A program made the position numbers and the translations under genes. A stretch of DNA of 64,000 nt, taken from the NCBI GenBank assembly GCA_020536535.1, contig JAHLWZ010000583.1:9922-73921 (forward strand). The letters are read 5' to 3'. Shown piece by piece: positions 1 through 64,000 of this stretch; the stretch's first letter is position 1; the number at the start of each line of letters is the position of its first letter. The stretch is from Pelomyxa schiedti (taxonomy: Eukaryota; Protista; Evosea). The notes beneath the pieces were generated by a model, which did no database searches, was not told the origin of the DNA, and saw only the letters and a program-made list of their open reading frames with translations.

Positions 1-461
1 GTCTCCTCGTTGATCAAATGAACCTTGGTGCCCCTTTCTTTGTTCATTTTGTTTTGTAAGTAACAAACAACAATGAGAAACGGGGAAGTACCAGCGAGGG
101 CGTCCCATAATTTGCGGGACACAGTGGTTTTACCACTAGCCGGTATCCCGCACGTAACCACTAGTGGCATCCACGAAAATTGTTATGGGAACATCAAAAA
201 AGGGGACACAAGCTGTGCCGGCAGGTAGAATGGGTTTGGATAGTGACCACCACACTGTGAGGTGTGCTGGGGTGTTGATGGTTGTTGTTTTACTTGTGTA
301 GTAAGGGAGAAATAAGCCCAAATACAATTGTAATGGTGTCGTAAAGGCACTAGAATCAGTTCTAGGTGTTGCTTGAATCTCCAGATTCACGGTAGTTTTC
401 CTAGTCAGTGCCTCATTAGCCACCACAAGGCAGTACCAAGCTTGTGTTCTTGTTGTCGGTC

Positions 462-2629
462 TCAGGTACCACGTCTACCATTGTGAGACTTGACAGCCTT
501 GATAGTGGCCTGGATGTGAAGGGGTGAGGACATGGCAATCTGCATTAGGTGTTCCTTGACATCGATGTTGGGGAACACACGCAGAATCATCTTCCACGTT
601 CGGAGAGACAGGGTGTGCTCTGGGCTATTCCATGGAAGCTGCTCCACAACAGAGGTGATCTTTTTTGGAGGGGTTGTTATTGAGAGAGCTAAGTAGGAAG
701 AATCGCCCACACCTCCTCCAAGGTAACATTGAACTTGTGGATCAACCACTCAGCACGGTTGGTCTTTCCTGCCCAGAGCAAGTCACGCAACAAACGGTTG
801 TCATTTGCCCTGACTTGCTTGCCATTCAAGTTGAACTCGTTGATCAACCACTTCACCACCTTCCCAGACTGCACTCCATACTTGTTGGCCAGCAAGCCCT
901 CAGCAACGTCTTCTGATGAGAACATGCCATGGGAAGTAAGAAGCTGCTTGGCCTGTGAAAGATTCCCAATGGAAATGACTTGCTCAACAGCAACTGGCCT
1001 GAGGTGAGGTGGAATTGGAATGTTGAAGATTCCCAACAAGAACAAAGAAGTCCTGCAACAACTGCACTGCAACTTGTTTGCCAGTGCTTCATGCACTTCA
1101 CTCGCACTGAAATTTCGAACTGCTGTTGCCTTTGATACGAACCACTGAACACCCTGGAAGGAGTTGGTGTTTGATAAAATTTCCCTTGTCATATCAGGAT
1201 CTGCATTCACACCTCCCATCACGTGGAAGGTATTCTCCAGCCAATCAGCAATGTCAATGTGAGCATGGCCAAGTGAGTAACTGAGGCACTCGTGAAGCTG
1301 TTGTGTTGTAAGTGTGAGTGGTTGTGCTGTTTTTTGTTGCCACAGGGCCCTCACAACTGGCTCACAGTCGATTAGCTCATTGGCGCATGCTCCAATGAAC
1401 ATACCAGCAGGAGTGCAATCAACCCCATCACCATCACCATCATCATCCAGAGTGGCTGTGCTGTTACTGTTGCAGAATGTCAGTAGCCACAGGAGGAGTT
1501 CCATGCTGTTTGAGCGTCGGAGGGCGTAGTACACATTATCCTTTGTTGGTGTGACATGGAAAGGTTTAACCACCCATTTGAAAGCCATCAGGTTGTCAAT
1601 GCAATCCCGGAGGTTTGGGGGAGTTCTCACTGGAAGTGAGTCTTTTATCCACTGACAACCTTCCTCCACGCCACTGTCATCACAACCTGAGGAAGAATAC
1701 CGAATGAATGACAGCAGTACTTCTTCTCCAAACCAAGAGTTCCTTTCCCCTCCACAGAGCCACTCAGTGCACAGCTTCACAACTTCAAAGCTTGGGGTAC
1801 CAAAAAAAGCGTCATTGGGCTTTCTCCTCATCTGAAGTGCAGTTCTGCAGGCAGCCACAGCATCAGTTGTGGATGCCAGCCACTTCAAAACAGCAGCATG
1901 GCCTCCTCTCACAGCAGCTTTGAATGGCTCAACGAGCTCCCATCCCTCACTTCCAACACCAAATGTTGACATCACCCACTTCACAGCCTCTACGTGGCCA
2001 CCTCGGCATGCATCCCACAGCAGGCTTTCAGTTATCATTGAAGTGGCATCCTTGATTTCGTCCATCAAGTCAGGGTCGGTTGTGGGCCATGACAGTGGAA
2101 TTCCCCTCCATGAGCCACAACCACTGCTCTGAATAAATTCTTGAGCCATCCCAATGTGACCCCCTGTTGCCAAAAAATTAAATTTTGTTTTCTGAGGTGA
2201 AATACTGTTAATTTTTATTGGAGCTGACACACCATAGCAGAGGCCCCTGATCACAGTGAGGCAGTCCTTTGTGTTGTTTCTTGTTTCCTTGGTTTGTAGT
2301 ATCCACCTCATGCACTTCACACTCCCTGCACGACCAGCGCACTTCAACGCCAAATAACGTGACGTGAAAAGCAACTGCATGTCGCCGTCCTCTTCGTCGG
2401 CGACGGCGTCGATGGACATCACGGCGCGGCAGGCTCGAGGGACAAGCGGGAACAGGGCCTCCGCGACACCGAGAACCCACACCCACTTGATTATGGGAAC
2501 GGCCGGCCACTGTCGCCCATTTACCAGGACGAATGGCACTATTACGTGCTCCCAAATTACCCGCGAAATGAGCAGCAAATGTGTCAATTCCCTGCCGTGT
2601 GTCGAGTCACCACCGTTCTGTGATGCCAT
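462..2629 (-). CDS. Ankyrin-repeat-like protein (expanded lineage-specific family), probably 2 short introns
   Basis: 647-aa ORF with degenerate ankyrin motifs ACRGGHVEAVKWV, AVRGGHAAVLKWL, SLGHAHIDIADWL; in-frame intron ~2165-2235 and an intron ~661-711 joining the 462-749 ORF. Confidence 0.7.
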
Positions 2630-3162
2630 CAATTCGCCGATTGTCTAAGCATTTTTCTGCTCTTTGTGGTCATTCTGAGAGCCACTCAAGTAAACTCAAA
2701 AACCTGGGGTCTTGTTGTTGCATCGGAGAGGACCAAGACAGTTGGCGTGGATGGCAAAACGGCCACGAAACATCATGGGTGTAGGCACAACAAGCGCCGC
2801 ACACACAGCTACATCAAGGTACCACAACCACTTCAAATCCACGAAACTGGACCCGTGTTAACCGTGTCGCATGCGACATTATAATGCTATGAATAACACA
2901 AATTGATGCTTTCGTTATACCACACAATTCAAATATAATACTAGTAAAATACTCAGTTGAAAGCTTCCACACCCCCACCACGAGTATTACCCCTAAATAG
3001 AAAAATACCTTACGTTCTGAACCATTCACCAACAATCAAAAAACCACAAGCCAAAAGTTTAGTTGGTGTCTACGTGGAGTTGTAGCAGTTTGTGTTTGTG
3101 TACAATTCTTTTATTCATTTATTTGTAGTGTTTATCCATTTCGGTTCTTCTCTTTACTACCT

Positions 3163-5349
3163 TCATGTCCTCTTTGCACTCCTCAGAGCATAGCCAAACA
3201 CAGCACCAGTTAGGAATATCAATGAGCCCCACGCAATGCGGTGGTATAGGCCCTCGTTCTCTCTTACTCTTGCTAGCATAGGTATTGATATTGGTCCTGT
3301 ATTTGTTGGGGTTGTTGTGATTATTGTTGGTGAGGAAGAGACTGGTGAGGTCTTATCCCGCATCAGGGTGATGATTTGGGTTTCTAGGTTGGAAACATGA
3401 GCATTCCTCTTTTGGAGTGTATCTGTGAGTTCTGTGCACCTCCCTTCAGCTGTTTGGAACCTGCCTGTGGCTTCTACGCATTGGCTCTTTGTTGTTTCTA
3501 GTTGTGTGTTGCATTTTGTATATTGCCTCTTCAGTTCCGAAATGCCTCTCTCTGCTTGCTTAACTTTCTCCGCTTCCTCGGCAAGTGCTTTCCTCAGTGA
3601 GGATATTTCAGAAGTACAGTTTCCGGCACATTTGGTGTGTGGGGGAGAGGCTGATGATACACGCTTCTTGAGATCCTCCAGTTCTTTGAGGACTGTTGCG
3701 TGCTCATTTTCATAGGCTTCAACCTCTTCTGCATGGGAAGCTTGTTGTGCCGCTAGCTTGGACTTGAGTTCCGCATTTTCTTTTTCCAAAACAGTGATCC
3801 TCGGGGAGAAGTTGGATAATTCCGTGTCAGATAAGTGCTGCTCCAAGTCCAGTGCTTCAGCTAATCTGGGTGGTTGGTGAGTAAAGGAAAGTTCATGGAG
3901 TCGGTACCCATAAACAGGGGTGCTTCCGGGTGTTGGAGGTGATTGCTGGTTCCACATTGCAGCTAGTTACAGTATTATTAGTTAGAGTTACCGAAAATGT
4001 ACCTATATACCTGGGGGAGACATCTTTGTGAGTGTGGCCTAATCAAAATTAGAAATATTTTTTTGGAGAAAAAAGTACTAACTTTCTGTCTGATAGGTTT
4101 TGTGGAGGCTTTTGTGGCAGCGGGGGCTTTCCCAAGAATGTGGTAAATTTTGGCAAGAAAAATAACTAAAGCTTGCGAATCGGCTCCTCTTGCAATATCT
4201 TCCGCTGTCAATAAAAGAGGAACACCTTTCATGGCAGTAAATAAGAGTTTGGAAACCTTGGTGCAATTTACCGGCTTGTTCCAACACTGAGAACACAAAT
4301 TTCAGTATAGCGGCAGGTGTCCCCTTTTCAATGTCAAAGAAGGTTGGTTAAAAATTAGGCACTCAACCTCAATAAAGGCCTTAATGTCAACTTTGTCACC
4401 TTTGTGTGCACAAATCAAGGACAACATCGCACGCCCATCACACCAACTGTACCATTAATGTTACAACACACCGATAAGCGGGAGTGGAGAGCGAGCCTTG
4501 GGCTTGTTAAATCCTTGACTACAACATTTGGAATCACTTGAGAACTTTCCTGGCACCATGATAAAAGTGCATCTTCTCCTTTCATACCTATGGCCAATGG
4601 TTATACAAGTAGCATGAGGATCATTCCAACTGGAAAAGGTTACAGAAGCTACATCAACGAGGTGAATCATGTGCCATAATAGCTTCAGGTACCAATCAGA
4701 TTGGCGCTGCATTTCTAGAGTATTCCTTAGTATCAGGAAAAAGGAAAGAAAAAAACAAACCTTGCACAGGAACTTCAGGGATTGGTTCTCCGAGTTTCCT
4801 TAAAGCATCAACTACAAGCTGAAGATTGTTTCTGGAATCCACCTCATTAGGGGATTGGATTATGAAGGCAGAGATTTCTTTAGCAGCATCAGCCATAAAT
4901 TTCTCAAACAACTGTGGATTGGTACCCAGTTAGCTGAACCATTACAAACAAACAAGGTCACATACAGCATAAAACAGCAACCCAGATTTGAGCACATCAG
5001 CAAGCCACTCTCCCTCAACTTCCCCAGGCTTCCCTAAATTATGTCATAGGGAAAAAAACAAACCAAATTACTGCAGTGTATTAATACGACGGTATTTGTT
5101 TAATATCTTTAGTGGTGCCGTAGAAAAACAAACCAAGAGGAGGAATCAAAGAAGCCTTGCTACTCGGTACACAACTCCGAACCCACTTTCCAAATGCCTA
5201 AAAAAAAAAAAAAAAAAAGCTGGTTAGAAGAAACCAAACAGTAAGAATGAACAATAACAACAAACACACACCGCCTGCCTCTGCTGCATGTTTGTTGTAC
5301 TACCCCCACCAACAACGGCACTGGTACTACTGCTACTACTTGTACTCAT
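3163..5349 (-). CDS. Tandem calponin-homology (CH-CH) actin-binding protein with coiled coil and C-terminal transmembrane anchor
   Basis: Spliced reading gives QQRQAAFGKWVRS (CH1) and GEDALLSWCQ...DLTSPSWCDGRAMLSLI (CH2); last exon is coiled coil followed by IAWGSLIFLTGAVFGYAL-RSAKRT*. Confidence 0.75.
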
Positions 5350-5617
5350 TCAATCTGTCACTGACTGACTTGCTTGTGTGTGAGTACCCCTCGAGATCCC
5401 AATCGACACAACCCCCCCCACAGTAGTTGATCTTTGATCAGCCGAAAAACCAATTGTTTTTCGCAACCTCAGCGTGGTGGTGCACGGGTCGAGAGGTTGG
5501 TTTGGGTGGGTTTGACTTGGTTTAGCAGAACGAACACAACCTTGTGCTTGTATAAACATTGTGGTGCTGTTACATTTACAATACTTGAGGGACTAGCCTG
5601 TCATTGCAACTGCACCA

Positions 5618-6632
5618 ATGGTGTGCTTTTAGTTTTGGGTGTGGCTGGGGAGACCCACATGTGCATTTTTTTTTTCTTTTTTCAACCACTAAAAAAAAAC
5701 GTTGTGAATTTGCTTACACAAACAACAACACAAAGAAATTGTTTCAGGTTCTATTTGGGGGAGGTGGTAGCCGTGCACTATCGCGGGACGTGAGACTGTT
5801 GATACTGGGGCTGGACAACGCGGGCAAAACCACTATACTAAGGTCACTGTCAAACGAGGCCATCCAGAACGTGCAGCCCACCAGGGGCTTCAATGTCAAG
5901 TCACTCAGGCACGGCAACTTCAAGCTCGATGTCTGGGACATTGGTGGTATGCGGTTTGGTTTCTGTTGTTTGTTTCTTGTTTATGGTATATCTTATGAAA
6001 CTATTCTCTGAATAGTCGAAACCTTATTTATTTGCCCTCTGTTTTTATGAACATCCCTCACTCCTGCTTTGTTCTTACATTATAAATAATGGGTGATTAG
6101 GACACTCTGCTATAAGACCTTACTGGCGAAATTATGTATTTACCACCTCTTCTTATTGACTTCACCTTACTCCTTACTAGTACAGTGGCGTTGATGGACT
6201 GGTAAACAAATATCGAACACTACCAAAACAATTTATCAACAAACCCCACGCAAACAGTGTTACTCACGCCATAACAGATATATGTTGTTGACAGCACCGA
6301 TGATACTCGCCTAATTGAAACGGGTGCTGAGTTTGGAGAAATCCTCACTGACCCCAAACTGACTGATGTACCAGTTCTGGTGTTTGCTAACAAACAAGAC
6401 CTCCCGAGTGCTCTCCCCGCTTCTCAGGTGTGCATTTTGTTTGTGCCGGAAAGCGAAAACTATATAATTTAGCTCCATAAATTCAATCTCACCTTTGAGT
6501 TAGGTTGCAGAAGCTCTGCAGCTTCACCTTGTAAGAGACCACATGTGGCAAATAGAAGGGTGCTCAGCAAAGACCGGTGCCAGGCTAAAAGAGGGCCTGG
6601 AGTGGCTTTTGCAGAATTTGAAAAGGACCTAA
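5618..6632 (+). CDS. ARL3: Arf-like small GTPase, ARL3/ARL2 type (start codon uncertain)
   Basis: LILGLDNAGKTT, PTRGFNVKS, VWDIGG-HSAIRPYWRNY, VFANKQD, WQIEGCSAK across GT-AG introns. Confidence 0.8.
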
Positions 6633-6726
6633 GTTCTCCTTATCTGTTCATAATGCGGAATACAAAGAGAAAGATGTTGAAAAACAAGGGATTTCTTTCT
6701 TATTAATAAAAGAGGGGCAAAGTCTA

Positions 6727-9132
6727 TCAGTTGATTTGCTTCTTGTATCCTTTGGGTCTCCGGCAGAAAATAATCGCCAAGGCAGTTGACACAACAACTA
6801 CCTAAGTAACTTAGCGTTTTGGGGCGGGATTTTGTTTTCTACCAAGACTACAGCTACAGCTGCTATTATGAAAAGTACTATGTCCAGGGTGCTTAGTCCG
6901 TTGTCTTCGGATGATGTTGCACCACCTGAAAGGTTGGTGGGTTAAACTTGGATGAGTGGAGTGATACAATTGTTCTGGAAACAGAAGCACCACTCCGGTA
7001 TAGAAGAATTTAAATCGAAACAGTTTCCAGATACGTCACTGAAATAGATTAATTAAGGGAGAACAACAAAAAAGTTTACCATTCAGCAATTCGCTTTCCA
7101 TACAGTGCTGTAGGGATGGTGCCAGTGAACTGATTGGTATCTAAGTACCTACGGTGAAAATTATGGGGGAGAAAAGTGACGAGTGGAGGTGTACAGTGAA
7201 ACCAGTTCTAAATGACTAAGATCTGGTACACTTCCCGAAAACTTATTGCCTGTAACGGCCCTAAAAACTGTGAAAAACTCAATTGAAATTAGAGAGGCGG
7301 TTACAGGACTTTCAAGTTGACAAGGTCCACAATAGAAGCAGGAAGTGAGCCCTCAAACTGGTTGAAGGATATAATTCTGAGAAACATTACACAACGAGAG
7401 AAAACTAGTTTCTTACAGATCTCGCATGCGAGAATTGCGACTGAGATCAGGTAGCGGACCTGTAAATAAGTTGTTGGCTAAATTCCTGAATTTCAGTTAC
7501 AAGGATCATTTAAAACAGTTGTGTGTACAAAGATTCAAGCTTGCTAAATCCTTGAAAAGATGGGAGTGGCCCAGAGAGTTTATTGTATTGTAACCCTCTA
7601 AGGAAATAAAAAAGAGGAAGCAAGAAGCAACGGGAGCATACACAACTTCAAGATTCAACAAGTTATCCCAGCAATCTGGAAGTGCCCCACTGAGCGAATT
7701 GCCACTCAAGAACCTTCAAGGTTTAGAATGAAATGTCGGTAAACAGGTCTCACATAATTCGGGTTGCAGTCAGTTGGCAGATTTCCGTGGGAATGGTTCC
7801 AGTGAGGTTATTATCCGATATGCCACTGAAGGGTTTAGTTGTAATTTTCTTGTGCCTGCATACAATATAATAGCTCCCATCTGTCCAATTGCAGTGGAAA
7901 TTGTTCCTTGGAGGTTATTTGCATCCAGCTCTCTTAATGAGGTTACTCACTGTCACATTTGAGGGATCATACAAAGATGTAAGACTTGTTAGTGTCCACA
8001 AAGAATCGGGGATTGTTCCTTGCAACTCGTTTGTGCACATGTCCCTGGGAGTCGTTAAGGGAAAGAAAGGAAAATTCAATGCATATACATGAAAGTTAGT
8101 TTTGTAAGTCTGGAAACATCAGGTAACGTGCTTGACAGCTGATTATGACATGCACTCCTAGAGGACAATAAGTAATTTAAATAATGCGAATAAGAAATAC
8201 CAATATGTCAGCCAGTCCATCTCCCCAAATGCTGAAGGAAGGGCAGTGAAGTGGTTCCCGTTGAGTGTGCTATTGATCTTATCACTAAAGAATAATTTGA
8301 GGAAGGACCCACTATCTCGCCAGGGAAGTTAATGTAGAAACACAGTCAGGAATGGGTCCAGTAAAGTCGTTTTCAGCAACATTCCTATGGAAAGGGTCAA
8401 CACAGATTCGACACTAAAGGGTTCGAACAAATCGGTTAAAGTCGGCATCTCACAGACAAAATCAAGTGGGCCAACCAACCCGTTCCTGTGGATATCCCTG
8501 AAAAAAATGTGAGATTACACCGCGGAGAAAAGTGTACAGTTTAGTGAGTGGTGGATCGACTAATGTCAGTGGCGGATAACCACTAATCATATTCAGTGAG
8601 AGGACTCTTGCTAAATATAAGAATCGAAGGTGAAGGAATGGGAAACAAACAAAGATGTGAGACTGGTGAGTTTATCTAAGCAATCGGGGATGGCGTCATG
8701 TATCAAGTTGTTTTCGAAATTACTGATGTCCATTAGTAAGACGCGAAAGTGGTGGAATGGCTACAGGGAAGTCAAGGAGGACAAATTGCAAATAGATGGA
8801 GGGATAGAACCAAGCATCTCGTCATTCAGTAAGTCTCTATTCCAAGAATGAGAGGAAGAAGGAAAAGGGGGAAAAAAAAGAGAACTGTACATTTTCTCTA
8901 TCACAGGAGAATGACCCTTGGTGCAAGTGACACCAGGTGGCGCAGCGTCACCACAGGGATCAGTCGTGTTGTAGTACCCATTGCAAGGGTCGTACACACC
9001 CCTCCACGACAGCGGGTTGAGCTCGGTCTTTATGTCGCACAATGCGGATATCGTCACATCAGTGTAGTCACCTCTGCACACGCCAACTACGATCCCCAGC
9101 ACCAACAACGACACGCCGGAAACACGACACAT
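6727..9132 (-). CDS. Leucine-rich-repeat receptor-like membrane protein (signal peptide, Cys cap, many LRRs, one TM, short tail)
   Basis: MCRVSGVSLLVLGIVVGVCRG signal; LGSIPPSICNLSSLTSL and SGNSLSGALPDCWDNLLNL repeats, roughly one per exon; TM IVLFIIAAVAVVLVVVVSTALAIIFC then RRPKGYKKQIN*. Confidence 0.8.
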
Positions 9133-9457
9133 GTGCAAGATCTTCCACAGCGGCAAGGAGGGCAGTTTGTTGTTTGTTTTGAAAAAAAAAATCGAAGAAA
9201 CAGTTACACGGTTGCAACGGTTGAATGTCATCAGTCGATGAGTAGTGAATCCATCATCTGAAAGATTGAATGTGGAACACAAGTATGGATTGATTCGTAC
9301 TGGGGTTTGTCGGCTGTGCCAACAGCAGCTTTTTGTTGCTTCAAGCTGATCAGATTTCGTGGAATGGAAGTTGAATAACCTTGTTCAACGGAGGCGAAAA
9401 AGAAACAAACTTCAAAGGGCCAAGCGCAACGCGGATCGGATCTCGGCATCAACAGCA

Positions 9458-10853
9458 ATGAGCGCAAACGACGTCAAGGTGAGTTGTGTTTGACAAGAAA
9501 ACTTTATTTAGAGATACAGTTTTTTTTTTAACTGTGGGCTCAGGTACACGTCCGAAAGCCGATCGAAATTACACGCGCGAAAACGTGTTGTACGTCGCCT
9601 GTTGATTGCGTTAACGCCGCGAGGCCGACTACCGAGCGGATGGCTAAGCTCCACGCTAAAAAACACATACTCATGCAAAATACGAGAACAAATGACGTGG
9701 AAGAGGACGCGCCCCCTCGGCGTATGTTTCTGCTAAGCAACTACTAAGAAATGCATGCGTGATATGATAACATTGACACATTTTTTTTTTTTTGCAGCGG
9801 CGATAAGAGTGACGATAAGAAGAAATCTAAGGCCGCTTAACAACACTTCACAAACGCAAACTGTGCCTGTCCGGTTACACACTAACGAGCAGGTACAACA
9901 CAACACTTGCACAACACCGCAGCAAGTAAAGAAATCCAGTTCCCGTTCAGTCTCACCACCTCTCCGGGACGTTTCTCCGCCACCAGTTAAGCGGTGTGCA
10001 ACACCGAATTGTGGTAATCAGCAATAATACGCACACCTCTAAACCTTCTTATTTCCCATAGGTGCTCCCTCTCGCACAAAAAGACCCAGGACCGATCCTC
10101 TTGTACTTCAATGTAAACAATCACATGTTTAGTTTCCCTAACTTATTTTCCTTCCCCTCAGCTCAACTTGCTTCCCTACGAGATGAAAGAGAATCGATCA
10201 CTTCTCAAATAAAAGCCCTGATAAACTTGCCACAGCAGGCCCGTACCCCGTCCACTTTACGTCAGATCCAAAAATTAAATGGTATTCGTTTGAACCAAGT
10301 CTTGCATACCAACCTTATCATAGAGGATGACGAATGGCTATTTGCAGAAAGCACACTACTTAACTGGATGTTGCAAGGAACACAGTCAGACCAAAATCGC
10401 CCGACCACTATCCAGCAATCACAAGAACAACCGTCACCCCCAGCACCCTCTACACCCTCCACTCCCCCTTCTACCCCACCCACGATTAATTCCTCTCCGG
10501 CTCAGAATACCATCACACATTCCCCGACACAGTCTAGTTCGCCGACATGTAATTCTTCATTAGCTACTCCTTCCACAACACCCTCACCATCTTCACCAGA
10601 CACACCAAACTCACCAACAAACCTCCCACCGGACTGTGACTTCGCGTCACCGCAGCCAAACACACCAAATCACCACAACCACTACCCCGCATCCAGCCCA
10701 GCCACACTGTTTGCACCGCCCGCCCTTCCGCACCCCACCGCTTCGATCCCCAGCATAACCGCACAGTTGGCCAACTCGTGCTGTGGTGTTGTCATGCTAC
10801 CTCCTCCACCTCCTCACTGGGCCCTTGTTCCATTCCCCCCATCACACAACTAA
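9458..10853 (+). CDS. Hypothetical protein, Pro/Ser/Thr-rich C-terminus, 4 introns
   Basis: Continuous spliced frame from MSANDVK through four GT-AG introns into the 10062-10853 ORF. Confidence 0.55.
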
Positions 10854-11318
10854 AACCACCCAACCAATTGCATATACACACCACGCACAATCCGGCTAGC
10901 CCCGGAGATAGATACCCGCAGTACCAGCACACAACAGCAAGCAAGAAGAAGTGTCTTTTGAGAGGGCAGAAGTTTTGTTGAATTCAACAATGCTACACCT
11001 TTTCTTCTCTCTTTCGTTTGATAGTAGATGAAATTTCCTCTCGTTTTCCAGGATAACAGAAGGGGGATGCGAAAAAGTAGCACCGTCAACCCCAGAAAGG
11101 CAGTCAATCACTCACAGTCACAAAACGGTCGTTACGATCTACGGGAGTTTTCAACGCCTTTTAAACAAAAAGAAAGATGGAAGTGGCGTACTGTAAAAGC
11201 CCGGCGCGAATGCCAATACGATAACTACCAAACCACGAAACAAAAAAGAAACACAAAACAGACAACACAACACAACGTGCGTGGGGCTGAGATCTGGGGA
11301 AAAAGACGTTTGTTTTGT

Positions 11319-12872
11319 ATGGATAACCAGAAGTTGTCGTTGTCGTTTCTGTGTTCACAACAGCAGCAACAACGTTCCTCATCCCAGCAACCACCGCGTT
11401 TACAACAGCAGGTACAATACACTTCGTTACCCGACATAATATATTGGTGTATATTATATTATTGTTGTTTGCATAGGCCAAACTCACTTTGGCTTATCAG
11501 GCGCCATCTAATCAAGGGCAGACGGGATGCGGTCTTAATGCCTTAGGAATACAATACTTCCTCGAGGCAATCAGAGCAGGGCAACTGAAGGCACCTTCAC
11601 AAGTTTACCTTGAGCAAGTCAGCCACCCCACTCAGGACCGCAGTTCCAGCGACTGCCCGCCGGAACTGTATCGACCAGTCAAAAACTGGGAGGAACAATA
11701 CGTCGTTGCGGCACTTCGCCAACGCGAAGATGAGCGGGAGAACAATGCCCAAAATACAACTCCGGCACCTCCTGTCACTAAGGACGTTCCTTCAGGCCAT
11801 ACGGCTTCCCAACAAGAAATGCTCACAGTACAAACTCGGAACTCCCCACAAAACTCCCCCTCTGCGGAGGCCGGAAAGCCTCCCACACCTCCAACACCCG
11901 CGCCTCCCCCTGTATCAAGCGAATCTCCGAGGCAACAGGAGGAAACGCCAAGATCGTCGCCGGAAGAAGATACGGAAGATGGAGCTGCACGGCAAACTCC
12001 TACTCAGAACCGAAAGCGCAGACAGAAAAAATCTACTTCCCAGGGCGATGGGTCACCCCCAAATGGAGCTGACCTTCACCGGCAAATGGTAAAATATGGG
12101 GCTAAAATGTTTGAAAGGGACTCTGAAGGCAGATACCGATGCTTCTTTGAACATTGCTCTCTTACAATGACAAATAACTTCTCAAGGCACATCCACGGCG
12201 TATGTTTTATTGTATGAGTTTTCCCGGCATCTAATCTCCCTCTAGCACGAACAAAGAGGAGATGCAATCAAGCCGCATCTGAGGAATTGTATCAATCCTT
12301 CCTCCCGAGAGCTCTGCTTTATTGACCAAACACACGGAGCTTGGGAGCGTAAATTGTCCTTGTCCCACACAATGCACAACCTTCCCCCACCCCAACCAAA
12401 AAAGAAAAACACCACAATCACAATTACAACCAGCAACACAACTTCAGTCACCATAGATTCGCCCTGCCCTCCTGTGACAGTAACCACAACAACCACAACA
12501 AGCCACCACCCCACACTTCCATCCCCCACCACCCGGCAGCATAACCGGGAGCCCACACACAAAAGATCCAGAACTCCCTCCACCGAACTCCTGTCACACT
12601 CTCCACCGAACCCACCCTCGCAGCTACAGCAACCACCGCAACACTCGACACAAGCCTTCCCATCACCCCCTACACCAGAAAACAACTCGACAATCCCGCA
12701 TCAACAGTCTCTTGATGCAGACTTACAGGACCTCCTTCAACAATGCCGGAGCCAAGACTCCAATACAACAATCACACTGACACCCGCTCTCAAACTGGCT
12801 CTCGGTAAGTTCGCCGAAGATATGAAGCAACAGCAACAGCAACAAACCCCCACACATAACAGCACCCACTAA
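11319..12872 (+). CDS. Low-complexity nuclear protein with a single C2H2-type zinc finger
   Basis: YRCFFEHCSLTMTNNFSRHIHG-HE completed across an intron; basic NLS-like RKRRQKK. Confidence 0.65.
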
Positions 12873-12951
12873 AAGCAGCACCAGAATCAAAGTACTATAG
12901 TCAATACTATCAAGAGTGTACAATTAATAAACCTGTTTTTTCCCTACTTTT

Positions 12952-15900
12952 TCACACATGGAATTCTCTGAGGGATGTTATTTGTGTGATGGCCTTGTTG
13001 CACCTCGTCATTTGTTCTTTAATTTGTGCCATTTGTTGTGCTGCCTGTGGTGATTCCTTGCGTTTGTTGTCAATGAAAAAGGGAGAATTCAATTGAATGC
13101 ACCTTAAGGAGCTGGGAGAGGTCATTATCACCATTGTATAGGGATGATACAAGGGTAGTGTGGAGGTTGCGGAGTGTGTTGTAGACCAGAAAATGCATGA
13201 TGGCCTTAGGTACTGTGTCCGCTATGTTTTTCTGTACAATCGTAAAGTAGGCTTCGAGGAAGGCACCTGTTGAAAGCGGTAAGTAAATATGTGCATACAT
13301 AGTTTTAAAAAAAACCAATTAGCTTCACTTGGATGCTATCTTTCTCGCCGACGGTGGGATCATCTACGAACAGCTAGGAGTTGATGATGAGTGAGAGTAT
13401 AATTACGCGAGACGGGCAGTACCTTCATTTCGTTTTGGATTGCAATAGGATCGGGGTTCTCAGGCTCCTCAGGTTCCTCAGTTGGTTTTTCTTGTTCCGG
13501 TGGTTGTTGAGGTTCCAAATGAGATGTGGCTACCGAGGAATCCAAAGGAGGCCCGGCAGATGATGGTGGAGCCGGGGCTCGTGATGCCGTGGTTGTTGAT
13601 ACCTGGTAGAAAATGAATAATTGGGGATAAACCCAGGAAAAAAATTTCAAGCAGTCACCCTGGAATGTCCAAACAATGCACTTGCAATTCTGGAACGCCG
13701 TCGCTCCTGTTGATACTGTTATAAAAAAAAAATTAGTTACTTTGAAAGTTGGTACTTTTTTTGTGGTAGAGCGTATGCATCCATCGATATGTTTGTGGGC
13801 AACCTTGAGTTCCTCAAACCATATTCCACAGATTGGACATTGGTACTGCCTCAGGGTGAAAAAAACCGAATAGTGTTAGCTTTACACACCACTTGGTTAG
13901 GTGTCATGGGAGGTAGCCCCACAGCAGATGTTGTTGTCGGTGTACTGGTTGGTGTTGGTGGTGCCGGACTTGGAGTGATTGTTGGTTTCGCAGAAGCGGA
14001 GACCGGCGAAATCGGCTTTATATCTGGTCTTGTAAGGGGTTTTACCTGTAGAAAATTAGGCTTTTTTGGTCACATAACACAGAGTACCTTTACGGGTGGG
14101 GAAGTGGGAGAAAGAACGGAGCGCAAAATTTGAGAAGTGGAAAAATCAGGATGAGAGGTATTGAGGTAGGCGAGCTCGATCTATGCTGTGTAAGTTGCAT
14201 TCTAGTACTTGAAAGGTACCTTGATTAAATATTCGATCATTTGTCGAGTGGGTTGAAGATTTGTATTGAGCAAAGAATTAGTAGTTTCGATTACAGAGGT
14301 GCAGAGGCGAGGCAAAAGAGAAAGATGCTTTTGTGAAAGTAAGATACAGGTAAACCTGGAGATCTTTACCTGTGTGGCAAGTTTAGAAGTTGTTTGTACC
14401 AGCTCCTCATGCACCATTTCGCAACACTACAAGTTTGAGTCATAATGAAACAGGGGTAATTGTACCTGAATGGATGGCGCCAGTAACTTCTGTATTTGCT
14501 TTTTTATCAGCACTTCAAATGAGGTTTCTGAGAGGAATAGAGCTGTTCGTGTTCCCTGTAAGAAAGAATCAATATCCGGTAAAAGGAAGGAATTCCAGCA
14601 TACGGTTGAATTCCGAATTGCTGTCAAGAGGTCCTGGTCTGTTATCCCATCCATAGCATGAAGGGAAAAAACGTGAGCAGCAAAAATTTCATTTATTACA
14701 TAGTTGATCCGGGCTCCTCCCGTCCTTTTCGAGCATAAATAGTAAGAAAATTGATTCGCCATACAGTTCAACAAGTGACAGGGAATTCATGGTGCCATCA
14801 ATGGTTTTACTCAGCTCAGTGGAGAATTTAGTGAGATGCTGAAGTAGCAAAGCTCCCTTATTGGAGTAAAGATTTTTTTAATAAAAAAGCAGATGCACAC
14901 TTTATCACAAATTACTGTCGAGTGTACTTGATTATATTTTTCCAATTGACTTCGAGTATCTGCTTTCAGTCAGAAGGTGGCCAAACATTAAGTACATGCC
15001 TTCCAGGATAATGTTCACTCTAATCTTTACATCGGGAAGAATGGCTTTGAGTTTTTCCACAATTATCTGCGAGATTAAGGGAATGCAACTTACTGTGAAG
15101 ATTTACCTGGTATAAAGTTTTTTGCAGATAGGAAACTCCCATTTGTTGCCGGTGGTGGTAGACGCTGTGTTGTAGGAACTGTTGTTCATAACCTATCAGG
15201 AATTAAGTTAGAGGAAAGTAGATAACTGTAAAAATACGCGTATTATGGCAGACAACACCAATACATCCTCTGCAACCACTTTTCTCCCACCTATACTGCA
15301 TAAAAATGTGATGGACTCCTTAATGGTTACTTGGAAAATTACACGGCCATGGCATCTACATCTTTTCCCTGGAGTTATATTAATTACTTGAGGCAACATA
15401 CATAAGATACCAGTAAATCAATTTTTGAGATGACCTTAATTGTTCGGACACCAGTTGGATCAACTATAACCACTTAGAGAGTAGTATGAAGAACTGCTTA
15501 CCAAGTTGAACAAATTGGTGAGTTTCAACATTTGCAGATAGCTGTGCCTCGTTCACTGTAATTACTATGCAATTTGGATTGGAAATAAGCCTATTCGAGG
15601 TGAGAATAAAAACTATCTCAGAGCAACCATACTCTATAATAGCCTTCCGGAGAGTGAAATCTGACTGGTAATAAATGAATATTTCTTTTCTTTAACAAGA
15701 GTAAAAGCACACCTTGGGTAATGGAGGGAGGTCCACTAACGTAATATCGATAACATGTGGAGAAAAAAGTTCGAGAATGATGGGCCTCGAGCCACTTTTC
15801 ACTGTTCGGACAGTCAGGGTTAACAAAGAGTTCTTAGAACTAACCACTCTCATTAGCAAACTCAGCTCTGATCTCAAAAATGTTTGTGTATCGAACTGTG

Positions 15901-16430
15901 GGCTTATGAAGGAACGTGGCCCACTCTTCTCCTGTAGTCTTAGTTCATGTCAGGGTGATTAATGCCGGTTGGTATTATCATTAATTCATAGATACACACG
16001 TTGTGATGCAACCGGGCCACCATTGGGCAAGTAGCAGAAACTCCCACAGGGAAAACACCACCAGAATTATCAGCAGGAACAGGACAACCACCATCACCAC
16101 CAGTAGCGGCAGTATTGCTTCCTCCCCCCATAGCATTACTATTAGGAACATTGACACTAGCTGCTGTTGTTGTTCTGGAATCAAGTCTGTTTGGAATTGG
16201 CATAACCACAGTAGGAACAAGTGCGTTGATGAGAGTGGTCTTCCCACATGATTGGTGCCCAACACAACAAACAACCACATCGTCAATGTGCCCTTTTCCA
16301 TCTGTGTGTAAAATTTATGAACTACAACAGCAACAATATTATTGACTAGTTAAAAATGCTTTTTCTTTGTTCACAAACATGAGCCAAGGAGGCTTTTGAC
16401 TTGATCGAAAAACGGCACAAGGTTATCCAT
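12952..16430 (-). CDS. Dynamin-related protein (Drp1/Vps1-like) with divergent GTPase motifs
   Basis: MDNLVPFFDQV N-terminus; GHQSCGKT; LVDLPPL; VISKIDL; middle domain GGARINYV, AIRNSTGTRTALF; GED YFTIVQKNIADTVPKAIMHFLV. Confidence 0.85.
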
Positions 16431-16554
16431 TGGTTTTTTTTCACTCCTTCGTTTTCGTACGAAAACGGTTCGCGTACATAGCTATGTGATGAATTCTCTC
16501 AATCTCAGAGACTGGGATTACTATCAGAACCCAAGAGAGAAGGCATCAAGCATG

Positions 16555-18190
16555 CTACCTAATTTTGTTTGACAATGGCAATGGGGTCAGTTGGCACCAC
16601 CACAGGGACAAGGGATTTGTTGTACCTGTGACAACAGTTGATGAAGTGTTGGTCACAGAGAGAAACGCGGTTTTGGCTCCAGTGCAGCAGGATTTGAGGC
16701 GGTCTGATTGTTGATTGAGTTTGGTGTTTGTTGCGGAGGTTGCGGTTGTTGTAGTGGTGGTATGCGGTTGACTGTGGGATTCGGGACTGTGTTGTTGGGG
16801 TGGTAGTTTGCTGCGTTGGGGTTTTGTTTGTTTGCGGGGGTGTTGCCGGTTGTTGTTTGTTGGTCTGAGTTCAAATGCTAGGATGAGAGGATTGAAGGAA
16901 TTTGGAGGCAGAATGGGTGTGTAGTGCTGCAAAATAAAGCTGTCCGCGTAGTGATTGAATTCACCCTCTTTCCTGTTCACCGAGAGATAGAGGCTGAGGC
17001 TTCGCAAAAGCGGTATAAGTTTGCTGAGGTGATCGGCTAGAGGAGGTATCCCCGAATTTGTGCTACTGCAAAGGTTTCCGGATTGCTTGCACTTGAGGCA
17101 CAAGTGATGATGTACAGCTGTCTCAAGTATGAGTAAAACTTGTGCGTGCATCCTTGTGATAGTGAGGATGTATCCTTGTAATATAAGATAATTGGCTAAC
17201 CATTGCCCTCGCACTTCTGCAACAGTTGGTTGTTCAGCTTGTGGCATAGAGGGATTTAGTAGAGTTTTGACTTCGGATATCACGGTATCGTGCTGTTTAG
17301 GTATTATTTCAGACAGAGATCTTGTACAAAATTATTTATAGTTTGGTTTTGGGGATGAACTTCATCATACTGAGATGCTGCAGATTGAGTCCAAGCAAGG
17401 GCGTAGTACATAGAACGTCTGCCACTGATAGTGAATAATTTATCAAGTAATTAAGGGTTGAAACCTTAGTGCCGCATTAAAATCCCAATGCCCGAATTTT
17501 CCTAAAGCTTTTTTCTCCAGTGAAAACAGGCACTATTCTTTTACAGGAAAGTACCTGATGGTTTTATTGAAGACACTAGCGCCTTGTAGGATGCCTTCAT
17601 CTGCTTAACAGCTTCTCCTGGGCTTGAAAACAGGACTCTTCCCCCTGAAACTCCATCTACTGCTTGCAACTAAGGTAATCAATGTCACAACTAACAATAT
17701 CAGAAACATAGTCCACACATATAGAGCTACAGGAGAAATAAGCACACTCCTAACACTGCAATCCTGAACCCTAATAATTGGTCAGTAGTCAGTTTCCAGT
17801 GTTTCCACCTTTCCACCCATTGATATTTTCCAAAAAAAAAAAAAAAATTTACGTGAGTACTGGGGAGCCAACGACCCTCTTGCGTTTGTGGCCCCCACGG
17901 CCACATCCAAGACTATTCCCAACAGCCACAACCCCTATATCCTGCCGTGATACACTGCAACTAGTACTACTGCTGCTATTGTTGGCACTCTCCCCAAAAC
18001 AAGTGTCCGGGGCCCCAAACGTAACTTTCTTCTTGGCTCCACCACCGTGCCTCCCACAATTGCCTTTGGAGACGGTTTCCGTCATCGGGGATCCGGGGCT
18101 TGTCCCACTTGTAGCAGTGGTTGCGGCGGCTCCTACGTCGTCGCATTCCGCTGCGCCTCGCGGTACCGTGGGAGGTGTCGCCTCCCGCAT
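16555..18190 (-). CDS. Hypothetical multi-exon protein
   Basis: 115-aa 5' ORF and 242-aa 3' ORF on the same strand with GT-AG-like intervening segments; no recognisable domain. Confidence 0.45.
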
Positions 18191-18353
18191 CACCAACTCG
18201 TTGTGTATGAAATTATGTGAAAAAAGGAGTCAAAAGGGTACGTTTTTTTTTACAGTCACTTGTGTGCCACAAGCAAGGGTTTGTCCCGTGTATTTTTTTT
18301 TTTATTTATTTTGTATTTGGGTTGGTGGCTCTTGGGTGCCGGTGTAGTTGTTG

Positions 18354-19284
18354 TTAGAGTAAAGCAGCCAATAGAATGGCTGCAAGAAGAAGTATAGCGA
18401 GGGGAACCGCGGAAGTTCCGGCGGTGCTGGGTGTAGCTGGTTGGGAGTTAGACAAAACTTATTTGCTTTGTTTTTTGGGAATGGAATGCGTACTGCAGGG
18501 AATGCTCTTGTAGTAGAGATAGCCATATTCGGACTTGTACCCTTGGATAAAGTAGCAGTACGGCTCGGAAACGTAAGTCTCACAGTCTTTGCAGTTAGAG
18601 TCATAGCAAACATCCACCCAGAGGGAATAGTCCGTGTCACAGGTTACTGTGAAGTAGGCATCCTCGTAAGGGTACAGGCAGCACTCGTCGTATGGCTTGC
18701 ACTCTTCCGAGGGATCCCACAGGGCAGGATCAGCATACAACCCGATTGGGGTTCCTCGGCAGTGTTCGTCATTGTAGAGGTTATATGTATTTGACCTTTG
18801 TACTGTCAGTGTTGTGTGTCACATACCGGAAACGAAAAAAACGCACTGGGGCAGAGTCAAGTTATAGACGGTACCACATTCCACCTCTACGCTGCTACCC
18901 TCCTCACAAGACGTCAACGTGCACTCTTCCGAATTAACGGTAGGAATATCAATTGCTTCTGGGTTGTATATAAACTAACCAAACGAAATTCAAAGTTCCA
19001 GTTAGTCGTGGAAAACGTAAACCATAAAAAAACAGTAACGCATCACAATGGTAATAAAAAAACCCCCGGCAATGCCCAATTTTCAAAAGAAAACAAAAAA
19101 CGATCCCGGGATTGTGGGACACCTGTCCATAAGCGTAGTACGGATCGTTGCAGTGCTCGACGTCTGACCACAACGTCACTCGCGTCGTAGAGAATCCCAT
19201 AACCCCGATCGCAGCGCACAACATCACTGTAACCGCTACGCCGCACAACCTCCCATAACCACAACCCCGCGGCATTGTCACCAT
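18354..19284 (-). CDS. Secreted Cys/Tyr-rich surface protein, probable GPI anchor
   Basis: Hydrophobic N-terminal signal; Cys-rich exons; last exon TPSTAGTSAVPLAILLLAAILLAALL*. Confidence 0.65.
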
Positions 19285-19369
19285 GTCCTTTTGTTTCTTC
19301 TTGTTTTTTCCTTCTTCGGCGAAACTAAAAACAAAAGAGAGAAGGAGTTGAGATCTCGTTGCAACGATC

Positions 19370-22300
19370 TTATGGTTCGCAGTGGTCCCATACATTGAGG
19401 ATTCGGGACATCGAGGGGGTCACCGGCGACCAGCAGCACGTGATGACCTGCCTGGCCCAATCTGGCATGGATGTGGTTGGTTCCGAGAATGATGGTGTGG
19501 CGGTGGTGGTGACTGTGGGTTGCAACTGCATGAGGGGGTGTGCAGTGCCCACGAGGATGTGCACGTCATCGTGGGGTATCGGCAGCAGCGCGATTGTGGG
19601 TCCCGTGTTCACGAATCCCACTGATGAATCATCATAGCGCCGCGCTGCGTGGTTGGGCCTGGCTGTTGTTGATGTTGTTGTTGCTGTTGTTTTGGTGTTG
19701 GTGGTTGCGGTGGATGTGTGGATGGAATTGGCCAATTGTATCTCAACAAAGTCCGCCAATGGCTCCATCACCCGGTAAACAAGAATTCCTAGCCAATAAT
19801 CGGTGAGGAAAAAAGGGCAAACTGATTAGGGATTTATTACCAAAGTTCCGTACATCATCCTTTGTGCTGCAGTGCGTGAACCGGTCCACCACGTTCGCGG
19901 CCGGGACAACCTGTTTGTTGTTCAGAAGAGTTTCTGTATGAAAAAAAAAAGGGGGAAGGACCTTGGCCCAAGGGCCAGAGTCCGATTCATCCAAGGAAGT
20001 TACTAAAATCCGGCCTATGTTGTGTGTTATTGGAGGAATAAGTTGAAGAAACAAACCGGGATCGGCCGGCATCTCACCGTGAATGACGAGAGGGGGGTTT
20101 TGGTTGTGGAGGTGTTGCAATCCCGAGGCTACATTCCTCAGTATCTTTGCTCTCAAGCTCATAGGGAAAATCTTCTCCAGGGTGGTGAGTTGTTGTATCC
20201 GGTCACTAGTTTGGGTGGCAACGTGGGTCACACACATTTCAAGAAAGTTGCTCAGCTCAATTGCCTGTGGGATAAGGCCCAAAATGTCTTCGAAAATTCC
20301 CTTGAAGCAAGGAGGAATAGTGAGAGTAACGGCCTCTGTAACCAGCGACAACCGATTAGTGGTCTGAAGGATGCAGGAACCAAGCACCTTGACAACATTG
20401 GGGTGCGTGGGGATTGCCCTCAAACAATTCGCCATAGGCAATGTTATTCGAGGGGAGCCATCCTCTGTTGCCGCTGCATAGCCGTTGATCTGTCGTCGTT
20501 TTGTTCCAACGACGGCCGCGCTGGTGGGACCTCCAGGAGTAACAGTAAGGAAATCGCGCTCCGGGACTAGGTCAGTGAAATGTACTGGGGTGCCGCTATT
20601 GGCTCTGTTGCCTTGCTTGCATATAAAGTTGCACGTTGTAAAACCTCCGGTAAGTTGTGCCTGGTCCACTGAAAAGAAGTGGAACTGTGGTGGTAGTACT
20701 TGTCCTTCTGCGCCATCAGGCAGGAGCATGAAAGGAGTTTGCACAAGCTCCGATAAGCAAATTGGGCATGGATAGGAATACACAGCCTGTGATAAATGCC
20801 TCTCCCTCACAAAGTTTTCCATCCAGGAAATTACAATTGCCATCAAATTGCACTTCCAGTGGGGTTCCTCTCCTTTCAGAAATGTTGTCAGCATTATGAC
20901 ATCAAATGAGTTATTCTTGTAGCCTGGGTATGTTATCAATAAGCGTTGGCTAATCGGCGATTCCTTGGTACTGAAAGTTTTTGAAAGCCACATTCCAGTT
21001 TTCCAATAAAGGTTAACAGTAACATCAGGAAGGTGACAGAGCATGGTCATCACTTTGCTTACTAGTCCCTCTATTAGAGGGCACCTAAAGTCAATTGACC
21101 TCCCATTCACAATGTCCCTCTGATCGTCAGGACATTGGCAGCGATCCTCCCAAATTTTATTCAATCTGCAGTGGAAGATAGAAGGAGATGGTGCAGGAAG
21201 GAATGAAAAAGAAAGGTAGGGCCTGGGACTGTTATTTGTCATGAACATCAGGTCCAGTTCTAACATAAGTTCACGAAGGGAATCACCCTGTCGAGATAGC
21301 ATTATATTTGCATACTGAGACATTTGTGAGAGTAGAGAAAGGAAGGAGTCGCCAGAGGCATATTCTTTAGCTGCAGCCATTAGGTCATTGAACCACAAAG
21401 GCTGACACACTACCATGTCTTTCAAGCGGGAGTTCGATTGGAATTGTGAATGCCTGAAGTGGATAATGGCACCGGCATCGGACAAGAACTCACAGCACAG
21501 GGACAAGTCTATCTCATCAATGTGCTCCTTATTGGATGTCCCCACACCTTTTTTCTTTGCCAAGCGAAGAAACTCTGTCCACTTTAGAGTTTTTTCCGGG
21601 AGTGCCTTACAGAGGAGCATCCAATTGTGGGAAACTGGCGTCTCTTCCTTGGAGACATTCTTCTCGAGCATTTCTGCTATGTCATATCCAGGTTTGTACA
21701 GAATTATTTCCCCACCCCCAGAGAACGGGTAACTGTATGACACTGCTTCAGTGTATGGCGTGCTGAGAGTGTAAAAGCCAATAAACTTCAGGTTTTTCCC
21801 AAGGTGTGGTGTGATGCACGGCTCCAGAAGTTTCTCGTTTATGTAGAGAGAAAAGTTTCTGTCTCTTTTGTGAGAAGAAATTCCAATCACAACAACTTTT
21901 GCCCTTCCAGCTCTGTTGTATTGGTATTGACATTTAGATATCTCCCCAAGCCAAAAGTGAATCCTCTCTGTATTGCAACGATTGTAATCAGTGGCATCAA
22001 AGAAGAGCAGAAATACTGACTTGCTAGTAAAGAGGAGTGGGTAAAATGCGTTCTCTCTGTCCCCTTTTTGAATGAATGAATTAGATTGTTACATAAAACT
22101 ATTACCTAATTCCCATGCAGTCCAGGTGTGATCTGAGTGTTTTGAGAGCTTAAATTGGCTTCGAATCGAAATGAGGCCAGTTTTTCGAGTAGAGCTTGCT
22201 TTTTTTACTTTGAGTCTGTTTTTGTTTGACACTAGAAAATCCACAAAAGCTGATTTGCCGTAAACATCTTCGCCAATGAGAACCATTTTATGAAGTGATG

Positions 22301-23679
22301 GAAACATAGGTGGCTTTCCAAAGAGAAGGTAATGTCTCAGGGAACTCCATCTAGACTGCCTCAAATGCTTTGGCACGTTTGCCAAAAGGGGGCTGGATTC
22401 ATCCAAGATAACAGTTTTGATACGGGAGTGAAAGAACCACAGCGGGAGCCCGTGGATGTAATTTCCAGAGAGGTTCAGGCTTTTACAGCAAAGTCCCCTT
22501 AATTCATCTGGCACAGAGTCCATATGCAAGTCTGAAAGGTCAACATCTTTGCGTTTTAGAGCGTTTGTAAGAATCATTTCTTGTACTGCTGGCCAATTCC
22601 TCATTTGAATCCACCTCTGCAGCGCCAATCCCTTGAAATTAACCACCGGGATGTGCTTCCCTTCTGCACCCACTTCTTGTACTTCAGATTCAGATGATGG
22701 TTCCTGGAAAAGCTCTAACATATATCTCACAGTGGAAGGAGCCATTTCCGCGATATCAATGGTTTCCCCAGGCGCAAAAGAGAGGGGTAATGGCGAGTGG
22801 CCCGAGTGTCCATGAGAAGCTGTAACCCCTGAGAGAAATCAGTGGGCAATCCAGCGATTATATTGAACGAGCGAACATAGACGGAACGCTGGGCATACCG
22901 CCATTGTAGCGCGATGTTTCCAGAATTTCCGAAATCAATCCGGCCAGTGACTCCGCATCCCTGGTTTCATCCCACCGTATCAGCTTCCGCGTGTACATCT
23001 TGTATCCTTGTTAAATTAGTAAGTCGCGTATGGGGTACGAATACACACCAAGAGTGCGGCCCAAATGAGAGCCTTTCCCTGGCCCGGCCGCCTCATCTCT
23101 ACATGGGGGCCCCTGTACACAATCAAATACCGTCGCACCACATTGCCCCCAGTCCCTCCCCCTCCCCCTCCCCCAGCCCCGCGGGTGCCCGCCCCTTGTC
23201 CCTCCTCCCCCCCCCTCTGCCTCCGCCCCCTCCGCCGTCTCCTGCCCCTCCTCCCCCTCTGTGCTGTACAGGTGGGCCAGCTGCCTCTTGGTGGCTGGGG
23301 CCAGCACGTCCCCCACGCTCTGAATCACCGTGACGACAACGCGCACCCAGCTTCGGGAGCCCCCCGTCGGCCCACGGTGGGACCACGCGTCGTAGCCCCC
23401 CCACACCCTCAGACCCAAGGGGGCGGGGGGTGGTGGGCGCGCGGCCGCGCCGCCGCCCCCTGGGTCGGCGCATGAGCCTGGGCGTGGGTCGCAGGCGCCG
23501 TTGGCCCGCCACACGTGTGGGGGGGGCTGCTGGGCTGCTGCTGCCGCGCGGGCGAGGAGGGGGCCCAGCAGGAACTCGGCTTCCTCCCCGATCACCACGC
23601 AATCGACGCCGTGGTCCCCCTCCTCGTCTCCTCTTTTTGCTGTGGCGGGGCCACCGTCGTCCATCCTACTACTGGCCAT
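19370..23679 (-). CDS. ROCO-family protein (LRR - Roc - COR - kinase-like), degenerate catalytic motifs; 5' exon structure uncertain
   Basis: LNLSGNYIHGLP LRR; MVLIGEDVYGKS; CEFLSDAGAIIHF and YWKTGMWL (COR); HPNVVKVLG, VASGLQHLH, VITCCW (kinase fold). Confidence 0.75.
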
Positions 23680-23804
23680 TCGAATGGTGGTTTTCTGGGA
23701 AAAGGTCCTTCATGGTGATGATGGGATTTCGGTGCATTAGATACCAGATCAAAGCGACAATAAGGGGAGCGGGTGTGCATCGCGCGGGGGAGGGACAATA
23801 ACAG

Positions 23805-26800
23805 ATGGACGAGGAGGCAGATAAGAAGTGTTTCGAGCTCAAATCTGGTACTCGACTCACTCTGTTGTGTGTTATTGTGTTGTTTACGGTTACATTGGGG
23901 GGATGTTAGATAGTAGCTTTGTTACTATGTTCAAGCGCTTGCAACAAATACCCACACTCATACGATTCTTTGACCGTGGGAAGTATTTCACGGTGAGTTG
24001 TTTTCTCTCTTGATACGTGGAAAAAAATTCCTACTTTGCACAGGCACATGACCACAACGCTGACTACATTGCCTTGGAATATTATAAATCAAAAAAGGGG
24101 ATTAGGTGGGAATTCCTATACCGACCTTAGCATTGGGCTAACAAAACTATATCTGAATATCTAGAATTGCTGACGATCTCAAATATGTTGTAGTGAGAGC
24201 GGGGATTGAGTTCCAAGATATGGTGCATGATATGTTGCTCAAGAAAAACCTCTCTGTGGAAGTATTCGCATTCGTGAATCATGAATGGGTTGCCGTAAAA
24301 CGTGTATGGCCTGAGACCCTTTCCCATAGAATTCTAACTCTACGTCATAGGGATCTCCGGGAAATCTCCAGCAGTTTGAAGATACCATATTCGCATCGGC
24401 CGAAATGCATGACTCCTCAGTCATTCTTTCACTTGTCACACATTCTACCCTCTCTGCCACGGTAGACAAATTATTATTTCCACTAAAGGGGTTCCTAACT
24501 CATGTAGAATGTTGGTGTGGCTTTTGTGGACTCCTACACTCAGACAATAGGAGTAATGGAATTTCCTGATGATGACCAGCTTTCAAATTTAGAGGTTACC
24601 CAGAAGAAGGATATTTTTTTTTGCTCCTAACATTATCAGTGTGCAGTAGTACAGAGAGGGGCAAAGGAATGCCTTATAGAAACTGTGGCTGAAAACAACG
24701 CTATAGGAAAGAGACTATTACAAGTGCTGGAACGCACCAATGTTGCTGTTACCCAAAAGAAGAAAGGCACCCAACACTTAACTTCTTTGTTTTTCTGATC
24801 TTCATCAGCCGACTTCAATGCAAAAGACATTGAACAAGACTTGTCACGATTACTTGGAGATATACGACCTCACCTTGGTATCATCTAGCTTTGTTACTTC
24901 TCTTTCCTCATTCGTAACAGCTGCGTTGGAAAAACGGTTGGCAATGCAAGCTCTAGCATGCACAATTAAGTATTTGGAGGTTAGTCTCTATTGATTTCGC
25001 GTTCCTTTAAGAGTCACCTCACTGTCTTCAGTTGCTATCCAGCGGTGAACAACACTTTAAATTGGAAGTAGTTGACCTCAAGCAGTTTATGAAACTGGAT
25101 GGTGCTGCCATGAGCGCCCTCAATCTTGTGCCCTCTCCCAAAGACGGTTTTCTCATAATTGTTTGGTGCTCCTGACTTTCTAAACTCTCATAAGGCCCTG
25201 GAGCAATGAACTTGTTCAATATTCTGAATCACTGCCAGACTTCGATGGGAGAGAGACAGTTAATAAGATGGATAAAGCAACCTTTGATAGATGTCAATGA
25301 AATAAGTATTGTCCCTCCTGCTACTACCTTTCTCACTGTGCACAGTCAAGCGGCAAGACAGAGTAGAAGCATTAGTGGTTGATACATCTGCCCGCCGTAG
25401 GCTTCAGGTTCAACAGTCTCTGCATCCATTCGTCAAATCACCTCAAATAGGAAGGAATCAAAGGAATTCCAGATTTGGATCGTTTAGCAAAACGGCTTTC
25501 TTCCCACAAGGGAACACTTCAGGTATCTTACCTTTCCATTACAAAGGGTCATATTCAATACAAAATTGCAGGACACCGTATCGTTCTATGGTGTAATAAA
25601 GAAAATCCAAATTTTGCAAGACGCACTCTCAGAAGTTCAAACACCCTATAACGCTCCAATGCGGGAGGAATTTTTGATTCCCCTAGAGGTCTTTCTACTG
25701 CCTAGCAAGGTATTTAGGTAATCAATTGAACAGGAAAACTCTGAGGGTTGTTCTGAGTACATCAAATTTGTAGAAACGGCAATAAACATGGAGAAGGTGG
25801 AAAAAGAACATGTGTATGAACCTCACCACAACATAAATACCCCTCACATTCCATACAGGTATGAAATCAATCCGACACAAAACGGTGACCTCCTGGCCAT
25901 CGAGAAGAGCAGAGAAGCGATCTCTGGAAAAATTACCGCCGAGCAGCAAAGCGTAGCTGACTCAATGTCTATTCCTGTTTCTAGAGTCAAACTTGTGGAG
26001 GCACCCCAACATTTTTTCCTCTTCAGAGTCACAAAGAAGGTGAGTCCATTTGTTATCTTAAAAAAAAAACATATCTATGATGTAGGATTCGTCACACGTA
26101 CAGGGGAAAAACTATCGGATCATAGACAACGCAAAAGGAGCTTGCAGATTCACTACAACAAACCTCCAGCGTCTTGTTTCCAAACAACACGAACTGGAGG
26201 AAAACTATCAAGCCCTTTCACAGGCTGTCACAGACAAAGTCAAAGAAATTACCGGTTAGTTGATTCTGCTTTTCTTTTTGGTCACTGACCTTGTTGAAGA
26301 AAGCTTTATCCCGCTCATAGAACTTGTTGCTTATACTGTCTCCAGACTTGACGTTTTCCTGAGGTAAACTAAGGACCTTCACTGATGTGGCTCCCTCACC
26401 TTCACTTCTAGTTTAGCTGAGGCTGCTTGCGTTGCTCCTACACAGTACATTCGCCCCGAAGTTGTGCCTTCTGTCTCTGTTGTAGATTCCACTCCTTCAA
26501 GCAGTCCGGCAAGAAACGAGATTGTCCTGCTTGATTCTCGGCATCCCTGTGTTGAGAAAGGAGAAGGGATACATTTTATACCAAACAATGTTGAGCTCCG
26601 ATCTGGTATGTTTAAATGCAAGGTGTTCCGTTCTTTGACGCAATTTTAGGGGAATCAACTTTCCAGATCATTACTGGCCCTAACATGGGAGGCAAGTCCA
26701 CTTACATAAGACAGGTACCTATTGACATCAGGCTCTTCTTTCTTTAATGTCAAAAATCAGATTGGTGTAATAAGTGTAATGGCCCAACTTGGCAGTTTCG

Positions 26801-27779
26801 TTCCCTGCTCCAAGGCACATTTAAGCATAGTAGATTGCATCCTTTGCCGTGTTGGTGCCGGTGACAGCCAACTCAGGGGAGTTTCTACCTTCATGGCAGA
26901 AATGCTTGAGACTGCCACCATACTCAGAGTCTGTACTCCCAACACAAAACATCTTCCCTCACTATTTACTATTAGCATTACAATTCTAACACCGCAATAG
27001 ACAGCAACCCCACGTTCACTTATCATAATTGACGAACTTGGCCGCGGAACCTCAACTTATGATGGTTTTGGTCTTGCGTGGGCAATATCTGAATACATAT
27101 GCAACCAAATTGGATGCCTATGCCTATTTGCTACACATTTTCATGAGCTCACAGCTTTGAGCGAACGCATACCTTTCGTTAAAAACAAGCACGTCACCGC
27201 GCACACATCAGAGAACCGGCTTGTTCTCCAGTATCAGTGTGTTATCTTCCCAATCTTAACAACCACATACCAAAAGCCCTTATATACCAATATACATTTC
27301 TCAATCCCCGCTCAGGGTTAAAGATGGACCGTGTGACCAGAGCTTCGGTATTCACGTCGCGGAACTAGCAGACTTCCCGCCGGCAGTCATTCAGATTGCA
27401 AAGCGCAAAGCCCAGGAGCTAGAGAACTTCGGCACACCAAGAAAACTACCCCGGACCGCGTCCTCAACACCCCCAACAACGACCACGTCTTCAGTCCGTT
27501 CGTCAGTGGATACTACTGGCCTAAGTGAGGAGGAAATGGTATGTTGTCATGGCATATCTCACCACCACACTCTATTATCCTCCAAACTCCTCGCTAATCA
27601 CACAAACACCCTAGGCAAGGGGACGGTTCCTTGTAGGACAGTTCCTAAAGGACTTGTGCAGAATACCAACCACTCTGCCTGATGAGGAACTCACAGACAA
27701 AGTTACACAGTTGAGGGATGCTCTGTGTAGGGAGAACAACGCGTATGTGGCAAGGCTTATAGCCTCATCAAAGCTGTGA
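23805..27779 (+). CDS. MSH2: DNA mismatch repair protein MSH2
   Basis: [86 protein letters not shown]. Confidence 0.95.
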
Positions 27780-27864
27780 TAGTGATGATGAAAAGGCATA
27801 AAACAAAAAGGGTAAGAAAGTAGGATTAAGAATGTGGCATTATTTCACACTTAGGAAGGATTAT

Positions 27865-30800
27865 TTAGCTTGTGATAGACTTGTAAATGAGGGTGGCAAA
27901 GTCCATGCCTTTCATTTCATCGGCGGTCTTAGTGTCAACTGCCGCATTGTTAGCGTTAAATGGGTGGGAAGGGAAGAGGTGATGCCTATGTCGAATTTAG
28001 CTCCTTTTCTCTCCAGGCCATTGTCCAGGTTCTTCAAGAACTTTCTGGCACCGGGGTCTTCCCCTATTTGGATAAACGAGACAGAAAGCTCGTCGTCATC
28101 CCGTAGTCGTCTGGTGCACTGGATAATCTCATTCTCAACTGCCGGTTGACTATTGGGCTCCCCGTCAGTGATAACAAGAATTGTCTCGGGCTTTGCTCCA
28201 TTGTCGAAGTGTTCCCTGAATGCTTTGCGGAGAACGCCAGCAAGATCAGTGGATCCACCTGGGCGGTAGCGGTTGAAGAGCTGATTTACAACTCGTTCAT
28301 CTCGTATCCCAGTCTCTTTGCTGAAGTTATCAGAGAAGAAGTAAACCGTAACACCATCGGGATCTGCTTTGCACACTGCAGGCGCGAGAATTGCTGCAGA
28401 TTGTCAGAAACAACGTACAACTGAGAAAAACTCACCAACGGCTTCCCTGGCGGCATCCCAGCGACTCTTCCCTCTGCAGAAACTGTGAGGAAATGGAATA
28501 AGGCTAGGAGGAGTACCTGCCAATACCGCTGCTCATAGAACCACTTTTGTCGACAATCCTAGAAGCACATTAAGTTCACTTTCTAAAATATAATGGGTGC
28601 ACACAAAGTGTAATCCCGTGCCAAAGATTCCGCCAGGTTATTGAAGAATCTCAAGCCGCGATCTGTTCCACCAGGTGGCGGACGACTCACTGCTACTTGG
28701 GACATGGGACCAGGGTAAGCACCTCCAGGAGGGTAAACAGTCCCGGGTGGGTATGATCCCCCCTGAGGTGGGTACACTGCTGAGCCAGAACGGATTACGG
28801 AACCGGATTGAGGAGGGTAACCTGGTTGTGGTCCAACTGCTCTAGGATCAGGGTTGCCATAGCCGGGCTGTGGTCCAATTGGTTTAGGATCTGGGTGAGG
28901 GTAACCAGGTTGAGGTCCAGTTGGTGGAGGGTCAGGATTACGTGGAGGATAACCCGGTTGAGGAGGGTAGCCTGGCTGTGGAGGATAACCTGGCTGGGGA
29001 GGGTATCCAGGCTGTGGAGGGTAACCTGGTTGTGGTGGATAACCTGGCTGGGGAGGGTAACCCGGTTGGGGTGGGTATCCAGGTTGAGGTGGATATCCGG
29101 GTTGGGGTGGATAGCCTCGGCCTTGGGGACCTTGCTGAGTTGGGGGCTGACCAGGCTGGCCTGGCTGAGTCGGTGGCTGTCCAGGTTGCCCTGGGTATGG
29201 TGGATACGGTGGGTAGCCTGGTGGGGGATATCCATATGGGTAAGGTGGGTAACTTGGTGGATATCCGTATGGAGGGTAGGGGGGATAACCTGGCGGTGGT
29301 TGATTTGGTTGGCCAGGAGGTGTTGGTTGACCCGGCTTGACAGCTGATTGTTGTCCTGGTTGTGATCCTTGTCCTGGTTGCGGGGGTTGCCCTGGTTGTG
29401 GTGGGCCGGGCTGATATGGCGGATAATTCTGTGGTGGATATGGATAACCTGGGGGGGGATAAGGGTAACCTGGTGGAGGATAAGGATAGTTGGGTGGGAA
29501 CCAAGAGGACTGTCCTGGTTGCCCTGGCATTTGTTGCCCAGGCTGTCCTTGCATCGGTTGCCCTGGTTGTCCTGGCTGGCCTGGCATTGGCGGTCCTTGC
29601 ATTGGTTGCCCAGGTTGTCCCTGCATCGGTGGCCCTTGCATAGGTTGCCCTGGTTGTCCCGGCTGTCCTGGTTGCCCTGGCATTGGTGGTCCTTGCATTG
29701 GTTGCCCAGGTTGTCCCTGCATCGGTTGTCCTGGTTGTCCCGGCTGTCCTGGTTGCCCTGGCATTGGTTGCCCAGGTTGTCCCTGCATCGGTGGTCCTTG
29801 CATCGGTTGCCCTGGTTGTCCCGGCTGTCCTGGCATAGGTTGCCCCGGTTGACCTGGCATAGGCTGACCGGGCTGCAAAGGCTGTCCAGGTGTTGGCTGC
29901 CCAGGTTGCAAAGGCTGTCCAGGTGTTGGTTGCGTTGGTTGGCCTGGGGGATACGATCCCTGAAGTGGTGGTTGTCCAGGGCCAGGCGGAAACATCGAGG
30001 AGGTGAATGCTGGTTTCGACGTGAGGTCACAAACGAAAATATAAGTAAATAAGGGAGGTTGTAAATACATGCAGAGCTCGGTGGTTGTCCTGGCTGTTGC
30101 GTAGGTTGCCCTGGTTGTCCCTGCATAGGTTGTCCTGGTTGCCCTGGCTGTGGCCCGGGAGGGAACGCCCCTGGTGGATACAGCCCTGTCACCGATGTAA
30201 CCAATTAAGCCCGGAAAAAGAGCAAAAAAAAAAAAAAAAAAAAAAGCATACCAGGAGGGNNNNNNNNNNNNNNNNNNNNNNNNNNNNNNNNNNNNNNNNN
30301 NNNNNNNNNNNNNNNNNNNNNNNNNNNNNNNNNNNNNNNNNNNNNNNNNNNNNNNNNNNTTTTTTTTTTTTTGTGCGTTCTCTTTCTTGGCTTAATTGGT
30401 AACATCGGTGACAGGGCTGTATCCACCAGGGGCGTTCCCTCCCGGGCCACAGCCAGGGCAACCAGGGCAACCTATGCAGGGACAACCAGGGCAACCAGGA
30501 CAACCGCCGAGCTCTGCATGTATTTACAACCTCCCTCATTTACTTATATTTTCGTTTGTGACCTCACGTCGAAACTAGCATTCACCTCCTCCATGTTTCC
30601 GCCTGGCCCTGGCATTGGTGGTCCTTGCATTGGTTGCCCAGGTTGTCCCTGCATCGGTTGCCCTGGTTGTCCCGGCTGTCCTGGTTGCCCTGGCATTGGT
30701 TGCCCAGGTTGTCCCGGCTGTCCTGGCATCGGTGGTCCTTGCATCGGTTGCCCTGGTTGTCCCGGCTGTCCTGGCATAGGTTGCCCCGGTTGTCCTTGAA

Positions 30801-31362
30801 TCGGTTGACCTGGCGTAGGCTGACCGGGCTGCAAAGGCTGCCCAGGGGTTGGCTGCCCAGGTTGCAAAGGCTGTCCAGGTGTTGGTTGGCCTGGGGGATA
30901 CGATCCCTGAAGTGGTGGTTGTCCAGGGCCAGGCGGAAACATGGAGGAGGTGAATGCTAGTTTCGACGTGAGGTCACAAACGAAAATATAAGTAAATGAG
31001 GGAGGTTGTAAATACATGCAGAGCTCGGTGGTTGCCCTGGTTGTCCCTGCATAGGTTGCCCTGGTTGCCCTGGTTGTGGCCCGGGAGGGAACGCCCCTGG
31101 TGGATACAGCCCTGTCACCGATGTTACCAATTAAGCCAAGAAAGAGAACGCACAAAAAAAAAAAAAAAAGCATACCAGGAGGGAACATGAAAGGCCAACC
31201 AGGAGGGGGCTGTTGAGGCCCTCCCGTTGGTGGCGGTTGTCCTGGTTGTCCCGGTGTAGGTTGACGAGGGTCTGAGGTCGGCTGCTTTTGCGGGTCAGTC
31301 GTTGTCGCCGGCGGCGTCGTAGGTGTCGTAGGTGCGTCTGCCGGCTTCGTGTCCGTCGACAT
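27865..31362 (-). CDS. von Willebrand factor A domain protein with long Pro/Gly/Gln/Tyr-rich N-terminus (interrupted by assembly gap and duplication)
   Basis: [46 protein letters not shown]; N-terminal PGQ and GYPPQP repeats. Confidence 0.8.
28945..29115 (-). repeat. 18-bp coding tandem repeat encoding (GYPPQP)n, about 10 copies
   Basis: Direct reading of the 28583-30070 ORF. Confidence 0.9.
29510..29950 (-). repeat. Coding minisatellite encoding PGQ/PMQGQ repeats
   Basis: Recurrent ggttgtcc/ggttgccc units. Confidence 0.9.
30260..30359. other. Assembly gap (100 N)
   Basis: Run of n. Confidence 1.
30360..31170. repeat. Inverted duplication of about 250 bp (30360-30610 versus ~30925-31170) plus a second copy of the vWA 5' exons
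   Basis: Near-identical reverse-complement segments; the same exons also occur at ~29980-30259 with substitutions. Confidence 0.85.
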
Positions 31363-31574
31363 TCTAACTCCACACAACGATTTTTCTCTGTAAAAAAAAA
31401 AATAGAAGAGTGGTCTCAAAGAAAAGAATCAACAGCAGGAGATGCAGAGATTAACATTGAGAAATAGTGTGGATTGGTATACGAAACTTGGGGAGAAAAA
31501 AGGCACGCACGAGCACTGGGGTGTGTGCCTTTGGGAGCTTGAGATCTTTGTAAAAAAGCCGGGCTGTTGGTTTG

Positions 31575-34500
31575 TCACAGAGATGCATCACAGACTTCAC
31601 ATTTCTTGGCGGTTGCGGGGTTGATGAATGTGCACACAAGGCACTCTTTGGACGTCGTGGGTGTTTTGGGCCTGGGTGCGGCGGCCTGCTTTGGCGGCGG
31701 CGCGTTTGAGAGTCCCGATCCTGCCAAGATGAACGAAAATGAGCCGAGTAAGTTTTTTGTGGGTGGGAACTTGCGCCGCAAAAATGCGCATGCAGGATGA
31801 ACTAAGGGGTCGTTACCTTCGAACGCAACTCTCCGCGTGTTATTGGCATTGCTGTTTTTCTTATCTGATTCGGCCATGGCGGTGGAGGCCGCAATTGCGA
31901 GGGCCAAGTCATCTTGAATGGCGTCGGGGTTATCCTCTTTCAACTGCAATATGAATTAACACAAACCATTAAAATAAATTAATTGATTGTTGTGCCTTAC
32001 CTGCTCCACAAAGATAACAGAGTCTTTTCGAACTCGGTGTTCTCCGAGAGTACCACGCCGGAGTTCAACAACATTCCTTGTTACATCTTCAATCATGGTG
32101 AGCCTCTGCCGGATCGGTTCAACTTCCTGGTGTTATCTGTTAAATGCCATCACCACCGGTGGTAAGTCTATGAGGCACACCATGTATTGAAGAATCATCA
32201 AACGAAGCTGGTCCACAGTGGTGGTGGAACTGACCTTCAGTTTTTCACCAGTCTGTTGGGAGGATGTACCTTCTGTGCACTCGTTACATTTGAGTTTTTA
32301 CAGAGGAAAGCAAACCTTTCTTGATGAATATGAACTCATCATAGAAAACGGTTATTGGCAGATCAACAGGTTTCGGGACTGGGACGCACTCTTTGCAAGA
32401 GATAGGATCAAGAACAAATTCAAGTCGATCGGGGCTGAAATTGGAAGAATTCCGGTTGCTGATGACTTGCAGTGAAATCTTGGTACCTTCGTGAATGTGA
32501 TACCTTGGCTTTGTTATCACCATTGCAATTTGTTGTTGGTTCGCAGCCACTATACCTCTCCCCCAAGAGAGTGAACCACTTCTCAGGAATGAGGCGGAAT
32601 GGGGAATCTTGAACAGAAGTGACACCATCTGCACTCACTCCCGGGAAAATATTTCGGAGGAGATCTATTCCGAGTCTGCCATGTTGACATATAAACTCTC
32701 TGTTATCAATTGGCCCAGGTCTATTTTGTTTGTGAGTAAAACGCGGAGTTTCATTTCTAAAGAGTGTAACGTACCGCTCGAAACTTGTCAACTCAGTGTA
32801 TTTATCCCATGTATTGTACCAAGTTGTGGGTACTACGCAGTACCTATTGTTTACATTACAATGCTTCACAAAGAAAGTGGAAGTGTGCTCCGCACGTTGT
32901 TTTTTCTTTCAAGTCATATGAAGCTGCCACAAATAAACTGCGGAATTCCACTCTCTCATTTCTCTGGAGATAAAAATAAAAAAGAAAAAAAGTTTAGTTT
33001 TGTACTTCTGTGTGGAAAGAGTGAGTTCAAACCAGAGTTTGCTGTTCTCTCTGGGCCTCTTCCATGAGTCTAGTTCTCTCCCGCAGGCAGTCACCACAAA
33101 CATTCACGTCTCCAAATAGGATCTGATCAGGTTGAATGTTTCCATCACATTGATTCACAAGGTAGTCCCATATCTACACAGATTTTTTTTTCCCTGAGCC
33201 TTCTCAAACCAGTAATAGTATGGGAACATTTCACCTCTTGTGAAACAGCTTTAAATTGGCCAGCTGGCTGCAATCTACGATGTTGGCAAATGATATCTGC
33301 TGTCATCGAGGCAACTGGAAGCTTTTTGGATGAACGGGTCATTGCTTTGAAATCTGGGATGGGGTTAGTGTCCAAGTTGGAACCGGGATGCTTTACCGTT
33401 GATAAACTTTGTGCTGACGAAGAAAGGTCCAGTGGACTGTGTGTCTTCCAACCTTTTAATCATTTCTAATCTAAGCTTTTTGGAACGCCTTGCGGTGACT
33501 TTTTTCAGAATCCAAGCCTGGTGGCAGTATTAATCAGCATACGTCATTACTCTTCCTGGGGGTTTTACGAACCTCCAGACACTGCCGGCATTTGTTGTCG
33601 TCAGTGAGAGCGGGGCCACCTGTGTAAGTACTGCAAAACAATTCCCATGCTTCCTGATTTTGGTTACACTCTGGTACAGTTGGGATTTGCTGTGATCTTA
33701 CTGGTTCTATTCTTTTCATGAGGGTTATTGCACCACCACCAAGTTTCAAATTGTCGTGCTCGCAGAGCAGTGGTTTATTGTCTATCGGAGGCATGCTGGT
33801 GGCACCACCTGCGAGCCAAGACTTCAACCATCCAACTTCAATCCAGTTGCACCGTGGACTTGTTGGAACAATTCTCTGCATCAGGTGTAAGTCTTGATGG
33901 AGAAACACAAGGAGTGAAGTACGTTGTGAAGGGTATAATAAAGCCCGATGTAGGACCTTGCTGACTCGAGGTCCATTCTCTCCTGATAAATGGCGTCATT
34001 GTAATGCTTCTCCAGAAGGAGGTTTGAAGCAATAAGCTCTTCACGCACTTCATTCTTGTTAAAAAAAATCACAAAAAGGAAAGAAAACCCACGAGAAACA
34101 ACAGTGGGGCATGGTGCAGTCTGATGAAGATCAGGGTAAGACCTATTGCGATAGAAAAACATATATGGGGTCTCGGCTGGAACAACAGAGTTAGAAACAT
34201 GAGGAACGGGTGTTGATGCGGTACTTGTTTCATTGATAGGTGGAGGAAATACAGTGCACGGAGTGATCCGAGTGTCATCACATTTCCACCACGAGTTTGT
34301 TTCACTGGTGAGACAGTTACGTTTGGAATGAAAGGAAGAAATTCATACGGATGCAGTACATAGGCAATGTAATGACCACCTTTGGGAAAAAAATAAGCCA
34401 TGAGACAAGTAGATGAGGAATAGGAGGTGAAACCATGAACTGAAACTCCAATGTGACATATGATTGCAAAGAGATCATAACTGTCAGGGTAAGATTTGTC

Positions 34501-36751
34501 TTTAGGGTCCACAGTTCCGTTAGCAACAAAATTTCTTAGATTCAAACGAGTGTCAAATGCAATTCTCGTCATGATCTAAGTGTAATTTCACATGTGAAAT
34601 TATTTGAGAGTAAAAAAAAATTCTCACCTTTTCTTCTCGACCAGCCACAGGATTAAAAGAGAACCGAATCAAATGCAGTTTTAAAACCTTGGTAGGGTTA
34701 CTTGGTATACACTGGGTGCACAAAACTTACTCCTGGTAATCTTGAAATCCTGGCACTTCGAGTGATTTTAACATTGGGGCAGCGGCAAGGTTGAAAACTA
34801 AGTGGCAGCTTAGTTTGTGTCCAACACAGTACTTATGGAAGAATACTCTAAAATCGGCTCATCCTTGAAGTAGTCAACAAGACATTCGTCGATAGATGGA
34901 TGATCCTGATAACGTGATTTGATTTGTTGTTTTATTTGGGAACATACTTTGCAATTGAGCTTAATCTCAAAGAAGGGGTCAGCAGAGTTGATAATACTCT
35001 TACACGAGCCACATTGTGTCTGGTATGCAATCTCACCTTATTTAAGAGTTATTCACAATTTGTTTTTCAAAGAAATTATTAATGTAAGGTTGTGTGCTTG
35101 TATTTAACACAACCAATACAAAAAGTTAAATTTCATTTGCTCTGCTTTCATGGAAAGAAAAAAAAAAGGAGCAAATAAACGTTACAAAGAACCAATACGC
35201 ACCAGTAACAAGGCTACTGAAAATAGGCAGGAGGTCATGCCTATGCGAGAGTGCAAACTGTTCCTCGATTCTGTTCAGCAGTAGACTGTAAAACCTGATA
35301 GTCAAGAAGTTTAGAAATGAAGAATGAATTTTTGGCGTTATTGGTCATACTCATGTGGGTCCTGCTGAATGGAAGTTTGTATTTGGAGAGTGGTTGTAAA
35401 GGAGACAGGGGAGTGTGTCCTGTGTACAGAGTATGTCATGTTGAGCAGTAAGCTCTGCAGCTCAGAGCATATCCTTCTTCTGAGGGCAACAATAACTGGG
35501 TCTTCTCTTCTGGGTGAGGTTTTTTCCTCCTCTTTTTTCTTGGAGACGACCTGAGAGACTATGACTCGAAAGTATGTATGAAGGGTAGATACAGGGGCAT
35601 CAAGAGCAGGATTGAGGTGATATAGCAGGTCCCTCAAGTATACATCACCAAATATGCACTGCAAAACGGAGTTCATGTAACAAGTGGCGCCAAGGTTCTA
35701 CAACATCAGGTTATTTTTCACATTTCAAAAAAAAAAGTACCTGTAAACCAATGAAGGGGTGAGTGAGAGGTAAGCCCACAGAAGGAATAACAGGTCTCAC
35801 TTGAGACGATGCCGTTGGCGCGGTGCTTGGTGGTGGAGTATCTCGTAATATAATTCGGAGATCATCCCTTCCTATTGGTCTTGATGCTGCAGCTGTAGCG
35901 GATGCTGTGCTCTTTGCTGCTGCAGACGATGTTGTGGTACTGGATGTTGTTGTTGTGGAGGCTGTTGTTGTGGGTGTTGCTGCTGCAGAAGGTGCTGGAG
36001 GAGTGGTTGAAGTATTGCGTTTAGAAATCAAAATTGCAACTGCTTCATCTGTTTCATTGGGAAACACCTTTTTTTAGATAGAAAGTAAGAAGTGAAGTGT
36101 ATTCGAAGGATGGAAATGTGAGCTATAGCAAACCAGAGGTTCCGCAAGTGCCACGAGACAGTTTGGATTCTTGGAACAGTTTACACCCTGGAGTCTGAGT
36201 GGAGCAGAACCCCCTGTGGGTTTGGCCTGTGAGTTACTGTTATCTTTGTGCTGATTCTCCAAGCAAACAGGCTCGTTGACGTGATAGACAATATCCAGCA
36301 ATCTAGATTCTTTTGATGGGGGAATCATAAATCCCGTGAAATCATCAAATACAAACAACAACGTGGGTGTGTTTCTTAGCATGTTATTTACGTGGTGAAG
36401 ATTACACGACATATCATCAATATTAAATCCCACAATGCACAAATGCACCGACGTACTTGTGTCGTCCATCGTTTCGTTGTCCAACGACCTTGTTGTGGTT
36501 GTTGATGTGTGTTCGGATGACCCATAATCGCCACCCACGATGGCGTCGATTAATTGGTGTTTTAGGCCGCGGACACCCGAACCGTGGCTCGCAATGCCCC
36601 CCCCGCTACTAGCACTACTCGTGGTTGAGGTAGTCGAGGACGTAGACGTTGTGAACACGCCAATTGTGGGAGGGGGCGTCGGCGTGCGGCCACGTAGTTG
36701 TTGTTGTGCGGAGTCCAAGGCCCGCCCGCGGTTCGTGCTGTCAGCGTCCAT
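31575..36751 (-). CDS. USP48: Ubiquitin-specific protease, USP48/UBP26-like, with C-terminal UIM-like helix and RanBP2/NZF zinc finger
   Basis: NCSKNPNCLVAL; NLGATCYMNSVLQC; QQDPHE; GGHYIAY; DUSP-like IDNKPLLCEH and PGPIDNREFICQHG; CLVCTFINPATAKKCEVCD. Confidence 0.85.
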
Positions 36752-36952
36752 CCTTGCTTCAGATAACAGATCCAAATGAGTTTCGCACTGTAACCAGACC
36801 ATTCAAATGCTCCCAAAGCGGACTTATTCCGCAAACCACAAAGACCACAACGACCACAACGACCACAACGAAGTGAGATGCGACGTGTCCACGTGGCTCT
36901 ACAGTTCTTAGACGAACCGAAAAGATTCCCTTTGAGAAAGAAAATAAAGACG

Positions 36953-38186
36953 ATGGGGGAGGACGGTGAAGAGCTAGTTGTGGGAGGGCGCGCAAGTTAC
37001 TACGGGCTGTGGTGGGGCGTGTGGTTCGACGAGCTGCGGTCAATGTGCAATCACCCATCAGGCAGCTGCTCCCATAATTACTTGTGGGGCTCCGCTTGCA
37101 GGCGCTGTGGTGAAGCGTGTGGGAAATGGTGGCGGAGGGAAAACCCACGTGAGGAGAGGGCAGATCCAGATTATGGGACTGAGGGGAGCGTGGCGGCGAG
37201 GGACATTGTAATGGAGTCAAAATATTTGATGACTATGATTGCTGGAAAGCTTGGCCCAAGGGACTTGAGAATATTCAGCCTTGTGTGCAAGGTGTGTTCC
37301 TTATGTACTTTGTTTTCTCTGGCTTTAATCTTATTGCTATATTGGCTTCTTGGGGAAGGAGTGGAAGAAGATAGGTGATGAAGTAATTGGAATAGAGGAG
37401 AAACTTAGGATAAAGCGAGTGAACCAGAGAAAGGACGCGGCAAGATATGTCCAGTTTTTGTGCTGTGCTTCATTCTGGGGGCTATACCTGGCCTCTGTTC
37501 TTTGTTCTGTTCATTTTCTCGTTCCGCAATTCGTCGCTGCCATCATCCTTGTACTTTGTTTCTTGTCAATTCTGACTCCATTTCACTACAAGAAGTACTG
37601 CACTGATGTGGTATTTTTCCACTTCTTTACGTGGCTATACTCCACTGCCCCACTTGTCCATGTTATTACCAGTGAAGCTATACCATACTACCAGAAGGTG
37701 ATATCATGTAGTCTGTCCACAACACTCTTATTCCGCTGTGTATTCAGAGCAGTTATGTGTCGCAGTCATATTAGAAGGAAAGACTTCAAAAGAACAATGT
37801 CACATGCACAGCGCAGCACAATGATAATACTCTTTTCTGCTACATACTTCAGCTGGACAGCGTTATTTAGTGTGACATACATAATCTCAGAAGTGCTACT
37901 CTCACTGTGGGTCACAATCATATACAAGAACACCCTGGAGCACTGGAGGTGGCTTCTGTGGCCAGTAAGTACACCATTCAGGCACATACAGAGAGCCCAA
38001 ATGGAGGTTGTATCTGGATACTGTTGCATGGTTCTTATGGCGTTCTCCCATGCAATACTCAAGAATCAAAACAATCATGTGGTCATAGTGAGTTCTGCTC
38101 TGTTGTTGTTATTTCTACACAAAAGCAACTCCAAAAACTGGATGTCACCCCCAATGTTTGAGTATTTGTCTTACGACAACATGTGA
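36953..38186 (+). CDS. F-box-like motif followed by a multipass membrane domain
   Basis: Spliced YLMTMIAGKLGPRDLRIFSLVCK-EWKKIG; then about 6-8 hydrophobic segments. Confidence 0.6.
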
Positions 38187-38294
38187 CACCCATAAGTCTT
38201 GTGCTTACGAGGTTTTTGCTTAAAAATTAACAGCTTCCAACGCAAATTCTCTGGAGTGCTTAAACATACAATACCTTACGAGCTCTGGTGATGC

Positions 38295-38372
38295 TTCGCA
38301 TTTGGCGCGGACGACCTAGGTTCGATTCCTGGCGGAGGGAACAGGCCTTCCGTAGTTCAGTGGCAGAACGTC
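38295..38372 (+). tRNA. Circularly permuted tRNA gene (3' half first, then 5' half); anticodon most likely TTG (Gln)
   Basis: Anticodon arm TTCGC-ATTTGGC-GCGGA, T arm CTAGG-TTCGATT-CCTGG, acceptor 3' strand CGGAGGG-A (38333-38340), spacer ACAGG, then CCTTCCG-TA-GTTC-AGTGGCA-GAAC-G-TC (38346-38372). Confidence 0.65.
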
Positions 38373-38400
38373 TTTGTTTCACCAAGCGCAGCCACTCCTC

Positions 38401-38413
38401 TTTTTCTTTTTTT
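38401..38413 (+). terminator. Putative RNA polymerase III terminator (T-run)
   Basis: TTTTTCTTTTTTT about 30 nt after the tRNA 5' half. Confidence 0.5.
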
Positions 38414-38625
38414 GTTTTGGAGTTCGTTGATTTTGCCAGAAGTCAGTTTTAGGAAGGGTGTAAGAGAGTTCGGAGGAAAAGTCGAGAGAAACTTCTCTTG
38501 TGCATTCCCGGGATCTTGGCATCAATTGGGTTTCTTTCACAAGAAATATCTTTAAGTTGACAAGGACTAGACACACACGATAAGGCACAAGACCCGGGTG
38601 TACAAACAAACACAAACACGCAAAG

Positions 38626-40735
38626 ATGGACGTACTACGCGACATGTATGGGTACTTTGCTGACGACGAGTGCGAAAAAGCGACACGTGCCGCGCAAAAG
38701 AGTGCACCTGCCAGCGTCGCTACCGACGAACACGTTTGTTGTGAAGACGACGACGTATCGCGCGCAGATCTGGATGACGAGGGATCTCCGGCCGCGAACT
38801 CACCAATCACGCCTCCTTGCTCCCACAGCATCGACACCAGTTCGGGCTTAAGCGTAAGTTCTTCTCAATCTCAAACGCAGCGCGGCGTGATTCCGCTTCA
38901 CGTGCAGATGCGGGAGCAACTTCAGATCACACCGACGGCGGAAGGCGCTCAACCTTTCATTCCATGGAACTGGAACGGGCCTGCCTTTGGTGCTTCGCCT
39001 GCTTCTGTGGGGACTCCCAGTCCTTTTGTGTTTGGAGGAAATGGCAATTCTGTTGTTTATGGAGACAGTATTGACAGTGTTGGAGTTGGGTTCATGCCGT
39101 CTGTTGGTCCTGGCGGTCCAGGCGAGCCAGGTGAATGTATATCATGTGGTGCAATTGGCTCTAATTGCGATTGTGCCAACAGAGCACCGAAAAGACGGCG
39201 CACTTTCCCATCAAAAGGTATCTCTCCCCGACGTACACTTTCCCTTTAACTCATTTCACTTCAGTAAAGGAAAGCACTTTGAATGTTATTCCTACCTCTA
39301 CAGCCACACTCTCTCCAACACGAGCAAAGCGATACGTCTCAAAAAGAGAGCGTCGTTTTGCAACTCCACCTGGTACCAACTCTCAACCTCAGGCTCTCTT
39401 TTCATTTGGTTCATCACCTGATGTTACCCCAACACCTTCACCACAGGTTAATACGATTCCATCACCACAACCACAACAGCAAATAATCCGACCCCACTCT
39501 CAATCCCATTCTCCAAGTGGTGTCCTGACTGGAGTGTGCGGGACTGTTGTCATGAAGATGTTAGGCCATACAGGTCCAGCAATTTCCGTCAAATGGAAAC
39601 CACATGACGGTTTGTCGTTCTATTTTTTAAACCATTATTTTTAATCCGACTCAGGTGGTCTGCTTGCATCGGCTTCAATGGACTCAACTGTCCGACTCTG
39701 GGACGTTTTCAAGTGCCAGTGTGTGCGAGTTCTACCTCACAGAGGTGAAGAAGTTTTTTTTACCGTAGTATATACTCATAGTTATTAGGGGCTGTAAAAG
39801 CAATATCCTGGATGTGCGATGGGAAGTGCCTTGCTAGTGGTGGTTATGACAAGGCAATCCGGCTAACAGATGTCGAAACTGGTTATTGCTTCCTGGTAGC
39901 AACCTGCAGCATAAAATACCAATAGCACTAACCTAATGCCAGGATATCCCAGAACAAGACTATGTAACGAGTTTGTGTTGTCATCCTAGCAGGCCGGAAC
40001 TACTGTTGTGTGGCAGATTCAATTCTGGAGTTTCTTGCATTGATCTAAGAACTGGAAGGCAAAGCTGTTTTTGTGAAATAACATTCTCTAAAAAATCACA
40101 GACATGCCGTGGAGTATAATAGCTTGTTTGGCCAGGTCATGAGCATCGAGTTTATTACTCATAAGGCCAACTTGTTTGTTACTAGTAGTGATATCACCAA
40201 GCGGAATTCTATTGATAAATCACTTCTTGTCTGGGACTTTGACTCTGTATGCATCTCCTTTCAGGAACGCTCCCCTGACTCGTTTAGCATGTTGTCGTTT
40301 CAAATCAGGTGTACCAAGAAGCGTACACATGTCCTTGTGTAAAGATTCACCCATCTGGTCACTCTTTTATGGCCCAGTCTCACGCCAATTACATTGCCAT
40401 ATTTGATTCCCGACCTCCTTTCAAGCTCAACAAATACAAGGTACTCCGCCATCTCGAGTCCTTGCAAAACAGTAACTTTCTGCTAGCGCTTTGAAGGCCA
40501 TCAAGTCTCCGGCTATCAAGTTGGATTTGACCTTAGCGGAGACGGGAGCGTTGTAGCCACCGGCTCACTAGAAGGTGGTGTGCACATGTACGCCTACGAA
40601 TCCGGCCGATGTGTAAAAGTGATGCCGGCTCATGATATGGTAGTCACTGACGTCCAGTACCACCCGCAACACACCCAGCATCCCTCCACACTGGCTACAT
40701 GCTCCTGGGATGGCACTGTGGCCGTCTTCCATTGA
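38626..40735 (+). CDS. WDR25: WD40-repeat protein, WDR25/CDC40 family
   Basis: LASASMDSTVRLWD; YQEAYTCPC; AQSHANYIAIF; PFKLNKYKRFEGHQVSGY; LATCSWDG. Confidence 0.8.
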
Positions 40736-41138
40736 ACGCATCATCCATCACGCACTAACCTTACCTGCCCCTTTGTACTAATCGTGTGTCAGTGCCTAGT
40801 GTTCGCACCAACACCATTTTGCTTGTATTTGTAAAATACATAAAAACAGTGGCTTGCACCACTTTTTTTCTTTCATTTGTGGCTTTCATCCCACAACTTC
40901 AGTTTGGGCACAGACGAAATCAACGTACTTGCCGATTCTTAGCCTCTGGTGAGCTCAAGTGATGAGATTATCCGTGTTTCTCTCAGAAAGGGCACATGTT
41001 GCCAATTAACTCCAGGACTGATTTTTTTTCCTTTTTGTGGGGGCATCATAGAAGAGTGTTTGCTACTGGCAATGGGATTTATTTACTTCTTTGTACAAGG
41101 CAAAAAAGGGTGGGTAAATGTGAAGACATTGGGTGTGG

Positions 41139-43087
41139 TTATGGAGGGTGTGTTTGTGGTGGTGGATTGTGGTCAATAGACACCACTACGGCAGAGGGAT
41201 CCCCGGTTGGTGTTTCTGATGTGGATTCTGCTAATGATTGTATGGTTGTTGGTAGTTGTTGTGGTTGCCGGTGGGGCTTTGACTTGATGTTCAGTACCAC
41301 ACCGGAAAATACAACCAGTGAGCCCACCACGTATAGCGGTGTGAATGGCTTGGAGAAGAGCAGAAAGGATAGCAGCAGTGACAAGGCTTTCCGGCAAGAG
41401 GTGGTGATAACTGCCGTCAACGCACTTGTTCTCTTCACTAGCATTAGCACACACAAGGTCCCGCAGTATGCTAGAAGGCCAGCAACCTTTCATGCCGTAA
41501 GAGTGATGTCTTTGACCACGCAACATACAATTATTTGAACCATCACGAACTTCCTTTCAGATAAAAAGGCCAGGGCCATGAAAAGCTCATCACTGACGAT
41601 AAGCCACGGCAGCAACATAAGAGCACCAATACCAAAGGAATACACCACCTAAAGGAAAAACTTAATAAGAAAAAGGAAGGAAGTTCGTATACTAGTTCGT
41701 TCTCAGAAACCCCATATTCTTTCATGCCTTTCTCTTGCGAGTTGTCTTGGCAGGCATTCATAACAAGTGCCAAACATACAAGGAAAATACCTGCACGACT
41801 TAGATAATGAAAAGATAAAATTGTTTCAAACCAGAAAAACTGAATTTTGGAATCACAGTAATATCTGCCAAGGTAACAATCACTAAGCCACCTGCGATGA
41901 GAATGACACTGCCATATTCTCTGCTTGTGTATCGCTTGTTCAGAATTACTATACCACCAATCATGGTTACCACAACACGAGCAGATTTGAAAAGTAACTG
42001 AAGGTAAATTGGTTTTACGTTGAGGGAGGGAAAAAGTTACCCAGGTGGGGAAGTTGAGCAACTGCAAGGAGTAGGTAGAAAGGCTGAAACCAGAGACATT
42101 AAAAAAAGCAACCCTGATGTGGTACCACATTGGTGCTCTGCGACTGTAACGATGGTTAAGGGGAAGGAGGAAATAAGAAATATGTTAAAATTGGTCACAT
42201 GTCATTCACTAAAAACTATCACAAGAATGGCGCACTAACAACCCACCAATAGAAACCTTCTGTAGTCGTTGACAAGGCTCAGATTCAGAAGAGATAGCGG
42301 CCATCTGTTGTGTCCCCACCTCTCCACTAACCCCAGAGTAAAGAACATTAGAAAATGCACTAAGGTAACGAATCCAGCATAGTCACAGTCATGTTTTTTG
42401 AAAATAGACTCCTGGGAGGAGTAAGAATTGGGGAAAGCAACTTAACAGAGATGGATTCCGGACCTGCAATATAATGAAAAGGCAATACGACAACATCAAA
42501 CAGCCAATGAGTAGCACGACAGTGTTCCTTTTATCAGCCAGGGAACCACCTGATTTTTGTTTATTTTTTCGTATTGCTGAGCGAGGAGTAAGAAGGTAGG
42601 TAGGGAGTCAACGTCTTTTTTTGTTTATTAATTCGCATTGCGTCGACTCTTCTGTTCATCGTTCATTGTTTGTTGTTTGTTGTTCCGTTGTTTGTTTGTT
42701 TGATGGGTGGGTGGGTGGGTGGGTACCATTTTGGTCCTCGGGGTCCGAGTCGAGCGTCGCGCCCACACCCCCCTCGCCCTCGCCCTCGCCCTCGCCCTCC
42801 CCCGCGCTCTCGCCCTTGCCAGTGGCCGTGGCCGCCGTGGTGGTGCGCGGACCCATCTCGGGGTCCCCGTCGTAGTCGCCGTTGGTGGTTGCGGTGACTC
42901 GCACTCCCACGCCAGAGCCGCCGCCCACCCGCCGTGCGTTGTTGTTGTTTTTGGTGTTGATGGTGGGGTTTCCTGACAGGACGACGTTGGCACCGCCTGG
43001 GCCGCCCAACACGACCACGTCGGCAACGCGGTGGGAGGCGCTGCCCTCGTCGCCGGCACAGGCCACGTCACCAACTTCGTTCATCAT
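41139..43087 (-). CDS. SLC35B/UAA-family nucleotide-sugar or PAPS transporter
   Basis: LSTYSLQLLNFPTWVTFKSARVVVTMIGG; ACQDNSQEK; ITTSCRKALSLLLSFLLFSKPFT. Confidence 0.8.
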
Positions 43088-43351
43088 CTCCCAGGCTTAC
43101 GCGACGATCAGATTTTATTCTTGCAACTTTGTTCCGTGTACAAAAAAGGACCCAAACCGATCTCCTCCTTGTGTGCTCTCGGATTGACAACACAGCGCAT
43201 GAAAAACAGAAGCGGCTGCCCCGGAAATGCACTGAGATCAGCTGATCTGAATATTCTCGTAACGCTGAAGGGCTTGATGTCTTTTTTCCATGAACACCAA
43301 CCAACAAGAAACTAACCATTATTTGCCACTACATCAACAGCACGTAGAGCT

Positions 43352-45090
43352 ATGGCAAGCGCCGAGAGCGTTGGTTGTGACGTAATTGCAATTGAGGCAC
43401 TGAGAGTTTTCAGTGAGGGTGATTTGTTACGTGCGTATCATCTGTGTCAATCTCTGTTGCTCACGCCCCTCACCAGTAAGGTGTGTTACTCTTAATTTCG
43501 TTTCTTGTTGTAACTATGTTATCTAACAAAGATAACAACCAGGGAGGAACCACTGGCACACAGAGACAAAGAAGTGATGCAGAAGCATTTGCTTGCTTAC
43601 AATTGTGCAGCTTGTTTAGCACAAACACAAAGCTGTTTGATGACAAGAGACCGTTTGAGAGGGACATGCTCATGTGCTTGTGGGAGAGAGCCAAGAGTTG
43701 TCCCCTCAATATTCAAGAATGGATGATAAGGCTCCTGAATTCCACTCTAAATATCCCTTGTAATAGTACAGCATTCGCAACATCACCAGAAAAGAAGAGC
43801 TTCTGTAACATGGTGCACTTCTTTCTAGGAGTGGCTCTCTCAGCCAAGTATGGTGGTGACTTTCCCTTCACTGATCAGCAGGAGAGTGTGCGGCACATCA
43901 GAATTGCTGCACATGGAGGGGACCCAAGAGCCCAAACGTGGCTTGGTGCCTTTTGTGGTGACTGCAGCTGCACCCGGTTGGCTGCAGAGCAGGGTTACTG
44001 TCCTGCAATACGGCTGATGGCTCTGAAGCACATGAACGGTGAGAGAGGAGCACCTCTGGACTGCCAGGAGGGAATCAGGCTACTACGCATTGGTGCTGAG
44101 AAGGGTGATGCCTACTGTCAGGAGGACCTGGGCATGTATCTGTTCTGGGGTGACTATGTTACAAAGGATGAGGTAGAGGCGGAGAAGTGGTTCAAGTTGG
44201 CTGCTGCTAGTGGGCTTCCCACATCACAGAGAAAGCTGGCCCTCATGTACTACCACAACAGAGTGATCCCGCAACAACTCGCCAACCAGAATCATACACC
44301 AGACTCATTACCGAGCCCTGATGGAGGGGATGCATTCCCAGAGGTAATACGGCTTCTGAAGCTATCTGCAGCCCAAGGAGACACAGGGTCACAGAGGAAC
44401 CTTGGGTACTTCTATCTGGATGGAGAAGGAGTGGCCAAGGACCCCAGTGCAGCAGCAGAATACTTCGCAATGGCAGCAAGGAACAACGACGAGGAGGCAC
44501 AGTACCGCCTTGGGCTGTGCTATCAGCACGGCGAGGGTGTAGAGAAGAACTATGTGCTCGCGTTTGACATGTTCTCACAGTCATCAGCAGCAGGATACAC
44601 AAAGGCACATTGGTCACTCGGATACATGTATGCAAATGGATTCGGCTGCACGGCCGACACGGCGAGGGCACTGGACCTGTTTACAAAGGGGGCTGATGAG
44701 GGCGACGTGAGGGCCATTATGGGACTCGGGTACTACAACGACGAGCTGGGAAACGAGAAAGAAGCCATGGGACTCTGGAGACTGGCGGCATCACAGGGGT
44801 ACAAGGAGGCCTACTACGCACTGGGCAAGGCCCACGGGAGGCTGTGGAAGAGGAGGGGCCCGCTGGGAGCCAATTATGGGAGATACCGCGACACCAGGGA
44901 GGCTGCCAAGTGGCTGAGGCTGAGCGGCACGGTCAGGGCCATGCTTTTACTCACAAGCATCACTGTGCCCAGCACCCTTGAGCCCCACTCCCTTGGGAGT
45001 GATGACGACGACGGTGGCAGTGACACAGCCGAGGATCATGAAGACCACGGTGAGCACGACGAGGAGCATGAGGCCGCTGGTGGAATCTGA
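43352..45090 (+). CDS. Sel1-like repeat protein
   Basis: Multiple AAEQG / AQYRLGLCYQHGEGVEKN repeats in a 535-aa ORF; one 5' intron. Confidence 0.9.
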
Positions 45091-45165
45091 GTCGGGATCT
45101 GCTATCTTCTAGTAAATAACAATATTTTTGCAAACCAACGAGCGGGGTGGGGTTGCCTGCGAGCG

Positions 45166-47102
45166 ATGCGAGCACGAGCACGGGGTGGGTCGACGAGCTC
45201 GTCTGCTATTGTTATAGGCGGCGGAGGTGGCGGAAGTGGCGGTGGCGGAGCAGGACCGGGAGTTGTTGTAATTGATAACGGGGGATACACTTGTAAGATC
45301 GGGTGCGTGCCCAACCCGACGTCGCCTACGGGCACAGGTACCGATGACGCGTCGTCGTATGTCACTCCGAGGTAGGTGGTCCCCGAATAGTAGTGCAAAT
45401 GCCTGCAAGTATGCCAACTTGGTGGTGATGCAAATGTTTGCAACAGAATCGTACCGAATGCCGTGGCAAAACATAAGAAAGATCACCAAAACTACGTTGC
45501 TTCTGAAATATACGAATGTATGAGTGCTCTTATTTATATTTACGGGGTCTGGTCTGATAAACCACCTGTACACAGGCAATGACACATTCAATTTATTGTT
45601 TAAACGCCCCTTAGATAAGGTGCGCCAGTTCGCCTCTCAAAAACCGGGTTGGTTATGTTCCCTCTGACTGTATTTAGGGATACCTTGTCGATATTGATCT
45701 CCAGAAGCAAATATGGGACTCTGAGTTCTCTATCCAGCAAGTCTTAATATGTGGGGCTGATATCAGCACTTACATTGGTTAAGATAACACCCAATCAGTG
45801 CGGTCTGCTTGTTACAGAGGCCCCTTTTGCTCCGAATAACGTACGAAACCTTATGCTCCAGCTAGTATTCGAGATATATGGATTTGAGTCACTGTATTTG
45901 GCTAAACGTATGTTGTCAAATCAAGGCAATTTCTCATCTCACCGAAATATCAGCTGCCGAAATGGCCGCATTCGGGTATAGAATAAACAACCCATCATCA
46001 TCGTTCGCCAAATCTCCTTGTTACACAGTTGTAGACTGTGGTTTCAGTTTTACACACACCACTCCGTTCTTTGATAATATCAAACTGAATTATGCAGTCA
46101 AGCGGTGTGCATTAAAATATACTTACAAAATCCTGTTAATCGGTCATAGGGTAGATGTTGGTGGAAAAGTGCTTACGAATTATCTCAAAGAAACCATATC
46201 TTTCAGACAGTGGAACATGATGGAAGAGACAACTTTGATTAACACCGTGAAGGAAGGCCTGTGCTTTGTCAGTTCAGATTTCGTGAGTGACATGAAGCTA
46301 TGCAAGAGACCGCGGACAGGAGGTATCTCTTGGGGCAGTACCGATCCATCAGGAGCGTCTGCTGGCGGACTAAGCTGTGGTTACGTTTTGCCAAATTACA
46401 AAACCACCAGTACAGGGTACACTTTGGTATGTGATAGTTATAATTAAGTTAACTTAATTGATACAAATAAGGATGGCGAAAGAGACCCTCATCGGTTAGA
46501 TCCCACCTCGAGGCCCAAAGATTTGCAGGCTTGATACCAACCACTGTAAAGTACTAATCCACTTTCTAGATTTTGAAAATGGGAAACGAGAGAATAGTAG
46601 TTCCCGAAATTCTCTTTTCTCCCAGTGACATTGGTTTGTTACCCGATTGATACCTTTATTCATTCACAACGCCAAAGGGATTGAACAGGCCGGAGTTTCT
46701 GAAGCTACTGTGCAGGCTATAAATGAGTGCCACCCGCACACACACCCGTCCCTGTATTCCAATGTACTGTTAATAGGGGGTTCCTCCAAGTTCCGAGGTT
46801 TCCAGCAGAGAATGTAAACCCTCATTTCTCGCATACCAACTATTAACATAAGCAAAGGTTCAAAGATATCCGCGCTTCTGCTCCTGACCAATTTAATGTC
46901 AACATCTTTGCACCTCCCAAGTATTATTCACCACTCTTTACCAAATAACCCGCTGTACTAACGCACACATAGCCCAATAACTTGTGCATGGGATGGAGCC
47001 AGCTCCTTTGTAACCAGCGGTAATTACGCACAACACGCAGTGTCACTCACCGACTACCACGAAATGGGAGCCAACTACCTACTGCACCAATGGGTTCCCT
47101 GA
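45166..47102 (+). CDS. ARP6: Actin-related protein 6
   Basis: VIDNGGYTCKIG; VVDCGFSFTH; DVGGKVLTNYLKETISFRQWNMMEET; NERIVVPEILFSPSDIG. Confidence 0.9.
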
Positions 47103-47252
47103 GTCCCCTCCTACAATTCTGCCAAACACAATGCCAAGCACCAGCACACAACCTCTCCACACGCTCTCCCAATGACCCGAACCGAACCACGTGTCTGGAA
47201 ATAATGATGAGACTCCGTTTCCCTTTCGTGATTCATTGAACAATACTGAAGA

Positions 47253-48735
47253 ATGCAGGGGAGCGCCGGGGACGAGGCACACGGCAACAGCGATAACGAG
47301 GCGGGGAGCCACCTCCACCTGAGCCCCACTCCAACCCCCAGTCCCAGTCCCAGCCCCAGCCCCAACAGCGAGGGGAAACCCACAGCGACGGGCAGCCCCA
47401 CAGAGCCCCGGGCGGGAGCGGGGGTGGGGGCGATGAATCCGACGCAACAGCGAGTGTGGGGACCAGGGGCAGGGGCAGGGGCAGGGGCAGGGGCAGAGGC
47501 AGGGGGGTACCACTATTACAACAGCAGCAGCCGGTACCCTCTGCAGCAGGAGCAGGGGGGGAGCGAGGCAACGGCGTGGAGGGAGAGGGCGAGGGAGAGG
47601 GAGAGGGCCACGGGGAGGGGGAGAGGGAGGCTGGGGGACACAACCAGGTGGATGAGGGACTACTTCAAGAGGTGTCTGCGTGTGTGTGCGGGTGATATTT
47701 GTATATACACACGCGAATATCGCGGCGGGGGGGGGGTGCAACTGGTTTTCTGATTGATATTATATTAAATGTAGGCTGCTTCATTATTCTCAGATGGACT
47801 TGGAGTATACTACGTGGATTATGTTTTACCTGGTTGTATACCCTAGAAAAGTGTAGCCTATGCCCCTCATTTTATTGTTCTCTCTTCCTATTCCTAATCT
47901 CATTTCCCCAACTAGCGCAAAAATAACTTCCTGGCATAAAGGTATTTATTCACTCCACCACTGTTTACGTTATTAATCATACATTCAAAGTTACCAAGCA
48001 CCAATGGGCAAGAGATGACCCAGGATTTGTTGTCATTCAAGTAGCTTTGTTATTAGTGTCCTCACTTGCTTGGGGTGTTGCCATTAGTAAGCCTGGATTT
48101 GCTCCTTTCGCTAGACTGGTTTGAATTTCCCTCTTTCCATCTCATTATTACCCCGGAATTAGATTTGTTGGTCCCTTTTTGTGGATTATTTATTAGCGGG
48201 CGCGATTTTTGCATCTATTTCTTGGTTTGTAAGCGACGCCCGAAACGCATCAAATAACTTTCACTTAGGTTTTTGTGTAATAAATTCCTCGTCACTGATG
48301 GAATTCATAGAACAGAGCAAAAAGTGTGCTAGTACAGTGGTACCCGTTTACGGCTAACTACTGCCAGGTAGAATGGCTTTATGCCTTTGATGTGCACTGT
48401 AATGCATTTTTCCTTGAGTTCCTTGTTGTTCACGTTCTGCAATTCTTTTTACTGCCACTACTTGTGTCCCGGTCATTTCTGAGCACTATATTGGCAAATT
48501 CTATCTATGCCTTTGGCTATTTGTATTATTTATACATAACTTTCCTCGGCTATCAAGGTTATAAACTGGGGCTTTTACTCTCTCTCACCAACATTTTGCA
48601 GTTCTTCCTTTCCTTCATAATGTTGAGTACTTCCTTCTGCCTGGTAGTATTATACTTCTCACCTGGGTCATTCTCCTCGTGTGCAACGTCAACTTTAGCG
48701 TACTGCTTCTCAACGTCTACTTCTACAACGTGTGA
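47253..48735 (+). CDS. UNC50: UNC-50/GMH1 family Golgi membrane protein
   Basis: MDLEYTTW, TKHQWARDDPGF, VEWLYAFDVHCNAFF, YITFLGY. Confidence 0.92.
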
Positions 48736-49081
48736 ATTTTGTTACCACCACACTTGGCTATGTACATAGGGATAGCCTTTTAGGAACAAAATTTTGTTGA
48801 GCCCAGATCTGTTAGCGAGAACAGATTTGTTCTTTTTAAATTTTTTAGATCGTCACAGTTGCAGCGCATTCTTGTCTCACGTAGGCAATTTTTTCTTTTC
48901 TTTTTTCGTTTTCTTGAAATTAATCTTTCCCGTTTGACCCACAAGCGCATCGGCCGAGGTACTGATCGCCGTAGATCTACCGTGTCGTCTTTTCCTCGTC
49001 ATCGCCTCATCAGCAAATTGACGACGCGACTATGTGTCTCTAACGTTTTTTTTTCCGCAGGGGTTTTTGGGGTCTTTTGTC

Positions 49082-49904
49082 ATGGGTGCCTACAAGTACA
49101 TTTCGGAGTTGTGGAAGAGGAAACAGTGCGACATAATGCGCTTCCTTAGACGCATTCGATGCTGGGAGTTGAGGTCAGTTTAGTGTGTTTATATCACCTT
49201 AATATGCTTACGTGAGCGAAGACATTTGCCACGTGTTCACCGTGCACCACGCCCAACTCGCCCAGATCGCGCTAAGCGCCTGGGTTATCGCAAGAAGCAA
49301 GGATACGTTATCTACCGCACCAAGGTTAATTTCCCTTCCGTTGTACTTATTTTTTTTGTAAACCACTCTCTTTGCGCCATACAGGTTCGCCGTGGCGATC
49401 GCAAGAAGAACGTTCACAAGGGACGCCAATGCCGCAAACCGAAATACCAGGGTGTTCACAAGCACAAGTCTTCAATGAATTTACGCCGTGTGGCCGAAGG
49501 AAGAGTTGGCCACCGATGCAAGAATTTGCGAGTTTTGAATTCATACTGGATTGGCCAGGTTTCGCACTAATTACCACATACTCTAGCCATGTTCTTAATA
49601 TTTTTGTAGGATTCCACCTACAAATACTTCGAAGTTATCCTTGTTGATCCATTCCACCCCGCTATCCGCAACGATCCCAAGAGCCGCTGGATCTGCAACC
49701 CAGTCCACAAACACAGAGAACTTCACGGACTCACCGGTGCTGGAAAGGCCTACAGAGGATTGTACGGAAAGGGCCATTGCTTCAAGAAACAGAGGTACCC
49801 TCCCAAACCACTTATGACTCTTTTTCCTTACCGTATCCCACAGGCCATCCCGCCACGCTTCATGGCGCCGCCGCAACACTCTTTCACTCCGCAGATACCG
49901 TTAA
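49082..49904 (+). CDS. RPL15: 60S ribosomal protein L15 (eL15)
   Basis: [49 protein letters not shown]. Confidence 0.97.
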
Positions 49905-50337
49905 ATCAAAAAATAACAACATACAATCCTTTTTGTGCAAGTCATATTCAAATAGAACCCACGCACCCACCCTTCCTGTTCTGTACTACTTCCTAAAGGG
50001 AAGGAGTTCACCATCACCCCAGCAAGGCCTTTCCCGCAGTTGTTTTTCACTTCGGCGATTTCATCGAAACTGGAATTTTTTTGTTCTTTGGTGTTGTTTT
50101 CAAACGAAATCAATCCAGCAAGGGAACCACACCACGAGTGCAGCAGCTAGGCAGTTGCGGTCACACACATCGGTACCTGTGGCACTCCCACTCTCCTACA
50201 CGCTGCACTTTTTTTCGCGGTGCACTGCACTCGCCCCGCGCGACGCCGCCTTCACGTGCAAACTTAACCCCCCAAAAACACAGCGAGTTCGTATAGGTTA
50301 CCAGTGTAAGGCATTTCCCTGCCGTCAGCGTACCGTG

Positions 50338-51768
50338 ATGGCATCGTCGTCATCACCCTCACCAACGAGCACGCGCACTACGTCGGCCGTCGGCGATTCG
50401 TCGGGCCAGCGCACCCACAATTCCAGCCCGCAACAGCAACAGCAACCGCAAAACACGGCAACCCCCGTGTGCGCCAACAACGGGCAGCAGCAGCAGCAGG
50501 CCGTAGCCAAGCATCCGGCGGCGGATGTCCTCGCCACGGCAGACACCAAGGCCACGGGCACGGGCACGGGCACGCCCCCGGTTGGCGTCGGGGAAGGCGG
50601 GCCCGTCGACCCGCCTCTGGCCAAGCGGTCCGAGTCGCCGTCGGCGAGTGCGATGGCGATGGCCATGATGCTGAGCGTGCCGCCCAAGAAGCGCAGGATG
50701 GACCTCATGCACCAGTACCCTGCCGCCATGGTGTCCATGCCCCCCATCATCAGGTCGACGTCCCCGGCTGTGTCTGCCTGCATGAGGCCCCCCACATCAT
50801 CATCACCAACATCAACATCTTCTACTGCTGCTAGTACCAGTGCGTGCACTACATCCGGTGAGTTGGCTGACATATGCAGCATTGTTACTTATCCTTTTTT
50901 GTTTTTGTTTTTTTCCCCTTCTCCACATGTGCAGGGTCAGGTACATCATCACCTGTGATGGAGGCTCGGCACCAGGCAGCGGATTCTAAGGAAGCTGATA
51001 GTTTGCATGCATCGCGGGCAAATAGGGTCAAGAATTCTACAAGTTCACCGGCTAGGGATTCCACCAAGAGCGGTGCCGGTTCTGATGGCAACGGAAAAGA
51101 GCCTCAACACAAGGAGGAACCTCCGGAAGGCAGTACATCGACATTCAGGGCTATATTCGACGACGACGAGGCTGAAGTGGATGACCTTCTATACTTTCCA
51201 AAGAGAAGAGGGTCTGTACCTTCGTAATTACCCTTCACAAAAAACAACCAACGGCTAAAGAGATAATCAACTAAATCCTTCCTAGAAATGGAGTTCTTCA
51301 GAGACAACAGAGGCAACAGCAGAGAGAACAATTGCAGCAGATGCAGATACTACAACATTCATCAGAGGACCAAGTCGAACCTGACCAGGATGGTGACCCG
51401 GAACAAGAAGAAACACAAGATGATGACAAGGACCAAGAAGAAGCAGAGCCGGCACATCAACGTTCTACCAAGAAACCGCCTTCTTCTACCAGAAAGTCCA
51501 TTGTTCAGAGCAACTCCAAAAAAGGTACTTCCCAAACCCTTTTCTTCACAATTTATCTCACCGGCAATCACTGAAAACAGGTCTATACACCTGCACAATG
51601 TGCGGAAAGAACAACATTCGGTACTATAGCACCCGCAAGGCCTGGTGTAAGACCTGCAAGGCGCCATTCCCACTTCCTGACCTTTCACTGTCACACCTAC
51701 ATCAACTGGCTGCAAGCAACACACCATCACCACCAGCAACAACATCCAAGTCAGCAGCCAAGCTCTAA
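50338..51768 (+). CDS. Low-complexity nuclear protein with a C-terminal CxxC...CxxC zinc-ribbon-like motif
   Basis: NLS-like PPKKRR; last exon YTCTMCGKNNIRYYSTRKAWCKTCKAPF. Confidence 0.6.
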
Positions 51769-51922
51769 GGGTGCTGATGATTCTACTTACATTGTAAAGT
51801 GTACATTCCAATTCGGTACAATACACAACAACAGCATTCTCTCTTCTTTTTTGCGTACATACAGTTGAATGGTTTCACACCAGTCAACAACAACACAACA
51901 AGGTAGGTTCTGGCAATACAAT

Positions 51923-52394
51923 TCAATCAATCCACGGTGCTCTGCAGTAAGGGCACGTGGGTGATTCACCAGCTGCCATTTGCTGAGACGTCCATTTGGC
52001 GATGCAATGCAGATGAAACCAATGCGTGCAGTTCTGGTTCTTTACTGGAAAAAAAAAGAAATTAGGGCATTAGATATATGAATATATATCTATGATTATA
52101 CCCGGGGGACAGGCTACGCCGGGGAACCTGCAATCGGAGCACGTGTCATCAAAAACACGCCGGCAGATGCTGCACGTGTTGTCCTCTTCGTCGTCCTCGT
52201 CCTCCTCGTCGGCTCTCATCGTATTGGTTGGTTCAGTTGTCGTGGGTTGGTGTGTGGATGTGTCGGTGTCCCATTGCCACGTCGCTGCCAGAGTCATCGA
52301 ACAAACTCCAATCTGTGTGAGCGCGTTAATGTCATAATTGCAGACATGACATGTGCTGTGGTGCGCACGCGTTGAGACCAACCTGCAGCGACAT
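51923..52394 (-). CDS. APC11: RING-H2 protein, APC11/RBX1 family
   Basis: ATWQW; CSICRRVFDDTCSDCRFPGVACP; CTHWFHLHCIAKW; CPYCRAPW. Confidence 0.88.
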
Positions 52395-52498
52395 GTGTGA
52401 CCCGAAGATCGTAGGTTTCGGCTCTGCTTTTTCCGGAAAAAAAAAGCGTTTTTACCGGAAGCGGAGGATGATGAAAAACAAAAAAAAAACCCAAACCA

Positions 52499-54840
52499 AT
52501 GAGCGGCCAGTCCAGCGACGAACACGACGCACAGCCAACTGCATCGACCAAACGACGACACCATGAGCAGCACTCAGGGGACGACCAAAACCACAGCGGC
52601 CTGAGACGAAGACGAGGGGGCCACGACCACAAGCACACCCCAACAACAACACCCACAACCACAACAACCGTGGGCGACCAAGACCAACCCGATGATGAGG
52701 ATGACGATGTGACAAACAACAAGCCCAGCCACCACGACCACGACCACGGCCACCACCACGACGGTGACCACAAGCACAACAGCAAGAGCAAGCGAACCCA
52801 CCACGACCACGACCACGACCACGACCACGGCAAGAAACCAAGGGACAAGGACAGCGACGCTGATGACGACGACGACGGCGAGGGCGACGACGACGGAGGG
52901 CACCGGACCGACGATGCCAAACGACCTCCAGCCGCCACGCCACCAATGGTGCCGGCAACAGGTTGGTTATTGTAGGGATATTGTGATGTGACTAACAGGG
53001 AAAAAAAAACACTGAAAGACATGAAACTGTACACGACAGAGGTTACCTTGGCGGAACTGATGAACGAAATGACGGAAGTAGTATTTCCGGAAGTAGTTAG
53101 ACAGAAATGGGGTGTAATGGTTGTGCACAATTTGCCACACACAGTTGTACTAATGCACTCCCAGACATTCACCGATGTCAAAGATTTCATAATGAAATCA
53201 CACGAACTATTTGGGAAATACTTGACAGGCCGGCTGCCCAAGGGGGTGACTGTCACGCAAGAACTCTGTACAGCACTTCACCTGAAAGTCCAATCTGTAA
53301 ATCAGGCTATTCCTGTGCACCAAGCACTCATTTGGTGCAAGGAAAATAATATGGAGTATTGCATGGAGCCATTTCTCAAGCACGATGTACCATGGAACAC
53401 ATTTTCCCATCTTACTCCCCCAAAGATTACCTTTTCAGTCATGAAGAGGCTTACATACGATGATTGCATGGAGATAGGGATGAAACTTGGGGATATTTTT
53501 AAATTTCAGGCCAATTTGGTGAATATTCAGATACCCATTGCTATCGACCCTTCAAAGAGCACCAAATATCTCCTCATCGAGAACTTGTCCTTCACACTTG
53601 ACAGGATTTCTGAAGAACTGAATAGCGTAAGTAGTCAATCTTCATTTTTTCCCCCTCCAACAGTCCCGCAGTTTCAGGCACGGATAACACTTAAATGCAG
53701 CTGGAACCCGGACATGCACCTCGGCCTTGGCGTGTCTAGATTTCTCGCTCCTGATCTTGTTTGGCACCCTGAGTACAAGTTCAAAAATCTTTCCTCTCCC
53801 ACGTCATGCACAATTTTGTCGCAGTACGTCTCCTCCTCTGAGTCTGGAGGGCTCAGGCATGAGGTTTCTACGGCAATAGTTTAATCTTTCTAATGAAATT
53901 TACAGATATCTTATGTGTGTGACTGCTATGAAACTTTTGAACTGGAAAGGTTCCCTCTGGATAGGCAGCTTCTGCATGTCCAATTTGGAGTACCTGTAAC
54001 CAAAGACCCGATAGTCATTGTTCATGACAAATGTGAAATCAAAGCCGGAAGGTTTGATGATGTCTTTCGTTTGTCTTTATAATGCCATTAGGTGTGCCAC
54101 AACTGAATGGGTACTCCATGCAGTACGGGTGGAAAAGCCAGGCCGCGAAAATGAAGTGACTGTTATTGGGGAAGCAGAGCGTAAGGATCAATATTATTTG
54201 TGGAATTGCATGATCCCATTGTTTCTCATCGTTTCGTACGTATTCCCTCCCATTACATCCGCACCTCACAAAGTTTCAGAATGGGTTTTGTTGTTTATGT
54301 GTTCAATGACCCATCCAAGTATGCTAAAAGAACGGAGATTTCTGCTGGAATTATTGCTACTATTGTCTTCTTCAAGTATGTGCTGATGTCAATTTGGTCA
54401 ATTTGCGTTCTAACCAGTGCTTGTTAGATTTGCCGTCGGAGCCGCTGTAACTCGCACACAGGCATAATTCCTGCCCAAATCCTTTTGCGAAAAATTCTAA
54501 AAACGCAAAACAGTATCTAACGCAGCTGGATTGGTACATACTGTCATCGTTCCTGGTGAGCTTCTTCCTGATCATTGGGCATTGTATATCACTGGGGCTG
54601 GTTGTCAACGGCAAATGGCAAGCCGCCCGCATCATAGACATTGTGGTGGGGTCACTACTGGCAGGGTTCTGGGGTGCATTGCACCTCACAATCCTCGTGT
54701 GTGAACCACTGTTCAAGGAGAAGTGGAGCTCCCTGGATGACATACAAAAGAACCTGGGCCTGGACCAGGTGCTAGCCAAGGGCACCTCCTTGAATGCCTC
54801 GAAAATCAATACCTCAAGAAGGGCTCGGTTCCGGAGCTAA
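52499..54840 (+). CDS. Cys-less (Pro-loop) pentameric ligand-gated ion channel subunit with N-terminal His/Asp-rich tract and SAM domain
   Basis: WHPEYKFKN; ETFELERFPLDRQLL; ERKDQYYLWNCMIP; M2 RTEISAGIIATIVFFK; M3 YLTQLDWY; SAM-like WCKENNMEYCMEPFLKHD-ITFSVMKRLTYDDCMEIGMKLGD. Confidence 0.78.
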
Positions 54841-54925
54841 CCCAACCCACCCACGACTTCTAAGAACCTTGTACAAAGTAATAGAAAAGGTCCTTCCCAG
54901 AGTTTTTGTGGCAGACTGATCACCA

Positions 54926-56510
54926 ATGTCGAGCGACAGTGAGGACAAGGACCGAGGAGACGGGGACGAGGAGGACAGTGGCACCACGGCCACCCCTTCG
55001 GACGACAGCGACTACTCGACATCGGCATCCCCATCACCATCACCATCACCATCACCCAGCGAAGAGACCACCACCGACTCGGACCACAACACCACCACCA
55101 AGAAGAAAAAGAAGCACAAGGGAGCGCACGAGCACGAGCGCCGGCATGGACATGGGCATCGCAAGCACAAGCACAGCAGCAACAGCCGCAGCCACGGCCG
55201 CGGCCACGCGGACAAGGCGGGCTCGGGCACGGGCACGGGCGCGGGCACGGGCACGGGCGCGGGCACAGGAGTCACAGGAGGCACAGGGACAGGGGGGGTG
55301 ATGACGGCCAGAAACACGCCGGTGCTGACGGGTGTCAACCCATTCAGGGCGGGGATGAGGGTGAGGACGACCAAGACCACGGGGTCGGTGGAGGCCGGCG
55401 CCGAGGGCGTGGTGGTCAGGGGTCACGGCGTAGACAGGGTCCTCGTACAGTTCGGTGTGTGCGTGTGCGTGTGCCTGTGCGTGTGTTATATATACTTGCT
55501 CAAATCCTACTACCTATATGATGATTGTGGTTGGTGAACGCGTTGTCTAACCTATTCTGCAAACGGTCTAATGAAGATAAAAAGATCATTACGGGCTACG
55601 GTACAAGCAAGTGAACCTGGTCACTCAGATAGCTGCAAAATCATGCAGAAAGCACGTTAGAAAAGCACAATCGGCACCGTGTACTCCTGTTACTCCAGAA
55701 CCACCACGTAAGACCACGGTCATGCAACTACAACCACCGCTACCTGTACAACTCCGCAGGCCTGCCCCGTTACACCGCTGAGGTATCCCATCTCAATTTA
55801 ATTTATTTCTTCCCAACTGTATAAGTGTCGAAAAAGAAAATCCAACACCGGACACACATGAACCGAGGTATGAAACATTTCCTTTTTTCCTCCTGTAATT
55901 TTTTCACAAGTGGAACCTCTGGATACATTTACGTTATGCATAACGCAACAAAACAGCTGTGCCACATTGGAGTAAGTCATGAGCCATCCACTACATGGAA
56001 AGCCATCAGTGACGAATCATCACGTGAAGCGTTGCTTGCTGTTTTTCATTGCGCCAATCCAACCAAAATTGAGGCAGATCTTAGTGCTTTGCTGAATGCA
56101 TGCAATATCACTGGAACCCAGGTTCTACTTGTCCAGTCTTCGCTGTAACTTATCAAACATAGAATTATCACTGCACTCCTCTTGTGGCTATTACAACACT
56201 ATCCACTCTGATTTTCACTGGCTTTGAACACCTTCCAGTTAACTCTCCACTTTCACCCTTGTCTGTCCCAGGAAGGGACTTTGAACCAGCAGTATCCACG
56301 TTTGTTCCAAGCTTCCTCTTCCCTCACTTATGTATCGACCAAAACAGGTACAAACCAGCTTTCAACACTGAACTCTTGTCCTTTACATCAGATACAACAG
56401 AGAACAACATCCTCAACAATATGGATCCACAGTTCGACTTCAATCCCCCAGAGTTGTTGACTTTACCTGTTGCTGGAGATACACCCAGAAGCAAGCAGGA
56501 TAACAGTTGA
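54926..56510 (+). CDS. Hypothetical protein with SH3-like barrel and degenerate T5orf172/GIY-YIG-like domain
   Basis: FRAGMRVR...GAEGVVV...VLVQF; GYIYVMHN...HIGVS...IEADL. Confidence 0.5.
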
Positions 56511-56576
56511 CAATAATGTGAGGACAAAAAACAAAAACCTCCTTTTTACTTGTTTGTATGTATACATGAAATTTTT

Positions 56577-57627
56577 TTAGCCTCTGGTTAGCCTCTCTGT
56601 CCTCTCCACTACATCTTTGTGGAGGTGGATCAAAAATCCTGGTTTATTTTTCCCATCAATGACCAGATCAGGAACTGTGACTGTGGCTCCCTGTTTGTGT
56701 AATGAGAGGTAATAGCACCAACAAAATGCGCACGAAATTGGCTCCATCCAGCATTCCTTGTACAATCCCAGCAACAAAATACTCGCAGCGCAAATTGTCT
56801 GCTCCAGAGATGTATCTAGTAACTAGCAAATTATCATCAACGATTGCATCTGGAAGAAATCAGGCCAGGAAAAAAAGAAACAGAACAAACACACACTCAT
56901 CGCTGTCGTAAATTTTCAAATTGCATTCACTATTCTTGCCGAAAAGTCTTTTCCAAACAGTGTAGGATATCCATTTCTTTTGTGAAGTTGTATTATTAGC
57001 CGGCTAATAACTAGGTGGATAGTGCACACCAGAATGTCCTCGTGAGTAAGTTCTCTCGTTAGCTTCTTGTCCCTATTGAAACTGGCAAGCTCCAGCATTC
57101 TTTTCCCTATCCCATAACCCACATCAGCCATCCTATAAGCCCCGTTAAAGTCCCCTCCCCATGAGGAAAGAAAAAATACATATCGCACAGCCACACACAC
57201 AAAACGAAAAACCTGCTCAAAATTTGTCAACGCTCAAATTCGCGGCAACGAACAACCCGTAGCAGGCAGCCACCAACAAAAATTTAGAGCACACGCACGA
57301 GCGCGCACGCACACACGCGCACACGTACCTCTGATGGAACGCTTCGCCGGTCTTGGACCTCCCCTTGTTGTACTGCACGACCTCGCTGAACAGCAGCGAC
57401 ATCGCGTTGAGCGACACCTCGGCGCCGGCCCACCCCCCCACGTCGCGGTCCAGCCCCCGGCCCCCCACCACCGCCACGCCCCCCCCGTACGACCCCGACG
57501 CCGACGCCGCGCACAGCGACGACGACGACGACGAAGGCGGCGACGGCACGGGGGGCTGCACCAGGCAGTACTGTGGCGTCGTGTGCCCCAGCCCAAGCTG
57601 CCGATCCAGTGCACCAACACTGCTCAT
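56577..57627 (-). CDS. TRAPPC5: TRAPP complex subunit 5 (Trs31)
   Basis: EVSLNAMSLLFSEVVQY; GYGIGKRMLEL; FVAGIVQGMLDGANF. Confidence 0.9.
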
Positions 57628-57724
57628 CGATGTGCTCGACATTGGCTCGGTTCACAGAATTGTTGTGTGACACACAATCACGGAGAACGGGCTTCTCTCT
57701 CTCTCATTTTTTTTTTTTTTACAT

Positions 57725-59386
57725 TTAGAGGCAGTCGTCGATGAGGGAGTACATGATGTTCTGGGTTTGGGTGATGCGGCCGGCCATATCATTTATTTGG
57801 TCGGCCATTTGGAGAATGTATCCGCTTGTTGTTACGATATCTTGGGCGAGATTGTCCATCTCTTCAAACATGTGCTTCATTATTTGTGTTTCGTCAATCA
57901 TGAAGGCCTTCATGGTTTCCAGAAACTCTATAAAGAGTTGTATCATACCCCCTTCCCTTGTTCCTTGTAATGTTGCTTGAATGTCCTTCAGGATTGTTGA
58001 TTCCATGAGACCCGGAAATGGCACCAGCTCCAGTACTTTTGTTGGAGTTATGGTTGGTAAGTTTTTAACTGCCATAGCTTCTATTGGTCCTTGATTCCTC
58101 TGGGTATACCTTAGACCCAGGTTGTTACAGAAGTCCTCTACAAAGGCCTGCATCATGCTCTCTGTGTACAGAATTTGCTCGGTCATGTCAGATATTTGTA
58201 GCCCCATTGCCAGAATAAGGTCCTCTTCCTGTAGGATCTCATCTGACATCTCTAGTACTTGGTCTATAACACCCTCCATGGCAACAGTGGTCTGGTTTGC
58301 CATCCACAGCATGCCGTCCATCATATATATCATGATATCTGCGCAAATCTCCATTGCACAACAAAATGGATTCCACCAAGTGTCACACGGGAAATCAGTG
58401 TGCAGTTGTGCACCGTTTTTCCATGTGGCAATAAGAAGCCTGTGCCGTATCTCTGCGAATCCCGCCACCTGTGCTTTGGAATGGCTCAGGACGGGTGCAC
58501 TCACTGCGACGATGTTCCTGATGTGTTGCCTCCCTCGGTTGACTGGGGGATAGAATGGTATACATTGATCAGGGATACTTGCTGAAATGATCTCCTGATC
58601 TCCGATCTTTGGATTAACAGTAATGTTAGGTTGCAGGGCTGTGCAACAAGTTGCTGCAGCCTCTTCGGCCATCTCCTCTGTTTCTACAATTGCATCAGCC
58701 ATCACTCCTATTTGAGAACTCATGTTCATTATATCAAACTCTGTGGCGATGATATCATTCCCAAGCTCTTCTACGCACTTGTCCATTTCCGAAAGGAGGG
58801 AAGTGACATCACTGCACAGCTCTGCAAACAAAGCAATGGAAGCGTTGATCACTTGGTTCATTTCCTCTATAGGAGCACAGTGATCGTACTTGAGGCGCTC
58901 GCCTGCTTCGGGAGGTTGATTCCCTTCAGTGCCTTCTCCTTTTCTTTCTCCAGTGGGCTAATGTTGTGTTACCAATTTCATAACGAAAAGTGAATGCAGT
59001 ACCATTTCCAATACACTTGGTTCTTGTTTCAGCGCCACCTGAATTCTTTGTGGGAGTACTGCGGTGCCATGGCAGAAAGGTACACAGGTTTTAGTGAGAT
59101 TGGCCAAGATTTCCTCTGTGTGCACGATCCTGTCGGCCATGTATCCAATCTGCTGGGCCTCCATCAGAATTAGCTGCTCAGTGCACATAATCCTATTAGC
59201 AAAAGAGTCCACAGAGTCAATGACTTGGTTCTCTAGTGCGGCCCACTCCTGCTCACAAGCCAGACACTCATCAAGAAACTGCTTGCACAAGTCCATGAAG
59301 TCGTCGATTTCATTCCCTGCGACAGGCACACCAACGCCATCTCCTCCCGAACCAAATACTAGTAAAGACAACACCAAGAGGTACAT
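57725..59386 (-). CDS. Secreted Met-rich helical protein with four internal repeats (IGxMADRIxxTE-like)
   Basis: Signal peptide MYLLVLSLLVFGSGG; four aligned repeats; one intron near 58940-58990. Confidence 0.7.
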
Positions 59387-59629
59387 GTAGCAAAAGAGCT
59401 TTTGGTTTTTTGTTTCGGTGGAATTTTTTTTTACCGAGAGTAGTGCCTTTCACCTTTGTTGTAAGTGGTACCGTGCCACCAATAGGTTCCAATTTCCAAT
59501 TCTACCATTGATTCTAAGAAACCAGCGACAATTGATTTCGAAATCAAACACTTGGAACGAAACGATAGGAGTAGACTGCTATGTGTTCGGAGACCGAGAG
59601 GGCATCGCCAGCCAGGAGAGGAACTGGAG

Positions 59630-61751
59630 ATGGAGGGACTGGCCACCTACGGCGTCCTCGTCTGCTGTTGCGGCAACAACAACCCATCTATCATCACCGA
59701 TGGAGCTCCCACCGACGGCGGACAGATTCCTCCTCCAGTTAGGGTCAGAAGCACAGTCACCTGAAAACGATCGTGGGCAGGAGGTGGGCAGGGGCGAGGC
59801 CCCCGGCGCCGTTGTTTTAGCTGTGTGCTCCCGGGGTTCTCGTTCAATGAAGCTTGCCATTCTGGGTACATGATGCTGTACTCTGACGAGGCCAGTGTGG
59901 TGAGCCATCGGAACGTACTTATGGTAAACTGGGGGATGAATTCAATATACATGCAGCCCGCGGGAGAAGAGGCTCGGTACTTGGCTCGGCATTGGCCGTG
60001 TGTTTTTTTTTTCTTCTTTTCAAGACCCATAATATGGAATATTCGATTACTATGTTATCCACAGTAACTGGAAGCAGATTAGTGCGTGTAAAATGCTGAG
60101 CTATATCCTCAAGGAAAGGAGACAAAGTTTACTGGGAGTGATTTCCTCTGTTGTAGAAACCTCAATAAGGAACAGTCCTGTGAAATTTTATTTGATTCTC
60201 CAATTAGAGCCAGGGTACAGGGAAACTGCAGAGCTTGACTTCGAGTTATGCTGCGAATTCCTATTGGAGTCTGGTACCATCATTCACTTCAGGAATAACT
60301 TTTGAGCTCCTTCCAAGTTATCCAAAGTTATTGTTCTGCAGCCTTCCTTGTTCAGTGATGTGTTGGCAATGATAGTGCGGCATTCTCTCATCTTTGAACT
60401 CGTATCTGGATGACATCGATTGATGGTGCAACTTGATGTACTTCTGACTTTTAATGGGGACTACTGCATTTCACCACGTTTCCTCCCTTCCCCCCATCTT
60501 TTACCAATGTCAGACTCGACCACTTTTGGGGGGTCAAAGGAGTACAGGAAGAGCACAGAAAAGAGGCATCTGGGAGGTCAATTGATCTCGGGTTCCCGCC
60601 AATTGATGAATTGCTCCCCAAATTAGTGGCCATGCTAAGCCATCTCCCTGGAGTTGAAGGTGACTATGTGTGGAAAACTGGAGTGCGGTTCTCAATCACG
60701 AAGTTGCCCGCTTTTGTGTCGTGAGTTCTTATTACATACCCCGGCACCACAGATACATCACTTGACGTGTACCTGGTCACCTCTTTCGATCAAAAAGAGA
60801 AACCATTCCTAAAGTTCAACCCCATGACTATCGTCATTGCATGGTTGGAACAAGGAACAGGCCACAAAGGGCGTCATTCCTTTTGGACACAGTTCTTCCT
60901 ATGAGCATGAGGGCAAAGATTTTGAGGGATTTTGCAAAGGGCATCGACTACCTCCACTCCCAGAAACCCCCTTTTCTCCTTCCAGTGACCTTCTTGAAGA
61001 AGGTTGTCTGACAGGCGGTACCATTCTAGGCTAACTCGCCACCACAACACCTGCAGGTCACATTTTTATCACATCATTGGATGAATCAGAAACCGGACCT
61101 TGCGCCAAGGGTAACCCGCTCTTATTTCTATGCAAACAACTAACCACTAAAAAAAAGGTTGTACCTCTGGCAACCATACAAAAGAAGAAAATTTCACCGG
61201 GTACTACAGTTCCGCACCGGCCATTTCCCTCTTTGCCTGACAAAAAGGGTGCCTCAGTTGACCTGTGGAATTTCGGTACTATGACTTCCGGTGCTTACTT
61301 TTGTCACCAACCACACCGCAGGGATGCTGGTACACAATGTAGTTAACCCTGGGGCTTCATTGAACTACAAACACCAACCAATAGAACTACTAACCCAAAA
61401 CAGCAACCGCAAAGCAACCACAACCACCGGCATCGCCATTCCACACACCGCGGCGCCTTTGTTGACAACAATGGGGCCACAACAACGAGAATACAAGTGC
61501 ACCGCGGAACCAACTTCCAGGCCTCATACTCCCCTGTATTCCTGTCCCAGTCCGCACTCCCTCAAAATGAACAGCAACAAACAAGCATGCCGGACTGGGC
61601 CATGCAGGTGATCACATGTTGCTGGTGCAAGGATGACCCTCCTTCATTCTCGCAACTGCTCACCATATGGAATTGGTTCCGGGATCCTGTTGACCCCTCA
61701 TTCGACTGGAATGTGAATTTTCCTCCCACATCACTTTCTTCACATAAGTGA
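59630..61751 (+). pseudogene. Decayed ROCO-family paralogue of 19370-23679
   Basis: CCEFLLESGTIIHFR, VWKTG, LITYPG, SLDESETGPCAK, TSMPDWAMQVITCCW match the intact gene but with in-frame TGA stops, frameshifts and large deletions. Confidence 0.8.
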
Positions 61752-61791
61752 TGGGGAATGGGAATTTTCCAACCATCCAAGCTCAAGGACG

Positions 61792-62807
61792 ATGAGCTCC
61801 GGGGACAGCAAGGACGCAGGCGGGGCGGGCAACCAACAGAAGCCACCGACGGGGACAATCGGCGGTCCCCAACCTGAGAAGAACAGCGCGGACGCGGGAG
61901 CGGGCGACCGGGGCGCAGCCACAGCAACCCCAGCCACCGCCGCAGCTTCGGCAACCTCCCGCGCAGTGGTGGTTGCCACAAGCACAGGGGCGTCGGCACC
62001 GGGAGGGGCAAGGAGAGGGGGAAAGGGAGCGCGAGGGCGAGGGGGAGCGGGAGCGCGAGGGGGAGGGGGGGATAGCGGTAGCACCACCGGCACAGGGGGG
62101 AAGGGCAAGGGCAAGGGCAACAAGGAGAAAGGCAGCGGGGAGGGGGAGGGGGATGGGGAAGGGTCGAGCTCGGAGGGGGAGGGAGACAAGGAGGGCGAGG
62201 GAGATGGGCTGTATGACACGGACGAGGACGACGACAACGAGAAGTGGGTCGCCGACAACCTCGGTTCGTGCGTGTGTGTGGTTGTGTCACTGGAGATAAT
62301 GATAATAATAATAATCATTATGCTGGGCTATATTCCCGCATGTGGTGCTATTTGTTTTGGTAGTTAACAAAAAAAAAAAAAACAAAAAAAAATATGCAAA
62401 TTGCACATAGTAACCAAACACACAGGTTGCGGGGATGGAGTAGAGTCTGATGCCCACTTGAGTTGCCCGTGCTGCTTCACTTTGCTGTGCGTGGACTGCC
62501 AGCAGTATGTATCTCATTGTGAACCACACTCCGCTAACACAAAACAACCAGACACGAGATATACCACACACAATACCGGGCCATGTTTGTGCGGAACTGT
62601 AAAGTAGACAGGACCCAGACACTTACTTACACAGACAATAGCGAACCAACAAAAACAACCTCCGCTGCAAGGAGCACAGCTACCACCGTTGATGATGGCG
62701 CTTCTGGTGATACATACCACCCAGTGCTCTGTGCCAATTGTGGGCTTGAAGTTGGTGTGTTCGACAAGGACGAACTCTATCACTTCTTCAACGTTATTCC
62801 CAGCTAG
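61792..62807 (+). CDS. EAPP: E2F-associated phosphoprotein homologue
   Basis: LYDTDEDDDNEKWV; SDAHLSCPCCFTLLCVDCQ; QYRAMFVRNC; YHPVLCANC; YHFFNVIPS*. Confidence 0.9.
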
Positions 62808-62919
62808 ACATGATTGAATAACATGGTATCTTCATTTGTCTTTGTACAAAAAAAAAAGGAAGAATTTTTTCTATTCTCTAGTGTTACCTTTGTTTTTCTC
62901 TGGTTAAGTGTTTGAACAC

Positions 62920-64000
62920 CTAAGGATAGTACACATCAGGTTGTCCCTTTCTCATGTAACCACCACGCCCTGTGGGCCATAGCATGCAATTTGTGGCAGA
63001 CCCTGGGACTGTGTATATTAGCATTCTGCCATCAAATGTGTGGATAACAATTTCCAAATCACTAAACATGCCGGGTTTAGAGTGAATAATAAAGTTGAAG
63101 GTGTAAACATACCCATCACCATCCAGGTCAGCAACAGTGGGTGTGGCACAAGGCCCATTCCCATTTCCATTGAAACTGGTGTCACCTCCCCCTGCCGCGG
63201 CTGTGTTGAGTGGGACATCATGCAGCAACGTTCCCTGAAATAGGTGAGTGCGAGGACAAACAGTGGGGAGTTTTACTGTGTTGCTCAGAATGAAGAGGTG
63301 CTGGTTGTTCTCGGCGGAAGGTGGATCTGTTGGATATCCCCAGGTGACAAATATTACCTCGGCAATTCCATCCGCATTCTGTGTGGATCGATAAGTATTA
63401 TGGCTAAACACAGGACAGACAAACCAAATCTACAAGAGCAGGTTCTGAACCTTCAATTGCGTGCACCTGTTCATTGAGTTATAACAGGAAAGTTTTTGAT
63501 TTTTAGAACCTGAGGATTTATGCCGCAATAGGTGGCGAAATCCCACGTCCACTTGTGGGTTGCGGTGGAGTCGTAGCAACTGATAGTACCATCTCCAAAA
63601 GAGAATACCATTTCCAGATTAGAGTCCCCAGAAATGCTGCCAAAAGATATGGCCGGGATTGATGAAGCAGGATACCACTGTTCTTCTCTGCAAATGCAGC
63701 TCGCATTATAGCAATCCTATTGTGAAGGATATGTCTAAACAATTGGGTAACCACTGGCTCGAACGGACAATACCTGGCAGGTTATAGTGCTGCCATGAGG
63801 AGGTATCTCTGAATCAAAATGGGTCTTCCTCAACCCCGACCTTGTGGTGTTGGCAGTCGGGCTGCCTCCATTTCCATAGGCACCATCCAGTACAAAAAGA
63901 GCGCGATATTGTGTGACATAATTACATGTAGGATCGAATCCAAGTTCTGAGTTGGGAAGACTTAAAACTTCTGCTTGTCCATCGATATCTATATCCTACT
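62920..64000 (-). CDS. FG-GAP/VCBS-repeat beta-propeller protein, 3' part (5' end beyond window)
   Basis: DIDGQAEV, PTVADLDGDG-DLEIVIHT, C-terminal WPTGRGGYMRKG. Confidence 0.7.

Follow-up and report, generated by a model that had tools for sequence, protein, structure and literature searches.

The pentameric ligand-gated channels (pLGICs) that have been studied sense the cell exterior. Bacterial members carry a signal peptide, and the loop between the third and fourth transmembrane helices (M3–M4) is cytoplasmic in bacterial and animal channels alike (PMC549065, in its available text). Across the Pro-loop superfamily the proline of the Pro loop is the sole invariant residue (Table 1 of PMC4795631), and a proline in the M2–M3 loop (88%) and a leucine or phenylalanine at 9′ of M2 (88%) are typical of pLGICs, not invariant. 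The same paper (PMC4795631, Jaiteh et al. 2016) defines the eukaryotic Cys-less channels, discards their termini, leaves domain architecture as future work and states that no function is known for any protist Cys-less member; neither 'signal peptide' nor 'amoeb-' occurs in its text as available. Both this paper and PMC9874803, in their accessible parts, take the β-sandwich domain as extracellular. Here, we report that Pelo_7379 of Pelomyxa schiedti is a real, expressed, divergent Cys-less pLGIC that contains a true SAM domain and lacks a signal peptide. We propose, with a probability of roughly 0.6, that it is a SAM-fused subunit that sits inverted in the membrane, conducts ions and is gated from the cell interior.

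The window, a stretch of 64,000 nt of P. schiedti DNA, carries the channel gene on its plus strand at 52499–54840, in ten exons and nine introns, from the ATG at 52499 to the TAA at 54838–54840. The ten-exon translation of 641 residues is a letter-for-letter match to P0001 (hypothetical protein Pelo_7379, Pelomyxa schiedti, 641 residues). The features of the locus are as follows.

51923–52394, minus strand: neighbouring gene for APC11 (RING-H2), arranged head to head with that of the channel (Pfam zf-ANAPC11 above cut-off on two exons)
52499–52961, plus strand: exon 1, with the start codon and the disordered His/Asp-rich tract, residues 1–154, no hydrophobic segment
53019–53119, plus strand: exon 2, start of the poorly conserved helical pre-SAM region (predicted, flanking introns unbridged by RNA; agrees with P0001)
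53165–53386, plus strand: exon 3, helices ahead of SAM, then the beginning of the SAM domain (spliced RNA contig)
53306–53533, plus strand: SAM domain, residues 236–298, split by the intron 53387–53425
53426–53626, plus strand: exon 4, end of the SAM domain, linker and β1–β2 of the β-sandwich (RNA)
53564–54185, plus strand: pLGIC β-sandwich ('ligand-binding') domain, residues 309–473, exons 4–7
53672–53863, plus strand: exon 5 (RNA)
53906–54051, plus strand: exon 6, with the Pro-loop FPLD at 53951–53962 (RNA)
54092–54235, plus strand: exon 7, with β9 W448, pre-M1 R472 and the first part of M1 (RNA)
54280–54375, plus strand: exon 8, end of M1, M1–M2 loop and M2 with 0′ R507, 2′ E509, 9′ A516 and 13′ F520 (RNA)
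54428–54461, plus strand: exon 9, 34 nt, end of M2 with 16′ F523 and M2–M3 loop with T530; a GC–AG intron follows (RNA)
54514–54840, plus strand: exon 10, M3, short M3–M4 loop, M4, 46-residue C-terminal tail and stop (RNA)

Contigs from two RNA runs of a single sample in a single study bridge seven of the nine introns (53387–53425, 53627–53671, 53864–53905, 54052–54091, 54236–54279, 54376–54427 and 54462–54513); the last is of the GC–AG type and is supported by contigs of both runs. The joints of the bridged introns are absent from the DNA runs. The channel coding sequence is spliced and expressed from residue 189 onward: the spliced RNA contig begins at 53164, and the first 188 codons are without RNA bridging. 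Introns 52962–53018 and 53120–53164 come from frame logic, in which the 641-residue model is one among 19 open combinations, and the 5′ part of the gene model is an agreement between two predictions, frame logic and P0001, not RNA proof. Exon 1 is covered by one unspliced contig of 151 nt (52743–52893); contig coverage has gaps at 51800–52609 and 52934–53149, where absence of a contig is no proof. By eye, the window also holds exons at 49100–49900 (plus strand) that we take to encode a ribosomal protein L15-like product, a presumed TRAPP subunit-like gene at 56600–57650 (minus strand), and two related helical open reading frames with a repeated motif at 57725–59390 (minus strand).

An earlier, sequence-only reading of the locus had named a Cys-less pLGIC, and motifs, sequence matches and structural matches by Foldseek and VIA agree with it. 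Pelo_7379 is a β-sandwich followed by four hydrophobic (transmembrane) helices. Its Pro loop, FELERFPLDRQ, places F409-P410-L411-D412 in the [F/Y]PxD pattern, with E402 and L416 at the Cys-loop positions and no Cys-x13-Cys disulfide loop; because of these two residues we do not file the protein among strict Cys-loop receptors. Also present from the conserved core defined in PMC4795631 are β9 W448, pre-M1 R472 and M1 P484, together with the basic 0′ R507, and the four helices, Pro loop, pre-M1 motif and replaced proline of the first reading are all present in the sequence. The best sequence matches are sTeLIC (E = 6e-12), DeCLIC (1e-10) and GLIC (8e-8). The channel region comprises residues 298–600; against pLGICs, the best Foldseek E value of the predicted model is 1.6e-20, and the best VIA match of the channel part has Z 23.8 and rmsd 3.1 over 306 aligned residues. 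Pfam gave no Neur_chan match, word-index protein searches found Pelo_7379 itself alone or six proteins, and a single-protein GTDB scan gave no match. An Atlas search reached a best score of 0.84, which we treat as a lead only, and no match for the SAM part.

The SAM-like domain of the first reading proved to be a five-helix SAM fold in the predicted structure (residues 236–298, pLDDT 80–90). VIA matched it to the SAM domain of SARM1 (Z 10.9, rmsd 1.9, 66 aligned), followed by DGK-delta (Z 10.5), Scm/Sfmbt (10.4) and tankyrase (10.0). With a separate SAM model built from seven paralogs, the top 30 rows were all SAM domains (best Z 9.1, rmsd 2.2, 65 aligned); Foldseek returned no match at E ≤ 0.001 for the SAM model, its top rows being nearly all SAM entries. 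A PDB profile search with the SAM part reached E 0.018, and Pfam SAM_1 scored Pelo_7379 at E 0.022 (15.5 bits against a cut-off of 23), while paralog P0002 clears both Pfam SAM cut-offs (SAM_1 and SAM_2). Structural matching gave nothing clear for the preceding helices (residues 160–235), and no second SAM domain was demonstrated there.

A profile search returned 1285 relatives at E ≤ 0.001, and the comparisons below use the best 150 of these. After Pelo_7379 itself, six of the top seven matches among these 150 are P. schiedti paralogs; paralogs were collected from protein searches, and their count is a lower bound. At least six paralogs have a SAM-like block directly before β1 and a hydrophilic N terminus, none with a signal-like start, and their identity to Pelo_7379 is at most 37%. 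The neighbouring group among the best 150 contains four more named P. schiedti genes together with Pelomyxa sp. and Mastigella proteins. In this second archamoebal group (P0014, P0019, P0026, P0055, P0058 and P0142) the SAM-like stretch has no Pfam match and weak profile support, its score being 16.1 where 30 shuffles reach at most 11.2; a single origin of all archamoebal members has support of 90/87 and was not starred. A second SAM–pLGIC, in Amorphochlora, passes the Pfam cut-offs and appears in both genome and transcript records. In P0005 (Pelo_15316) an LRR–Roc–COR–kinase (Roco) protein is joined to a SAM–pLGIC in one model of 2310 residues. Two genes may have been merged in the model, as it appears, or the fusion may be genuine, in which case it would be an argument for a cytosolic β-sandwich. 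The C terminus of P0002 has an additional hydrophobic stretch by eye, which may be a fifth helix or an error of the model.

Four proteins, P0009 (Prorocentrum), P0010, P0012 and P0022 (Symbiodinium), each contain five complete pLGIC units, spaced at about 350 residues, behind a long soluble N terminus with no signal peptide. In the tree the units of the four proteins group by repeat position, one clade to each position (support 99–100), and the chains are likely to be natural one-chain pentamers, as judged from their repeats. P0007, P0023 and P0090 are three-unit and two-unit tandem chains, possibly fragments or another concatemer family.

The paralogs share an unusual pore. We number M2 from the sTeLIC alignment, with the prime numbering of GLIC in part as we presume it to run. 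The M2–M3 proline had been read as replaced, and T530 does stand in its place (AAVTRTQY against SDLPRLGY in sTeLIC); the 9′ position holds A516, not Leu or Phe. Both departures recur in 7/7 paralogs, with alanine in four, serine in two and glycine in one at 9′; the 23′ proline is absent from all seven, the P0005 model having an insertion there that is likely to be a retained intron. Constant in 7/7 are 0′ Arg, 13′ Phe, 15′ Lys and 16′ Phe, as are FPxD, the β9 Trp, the pre-M1 Arg and the M1 Pro. Among the best 150 of 1285, by comparison, the other eukaryote-type units keep 9′ Leu in 67/85, 13′ Ala in 56/85 and the 23′ proline in 83/85, and the bacterial units in 63/76, 68/76 and 75/76, respectively. 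What is new here is a set of seven paralogs without the M2–M3 proline, in which 9′ Leu and 13′ Ala are replaced by a small residue and Phe. Because the pattern is conserved in 7/7 at no more than 37% identity, it suggests that the gate moved towards the β-sandwich side, not that the pore decayed; the loss of the M2–M3 proline and 9′ Leu may nevertheless mean that gating is altered or lost. Glutamate at 2′, found in 4/7, is a weak hint of cation preference.

No hydrophobic segment lies ahead of M1: the 19-residue hydropathy maximum is 0.99 before M1 and −0.33 in the first 155 residues, and the signal peptide typical of studied pLGICs is absent, as the first reading had claimed. Because nothing ahead of M1 is hydrophobic, the choice of an internal start is irrelevant to the question. 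An in-frame stop lies 9 codons upstream of ATG 52499, and the APC11 ATG, at its predicted position, is about 104 nt from the channel ATG, which therefore leaves no room for an upstream signal exon. Such an exon had been named beforehand as the observation that would speak against the reading; with APC11 bounding the space, none of the 34 plus-strand ATGs in 51762–53200 opens a frame usable as a signal. ATG 52167 opens the one strongly hydrophobic frame, which we discarded because it runs antisense to acidic codons of APC11. The gap of about 104 nt between the two start codons contains repeated CCGGAA motifs and is likely a compact bidirectional promoter.

Residues 1–155 contain 24 His and 34 Asp and are predicted to be disordered. 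The suggestion that this tract senses metal or pH found no support, and we rejected metal gating: the tract is absent from the paralogs (His 1–8%, against 15% in Pelo_7379), it varies in length (in-frame 12- and 3-nt deletions in DNA run X4), and the next gene has a similarly His-rich start. The tract reads as ordinary low-complexity sequence.

To place the missing signal peptide in context, we extracted 168 channel units; 149 of the best 150 relatives contributed, the remaining one having no FPxD anchor. Among these, 76 members form a bacterial clade (SH-like support 100; 100/99 on a 47-row subset), and its GTDB relatives are bacterial in 80/80 loci kept (of 262). For 28 of the 73 other proteins we examined the name or source, which marks 21 as eukaryotic and 0 as prokaryotic. 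Pelo_7379 nests among these eukaryote-type Cys-less sequences, outside the bacterial clade (100/99). By a hydropathy heuristic, applied after dropping incomplete-looking proteins (15 bacterial-clade and 27 eukaryote-type), a signal-like N terminus occurs in 53/61 bacterial-clade proteins versus 5/46 eukaryote-type proteins (54/61 versus 3/44 with an alternative filter), and in 69/71 closed GTDB bacterial genes. Transcript open reading frames labelled complete (P0011, P0031 and P0043) are likewise without a signal. The missing signal peptide is a mark of the wider eukaryotic Cys-less group, not of Pelomyxa or of the SAM fusion.

The same two clades differ in charge. The net charge of the M3–M4 loop is +2.33 in the bacterial clade (64 positive and 2 negative of 76), +2.28 in the GTDB control (67 positive and 2 negative of 71) and −2.27 in eukaryote-type single-unit proteins (4 positive and 52 negative of 63, counted after removal of repeats and of units whose M1 or M4 did not align). 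Eukaryote-type proteins have a basic tail after M4, where bacterial ones have almost no tail to count. The flip is confined to the M3–M4 loop and C-terminal tail, the M1–M2 loop being acidic and the M2–M3 loop basic in both clades; net charge, as opposed to K+R, fails to separate the two sides in the bacterial clade (mean +0.38). Eukaryote-type β-sandwiches have no excess of glycosylation sequons (57 observed versus 62.3 expected in 87 units). Cysteine is about nine times as frequent in them as in bacterial ones (2.06 versus 0.24 per 100 residues), scattered and with no bias to even numbers (34 odd, 39 even and 4 zero of 77). Positive residues favour the inside and negative residues the outside (PMC5525207, as available), folded N-terminal domains force an N-cytosolic topology, and translocated N-tails without a signal are mostly shorter than 40–50 residues (PMC6269167 and PMC13261788, in the parts accessible). 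Because of these rules, the reversed M3–M4 charge, the lack of sequon excess and the unpaired-looking cysteines are what a flipped orientation predicts. With two clades only, bacterial and eukaryote-type, the comparison counts as one evolutionary contrast.

The inverted topology that the sequence-only reading had proposed gains from the crowded upstream space, the paralogs, the group-wide loss of the signal and the reversed M3–M4 charge, which strengthen it without turning it into an observation. Probably, to judge from these sequence features, the 'extracellular' domain of Pelo_7379 is cytosolic, although the protein's own charge bias is weak and less clear than in any other member of its family: its M3–M4 loop is +1 and its overall K+R bias no more than +1. 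Of the scored paralogs, 6/6 lean the same way with flanks of 12 and 16 residues and 5/6 with 8 (P0002 unscored). Its M1 flanks, with 2 basic and 3 acidic residues before and 3 basic and 2 acidic after, by themselves favour the normal, N-out orientation, in which the N-terminal 470 residues would cross by an unusual route, without a cleavable signal. Two sequons in its β-sandwich (N315 and N368, one of them at a site where bacteria likewise have Asn) point the same way, and topology rules are not fully predictive (PMC6269167, in part). The SAM domain of STIM1, moreover, is ER-luminal (PMC11127010, as far as available), so a SAM domain alone is no proof of a cytosolic location. The shortness of nearly all translocated signal-less N-tails speaks against such a crossing, as do the charge, sequon and cysteine patterns of the group, and we consider it quite improbable. 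STIM1 itself carries a signal peptide, which also counts against it. Very improbable is a gene-model artefact, in which a missed 5′ exon or another start would restore a signal peptide and an ordinary Cys-less pLGIC. No RNA contig joins exons 1 and 2 to the rest, and the apparent merger of P0005 with a Roco kinase gene suggests that gene models of this genome are fallible; against this stand the upstream stop, the nearness of APC11 and the lack of a usable hydrophobic frame, and the same miss would be needed in seven paralogs and in the complete transcript reading frames of other protists.

An inverted protein need not be a gated one: it could be a degenerate, closed or leak-type subunit, or a SAM scaffold with a drifted pore and coupling loop. 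The 23′ proline missing from all seven paralogs, kept almost throughout both comparison sets, is what such drift would leave; small residues at 9′ with Phe at 13′ and 16′ could plug the pore, and the seven-paralog subfamily sits on a long stem branch. We nevertheless regard this as unlikely, as the invariant FPxD, Trp, Arg and Pro and the fixed 0′, 13′, 15′ and 16′ residues at ≤ 37% identity look like selection on pore and coupling interface.

Under the preferred reading, of an inverted and gated channel, M1 would be the first membrane-insertion signal of Pelo_7379, by the rules of membrane insertion. A folded N terminus of 470 residues would not be translocatable behind M1 and would stay in the cytosol with the SAM domain and β-sandwich, placing the M1–M2 and M3–M4 loops in the lumen or outside and the C-terminal tail in the cytosol. 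By homology, the subunit would form a pentamer, alone or with paralogs, that keeps the Pro-loop/pre-M1 Arg coupling; more speculatively, two rings of Phe, at 13′ and at 16′, may have taken over the gate from 9′, and a ring of 2′ Glu may favour cations. A putative SAM ring above the vestibule could engage other channels or SAM partners and so serve in clustering, retention or gating, and the ligand would most plausibly be a cytosolic ion, metabolite or protein. In P0006 and P0008 the M3–M4 loop is acidic and longer, and each contains a glycosylation sequon, not quite at the same site in the two; were they inverted, these sequons would lie on the predicted luminal side, in loops that may be too short for glycosylation. 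Only tentatively would we extend the proposal to a large signal-less branch of eukaryotic microbes with a cytosolic sensor, SAM-coupled in Archamoebae (at least 11 named P. schiedti genes), where the subfamily of Pelo_7379 would have a 13′/16′ Phe gate, a lost M2–M3 proline and opening or clustering through SAM–SAM contacts, a form of gating by protein assembly inside the cell, and built as five-subunit chains in dinoflagellates.

Our literature search found no inverted, SAM-fused or naturally concatenated pLGIC, and supplements and subscription papers may bear on the point. In PMC9874803, PMC11085791, PMC13174522 and an octopus preprint (10.1101/2025.04.02.646353), as far as their text is available, the domain is extracellular or its side is unaddressed; PMC13174522 describes signal-peptide prediction on 231 molluscan Cys-less sequences, and the accessible parts of PMC9607081 and 10.64898/2026.01.07.698087 hold nothing decisive. 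A natural inverted branch, if real, would mean that the fold gates under opposite lipid, charge and redox sidedness. It would explain how eukaryotes fold this domain with no Cys-loop disulfide, which PMC4795631 (as available) leaves unanswered, and why such orphan channels may ignore bath-applied ligands; assays of Cys-less channels in protists, perhaps also in molluscs and flatworms, would then call for cytosolic ligands and inside-out patches. With the M2–M3 proline naturally missing and the gate presumably shifted, the paralogs also offer a ready test of the coupling mechanism.

Among known systems, animal Cys-loop receptors (GABA-A, GluCl and nAChR) share the fold of Pelo_7379 (VIA Z 22–24 over about 300 residues), which in contrast to them has no disulfide, signal peptide or large M3–M4 domain and is 10–18% identical. 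The eukaryotic Cys-less 'Pro-loop receptors' of protists and invertebrates (PMC4795631; schistosome clade, PMC9874803) have the same superfamily signature, and may not be the same clade as our eukaryote-type set; the SAM fusion, lost 23′ proline and altered pore are not described in the available text of either paper. Closest by sequence and Foldseek are sTeLIC (6fvq/6fl9), DeCLIC (6v4a) and GLIC, which like Pelo_7379 have a Cys-less Pro loop and a short M3–M4 loop. In the alignment sTeLIC has an acidic residue at the 2′ position of E509, and DeCLIC too has an extra N-terminal domain (PMC9897478, in part). Unlike Pelo_7379, bacterial pLGICs have a basic M3–M4 loop, almost no C-terminal tail, 9′ Leu, 13′ Ala and 23′ Pro, and the domains known to be fused to them are periplasmic sensors (PBP-I, MCP-N and Cache), not SAM. 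For how a SAM domain might work on such a protein, the comparison is SMSr/SAMD8, an enzyme with an unrelated membrane fold for whose SAM domain that of DGK-delta is the model: it is a multipass membrane protein whose N-terminal SAM domain self-assembles and sets localization (PMC5264588, as available), and by fair analogy the SAM domain of Pelo_7379 may polymerize as well.
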